A DNA stretch of 9,792 nt from a virus. Lineage: Duplodnaviria; Heunggongvirae; Uroviricota; Caudoviricetes. Made by a program: the position numbers and the translations under genes. The stretch lies in the IMG/VR virus record IMGVR_UViG_2606217116_000003. One strand, given 5' to 3'. The notes under the pieces are model-generated. The model saw nothing but the letters and a program-made list of their open reading frames with translations. It had not been told where the DNA came from and searched no databases. How positions within the stretch are numbered: position 1 is the first letter of the stretch; the number at the start of each line of letters is the position of its first letter. Shown here piece after piece: positions 1 through 9,792 of this stretch.

Positions 1-1164
1 TTACGCCTTCTTTATATCCTCCATAATTCCACAGTGGGACATATTTGGGACATTATCACCAAAAATGTCGTCTATTTTCCTTGCATGCTCTGTCAAATGA
101 TTAGGCGCAAGGTGAGCATACCTACGAACCATTTCTATGGACTCCCATCCGCCCATTTCCTGAAGCACAGATAATGGGACGCCTGACTGGATCAGCCAGC
201 TTGCCCAGGTGTGTCTGAGGTCATGGAAACGGAAATCTTCAATTCCTGCACGACGACAAGCTGATAGCCATGATGTCTTGCTGTCGATGCGCATCTTCCT
301 GACCGCAGGCGTTGATGTTCCATCTGCTCGCTTAGCCGCCTTGGTATGTACAAACACCCATTTGTGATGCTTGCCTATTTGATCACGCAACACTTTACAG
401 GCGGTATCGTTCAGCGCCACACCAATGGCGCGGTTTGATTTGCTCTCTTCTGGATTCACCCAGGCAACTCGTCGCTGCATGTCGATTTGTTGCCATTCCA
501 GATTTATGATGTTCGACTTTCTCAGACCAGTTGCCAGCGCAAACTTGACGACAGATTTCAGTGGTTCGGGGCACTCATCAATAAGGCGTTTTGCTTCCTC
601 CTTTTCCAGCCATCTGACTCGCTTGTTTCTGACCGCTGGTATCTTGATGACAGGCGCTTTTTCCAGCCACTTCCAGTCGCGTTCTGCAGCACGGAGAATG
701 GCCTTTATCATGGCAAGATGCTTTGCCTTTGTCTGAGTTGATACTGGCTTTGGTTCATAAACAGGCGGTTCTTTACCTTTCCTGATGGCGGCCTGAACTT
801 TCTGTTTCCATATTTCTTTCGTCTTTCTGTTATGCATTCTGCTTACAGCAGAGTAAATCTTTGCCTCCGAGATATCTTTAAGCCTTATACCCTCAAAATG
901 TTCAAGCCAGAACTCAATCCGGCTTTTATCTGAATCGAGAGATTTTTTATCAGCTTTTTCCTCAAGCCATCTTAGGCAGGCCTCTTCAAAAGTGACATCA
1001 GGTAAATCCCCTAGCTTTTCTACTCGCCAGAGTTCTGCTTTTCGCTTGTCGTGCAACTCCTGAGCTTGCCGCTTGTCCTTTGTGCCAAGAGATTCCTTAA
1101 TTCGTTTCCCGCCCGGGAGCGAATACGAGGCATACCATATTTCATTTCTGCGGAAGAGTGACAT
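1..1164 (-). CDS. int: Phage integrase, tyrosine recombinase (P22/DLP12-type lambdoid Int), 387 aa
   Basis: Full-length ORF from ATG at 1164 to stop at 1-3. Translation has the tyrosine-recombinase catalytic signature (R in ...ATGLRKSNI..., [11 protein letters not shown], ...VRRYAHL). N-terminus [23 protein letters not shown] matches recalled DLP12/P22-type integrases. Gene ends at the window edge, so att is off-window. Confidence 0.93.
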
Positions 1165-1391
1165 TTTCTTTCCTCTGTTATGCCATCACCCGCGCTCACC
1201 TGGACAGTATGCAGCGGAGACTGAAGCGCCGCAATGCAAGCTTGCCGTGTTGTGAGGTAAGGAGATTTTGGCTTGGTTGGATCTTTACGTGTTGCCTGTA
1301 GGCGGCCTGTTCGTATCCAGTTGGTGGCGGTTGGTCTGGATATCTTAAGAAACTGACAGGCCTCATCGAGTGTGAGGCTGTATGGCTCCAT
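1020..1391 (-). CDS. xis: Excisionase / recombination directionality factor (AlpA/Xis-like HTH)
   Basis: ATG at 1389-1391 preceded by GGTGA RBS. N-terminal [31 protein letters not shown] is a typical Xis/AlpA helix-turn-helix. Sits immediately upstream of int and overlaps it. The 3' end is uncertain because the ORF runs about 145 nt into int. Confidence 0.6.
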
Positions 1392-1696
1392 TATTTCACC
1401 TCTTGCTGTGTCATTGTTGAAAAATGGATACCAGCTCGTTGCTGCCAGACGATCCAACCGAGAGTCATATCCCATGCCATGTATTCGTTATCGCCGTTTT
1501 TTGCTCTCCGACGATCTACTAAGTCACCGAAACGCTTTTCCATGAATAATTCATAGGCTTCGCGTTCAACTGGCTCTACTTCCAGAGATACGAGTGCGAT
1601 TTCATAAGCACGGCGCTCAATATCGTCTCGAACCTCTAGGCTGCTGATTCGTTCTTTGATTTCTTTAATCAGTTCTTTATTGGTAAATGTGGTCAT
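1391..1696 (-). CDS. yfdT: Hypothetical prophage protein, YfdT-like (101 aa)
   Basis: 101-aa ORF whose stop overlaps the xis start (TAATG), indicating translational coupling. Length and position after a yfdS-like gene match the recalled CPS-53 yfdQRST arrangement. No function inferable from sequence. Confidence 0.55.
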   Translation of the reverse strand: MTTFTNKELIKEIKERISSLEVRDDIERRAYEIALVSLEVEPVEREAYELFMEKRFGDLVDRRRAKNGDNEYMAWDMTLGWIVWQQRAGIHFSTMTQQEVK

Positions 1697-2058
1697 TATG
1701 CTCCAGCCTCCGGTGCTTTTGGCATTACTGCCCAGTGAGTGATATTGACGTTTTCAAGGTCCCCGACCTGAAATGTCCACTGCCATTCTCCGGTTTCTTT
1801 TTGTCCCCAGGTGTACCAGAGAGAACGCCAGCCAATCAGCCAGCCTTCTCCATTAGCATCAAATAACAGAACACTTTCATTTGCTGGTGGCAGTTCAGCT
1901 GACACTGGTATTATTTTGTTTTCCAGTGCCGCACATTTAGCTTCAAGCGCGTCGAATTTACGTACCAGGTACTCAGCATTTGTTTCGTTCACTTTCAGAT
2001 CTCGCGGTACACATTTCCCGCGAAGAAACCCTTCCATTTCGAAAACATTCATGCGCAT
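1696..2058 (-). CDS. yfdS: DUF551-like phage protein, YfdS-like (120 aa)
   Basis: 120-aa ORF with the C-terminal W-rich motif ending ...NITHWAVMPKAPE typical of DUF551 phage proteins. Overlaps the upstream gene by 10 nt and abuts the downstream gene by 1 nt, consistent with an operon. Confidence 0.6.
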   Translation of the reverse strand: MRMNVFEMEGFLRGKCVPRDLKVNETNAEYLVRKFDALEAKCAALENKIIPVSAELPPANESVLLFDANGEGWLIGWRSLWYTWGQKETGEWQWTFQVGDLENVNITHWAVMPKAPEAGA

Positions 2059-2585
2059 TTGCGTAACTCCGATAAATCGTTAAAACGTTCCATAAACATC
2101 CCGTAGGCATGACCCGGTGCCAGTGGAATCACGTTGAACATCTCTGTTGCCGGGATGCCTTCCAGTACAGGCCAGAAAGAGCCATCATCAAGCCCGAGAT
2201 CGCGGCGTTCGGTTGCCAGCATGATGAGATCGGCATATTTCACGGGTGTACTCATAACTGGGGGTAACCCGTATTTCTCACGGATTACGGCGTCTATTTT
2301 TTCTTCCATCCGTTTATAGTCAGGAAGAAGGCGTTTCAGTGGTGCGGGAATGTCCTGGCAATACGCTTCTGTTGCATCATGCATTAACGCTTCAAAAGCA
2401 AATTCCTGCGGCACCAGCTGGCTGCAAAGAACCGCATGTTGGGCGACGCTGTAGAAGTGCGAAAGATGACCGGCAAAGCGACAGATATTTGAAAGGGAAA
2501 CCGCGATATCGTTAATATCGATGTCGTCTTTATTTATCTTGTCATAATAAAAATGCTTCCCGGAAAAAGTTTTAATAAATGACAT
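2049..2585 (-). CDS. yfdR: HD-domain phosphohydrolase, YfdR-like (putative 5'-deoxynucleotidase), 178 aa
   Basis: Likely true start is the internal ATG at 2583-2585 (MSFIKTFSGKHF...) preceded by a GGAGAA RBS, not the track start at 2612. HD motif is visible (...FEALMHDATEAYCQD...). Recalled as near-identical to E. coli YfdR. Confidence 0.8.
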   Translation of the reverse strand: MSFIKTFSGKHFYYDKINKDDIDINDIAVSLSNICRFAGHLSHFYSVAQHAVLCSQLVPQEFAFEALMHDATEAYCQDIPAPLKRLLPDYKRMEEKIDAVIREKYGLPPVMSTPVKYADLIMLATERRDLGLDDGSFWPVLEGIPATEMFNVIPLAPGHAYGMFMERFNDLSELRKCA

Positions 2586-2712
2586 TTTGTTCTCCACGTA
2601 TATGCACTGCACCGCGCTGAATTCTGGTAAAAGGAAGCCCTCACCATCCGGCGATTATTGAGTTAATTACGTTTCCATAAATGCCCCCGCAGGGGCATTT
2701 GCAGTAATGAAA

Positions 2713-3276
2713 TCAGGCGGTGAAAGTACCAATAAAGGTTTCTACTTTGCTGTCTTTGAATTTCTCAACAAGCAGATCACGAAATTCGTTAGCCATTTCT
2801 TCCTGCACCGCTTCCAGCTGAATAATGCGCAGAACCAGTACAGGACGATCGCCAGTGATAATGCTGAGGCGTAATTTAAACGGACGTTCTTTCAGACCTT
2901 CAAACGGAACGCATTTAAATTCAAATGCCACTGGCATAATGTCTTTGGTCTTCGCTTCGACAGACTCCATCAGGGAGCGTTTGCCGCTGAAGTCATTATC
3001 TTCAAAATCAGCGGTCTGGTTTGCTTCAATCGTGATTTTACGGACTGCCGCAGCCGCTTTTGTTGCCTGAATGGCGTCACCATTAGCATCAAAGCCCACA
3101 AGGTAGTCGGCCCAGTCTTCGATCCATTCTGCCAGTGACTTCTGGGAGTTACGCTCGCCGTTAACAGACAACAGAGCAGAGAACGGTGCTGTCTTTTTCA
3201 GTTTGAGAGTGGCAGTGTTATCTGCGTGACCTGGCTCATCAATAGTACCCAGGTTAAGCACACTGACGGCACGCAT
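2713..3276 (-). CDS. yfdQ: YfdQ-like (DUF2303-family) prophage protein, probably 5'-truncated
   Basis: ORF from the first ATG at 3276. The same frame stays open about 71 codons further upstream with no ATG/GTG/TTG and crosses the Q start on the other strand. This implies the gene lost its 5' end at a deletion junction. Confidence 0.55.
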
Positions 3277-3443
3277 ATTATCGGCATCGATAAAGCAGCG
3301 GGTGCCTTCATCTGCAAGATCTTTAGAATAACGGGTACCGTGGCATTTGAAGAGAAGTATGGCTCCCAGCTGGAGCTGATATTTCGTTTTATCGATCGCG
3401 CACTGGCGATTGGTGTGCTGGCCTGATTTTGTGGAGAAAGTTA

Positions 3444-3827
3444 ATGCGTGATATTCAGATGGTTCTTGAACGTTGGGGAGCGTGGGCGGCTAATAATCAT
3501 GAAGATGTGACCTGGTCGTCCATTGCCGCCGGTTTTAAGGGATTAATTCCTTCAAAAGTAAAATCTCGCCCGCAATGTTGTGACGATGACGCGATGATCA
3601 TTTGCGGGTGCATGGCCCGTCTGAAAAAGAACAACAGCGATTTGCACGATTTATTAGTAGATTATTATGTAGTCGGTATGACATTCATGTCACTGGCAGG
3701 TAAGCATTGCTGCTCTGATGGTTATATCGGGAAAAGGTTACAGAAGGCTGAGGGCATAATTGAAGGGATGTTAATGGCATTAGATATCCGGTTAGAGATG
3801 GATATCGTTGTTAATAACTCTAATTAA
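3444..3827 (+). CDS. quuD: Late-gene antiterminator Q (DLP12 QuuD-like, 127 aa)
   Basis: ATG at 3444 with GGAGAAAG RBS; the track's TTG at 3429 is rejected as the start. Small Cys-rich protein ([12 protein letters not shown]...HCCSDGY) recalled as matching DLP12 Q. Position immediately upstream of the late/lysis region fits. Confidence 0.75.
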
Positions 3828-3860
3828 TATGCCAATTGTTTACTAAAAATTATTAAAAAT

Positions 3861-3878
3861 GGGGCGTTGAGACGCCCC
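3861..3878 (-). terminator. Intrinsic terminator for leftward transcription (porin transcript end)
   Basis: Perfect 7-bp stem GGGGCGT/ACGCCCC with a 4-nt loop. On the minus strand it is followed by a U-rich run (AUUUUUAAUAAUUUUU). It lies between the convergent Q and porin genes. Confidence 0.5.
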
Positions 3879-4015
3879 CAAAAATAAAGGGTAATATATA
3901 ACAGAAGGTTTATATAGTTAGAAGCAAGGTTGTGCTTCTAAAGGAAGTGGCTGGAGGGACCATTTATATGTGGGGGAGCCACCCCCCCCCGCAACATATC
4001 TTTTTCGTAATCAGA

Positions 4016-5113
4016 TTAGAACTGGTAAACCAGACCTACAGCAACGATGTCATCAGTGCTTACACCGAGTGCTTTAGTGAAGTCATTTTTGTCAAGCAGG
4101 TTGATTTTGTAATCAACGAAAGTAGACATATTTTTGTTGAAGTAATAGGTTGCACCTACATCAACATATTTGACTAAGTCCTGATCGCCCCATACTCCAA
4201 GATCCTTACCTTTAGATTGCAGGTAAGCAACGGACGGACGCAGACCGAAATCGAACTGATATTGTGCAACAGCTTCGAAGTTTTGGGCTTTATTAGCAAC
4301 GAAGTGATCAGCAAATACAGTCATATTCTGGGTTTCAGAATAGGTAGTGGCCAGGTAAATGTTGTTAGCGTCATATTTCAGACCTGCGGCCCAAACTTCT
4401 GCATTTTTACCGGAAGCAAATACTTCAGGAAGAACTTTCCCTGCATTAACTTGAGTGTCGGTACGATCAGATTTCGCATAAGTTGCACCGATACCGAATC
4501 CTTCGTATTCATAGGTAGCAGAGAAACCGAAGCCATCACCGTTACCTTCAGTGTAGTTATCGAAATCGCTACGATCGTTTTTGCCTTGGTACTGAGCAGC
4601 AAAGTTCAGACCATCAACCAGACCAAAGAAGTCGTTGTTACGATAGGTTGCAACACCAGTGGTGCGACCAGTCATGAACACATCTGTTTGGGTCCAGGTA
4701 TCGCCACCGAATTCTGGCAGAACGTCAGTCCACGCACCGATGTCGTATGCTACACCGTAGTTACGGCCGTAATCGATTGAGCCGTAGTCACCGAATTTCA
4801 GGCCTGCAAATGCAAGACGGGTTTTGTCTTTGGAGGAACCTTGAGATTCAGCGCGGTTGCCTTTGAATTCATATTCCCACTGACCGAAACCAGTCAGTTG
4901 ATCGTTGATTTGGGTTTCACCTTTGAAGCCAAGACGGGCATAAGTAGTATCACCATCATCTGCATCATTAGAGGAGAAGTAGTGCTTAGCATTAACTTTC
5001 CCGTACAGATCCAGCTTGTTACTGTCTTTATTATAAATTTCAGCTGCCTGAGCAGACATCGCCATCAGTACTGATGCAGCTACAGCAGAAATTGCCACTG
5101 TTAATTTTTTCAT
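4016..5113 (-). CDS. nmpC: Outer-membrane general porin, NmpC/Lc (OmpC/OmpD family), prophage moron, 365 aa
   Basis: True start is [23 protein letters not shown] (signal peptide) at ATG 5111-5113; the track's upstream start at 5173 adds 20 aa with no signal-peptide logic. Classic porin motifs and C-terminal ...VGLVYQF. Appears intact. Confidence 0.9.
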
Positions 5114-5540
5114 CGTGAGCCCTTTTTTTGAACTATTATTAAAAAATGATGTCACTGCGCGATAAATATTCATCTAATCAATGTGATTATTTCAAGATGT
5201 AAGTTTTGGTTTCTCGTTTGATTTGTGAAGTAGATCTCTATTTTTATCTGAACTTTTTTCTATCGAATCCTATTCATAGCTCTTTGCTGAATAAAAATAA
5301 ATCTATTAGCCAATTTATATTAACGGCTGTTATTTATAAGCGCTCTATAATTTGAAGGTTCAATTTAAATAAGCTAAAAATAACACTGGAAATAATTTGT
5401 TGGTTATTTGTTGAGATTTGCTTATGTATTTGTAGTGGTGTTTTCAATACTCGGTAGCATTCTCGCAAATATCATTTAGTGGTTTACGTACGTAAAAAAT
5501 TGGTTATGCTGTTAAGAGTGGTTACTTCGTCACACAGCTT

Positions 5541-5574
5541 AAACCCGCCGTCGAGCGGGTTTTTCCATTTTTTG
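5541..5574 (+). terminator. tR'-like intrinsic terminator upstream of the lysis genes
   Basis: Stem AAACCCGC/GCGGGTTT (8 bp, 6-nt loop) followed by TTTCCATTTTTTG, on the + strand about 110 nt upstream of the holin start. Confidence 0.7.
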
Positions 5575-5685
5575 AGTCTCGATATTAGCTGATAACCCAA
5601 TACCTGAGTTATTCACTGACTCCGAGTCTGTTACGTTTCGTAGTATTCCCTCAATTTACACCCGCTTTGTCTGCGAGGTGGGGTT

Positions 5686-5901
5686 ATGAAATCCATGGAT
5701 AAGTTAACAACGGGTGTCGCCTATGGCACCTCAGCAGGTAGTGCCGGGTACTGGTTTTTACAGCTGCTAGATAAAGTCACGCCCTCACAGTGGGCGGCAA
5801 TTGGAGTGCTGGGTAGCCTGGTATTTGGCCTGCTGACGTACCTGACAAACCTTTATTTCAAGATTAAAGAAGATAAGCGCAAGGCTGCGAGAGGTGAATA
5901 A
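5686..5901 (+). CDS. S: Class II holin / pinholin with dual-start motif (phage 21 S-like, 71/68 aa)
   Basis: GAGGTGGGG RBS, then MKSMDK... giving Met1 and Met4 starts (antiholin/holin pair). Two transmembrane segments ([19 protein letters not shown] and [17 protein letters not shown]), charged C-terminus. Stop overlaps the next ATG (TAATG). Confidence 0.85.
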
Positions 5902-6125
5902 TGTCGCCATCATTACGCAAGGCTGTAGCAGCTGCTATTGGTGGTGGGGCTGTTGCCATAGCGTCTGTGCTCATCACTGGTCCGAGTGGTGACGATGGTC
6001 TGGAAGGTGTCAGCTACATACCATATAAAGATATTGTTGGTGTATGGACTGTATGTCACGGGCATAACCGCGATTATCTCCGCTCTGGTTATCTGCATCA
6101 TCGTCGGCCTGTCATGGGCTGTTAA
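5901..6125 (+). pseudogene. R: SAR-endolysin (R21-like lysozyme) remnant: N-terminal SAR domain and catalytic-triad region only
   Basis: First about 55 codons ([55 protein letters not shown]) match a SAR endolysin N-terminus. The reading frame then runs out of frame into Rz-derived sequence and stops at 6125. The C-terminal lobe of the enzyme is absent. Confidence 0.75.
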
Positions 6126-6516
6126 TCATTACCGTGATAACGCCATTACCTACAAAGCCCAGCGCGACAAAAATGCCAGAGAACTGAAGCTGGCGAACGC
6201 GGCAATTACTGACATGCAGATGCGTCAGCGTGATGTTGCTGCGCTCGATGCAAAATACACGAAGGAGTTAGCTGATGCGAAAGCTGAAAATGATGCTCTG
6301 CGTGATGATGTTGCCGCTGGTCGTCGTCGGTTGCACATCAAAGCAGTCTGTCAGTCAGTGCGTGAAGCCACCACCGCCTCCGGCGTGGATAATGCAGCCT
6401 CCCCCCGACTGGCAGACACCGCTGAACGGGATTATTTCACCCTCAGAGAGAGGCTGATCACTATGCAAAAACAACTGGAAGGAACCCAGAAGTATATTAA
6501 TGAGCAGTGCAGATAG
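5986..6516 (+). CDS. Rz: i-spanin Rz homolog lacking its native start; frame open upstream into the endolysin remnant
   Basis: From about 6067 the translation ([40 protein letters not shown]...QKYINEQCR) matches recalled lambda Rz nearly residue for residue, but the native MSRV start is missing. Upstream in-frame starts exist (GTG 5986, ATG 5995) inside out-of-frame endolysin sequence. Confidence 0.75.
6275..6457 (+). CDS. Rz1: o-spanin Rz1 lipoprotein, embedded in the +1 frame of Rz
   Basis: AAGGAG RBS then ATG at 6275. [20 protein letters not shown] lipobox followed by a proline-rich segment ([15 protein letters not shown]). 60 aa, matching recalled lambda Rz1. Confidence 0.88.
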
Positions 6517-6547
6517 AGCTGCCCATATCGATGGGCAACTCATGCAA

Positions 6548-6841
6548 TTATTGTGAGCAATACACACGCGCTTCCAGCGGAGTATAAATGCCTAAAGTAA
6601 TAAAACCGAGCAATCCATTTACGAATGTTTGCTGGGTTTCTGTTTTAACAACATTTTCTGCGCCGCCACAAATTTTGGCTGCATCAACAGTTTTCTCCTG
6701 TCCAATTCCCGAAACGAAGAAGTGATGGGTGATGGTTTCCTTTGGTGTTACTGCTGTCGGTTTGTTTCCAACAGTAAACGTCTGTTGAGCACATCCTGTA
6801 ATAAGCATTGCCAGAGCGGCAGAAAACAACATTTTTTTCAT
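6548..6841 (-). CDS. bor: Bor lipoprotein (serum-resistance-associated, Iss family), 97 aa
   Basis: True start is the internal MKKMLFSAALAMLITGC (lipobox) at about 6841, not the track start at 6889. Remainder matches recalled lambda Bor (...ETITHHFFVSGIGQ...LEARVYCSQ). Confidence 0.9.
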   Translation of the reverse strand: MKKMLFSAALAMLITGCAQQTFTVGNKPTAVTPKETITHHFFVSGIGQEKTVDAAKICGGAENVVKTETQQTFVNGLLGFITLGIYTPLEARVYCSQ

Positions 6842-7200
6842 CTTATTATCCTGCATTGTTAAAAACGGCAGAATCCTATGTGACAACAATTAAACGATAG
6901 TTAAATGGATTGATGAAAATTAAAACTATATAGGTGGATGCTCAGCCTATTGGAGGAGGGGGGCACTCAGAATCCTGTGGAATGAAATAAACCGCTCTTT
7001 CTGTCCATTACCCTTTTAGCTGCGCTGTATCGTCGCCGTATTCCCGCATTAACCATGACCGTAGCCCGACGGGGAATTCCTTCTGCGTGAGTGTGCGGGA
7101 ATAATCAAAAACGATGCACACCGGGTTTTACTGTGCTGACAGACGCAGGGTTACCCTCATAGTCGCTTTTCCGGTGCGATGGTGGAAGAAACCGGGATGT

Positions 7201-7395
7201 TTATTCATCATCACTTTGGATTGATGTATATGCTCTCTTTTCTGACGTTAGTCTCCGGCGGCAGGCTTCAATGACCCAGGCTGAGAAATTCCCGGACCCT
7301 TTTTGCTCAAGAGCGATGTTAATTTGTTCAATCATTTGGTTAGGAAAGCGGATGTTGCGGGTTGTTGTTCTGCGGGTTCTGTTCTTCGTTGACAT
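7201..7395 (-). CDS. ylcI: Small basic protein, YlcI/DUF3950-like (64 aa), adjacent to cos
   Basis: 64-aa ORF (MSTKNRTRRTTTRNIRFPNQMIEQINIALEQKGSGNFSAWVIEACRRRL...). The basic N-terminus followed by a short helix is reminiscent of ribbon-helix-helix proteins. Conserved position just upstream of cos in lambda-like genomes, as recalled. Confidence 0.55.
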   Translation of the reverse strand: MSTKNRTRRTTTRNIRFPNQMIEQINIALEQKGSGNFSAWVIEACRRRLTSEKRAYTSIQSDDE

Positions 7396-7559
7396 GAGGT
7401 TGCCCCGTATTCAGTGTCGCTGATTTGTATTGTCTGAAGTTTTTTTTACGTTAAGTTGATGCAGATCAATTAATACGATACCTGCGTCATAATTGATTAT
7501 TTGACGTGGTTTGATGGCGTAGATGCACGTTGTGACATGTAGATGATAATTATTATCAT

Positions 7560-7780
7560 TTTGCGGGTCCTTTCCGGCGATCCGACAGGTTACGGGGCGG
7601 CGACCTCGCGGGTTTTCGCTATTTATGAAAATTTTCCGGTTTAAGGCGTTTCCGTTCTTCTTCGTCATAACTTAATGTTTTTATTTAAAATACCCTCTGA
7701 AAAGAAAGGAAACGACAGGTGCTGAAAGCGAGCTTTTTGGCCTCTGTCGTTTCCTTTCTCTGTTTTTGTCCGTGGAATGA
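7560..7780. other. Lambda-type cos site: cosQ region, cosN (GGGCGGCGACCT at about 7595-7606), cosB with Nu1-binding repeats
   Basis: Sequence ...CGACAGGTTACG|GGGCGGCGACCTCGCGGGTTTTCGCTATTTATGAAAATTTTCCGG... matches the recalled joined right and left ends of phage lambda. An 11-bp inverted repeat GGAAACGACAG/CTGTCGTTTCC lies just upstream of Nu1. Confidence 0.85.
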
Positions 7781-7783
7781 ACA

Positions 7784-8303
7784 ATGGAAGTCAACAAAAA
7801 GCAGCTGGCTGATATTTTCGGTGCGAGTATCCGTACCATTCAGAACTGGCAGGAGCAGGGAATGCCCGTTCTGCGAGGCGGTGGCAAGGGTAATGAGGTG
7901 CTTTATGATTCTGCCGCCGTCATAAAATGGTATGCCGAAAGGGATGCTGAAATTGAGAACGAAAAGCTGCGCCGGGAAGTTGAAGAACTGCGGCAGGCCA
8001 GCGAGACAGATCTCCAGCCAGGGACTATTGAGTACGAACGCCATCGACTTACGCGTGCGCAGGCCGACGCACAGGAGCTGAAAAATGCCAGAGACTCCGC
8101 TGAAGTGGTGGAAACCGCATTCTGTACTTTCGTGCTGTCGCGGATCGCAGGTGAAATTGCCAGTATTCTCGACGGGATCCCCCTGTCGGTGCAGCGGCGT
8201 TTTCCGGAACTGGAAAACCGACATGTTGATTTCCTGAAACGGGATATCATCAAAGCCATGAACAAAGCAGCCGCGCTGGATGAACTGATACCGGGGTTGC
8301 TGA

Positions 8304-8329
<26 letters not shown>
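7784..8329 (+). CDS. nu1: Terminase small subunit Nu1 (DLP12 NohD-like), 181 aa, intact
   Basis: MEVNKKQLADIFGASIRTIQNWQEQGMPVLRGGGKGNEVLYDSAAVIKWYAERD... is the lambda Nu1 winged-HTH N-terminus. Full length with normal stop, 190 nt downstream of cosN. Confidence 0.95.

Positions 8330-9792
<1,463 letters not shown>

Follow-up and report, generated by a model that had tools for sequence, protein, structure and literature searches.

Organization of the locus

The 9,792-nt stretch analysed here (the window) originates from an Escherichia coli chromosome, and its positions 1100-3900 match ~15 complete genomes, among them that of strain KSC9, at 100% identity. One end is occupied by an intD-type tyrosine integrase gene (1-1164, minus strand; 387 aa; Pfam Phage_integrase, E=5.5e-47), and the annotation of identical DNA places this gene, as intD, beside a tRNA-Arg gene and fimZ. 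An open excisionase reading frame of the P22/SfV type follows on the same strand (1020-1391, 123 codons); it matches HTH_17 (E=1.2e-8) and can be aligned with the Xis protein of phage SfV. PGAP marks xis only at 1326-1391, as a partial gene. Beyond xis, again on the minus strand, lie open reading frames at 1391-1696, 1696-2058, 2049-2585/2612 and 2713-3276, which correspond to yfdT, yfdS, yfdR and yfdQ, respectively. The yfdQ-yfdT genes of the K-12 prophage CPS-53 (KplE1) align by blastn with window positions 1338-3337 at 98.05% DNA identity over 2,000 nt, and the encoded proteins are 97-100% identical. The preliminary description, made from the sequence, had proposed yfdQRST-like genes next to int and xis, and the near-identical K-12 proteins with the adjoining xis-int pair bear this out. 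Family matches in profile searches are far above chance (DUF2303, E=2e-61; PHROG, E from 1e-31 to 1e-110). On the opposite (plus) strand, positions 3331-3827 hold a fragment of a DUF968 gene (3331-3426) and the antiterminator gene quuD (3444-3827; Phage_antitermQ, E=1e-53), both identified by the annotation of identical DNA.

The order, strand and spacing of the genes (a 127-nt gap, a 10-nt overlap and a 1-nt overlap) are the same as in K-12 yfdQRST. The yfdR stop and the yfdS start overlap by 10 nt (2058-2049), the yfdS stop and the yfdT start overlap by 1 nt within a TAATG (1698-1694), and another TAATG (1393-1389) is common to the yfdT stop and the xis start. GGAG-type ribosome-binding sites precede yfdR, yfdS and yfdT, and a GAGG precedes xis. 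Thus, of the four tightly packed, translationally coupled genes described earlier, the tight junctions of yfdR, yfdS, yfdT and xis stand, but yfdQ is set apart: because a 127-nt spacer with a 9-bp hairpin separates them, yfdQ is not translationally coupled to yfdR. The hairpin (AAAUGCCCC-UGCG-GGGGCAUUU; 2679-2700, minus strand) begins 13 nt past the yfdQ stop codon and is present in the centroid of the predicted fold. A terminator scan does not call it, as it has no T-run, and it may be either a weak terminator or an RNA-stabilising structure. The spacer as a whole folds no better than shuffled sequence (z = -1.58), and an Rfam search of the region returned no match.

Three of the reading frames are intact. 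The yfdR gene (2049-2585) encodes a 178-aa HD-domain protein that is identical to K-12 YfdR at 177 of 178 positions, the sole difference being V23D. The ATG at 2585 is the more likely start, backed by the upstream GGAG and by RefSeq; the alternative GTG at 2612 is the start given by a mechanical listing of reading frames. The product of yfdS (1696-2058, 120 aa) consists of a helical N-terminal segment and, after it, a DUF551 domain, and is identical to K-12 YfdS over all 120 residues. Its DUF551 score passes marginally (22.2 against a cut-off of 22 bits), with support from the match to phrog_583 (E=1e-82). The third, yfdT (1391-1696, 101 aa), shares 98 of 101 residues with its K-12 counterpart and matches phrog_660 (E=4e-31).

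Truncation of yfdQ by a 1,628-bp deletion

The 2713-3276 reading frame had been taken for the fourth gene. However, the frame stays open upstream of the ATG at 3276, as far as 3336, and alignment to K-12 shows that what remains (2713-3336, minus strand) is codons 68-274 of the 274-codon yfdQ, with 205 of 207 residues identical. Both family matches are partial, covering positions 84-269 of the 269 in the DUF2303 profile (at the E-value given above) and positions 67-274 of the 274 in phrog_210. The ATG at 3276 is the internal Met88 and is not preceded by a Shine-Dalgarno sequence, and the annotation of identical DNA at NCBI (PGAP) lists a pseudogene missing its N-terminus. By its alignments, the remnant is a member of the DUF2303/YfdQ family by descent, but a 5'-truncated one.

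The cause is visible in strain 13TMH22, where the locus is undeleted. Compared with this strain, the window is without 1,628 bp, which in 13TMH22 contain yfdQ codons 1-67, yfdP, two hypothetical genes and part of the DUF968 gene fragment. The blastn breakpoints and the annotation of the undeleted locus place the junction at 3333-3337, with 5 bp of microhomology; 19 of 5,426 complete E. coli genomes carry the same junction. After the deletion, the DUF968 fragment and quuD, on the opposite strand, directly adjoin what is left of yfdQ. The lost N-terminus contains the invariant RFRFRG region of YfdQ and other invariant positions, as a whole R52, R54-G57, T61, S63, I64, D66 and F67; in the predicted model it also contains a helix (7-28) and the first strand (58-61).

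The deletion would also have removed all upstream transcription signals. A promoter scan found no sigma-70 consensus promoter on the minus strand between 3336 and 1391; a 10/12 match lies at 3693-3664 on this strand, and the total is at chance level (5 found, 4.1 expected). Read-through into yfdRST from an unrecognised promoter, such as the 3693-3664 match, is possible. Since yfdQ is truncated and the region upstream is gone, the four-gene operon proposed in the preliminary description is not supported. Most likely, this copy is a remnant with intact yfdR, yfdS and yfdT only, and it has either no function or, at most, weak expression.

Host prophage and phage relatives

In the matching genomes the annotated order is intD, a partial HTH gene, yfdT, a 'phage protein', yfdR, a partial DUF2303 gene, a partial DUF968 gene, quuD, a porin gene, essD, a partial lysozyme gene, rzpD, iss/bor, ylcI and nohD. 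This is a heavily deleted cryptic prophage of the DLP12 type, located at tRNA-Arg in E. coli. Its content (quuD, porin, essD, bor, nohD) is unlike that of CPS-53. The flanks of the yfd genes also differ: in the window they are a P22/SfV-type xis and intD at tRNA-Arg (an argU-type site), whereas in CPS-53 they are torI and intS at argW. The window in addition has neither the first 67 codons of yfdQ nor yfdP. Elsewhere in the same prophage, 343 bp are deleted inside rrrD, ybcV-ybcW are lost and an IS3-family element is inserted in the terminase gene; these additional deletions and the insertion show general decay.

The same block is carried by isolated phages. Window DNA is 94% identical to SfV orf31-28 plus xis, and 97-99.7% identical to the corresponding block of PhiR29_1, Kati and SfIV. 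All four share the yfdQ-R-S-T-xis-int arrangement, but they are complete phages with full-length yfdQ, yfdP and an upstream cI region, whereas the window has only the distal part. In SfV the order is cI, orf33, orf32 (yfdP), orf31 (yfdQ), orf30 (yfdR), orf29 (yfdS), orf28 (yfdT), xis, int, so that in this intact phage the genes are co-oriented and placed in the early-left region between cI and xis; in the window, the xis-proximal side is the sole part of this region to survive. The identity to the four phages shows, on sequence grounds, that the region corresponds to the xis-proximal (distal) end of an early-left operon, (yfdP)-yfdQ-yfdR-yfdS-yfdT-xis-int, from a temperate phage of the SfV/P22 kind.

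The ratio of non-synonymous to synonymous differences between copies (pN/pS) is 0-0.22 for yfdR, yfdS and the retained part of yfdQ. For yfdT it is 0.145 against SfV and 0.785 against K-12, the latter derived from only 4 differences. The low values show that the genes were functional during their phage history.

Conservation of the gene set

The four genes had been suggested to be conserved as a unit across prophages. A scan of one genome per species for yfdR relatives gave 80 loci, whose flanks were searched; 77 have enough upstream DNA to be counted. Genes yfdP, yfdQ and yfdR occur in fixed order and spacing in 37 of these 77 (48%), across Enterobacterales genera. Another 13 loci have an RdgC-family gene upstream of yfdR, and further ones have a gene for a 238-aa protein or a repressor-like gene. 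Downstream, the commonest neighbour encodes an unrelated 188-aa protein, and full-length yfdS and yfdT are present at two E. coli loci only. In phage records, too, yfdQ-yfdR is the constant pair, whereas yfdS is partial and yfdT varies. Outside E. coli and Shigella phages the four genes do not stay together, and the claim fails in this form. The evolutionarily stable unit is yfdP-yfdQ-yfdR, with yfdS and yfdT as swappable cargo of the DUF551 type. Gene types yfdR, yfdQ and yfdP are common in lambdoid early-left operons according to a 2025 survey, which lists yfdQ and yfdP as being without known function (PMC12315714). The stable unit narrows the choice of partners for studies of mechanism.

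Both YfdS and YfdT belong to the fast-swapping Ead/Ea22/DUF551 group of mosaic cargo proteins, which in lambdoid phages occupy the region between exo and xis (PMC10834534). YfdS resembles them in its helical N-terminus and DUF551 domain; YfdT resembles them in its N-terminal part but has no DUF551. Since the first ~95 and the last 4 residues (QEVK) of YfdT match the two ends of 173-177-aa proteins that carry DUF551 in the middle, YfdT looks like a derivative of a longer protein after loss of this domain. Plain paralogy as the basis of the reported YfdS/YfdT redundancy was considered and rejected, as the two proteins show no significant pairwise similarity (E=0.32).

YfdR and the HD superfamily

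The metal-binding H...HD...D motif of HD phosphohydrolases is present in YfdR (H50, H69-D70, D119), and none of H50, H69-D70, E73, D78 and D119 varies among 14 homologues with identities down to 65%. The protein had been called an HD-domain enzyme of the 5'-deoxynucleotidase type. The HD assignment with its invariant motif stands, but the enzymatic label is weak. Pfam HD_3 and YfbR-like matches are weak, with the latter (PF12917) below threshold (24.1 bits, cut-off 25.9), and the NCBIfam YfbR equivalog NF003009 scores far below its cut-off (19.9 bits, cut-off 122). E. coli YfbR, itself an HD-domain 5'-deoxynucleotidase, is of the same superfamily, and an HDxxE...D.P.P.K motif tentatively aligns between the two (hhalign probability 44%, E=2.3e-4). 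However, a dNMP phosphatase activity of YfdR is reported as low-affinity, its nucleotide affinity being far under that of YfbR (PMC4776307, citing Zimmerman 2008), and YfdR also binds DnaA. The closest solved relative, alignable over nearly the full length, is Atu1052 of Agrobacterium tumefaciens (PDB 2gz4; phmmer E=3.7e-14; Foldseek probability 1.00, E=2.7e-5), which adds no mechanism. A structure search with a YfdR model of mediocre quality (pLDDT 66) retrieved only this entry and not YfbR. By its motif, YfdR is a member of the HD superfamily and a distant cousin of YfbR only.

Function of the module

A shared role of these genes had been described as still uncharacterised, but a function has been published for the K-12 copy. 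Noguchi and Katayama (2016, PMC4776307) isolated the yfdQRST genes through their multicopy suppression of hda-185, the minimal set being yfdQ and yfdR with either yfdS or yfdT. In extra copies the genes inhibit oriC initiation, both in the wild type and in over-initiating mutants, and YfdR binds DnaA in a manner dependent on Phe46 of domain I (PMC4776307). Deletion of yfdQRST from K-12 has no effect on initiation and no phenotype in normal growth, and homologues in SfV were noted by the same authors (PMC4776307). In a later paper, YfdR figures as an inhibitor of prophage origin in competition with DnaB (PMC12122000). Small proteins that likewise bind DnaA and interfere with initiation include lambda P, Bacillus subtilis SirA and E. 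coli DiaA, the likeness being functional. SirA and DiaA use the same surface of DnaA domain I (Phe46/Phe49) as YfdR (PMC4776307), whereas lambda P binds domain III.

For proteins 97-100% identical to those of the window, it is published that YfdR binds DnaA domain I around Phe46 and is a moderate competitor of both DiaA and the DnaB helicase (PMC4776307; PMC12122000), and that yfdQ and yfdR with yfdS or yfdT, in multicopy, block oriC initiation. The YfdR encoded here, with V23D as its sole difference, would be expected to behave likewise. In a live phage, the module may damp initiation of the host chromosome early after infection or induction. Restraint of host initiation through binding of YfdR to DnaA domain I is the most likely mechanism of the module. 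The 1,628-bp deletion would then have left a remnant copy, predicted to be crippled because the published phenotype needed yfdQ. Having lost both yfdQ and the control region upstream of it, this copy probably cannot restrain initiation. The complete explanation, i.e. an early-left operon end whose YfdR-DnaA interaction damps initiation, preserved here as a crippled relic, has moderate confidence. The DnaA effect has been seen solely under overexpression, which counts against it, and Noguchi and Katayama themselves allowed for an overexpression artefact (PMC4776307).

Alternatively, as the preliminary description suggested for the enzyme, YfdR could mainly be a 5'-deoxynucleotidase that removes phosphate from dNMPs and reshapes nucleotide pools for the phage; binding to DnaA would then be incidental to overexpression. 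The residues for metal binding and catalysis at the HD site do not vary among the 14 homologues, which points to an enzymatic role beyond DnaA binding; the motif aligns with YfbR, PHROG labels the family 'deoxyribonucleoside 5' monophosphate phosphatase' (E=5e-110) and RefSeq names the gene 5'-deoxynucleotidase. However, YfdR stays under both YfbR cut-offs, its closest solved structure has no assigned function, and the need for yfdQ and for yfdS or yfdT in the phenotype is left unexplained. This makes a nucleotide-pool enzyme rather unlikely as the main role.

A further reading, distinctly unlikely as a whole, takes the conserved early module of temperate phages across Enterobacterales to be the three genes yfdP-yfdQ-yfdR, not yfdQRST, with a native target that may be other than DnaA. 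YfdQ would contribute a fold of its own and form a large homo-oligomer, YfdR would be catalytic through its HD site, DnaA binding would be partial or a side effect, and yfdRST in the relic would keep a YfdQ-independent activity. A sequence search links YfdQ to PDB 9o7m ('YfdQ Protein', 36 chains, E=4e-44), a homologue that is not mentioned in the literature searched. A structure search with the YfdQ model gave no recognisable fold relative in a fold library that does not contain 9o7m.

A very small probability is given to a stress module beneficial to the host, in which the genes are kept for survival of oxidative or DNA damage, e.g. by slower initiation under stress. Deletions of yfdQ and yfdS are cited as H2O2-sensitive and that of yfdQ as MMS-sensitive (Wang 2010 / Rooney 2009, as cited in PMC4776307), and yfdR is very widespread in E. 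coli, with a single 90%-identity cluster of 5,391 members. The reported phenotypes are weak, however, and presence in active phages is enough to explain the prevalence; with yfdQ destroyed here and several other deletions in the prophage, there is no sign of selection on the module. An anti-defence role, put forward in the preliminary description, or another early takeover function of yfdP-yfdQ-yfdR with a target other than DnaA, is equally doubtful: an order and spacing that 37 of 77 loci keep across genera of Enterobacterales, the early-left accessory location (SfV; PMC12315714), the YfdQ model without fold relatives and the recent 36-chain structure of its homologue are consistent with it, but PADLOC, which covers defence systems and not anti-defence genes, gave no match at E<=0.01, and the literature search found no paper linking the genes to defence.

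The genes are already known: they have names, are carried by thousands of E. coli genomes as well as by isolated phages, and an activity related to DnaA has been published for them. The stretch is an ordinary relic with named, partly studied prophage genes and holds no new system. Its discovery value is small, and it adds nothing special on the enzymology of the HD site or on the roles of YfdP and YfdQ. The lineage does provide a natural yfdQ-truncation allele, which could serve as a control for YfdR acting alone.

Junction between yfdT and xis

The P22/SfV-type xis gene begins directly 3' of yfdT, and its first 53 nt are retained at the same place in CPS-53, the K-12 cryptic prophage that also carries yfdQRST (L003 positions 12180-12232; window 1338-1391). 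In K-12 this remnant lies within the annotated ypdJ, ahead of torI. CPS-53 therefore formerly had the yfdT-xis junction seen in the window, and its recombination module is a later replacement. On DNA identical to the window, RefSeq annotates only a 66-nt xis pseudogene fragment, whereas an open frame of 123 codons spans window 1020-1391. The Xis protein of the intact phage SfV can be aligned with this frame, except for the C-terminal third, which is divergent.

Proteins of the yfd genes and their neighbours

YfdT (window 1391-1696) corresponds to the ~95 N-terminal residues plus the terminal QEVK of DUF551-containing proteins of 173-177 aa (P0269, P0271, and P0305), and thus looks like a product of in-frame loss of the DUF551 domain. 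For the yfdQ stump (window 2713-3336), a homologue has a solved structure in a single entry, PDB 9o7m ('YfdQ Protein'), for which a literature search found no accompanying paper. The entry contains 36 chains of 274 aa, suggesting that the YfdQ homologue forms a large homo-oligomer. Upstream of yfdR, an RdgC-family gene replaces yfdP-yfdQ in 13 of 77 loci from other species (L008 and 12 more), which hints that yfdR is partnered with differing DNA-metabolism genes. The top promoter-like match of the region (GTGACA-18-CATAAT, 10/12; window 3693-3664, minus strand) is antisense within quuD and directed at the yfdQ stump, the total count of such matches in the region being at chance level.

Prophage decay and flanking genes

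Relative to E. coli strain 13TMH22, a 343-bp deletion at window 6061-6065 has removed the 3' part of rrrD (lysozyme) and the start of rzpD, and 289 nt (window 6895-7184) stand in place of a ybcV-ybcW segment of ~1.3 kb; both changes add to the evidence for prophage decay. Within window 8540-9792, the terminase large-subunit gene 3' of nohD is broken by an IS3-family element, which includes an IS911-like orfA (window 8597-8944) and a match to isrC (window 8629-8751, 150 bits, Rfam). The exact terminase/IS junction was found in none of the complete E. coli genomes in the collection. An iss/bor lipoprotein gene occupies window 6548-6889. The nmpC/ompD-type porin gene (window 4016-5173) is intact; nmpC of the K-12 prophage DLP12 is interrupted by IS5.

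Follow-up and report, generated by a model that had tools for sequence, protein, structure and literature searches.

A probable single internal deletion in a DLP12-family prophage of Escherichia coli with a right end common to at least ten deletion alleles

How did a defective prophage come to carry a truncated yfdQ-like gene beside its Q antiterminator, and was the place at which the two regions were joined an arbitrary one? These questions are raised by a 9,792-nucleotide stretch of viral DNA (Caudoviricetes; IMG/VR record IMGVR_UViG_2606217116_000003), here called the window, in which the initial annotation had read positions 3277-3443 as a deletion scar. The gene order, taken from the open reading frame listing and from the PGAP annotation of E. 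coli KSC9 (99.9% identity to window 1-8560), is that of a defective DLP12-family prophage (Table 1). A xis-like remnant, yfdT, an EaE-like gene and yfdR, an intact leftward early-left cargo gene adjoining the truncated yfdQ, lie in this order between intD and the yfdQ remnant. Downstream of quuD come a porin gene in the opposite orientation, essD, a truncated lysozyme gene (R), Rz, iss/bor, ylcI and nohD, and the succession of a quuD-type Q, opposite porin, essD-R-Rz, bor and nohD assigns the element to the DLP12 family. The right part of the window holds a terminase-large remnant interrupted by an IS3-family element; an Rfam scan for RNA elements returned only isrC, inside the IS element, and eight probable sequence errors cluster at 3953-3987. 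In KSC9 the element lies beside tRNA-Arg argU, with the tRNA 15 nt from intD, as expected of an argU integrant.

Table 1. Features of the window on both sides of the yfdQ-DUF968 junction (window coordinates).
Feature	Position	Strand	Description and basis
intD	1-1164	-	window starts at the intD stop
yfdR (HD-domain 5'-deoxynucleotidase)	2049..2585	-	KSC9 PGAP; weak YfbR-like and HD_3 Pfam matches
yfdQ (DUF2303) remnant	2713..3337	-	625 of 825 bp, residues 68-274; BLASTP, Pfam, PGAP, DNA homology
DUF968 (ydfU-like, Orf-HNH) 3' remnant	3336..3426	+	last 89-91 of 990 bp; stop 3424-3426
Chance open antisense frame, 51 codons, non-coding	3338..3489	-	no YfdQ similarity, no DUF2303 match
Terminator-like hairpin (TGGCTCCCAGCTGGAGCTG then ATATTTCGTT)	3360..3378	+	within the DUF968 remnant; consensus scan only
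Spacer DUF968-quuD, native, 17 nt	3427..3443	+	same spacing in the intact HCP5S3_I2 prophage (L008), 11798-11814
quuD, intact 127-aa Q antiterminator	3444..3827	+	Phage_antitermQ E = 8.5e-54, full profile; WP_001204780.1

On the left side of the junction, the minus-strand open reading frame at 2713-3276 encodes 187 amino acids from an ATG at 3274-3276 and belongs to the YfdQ/DUF2303 family (Pfam PF10065, E = 2e-61, cut-off 26.6 bits). The domain is incomplete, since the match begins at profile position 65 of 269 and only positions 65-269 are encoded, as against 2-269 in the intact protein of about 274 aa. BLASTP against the 274-aa YfdQ of PhiR49_1 gave 207 of 207 identical residues (68-274) and no similarity upstream. 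The first 200 bp of the gene (residues 1-67) have been deleted, and the start of the 187-aa frame is the internal Met88, before which no Shine-Dalgarno sequence was seen by eye. Full-length homologues have 274 aa, not 187, and begin elsewhere than at this ATG, in agreement with the 5' truncation originally proposed; PGAP labels the identical KSC9 locus 'incomplete, missing N-terminus'. The remaining yfdQ' is thus probably a dead gene, a pseudogene remnant without its 5' end. The yfdQRST-type cluster of the window is truncated and its promoter region is lost.

The minus-strand frame had also been described as open for about 71 codons upstream of this start and as running across the start of Q on the opposite strand. 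In the translated minus strand of 2713-3540, a stop at 3490-3492 is separated from the ATG by exactly 71 sense codons, and the extended frame passes in antisense over the quuD ATG at 3444-3446. As a reading of yfdQ, this open frame holds for codons 52-71 (window 3277-3337, 20 codons) and fails for the other 51, whose opposite strand carries the DUF968 remnant, the spacer and the beginning of quuD. Random sequence stays free of stops over 51 codons with a probability near (61/64)^51 = 0.09, so that this stretch is a mild coincidence and no evidence of coding.

Base-level comparison with the prophage of E. coli HCP5S3_I2 and with PhiR49_1 placed the junction at 3336-3337/3338 (the slash marks the break), at a 2-nt TA common to both parents, because of which the crossover is defined to within these two bases. 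The window reads ...AATAACGGGTA/CCGTGGCATT; in the HCP5S3_I2 prophage, the yfdQ-side parent reads ...AATAACGGGTA/AAATCATC (core ACGGGTA/AAATC) and the DUF968-side parent ...CTGCATGCGGATA/CCGTGGCATT (core GCGGATA/CCGTGG). The TA repeat lies within an imperfect match of five bases in six, CGGGTA in yfdQ and CGGATA in DUF968, and comparison of both parental sites revealed no filler base and no mobile element at the junction. YfdQ from residue 68 onwards is joined here to the last 89-91 nt of the DUF968 (ydfU-like, Orf-HNH) gene. Window 3338-3426 is identical to positions 11709-11797 of the HCP5S3_I2 prophage (L008), the native position of this sequence upstream of quuD, and the KSC9 locus carries the PGAP label 'DUF968, missing N-terminus', the two truncated genes (DUF2303 and DUF968) being annotated back to back. 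The intact DUF968 protein matches PF06147 at E = 3e-81 and HNHc_6 weakly; the 30-codon remnant is too short to score.

The alignment and the direct-repeat search that the initial annotation had proposed thus locate the break inside its scar interval and find a repeat at it. The join to Q is less direct than had been claimed, as the breakpoint lies 106 nt upstream of the quuD ATG, with the 89-91-nt DUF968 stub and the 17-nt spacer in between. This placement is further strengthened by megablast of window 2600-3900 against 5,426 complete E. coli genomes, in which the query was split at the junction: full-length yfdQ genes match up to window 3337 and DUF968-quuD modules from 3331-3332, and at K-12-type quuD loci homology to the window begins only at 3403-3409.

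Both arms of the window are united in the argU prophage of HCP5S3_I2 and in PhiR49_1 (PV340568, 45,270 bp), which has the same gene order and is taken as a phage from its database record (deposited 'complete genome', named host). In relatives with intervening DNA the two flanks are collinear and in the same orientation. The left flank (1-3337) is 99.7-99.85% identical to that of intact relatives, the int-to-yfdQ arm of HCP5S3_I2 and PhiR49_1 being 99.7-99.8% identical to the window's; the right flank is identical from 3338 to 3844, a stretch that covers quuD and holds no SNP relative to intact relatives. From the 3' end of DUF968 through quuD, identity is complete in HCP5S3_I2 and 90% in PhiR49_1. 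Phages mEp460 and SfIV, too, carry a full-length yfdQ, unlike the window's remnant.

What these relatives keep and the window lacks is a repressor, cro-like, replication and nin-like segment, which in HCP5S3_I2 occupies 8,271 bp (L008 3438-11708) between the collinear flanks, as expected of a deletion junction. The lost segment comprises, from left to right, the first 200 bp of yfdQ, yfdP and two small open reading frames; the immunity genes ymfK (LexA-family, cI-like repressor), ymfT (cro-like) and ymfL; a DUF4222 gene and an O-like helix-turn-helix replication gene; yfdN (PerC-like), a Dam-type methylase gene, a LexA-like gene, rusA and a KilA-N gene; and 899-901 bp of DUF968. The loss of immunity and replication asserted by the initial annotation is borne out, since the region is present in HCP5S3_I2 and PhiR49_1 and missing in the window. 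Its list of absent genes (exo/bet, cI/cro/N, O/P, nin) needs amendment: immunity, replication and nin-equivalent functions are gone, but the lost module is of the e14/CPS-53 type and not the lambda exo/bet-N-O/P-nin set.

With the repressor, the cro-like gene, the expected early-promoter region, the replication initiator and the nin-like genes absent, the prophage should be incapable of immunity, replication or induction. The junction itself is probably without function. quuD is intact but lacks a recognisable promoter, the upstream early-right promoter region presumably having been removed by the deletion. A new promoter for Q made by the junction was considered and rejected, as a consensus scan returned no promoter-like site between the junction and the quuD ATG. 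Q-driven lysis would in any case be crippled by the truncated lysozyme gene.

A 201-bp junction-centred probe was matched at 100% identity by 19 of the 5,426 complete E. coli genomes (from pig, chicken, cat, human and water), and the exact junction occurs as well in IMG/VR contig L011 and in one gut metagenome contig. None of 50,697 phage records has the window arrangement (none covers at least 80% of the 2600-3900 query), so the Q-adjacent order is not one that these phages carry.

Is the right end of this deletion an arbitrary one? The right breakpoint, CGGATA/CCGTGG, is common to the nucleotide to at least ten different deletion alleles. IMG/VR, a collection that over-represents sequenced isolates, was scanned for the exact right-hand 29-mer preceded by anything except its intact context, a pattern scan that sees junctions within about 9 nt of the site. 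This yielded 12 contigs in which the site is preceded, always at ...TA/CCGTGGCATT, by one of 10 different left partners; the intact context was present in 30 contigs. The left partners lie in the xis region (L020), at two positions in yfdR (L017, L019), in yfdQ (the window type), at two positions in the interval from yfdP to the repressor gene (L021, E10), in ymfL (L014, with a diverged allele as the basis for naming its parent), in the O-like gene at two positions separated by 54 bp (L015, L016), and beside the repressor gene in a second prophage backbone, which has another integrase (L013). Every left partner that was mapped lies leftwards of the site, in direct orientation. The independence of these junction types is judged from their different left partners and a few SNPs.

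Four of the junction types were found again in complete genomes (19, 12, 3 and 2 genomes, beside roughly 215 carriers of the intact module). The alleles are spread over two prophage backbones and over isolates of pig, poultry, human and environmental origin. The E10 type, present in 12 complete genomes, joins the region downstream of a 516-bp open reading frame to the DUF968 stub (...TGTTGTGGATA/CCGTGGCATT), with a right end that is the window's to the nucleotide; the H2 allele joins an O-like gene remnant to the stub and has a separate left-arm deletion. Other decayed alleles do not use the site (B4103-1, P13-6, EC05 and ETEC4073), and in B4103-1 a yfdP remnant is joined to an O-like gene remnant. 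Scans of metagenomes and of GTDB added no new junction type.

Control scans offset from the site by 25 nt rightwards and by 45 nt leftwards yielded no junction among the matches checked; the right-hand control had 27 matches, and all six that were checked proved to be an intact sister allele. One contig (L085) retains the left side of the same site and joins it rightwards into a DUF1441 terminase-small gene, a deletion that takes out Q and the lysis genes. The site has therefore been used in both directions, with a strong observed bias of 12 contigs to 1. The sister allele, GAAGAAAAG, differs at +17 and is the allele of all six checked control contigs; no hotspot junction was found with it. 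Its absence from the junctions is compatible with a lineage-specific cause, such as a lost IS, and could also reflect younger, still-active phages, lineage age or sampling, without pointing to a sequence determinant.

The right end of the window deletion is thus not a random one but a recurrent breakpoint, which also forms the left edge of the DUF968 remnant. Open-access text on DUF968, DLP12 and argU deletions yielded no description of this hotspot. Fixed-end hotspots of illegitimate recombination are known as a class; what appears new here is the nucleotide precision of the recurrent breakpoint together with the motif of its partners.

This motif, GGNTA, emerged from an alignment of nine left parents with their common right parent, CTGCATGCGGATA/CCGTGGCA. 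The left parents match the right parent in 8 of 9 cases at -5, 8 of 9 at -4, 2 of 9 at -3, all nine at -2 and 8 of 9 at -1; at +1 and +2 the counts are 4 and 6 of 9, and all other positions are at background. GGNTA occurs at 50 sites in the 11.6-kb left region, and 7 of 8 TA junctions are preceded by GGN (P = 1.3e-6). The base at -3 is always that of the left parent, and in one junction (L019) the A at -1 can only be the right parent's, so that all junctions agree with a break at GGA/TA or GGAT/A. A gapped GG.TA match with a free middle base is unlike what simple annealing predicts. It would fit recognition by a protein, or the annealing of a 3' end (...TATCC) that is then trimmed back past the mismatch by proofreading.

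We consider it very probable, from the comparison of the window with its relatives, that the scar arose when a DLP12-family lambdoid prophage at tRNA-Arg argU lost about 8.3 kb in one internal deletion, whose right end lay at the hotspot. The ancestor would have had the order int-xis-yfdT-eaE-yfdR-yfdQ-yfdP-...-ymfK(cI)-ymfT(cro)-ymfL-...-O-like-yfdN-dam-lexA-like-rusA-kilA-N-DUF968-quuD-porin-lysis genes, which is still present in the HCP5S3_I2 prophage and PhiR49_1. Illegitimate joining through the 2-nt TA microhomology would then have fused yfdQ codon 67/68 to the last 30 DUF968 codons, and the collinear flanks, the shared TA and the lack of extra bases are those of a simple microhomology deletion. 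Our best guess for the recurrent end is a site-specific strand break, or a stalled 3' end, at the breakpoint position, from where end joining guided by microhomology, or template switching, would connect the end to GGNTA sites. That CGGATA/CCGTGG is a genuine site-specific break or strand-transfer site, at which GGNTA-directed misrepair repeatedly deletes immunity and replication, is a proposal we advance only tentatively.

The cutter could be the phage's own Orf-HNH protein, or another nuclease or recombinase. DUF968 proteins have an Orf-like DNA-binding domain fused to an HNH nuclease (PMC4118853), and the breakpoint lies three codons past the HNH motif (...HHDELHAD/TVAFEEKYG), a proximity that is suggestive only as a hint to a nuclease cut.

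Several other candidates for a special structure or signal at the site were set aside. A hairpin or cruciform found no support, as the DNA fold of L008 11640-11830 gave z = -0.4; the two features noted, a weak stem (CGG-ATA-CCG) and an inverted repeat of 8 bp at a distance of 91 nt, are at about chance level. For a transposon-like end, no second copy of TACCGTGGCATTTGAAGAG was present on either window strand at up to 3 mismatches. As for a secondary att site of Int, the argU att region has only CGTGG in common with the breakpoint by eye, and none of the left partners has an inverted core-type arm at -13 to -8. Informal inspection by eye against consensus sequences gave nothing convincing for invertase gix/hix, XerC/D dif, DnaA boxes, sigma-54, Chi, gyrase, topoisomerase I, CRISPR PAM geometry or several restriction sites.

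Two other histories would lead to the same end. Where the initial annotation had left the choice between one event and a series of events, one clean 8,271-bp deletion suffices for the junction, and a several-step history is kept as a rival: an E10-type deletion by a 5-nt GGATA microhomology, followed by one or more further deletions in which yfdQ was brought to the same junction. In 12 complete genomes E10-type prophages end on the right at the very same nucleotide, an intact and an E10 parent would yield one and the same window-type product, and window and E10 are identical from 3338 to 3844, which leaves the 500 bp to the right of the junction without informative SNPs. However, E10 and HCP5S3_I2 agree against the window on both sides near the junction, at 3067 on the left and at 3845, 3849, 3870, 3871 and 3937 on the right, and again at 4286 and 4550; from these common derived alleles the window lineage apparently diverged before E10 suffered its deletion. 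This signal may have been blurred by recombination in the flanks. A second event on exactly the same nucleotide would need a hotspot anyway, and we regard successive deletions as unlikely. A different account of the fixed end makes it the former site of an IS in DUF968, from which transposase-dependent excision, for instance with the IS-excision enhancer IEE, took the IS together with a variable length of adjacent DNA; the opposite flank would have stayed intact to the nucleotide, and the ends would have been rejoined by microhomology. IEE-dependent excision is reported to produce deletions of a few nt to more than 40 kb adjacent to an IS (PMC9943667), a documented process with the signature seen here, and IEE has microhomology end-joining activity and reportedly occurs in more than 30% of E. 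coli assemblies, with abundance in ETEC and EHEC (PMC9943667). Several carriers of hotspot junctions are from pigs; a fixed precise end with a variable other end, the microhomology, the opposite deletion in L085 and the restriction to one allele lineage all fit, and the motif CGG/NTA/CCG resembles a short symmetric insertion target. What is missing is the insertion: neither IMG/VR nor the 60 complete genomes that match the intact module best yielded a DUF968::IS allele with its IS at this position. Those 60 matches contain a single IS (in UTAK-6), apparently in quuD, to judge from a split quuD annotation, and the IS3-family element in LR882057 sits in yfdT and not at the breakpoint. A lost insertion seems possible but doubtful as the cause, and about as likely as a new site-specific mechanism.

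The remaining two explanations deny an internal deletion altogether. Lambdoid phages are mosaic, and a recombinant of two prophages could be imagined, with a CPS-53-like early-left arm and a DLP12-like Q-lysis arm (in K-12, yfdQRST is best known from CPS-53 and quuD from DLP12), or else a mosaic module boundary. Against this, both arms occur together in one argU prophage and in one phage genome at 99.7-100% identity to the window flanks, and the junction cuts two open reading frames internally, in opposite orientations, where no module boundary lies; such an origin is very improbable. An assembly or sequencing artefact might be suspected in a sequence that holds eight probable errors at 3953-3987, but the identical junction recurs in 19 complete genomes of independent origin and in two contigs, one from IMG/VR and one from a metagenome, which makes an artefact scarcely credible.

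Taken alone, the scar tells how one DLP12-type prophage became defective, which is ordinary decay. Prophage decay is usually seen as random deletion followed by selection, and here at least ten alleles end on one nucleotide. If a specific enzyme or replication event is responsible, this would offer a testable mechanism for the recurrent 'grounding' of a very widespread E. coli prophage and, if true, a natural system for microhomology-guided end joining in E. coli. A site-specific break, if real, would represent a previously undescribed, sequence-directed route of prophage domestication operating across E. coli lineages, and a lost-IS footprint would show plainly, in a natural case, how an IS or IEE can drive genome reduction.

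Among known systems, DLP12 of K-12 is alike in its site beside tRNA-Arg, its integrase protein accession, its quuD product and the order porin/essD/R/Rz/bor/ylcI/nohD, and it is also defective ('grounded'). K-12-type DLP12 alleles are unlike the window upstream of quuD, where homology starts only at window 3403-3409; K-12 presumably has ybcN-ninE-ybcO-rusA-ylcG there and, as int-proximal cargo, exoD/peaD/renD/emrE, not yfdT-yfdR-yfdQ. The window allele differs from K-12 DLP12 in both its early region and its scar. DLP12 is reported from 74% of strains, and a defective DLP12-type prophage with a deletion in its immunity region is a known kind of object (PMC6379469). The yfdQ-yfdR-yfdS-yfdT cluster of CPS-53 (KpLE1) in K-12 has homologous yfdQ (DUF2303), yfdR and yfdT, and the window differs from it in lacking the first 67 residues of YfdQ and the promoter region. 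The YfdQ of K-12 has the full 274 aa, in line with the 'YfdQ family protein' matches. In K-12, overexpression of yfdQRST inhibits replication initiation, and YfdR binds DnaA (PMC4776307). As for the breakpoint, CGGATA/CCGTGG differs from known fixed-end deletion hotspots in that no att core, IS end, Ter site or nickase has been identified at it. It is nevertheless like them in having one nucleotide-precise end and a variable other end that resembles it over a few bases, a class for which the Int-promoted deletions of the lambda b region, IS-adjacent or IEE-associated deletions, and those at the terB replication arrest site and at rolling-circle nick sites are precedents.

A second internal scar was found at window 6064-6065, where the lysozyme gene, a homologue of rrrD, is joined to Rz and about 340 bp present in the argU prophage type E10 (E10 9215-9554) are gone, which leaves the lysis cassette without a complete endolysin. 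Also absent, at window 6895-7184 between iss/bor and ylcI, is the ybcV-ybcW segment, which measures about 1.1 kb in E10, in the E. coli prophage B4103-1 and in the argU prophage of strain HCP5S3_I2; only short diverged matches are left at 7018-7128.

The right end carries an IS3-family element that interrupts a terminase-large remnant, has an IS911-like left end (TGTAGTGGCACACTAAATTTGGCCACC) and contains a match to the Rfam family isrC at window 8629-8751. No match spanning the insertion point was obtained in any of the 5,426 complete genomes, and in the nearest genomes (E. coli KSC9 and 17 others) the match to the window ends at 8560. At the opposite end, PGAP annotation between intD and yfdT gave only an xis-like remnant; since the otherwise intact prophage of HCP5S3_I2 carries this same remnant, even the "intact" relatives may have impaired excision functions.

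Coordinates of features in the window
Feature	Window position	Details
xis-like helix-turn-helix gene remnant	1326-1391	66 bp; between intD and yfdT; PGAP
Lysozyme gene (rrrD homologue)	5901-6065	
IS3-family element	8562-9792	start of element; continues past window end

Across the 8.56 kb compared with KSC9, all differences (seven mismatches and a 1-nt gap) fall within the 35 bp of window 3953-3987, whose sequence is also unlike E10 and HCP5S3_I2. These changes abolish a perfect terminator hairpin (GGGAGGCAACGCCTCCC) downstream of the porin gene and introduce a stretch of C residues; the cluster appears to reflect a local sequencing or assembly error in the source of the window rather than biology.

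The DUF968 breakpoint was also used in the opposite direction. In IMG/VR UViG_2671180298_000003 (locus L085, 4141-4171), a deletion from the same site removes Q and the lysis genes and joins ...GCATGCGGATA to TCTGGTCTG within a DUF1441 (terminase small subunit-like) gene, the parent site of which reads GGCTTTA|TCTGG (L086 2990-3005). Moreover, the junction of an O-like gene with DUF968 (CGCCAGGGTA|CCGTGG) is identical in E. coli H2 (L087 6001-6201) and in locus L016 (6835-7035). The right flanks of H2 and L016, however, are two alleles with 5 differences over about 70 positions, which would reflect either two separate recombination events between this pair of sites or a later replacement of the flank by recombination.

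Other deletions in the immunity or nin region do not use the hotspot. In E. coli P13-6 (L057 12291-12975), what is left of a LexA-like gene adjoins a DUF968 remnant in which 564 bp are kept, and in B4103-1 (L006 4103-4277) a yfdP remnant is joined to an O-like gene remnant, an arrangement that presumably resembles that of yfdO-yfdP in K-12 CPS-53.

Follow-up and report, generated by a model that had tools for sequence, protein, structure and literature searches.

A pseudogenised lysis cassette in a DLP12-family prophage remnant of Escherichia coli

The stretch of DNA analysed here (the window, 9,792 nucleotides) represents what is left of a lambdoid prophage from the DLP12 family, integrated beside tRNA-Arg (argU) and fimZ, as can be recognized from its open reading frames and from matching annotated records. 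Within it, the stub of the endolysin gene rrrD and the start-less Rz gene rzpD constitute a pseudogenised lysis cassette of the pinholin, SAR-endolysin and spanin module typical of phage 21 and DLP12. We are confident that this cassette bears a loss-of-function deletion scar in a recently decaying prophage, as a result of neutral or mildly favoured erosion and with no new function. According to the mechanism that we propose, a single event of illegitimate recombination or replication slippage at a 2-bp TA microhomology would have deleted 340 bp, spanning the C-terminal two-thirds of rrrD and the overlapping start of rzpD: the endolysin would have been lost and Rz very probably left unmade, with EssD and Rz1 remaining translatable. 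This deletion would then have been inherited as one haplotype together with two larger ones, affecting respectively the immunity and replication genes and the region from terminase to tail fibre, and the three-scar haplotype would be confined to a small sub-branch of one E. coli lineage. As such, the scar is an ordinary and already annotated one that matters little in itself; it is of use as a well-documented case in which a small number of microhomology-mediated deletions, all in one E. coli lineage, took apart a complete lambdoid prophage, and the haplotype can be used as a lineage marker.

The features of the window, in order of position, are the following.

1-1164, minus strand: intD, integrase
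Between intD and quuD in the gene listing: early genes of the yfdT/yfdR type
3332..3337, unstranded: second deletion scar, 7,567 bp missing, mapped by alignment to fuller loci
3444..3827, plus strand: quuD, Q-type late antiterminator, intact (PGAP annotation in the matching record KSC9)
4016..5113, minus strand: NmpC-like porin gene, intact cargo between Q and the lysis genes (PGAP "porin", WP_000737266.1)
5686..5901, plus strand: essD, phage-21-type pinholin, intact (PF04971, 121 bits)
5901..6125, plus strand: SAR-endolysin (lysozyme) stub of 74 aa (PGAP "lysozyme, incomplete, missing C-terminus")
6064..6516, plus strand: remnant of the Rz gene (rzpD, i-spanin; PF03245, 183 bits)
6065..6066, unstranded: junction of the lysis-gene deletion, 340 bp missing, TA microhomology (base-by-base comparison)
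6275..6457, plus strand: Rz1 (rzoD, o-spanin lipoprotein), intact, inside the Rz gene in another frame (PF06085, 72 bits)
6548..6841, minus strand: iss/bor serum-resistance lipoprotein gene, intact cargo (PF06291, 107 bits; PGAP "iss")
7201-7395, minus strand: ylcI
7784-8329: nohD
Upstream of the third deletion scar: stub of the terminase large subunit gene
8549..8550, unstranded: third deletion scar, terminase large subunit gene cut to a 5' stub that continues into a tail-fibre gene
8561..9792, plus strand: IS3-family insertion sequence, specific to the strain of the window and running off its end

The two cargo genes, porin and iss/bor, bracket the lysis cassette and are both intact; the Bor/Iss product matches its Pfam family over the full length. 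Over both of them the KSC9 record is identical to the window, and its protein accessions for the two products match those of complete prophages. The rest of the 8.56 kb is likewise identical between the window and KSC9, apart from a cluster at positions 3953-3987, downstream of the porin gene, in which the window has 7 mismatches and 1 indel with respect to every other copy examined. The cluster breaks two hairpins (GTGGCT..AGCCAC and GGGAGGC..GCCTCCC) and leaves nine consecutive C. A test for an inversion was negative, and the cluster has the look of noise from sequencing or assembly in the source of the window.

The endolysin stub and the deletion junction

The initial annotation had described the ORF next to the holin gene as some 55 residues of a SAR-type endolysin, inclusive of the signal-anchor helix and of the E-D-T catalytic region, which run out of frame into Rz near its codon 5, with about 0.3 kb missing between the two. 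Comparison with known structures and with an intact cassette bears out this description and makes it exact. Residues 1-55 of the stub product (positions 5901-6065) align without gaps, and nearly identically, to the structures of RrrD (4ZPU) and of the phage 21 lysozyme (3HDE), with an E value of 5.5e-31, while the sequence is divergent after that point. The SAR helix shows as a peak of hydropathy over residues 7-28, as it does in intact RrrD, and a direct reading of the translation of 5901-6065 shows that the catalytic triad E35, D44 and T50 is retained, in the numbering of the P21 enzyme. The remainder of the product consists of 19 out-of-frame residues read across the transmembrane region of Rz, up to a TAA stop at 6123-6125.

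A complete two-lobe lysozyme domain, on the other hand, is not found: the stub covers only positions 3-26 of the 125 in the Phage_lysozyme profile (PF00959), with a score of 22.2 bits against a curated cut-off of 22.3, whereas the intact protein encoded at locus L002 reaches 153 bits. The stub is unable to form the two-lobed lysozyme fold, as what is left is the anchor helix and a fragment of the catalytic lobe. Since the domain is partial and its score falls under the cut-off, the stub represents a pseudogene remnant rather than a functional member of the SAR endolysins. It is also already known as a broken gene, because RefSeq/PGAP flags an incomplete lysozyme pseudogene in the genomes that carry it.

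The intact cassette of the same locus L002 was used as the reference for the mapping of breakpoint and microhomology that had been proposed earlier. The window and L002 share 417 identical bases on the left and 496 on the right of a 340-bp gap, with a 2-bp overlap, TA, at 6065-6066. The missing segment comprises codons 56-165 of RrrD with the stop codon, and codons 1-3 of Rz with the first base of codon 4: this is the endolysin C-terminal lobe and Rz start whose loss had been noticed. From the junction on, Rz reads ...(I)TAIISALV, which with respect to the stub is the +1 frame. A fusion of stub and Rz by programmed frameshifting was considered and then rejected, for want of precedent and of any evident slippery or stimulatory element.

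Coding capacity of the remaining lysis genes

EssD has the attributes of a pinholin. Its match to PF04971 (121 bits) extends over positions 1-63 of 64 in the profile, its translation opens with MKSM and so can be read directly as having the dual start M1 and M4, and the Shine-Dalgarno pairing of its gene amounts to −7.9 kcal/mol; the protein accession, WP_000839596.1, is the same in intact prophages. Rz1 has its own start inside Rz, a signal peptide ending in Cys, a match of 72 bits to PF06085, and a strong Shine-Dalgarno pairing of −8.3 kcal/mol. Judging from these signals, both EssD and Rz1 are predicted to be still translatable. The body of Rz is full-length as well (PF03245 positions 1-126 of 126, 183 bits), with its hydrophobic helix and the whole periplasmic coiled-coil domain. 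The view that the pinholin, the rest of Rz and Rz1 had come through intact is thus upheld at the level of the coding sequences; the further statement that the element keeps its membrane-active lysis proteins stands for EssD and Rz1, but is overstated for Rz, which has neither its ATG nor a start with a usable Shine-Dalgarno sequence.

The case of Rz deserves closer inspection. Codons 1-3 are missing from the remnant, and with them the native ATG and the ATGA at which the stop of R overlapped the start of Rz. We looked for either a start with a ribosome-binding site or coupling to an upstream stop, and the Rz remnant has neither: all in-frame candidate starts have anti-Shine-Dalgarno pairing of −3.8 kcal/mol or weaker, against −5.4 to −8.3 kcal/mol at native starts. 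The best alternative, ATG 5995, reaches −3.8 kcal/mol versus −5.4 for the native Rz start, and the upstream in-frame candidates sit within the translated stub. The first in-frame ATG 3' of the junction, at 6214, corresponds to native residue 54 and lies past the membrane helix. Because the ATG and the ATGA overlap are gone, the upstream starts are poor, and the next ATG is past the membrane helix, Rz is very probably not made. An extended Rz initiated at ATG 5995 would retain a plausible hydrophobic signal-anchor helix, and a residual trace of functional protein may arise from there. We know of no activity of Rz1 without Rz.

A minor annotation problem is exposed by these observations. In the carrier genomes rzpD (WP_052318784.1) is treated by RefSeq/PGAP as an intact CDS that begins at an ATA at 6064, despite the deletion of the native ATG; this ATA start is probably a homology-driven annotation artefact.

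Distribution, linked deletions and a complete prophage at the same site

The occurrence of the junction in other genomes, a search that the initial annotation had also suggested, was studied with a probe of 54 bases, 27 per side, which is too short for one half alone to seed a megablast match. A full match was found in 19 of 5,426 complete E. coli genomes (0.35%), always in the chromosome and in every case at the argU locus; a 30-base stretch of the Rz side was still matched in 395 other genomes. The exact junction is present as well in one IMG/VR contig. A collection with one genome per species gave no match to it, and thus that scan provides no evidence for the junction outside E. coli. As to origin, the carriers were obtained from humans, from animals (pigs, chickens, a cat) and from water (river water and wastewater), in several countries and by different laboratories. 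We also asked how often the retained and the deleted parts of rrrD occur across E. coli: the retained 5' 166 bp were found in 5,100 places and the adjacent, deleted 166 bp in 5,844, so that there is no surplus of 5' stubs over endolysin bodies in this species, in what is a rough comparison, because the two segments differ in divergence and hence in megablast sensitivity.

Two further scars accompany the 340-bp deletion. At the second one (3332-3337), 7,567 bp are absent with respect to the complete prophage of strain ARS-C301 described below, with a 6-bp microhomology, CGGGTA; the repressor, cro, the replication genes, RusA, KilA-N and most of DUF968 are removed, and the 3' part of yfdQ (DUF2303) is joined to the 3' remnant of the DUF968 gene. 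At the third one (near 8549/8550), which is shared with KSC9, the first ~80 codons of the terminase large subunit run into a tail-fibre gene, with the loss of every head gene and of most tail genes. Junction probes for the second and third scars match exactly the same 19 genomes as the probe for the 340-bp deletion, and none of the 5,426 complete E. coli genomes has only one or two of the three. The presence of all three scars in the same 19 genomes identifies them as one haplotype.

The IS3-family element of the window is inserted 11 bp past the third scar. None of the 5,426 complete genomes has its junction, so that the source strain of the window is not among them. A single Rfam match was obtained in the window, isrC (150 bits, 8629-8751), inside the orfA region of this element; no RNA family was recognized by the scan within the lysis genes or close to them.

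The regions flanking the remnant indicate the lineage in which the haplotype is found. Among six sampled carriers the flanks diverge by 0.03-0.11 SNP/kb over 18-45 kb, versus 8.9 SNP/kb to a non-carrier. Such near identity could be taken to mean that the carriers form an exclusive clone, a possibility that is ruled out by the fact that the fimZ-fdrA flank haplotype, inclusive of the IS3 next to ylbG, is ~100% identical in many non-carriers. Among these are an O177:H21 strain, MS6192 and MS6193, the latter two presumably of ST101. As the flank is common to many non-carriers, the carriers are better described as a sub-branch of a wider lineage.

One non-carrier with this same flank, ARS-C301 (locus L012, 1284-30251), carries in the same argU site a prophage that appears to be complete: its genes for immunity, replication, head and tail are present, as is the essD-rrrD-rzpD cassette in intact form. 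Over the three segments retained in the remnant, the identity of this prophage is 99.84-99.96% to the KSC9 remnant and 99.67-99.94% to the window. So close a match to a complete prophage in the same position suggests that the remnant is a recent derivative of a complete phage, and we infer its descent from a prophage like that of ARS-C301. It follows that the neighbouring lysis genes are intact because the event is recent, and not because of selection; by the same token, there is no divergence left from which selection could be measured.

The loss of the second segment also bears on transcription. Since the 7.6-kb deletion took away the early promoter region that feeds Q (quuD), the late operon has probably been deprived of its usual transcriptional drive. 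A scan for promoters and terminators recognized fewer promoter-like sites than in shuffled sequence and nothing interpretable as a late promoter. The sole feature to emerge from it is a terminator-like hairpin on the plus strand at 5541-5562 (AAACCCGC..GCGGGTTT) with a T-run after it, located ~120 bp upstream of essD, which may be a terminator read through by Q-modified polymerase.

Erosion, its alternatives and known systems

Bobay and colleagues are reported to have described, in 2014, how prophages become pseudogenised and how lytic genes are eroded in the cryptic ones. The gene content of the remnant can be read in this light. It keeps the integrase, a tail-fibre fragment and the porin and iss cargo, it has gained an IS, and it has lost the lysin, terminase, portal and head genes. 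A survey in the literature reports that incomplete prophages lose lysin, terminase and portal genes, retain those for integrase and tail fibre, and are enriched in transposase genes (PMC7744054); the match between the two patterns supports erosion.

According to a different explanation, the loss of the repressor would have led to leaky transcription of the late genes and made the lysis cassette a danger that cells without endolysin and Rz survived, so that the 340-bp deletion would have been under positive selection as a mutation against lysis. Two observations are in its favour: the deletion is fully linked to the loss of the immunity region, and in incomplete prophages the lysis and lysin genes are preferentially lost, which has been ascribed to host-level selection (PMC7744054). 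We nonetheless consider this explanation unlikely. The pinholin gene was left untouched, and the triggering of the pinholin alone collapses the proton-motive force (PMC9636201), so that removal of R and Rz would be no rescue for a cell that expresses the cassette. Moreover, the 7.6-kb deletion that took the repressor also took the early promoter region driving Q, and with that region gone the late operon is expected to be quieter, not leakier. The pinholin is reported, by Park and colleagues in 2007, to be lethal without the endolysin. Finally, the single origin of the allele, its 0.35% frequency and the lack of a general excess of 5' stubs in E. coli also speak against this explanation.

There is a slim chance that the allele reduced to pinholin and Rz1 is not neutral, and that more vesicles or a smaller release of peptidoglycan fragments would help a livestock-associated sub-lineage; the pinholin might even act as a depolarising effector of non-lytic death or stress. 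Should this be the case, the carriers would provide a natural test of a DLP12-type pinholin without its endolysin. The only lead to a phenotype of the deleted allele is the vesicle phenotype of an engineered K-12 mutant (PMC7918800).

The same mutant is relevant to the proposal, made in the initial annotation, of a non-lytic domestication rather than random decay, by which the host would have shed the murein hydrolase and kept the pinholin and spanin parts for a membrane role, such as vesicle release or controlled depolarisation. In K-12, loss of ybcS (R) and rzpD/rzoD leads to a 2.4-fold increase in outer-membrane vesicles (PMC7918800), from which it can be argued that the deleted allele could have a phenotype, and the good ribosome-binding sites retained by EssD and Rz1 are also compatible with a role for their products. 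However, the roles documented for the DLP12 module, namely cell-wall (peptidoglycan) maintenance, vesicle control and antibiotic-induced vesicle release, all need the endolysin (PMC7918800, PMC12287860). With its start deleted Rz is probably null, which leaves Rz1 without a partner, and the retained genes are essentially unchanged with respect to the complete prophage, so that their integrity reflects recency; the flanks of the deletion, identical to those in the intact cassette, have had no time to decay. A domesticated module would be recognized by purifying selection, by a wide distribution or by recurrence; what we find is a rare allele of single origin, in one haplotype of three linked scars seen in 19 of 5,426 genomes, and no stub excess. 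On these grounds we set the proposal aside as very improbable.

An assembly or sequencing artefact that conceals an intact gene in the real genome, a reading to which the local noise at 3953-3987 in the source of the window lends some colour, and which includes the sequencing frameshift envisaged earlier, is excluded for practical purposes: the same junction recurs in an IMG/VR contig and in 19 complete genomes that were assembled independently and differ in laboratory, host and country of origin, and a clean 340-bp deletion is unlike a frameshift-type error.

The preferred explanation, recent erosion by deletion, can finally be examined against the systems to which the remnant is related. The lysis module of DLP12 in K-12 shares with it the integration site (tRNA-Arg next to fimZ, with the intD integrase), the gene order (quuD, porin, essD, rrrD, rzpD/rzoD, bor/iss) and the protein families. 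The four lysis genes of K-12 are all intact and reportedly functional (PMC7918800), whereas in the remnant R is cut after residue 55 and Rz is start-less. As the remnant derives from a prophage that was recently complete in its own lineage, it is not necessarily the old DLP12 remnant of K-12. With the cassette of phage 21 (S21, R21, Rz/Rz1) it shares the pinholin family, inclusive of the dual-start motif, and the N-terminal 55 residues of the SAR endolysin, but it is without endolysin residues 56-165; in their absence there is no enzyme for the pinholin to release. Rz and Rz1 of the remnant are lambda-like with respect to the sequence of lambda Rz, and matches to lambdoid phages support this assignment.

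The closest genotype to have been studied is the engineered K-12 mutant in ybcS and rzpD/rzoD (Pasqua et al. 2021, PMC7918800), in which the holin is present and the endolysin and i-spanin are absent; that mutant, however, additionally lacks Rz1, and its 2.4-fold rise in vesicles was measured in K-12 and not in the carrier strains. With respect to the generic erosion of cryptic prophages (PMC7744054), we see the same loss of immunity, morphogenesis and lysin genes, the same retention of integrase, tail-fibre and cargo genes, and the same gain of an IS: there is no material difference between the two, and the remnant is a specific instance of that process.

Follow-up and report, generated by a model that had tools for sequence, protein, structure and literature searches.

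The window analysed here, a stretch of 9,792 nucleotides, is what remains of a DLP12-like lambdoid prophage, now heavily degraded, at the argU/intD site of E. coli, judging from its open reading frames, Pfam scans and a comparison with annotated E. coli genomes. It opens with intD on the minus strand (1-1164), which is followed by a few early genes. On the plus strand, an ORF at 3444-3827 encodes the Q-type late antiterminator QuuD, the regulator of the lysis operon, which PGAP annotates as 'antitermination protein QuuD' at the identical KSC9 locus (3844-4227). Just 5' of quuD, at about 3331-3336, we observed a second deletion junction, where an N-terminally truncated DUF2303-family gene on the minus strand abuts an N-terminally truncated DUF968 fragment on the plus strand; the immunity/replication region is wholly gone at this point, and the normal quuD promoter went with it. 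Between quuD and the lysis cassette lies an intact nmpC-like porin gene on the minus strand (about 4017-5114, 365 aa according to PGAP), the K-12 DLP12 copy of which is presumably interrupted by IS5. The lysis genes themselves are preceded by a tR'-like intrinsic terminator on the plus strand (5541-5572), consisting of an 8-bp stem with five G-C pairs (5541-5562) and a T-run, with the tail TTCCATTTTT. By analogy to the design of lambdoid late operons, QuuD should override this terminator. A simple promoter scan found no consensus sigma-70 pR' 5' of the terminator; lambdoid late promoters are often non-consensus.

The lysis cassette occupies the plus strand downstream of the terminator. Its first gene, essD (5686-5901), encodes an intact holin of the P21 S type (Pfam PF04971, E=2e-35; 'phage lysis protein EssD' in PGAP). 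It is followed by a truncated SAR endolysin gene, here termed rrrD' (5901-6125, 74 aa), which was recognised by alignment with the intact 165-aa RrrD, and by the remainder of rzpD (6067-6516), comprising codons 5-153 and the stop codon of the Rz i-spanin without its native start. The transmembrane domain (TMD) of Rz is encoded at about 6067-6123 and is succeeded by the periplasmic coiled-coil domain. The o-spanin gene rzoD, encoding the Rz1 lipoprotein, is embedded in the +1 frame of Rz (6275-6457). At the 3' end of the lysis region lies a bor/iss lipoprotein gene on the minus strand (6548-6841; Pfam PF06291, E=1e-30; 'increased serum survival lipoprotein Iss' in PGAP), and 3' of it are found nohD and then a terminase fragment that is cut by an IS3-family element.

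The feature that we followed up is the upstream extension of the Rz frame. This frame, which is +1 relative to rrrD, stays open as far as a TAG at 5959, and counted from GTG 5986 it constitutes a plus-strand ORF of 176 aa (5986-6516). According to the ORF listing and the alignment, its upstream part (5986-6066) is endolysin DNA read in the +1 frame of that gene. In-frame codons of the start type are GTG 5986, GTG 5989, ATG 5995, GTG 6007, TTG 6034, TTG 6037, GTG 6040 and ATA 6064. A preliminary description of this DNA had proposed a chimeric i-spanin, in which translation from GTG 5986 or ATG 5995 inside endolysin-derived DNA would lead into an Rz frame that had lost its native start. The open frame and both codons are indeed there, and alignment with an intact allele places the native ATG within a deleted segment of 340 bp. 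The number of novel N-terminal residues had been given as 22-27, of which the upper value is correct (27 from GTG 5986) and the lower is not, ATG 5995 yielding 24. Also borne out was the integrity of the TMD and the periplasmic coiled coil. From T5 onward the ORF is identical to the 153-aa RzpD of the intact allele, and it matches Pfam PF03245 over the full length of the profile (positions 1-126, E=4.1e-54), as is characteristic of an i-spanin periplasmic domain.

Aligned base by base with the intact allele of E. coli APEC E19025, the window shows exactly one gap, the 340-bp deletion, and its flanks are 100% identical to that allele over 467 bases on the left and 536 bases on the right. The junction lies at 6065/6066 and carries a 2-nt 'TA' microhomology. 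It couples rrrD codon 55 to rzpD codon 4/5, out of frame. Lost in the deletion are rrrD codons 56-165, the ATGA overlap of the rrrD stop with the rzpD start, and rzpD codons 1-4, including the native ATG (6796 of the APEC E19025 locus). What is retained of rzpD begins with the last two bases of codon 4, such that native Rz resumes at T5 (ACC 6067). Since 340 cannot be divided by three, translation in the endolysin frame continues for 19 codons into Rz DNA. The locus therefore has the hallmarks of a deletion pseudogene, namely a deletion within a sequence that otherwise equals the intact allele, accompanied by the loss of one start codon and the shift of one frame. A single illegitimate-recombination event at the 2-nt microhomology probably removed the 340 bp.

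On the endolysin side, rrrD' comprises the native codons 1-55 (5901-6065), then the 19 out-of-frame codons taken from Rz DNA and a TAA stop at 6123-6125. Only positions 3-26 of the 125-position Pfam profile PF00959 are matched, at 22.2 bits and thus just under the cutoff of 22.3. With 55 of 165 residues remaining, the complete lysozyme fold that follows the SAR domain in endolysins of the P21 R/RrrD type is missing, and PGAP lists the gene as a pseudogene ('lysozyme, incomplete, missing C-terminus'). The exact 74-aa product is found on 489 public contigs. This stump has kept the complete SAR segment and the strong, holin-coupled start of rrrD, and it ends with 19 basic out-of-frame residues; going by P21 R, it presumably also retains the positions of the E35/D44/T50 catalytic triad. 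Ribosomes loaded at the strong rrrD site would translate 55 native and 19 out-of-frame codons and should stop at 6123-6125, within the DNA that encodes the Rz TMD. As judged from the sequence, a membrane-targeted rrrD' peptide is probably made whenever the operon is on.

The situation is different for Rz1, which the preliminary description had rightly reported as still embedded. The o-spanin gene at 6275-6457 is intact and encodes 60 aa with a lipobox (...VVVGC), a PPPPP stretch and a match to Pfam PF06085 (E=2.9e-20), as expected of an embedded o-spanin. The exact protein occurs under the name RzoD on at least 1000 contigs. Rz1 has its own Shine-Dalgarno (SD) sequence, AAGGAG at 6262-6267, and with ATG 6275 as its start codon it should still be makeable each time QuuD-dependent late transcription proceeds past the terminator at 5541-5572. 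Neither the Rz nor the Rz1 coding sequence contains further lesions. This is probably uninformative, the allele being too young.

We next turned to the signals that could initiate translation in the Rz frame. For each start, the 20 nt upstream were paired with the anti-Shine-Dalgarno sequence. The real starts of the cassette scored -7.9 kcal/mol (essD), -7.1 kcal/mol (rrrD) and -8.3 kcal/mol (Rz1, with a spacing of 6), and the native rzpD start of the intact allele reached -5.4 kcal/mol in addition to its ATGA coupling. Among the candidate starts of the extended frame, the corresponding values were -2.2 kcal/mol for GTG 5986, -2.5 kcal/mol for GTG 5989, -3.8 kcal/mol for ATG 5995, whose spacing of 3 nt is too short, -0.9 kcal/mol for GTG 6040, and -3.0 kcal/mol for ATA 6064 at a spacing of 14 nt. 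ATG 5995 combines a canonical codon with a weak purine-rich GAGUGGUGA just upstream. Between 23% and 54% of the ATG/GTG/TTG codons in the window equal or better the scores of 5986, 5989 and 5995, and the pairing scan detected no SD-like signal above background upstream of these three codons. Their accessibility gave a similar picture, with opening energies of 9.0-11.8 kcal/mol as compared to a background median of 9.7. ATA 6064 is likewise poorly accessible (11.6 kcal/mol). The codons TTG 6034, TTG 6037 and GTG 6040 reside in a stretch of 69% A+T with an opening energy of about 7 kcal/mol and have essentially no SD, and the Rz1 start showed the lowest opening energy of all individually scored start sites (6.2). 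Moreover, the candidate starts at 5986-5995 lie out of frame within the well-initiated rrrD' ORF, where elongating ribosomes would tend to occlude them. By computation, then, the extended Rz frame has neither a start codon with its own ribosome-binding site nor coupling to an endolysin stop, the two arrangements from which a functional i-spanin could be initiated. The preliminary description had named as evidence against its proposal the lack of any initiation signal upstream of 6067, with Rz1 translated alone; given background-level SD pairing and average-or-worse accessibility, the computational evidence leans toward this outcome. Internal initiation with a weak SD or with none is nevertheless a known event in E. 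coli, so that some chimeric protein may be made.

Two indirect routes into the Rz frame were also considered and rejected. A +1 frameshift from rrrD' into the Rz frame would create a SAR-Rz fusion, and a scan of 5959-6125 for frameshift-prone motifs, -1 or +1, found neither an X XXY YYZ heptamer nor a known +1 motif. Reinitiation after the rrrD' stop at 6123-6125 is excluded as a way of preserving the TMD because the Rz frame has no start near this stop: after GTG 6040, no ATG, GTG or TTG follows to at least 6130, and the next in-frame Met, as read from the translation, lies beyond the TMD, so that initiation there would give a cytoplasmic fragment.

We also determined how often an open frame with start-type codons arises by chance. 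Every possible left breakpoint in rrrD was simulated and joined to Rz codon 5. Among breakpoints that produce the observed frame, 82% yielded at least one ATG/GTG/TTG in the open upstream stretch, and 34% yielded an ATG. With both out-of-frame frames pooled, at least one ATG/GTG/TTG was obtained for 59% and an ATG for 27% of breakpoints, and in 29% the open stretch spanned 26 codons or more. That the Rz frame is open and offers a start upstream is thus expected by chance and is probably an accident of the breakpoint.

To see how the allele is distributed, we counted its carriers with a 40-mer that can match only across the junction. It was detected in 19 (0.35%) of the 5426 complete E. coli genomes, as a single chromosomal copy in each, and the carriers come from pig, chicken, human, cat and river or waste water, among other hosts and sources. 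All of them are 100% identical to the window over 5600-6600 and match its positions 2600-8540 in a single piece at 99.8-99.9% identity. They share one haplotype, which includes the early-region deletion and the terminase/tail deletion; accordingly, they contain partial DUF2303 and DUF968 genes and a terminase/tail fusion and have no structural genes. In none of the complete E. coli genomes does an intact rrrD-rzpD occur together with this remnant architecture, and the nearest intact alleles (99.6-99.8%) reside in fuller prophages with replication, terminase, portal and head genes. Nor did the junction recur independently among the 19 carriers in the 5426 genomes. As all 19 genomes are invariant across the cassette, neither dN/dS nor decay of Rz is informative. 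The allele represents one young haplotype and shows no sign of selection, and its narrow distribution together with the further lesions of the element is the pattern of a decaying prophage.

The 3' part of the element has been rearranged as well. In KSC9 (8705-9751, corresponding to the window from 8305 onward), the N-terminal part of the terminase continues in frame into a tail-fibre-like gene, the fusion being annotated as a 348-aa 'phage tail protein'. In the window, the terminase-large-subunit remnant starting at 8304 is interrupted by the IS3-family element (about 8545-9792), which contains an orfA-like ORF at 8597/8633-8944. An insertion at about 8545 occurs in none of the 5426 complete E. 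coli genomes, where the best whole-window matches end at 8560, and this marks the prophage of the window as a further-decayed relative of the 19 carriers. Within the 5' part of the IS element and overlapping orfA, we also observed a full-length match to the Hfq-binding sRNA isrC (Rfam RF01387; 8629-8751, plus strand, 150 bits), such that the 'sRNA family' coincides with IS coding sequence.

The extended Rz ORF is already represented in databases, where apparently nobody has commented on it. By exact-sequence look-up, the 173-aa version from ATG 5995 is found on 165 contigs (e.g. ARV31099.1, 'lysis protein'), the 150-aa version from ATA 6064 on 185 contigs (RefSeq/PGAP WP_052318784.1, 'prophage endopeptidase RzpD'), and a 158-aa version from GTG 6040 on 3 contigs. 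These three mutually exclusive calls, amounting to 353 contigs in total, conflict in the manner typical of an ORF that has no real start signal.

Taken together, we consider it likely, with a probability of roughly 0.8, that the cassette is an ordinary deletion-derived pseudogene in which the endolysin is inactivated, the Rz start and its coupling are lost, and extended Rz is made in trace amounts at most. Deprived of start codon and translational coupling, the Rz frame would be a pseudogene, with unassisted internal codons such as ATG 5995 giving rise to no more than traces of an N-terminally extended protein. The structural half of the preliminary proposal, i.e. a deletion fusion with a start-less Rz, an embedded Rz1 and a readable ORF that includes TMD and periplasmic domain, holds in full, while the idea that the chimera is produced or important finds no support. 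An i-spanin that is really made, starting from ATG 5995, GTG 5986/5989 or the TTG/GTG codons at 6034-6040, would have 158-176 aa, a novel cytoplasmic tail and a longer TMD, adopt an N-in/C-out topology and pair with Rz1, and it may serve the lysis of another prophage or modulate the envelope or vesiculation. We regard such a protein as unlikely, although not for structural reasons. The hypothetical 173- and 176-aa products possess a longer hydrophobic stretch, the best 19-residue segment of which scores -2.2 as compared to -1.6 for native RzpD (sums on the Hessa scale), and the extension places Lys and His on the N-terminal side of this segment. Furthermore, the Rz TMD serves merely as a replaceable membrane anchor: lambda Rz remains fully functional when residues ~5-24 are exchanged for an artificial TMD (PMC5295617). 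Given a good TMD and this tolerance, the chimera, going by hydrophobicity scales and depending on the start used, could plausibly insert N-in/C-out and work if made, even at a low level. In its favour also speak the canonical start codons of the open frame, the calling of the 173-aa ORF by several pipelines, the precedent of Rz1, whose start within Rz proves internal out-of-frame initiation for just these two genes, and the finding that K-12 expresses its DLP12 lysis operon, which is under the control of Q, RpoE and Hha and has physiological activity there (PMC7918800, PMC2408971). It is at initiation, rather than in the protein itself, that the proposal is weak. How much a start matters is illustrated by the lambda Rz start-codon mutant M1K, which is lysis-defective (PMC5295617). 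Set against the AAGGAG and ideal spacing of Rz1, the chimera has a background SD at suboptimal spacing, its start sites would be occupied by ribosomes that are translating rrrD', and a single young haplotype offers no conservation signal; gene calls, which here contradict each other, are no evidence of translation. In addition, without an endolysin in cis, a spanin has no substrate state. The more specific case, in which ATG 5995 is translated at a low but real level and the extended Rz inserts and pairs with Rz1, we hold to be very unlikely. If it were true, a natural de novo N-terminus would have been recruited from out-of-frame endolysin DNA, and a prophage remnant would have kept a working spanin that could aid the lysis of a co-resident phage or affect vesiculation.

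The RefSeq/PGAP model makes a different prediction, namely that Rz starts at ATA 6064 and yields a nearly native i-spanin of 150 aa (M-TAIISALV...). PGAP annotates this rzpD as an intact CDS in 19/19 complete carrier genomes, ATA is allowed in table 11, and near-cognate codons initiate measurably (10.1101/063800). Even with a good ribosome-binding site, however, AUA reaches only 0.1-3% of the AUG level (10.1101/063800), and the site described above has no SD at a useful distance and opens poorly. The codon owes its existence to the deletion junction (CAT|A + TA|ACC), its product would lack N-terminal positive charge, and its selection is explained by a homology-driven pick of the first table-11 codon near the alignment start. 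The model is thus best read as a homology-driven annotation artefact, and we give it hardly any credence. The remaining possibility is that the deletion adaptively disarmed a domesticated lysis module, with endolysin and i-spanin lost, holin and Rz1 kept, and envelope turnover or vesiculation altered to the benefit of the carrier. An engineered K-12 double deletion of ybcS and rzpD/rzoD increases OMV production 2.4-fold, and the lysis module has been lost in Shigella (PMC7918800); the isolates that carry the allele moreover come from pigs, chickens, humans, a cat and water. That engineered mutant, however, also lacked rzoD, which is intact here, and the allele is confined to 0.35% of complete genomes, in one haplotype that carries other decay-type deletions and without independent recurrence of its junction. 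We therefore judge adaptive disarming to be highly improbable.

Returning to the deletion-derived pseudogene as the preferred reading, its consequences for the cassette are straightforward. With its endolysin destroyed, the cassette should no longer be able to lyse the cell, and for the same reason a spanin, chimeric or not, would be left without a peptidoglycan-free envelope to act on. The biological weight of the deletion should accordingly be small: it would be one more deletion in a decaying prophage, with no lysis whether or not Rz is made. For annotation, the three start calls would be artefacts, and the rzpD remnant should probably carry a pseudogene flag. The carriers could nevertheless offer natural material for studying the role of the domesticated DLP12 lysis module, as their allele resembles the hypervesiculating engineered mutant.

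The closest known relatives of the cassette are rzpD/rzoD of K-12 DLP12 and the intact alleles of the same argU-intD locus (e.g. APEC E19025), which are orthologues of lambda Rz/Rz1 (PF03245 + PF06085). The window shares the gene order of DLP12 (quuD - porin - essD - rrrD - rzpD/rzoD - bor/iss), is 100% identical to the intact APEC E19025 allele in Rz residues 5-153 and in Rz1, and, as in DLP12 and lambda, has Rz1 embedded in the +1 frame with a separate SD. Unlike the intact DLP12 alleles, it lacks the native ATG, the first four Rz codons, the ATGA overlap and 110 of 165 endolysin codons, and the only starts available to Rz are accidental codons in out-of-frame endolysin DNA. The engineered lambda Rz alleles with an artificial TMD or the M1K exchange (Cahill et al., 2017; PMC5295617) together bracket the possible outcome of this natural allele. 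They were, however, carried on a plasmid with a designed start and ribosome-binding site, whereas in the window 24-27 unrelated residues are added and no ribosome-binding site is provided. The nearest characterised genotype is the DLP12 mutant without ybcS (rrrD) and rzpD/rzoD (Pasqua et al., 2021; PMC7918800), which has in common with the window the loss of the endolysin and, most likely, of i-spanin function and the retention of the holin. In contrast to this mutant, the window keeps an rzoD that can be translated on its own, as well as a 74-aa peptide with the SAR domain, and it does so in a far more degraded prophage. Finally, generic deletion pseudogenes of cryptic prophages display the same microhomology-mediated out-of-frame deletion, other large deletions and IS elements in the same element, and a narrow clonal distribution. 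From these, the cassette differs in nothing essential; its distinction is that the Rz ORF stays long and recognisable and is called intact with three starts.
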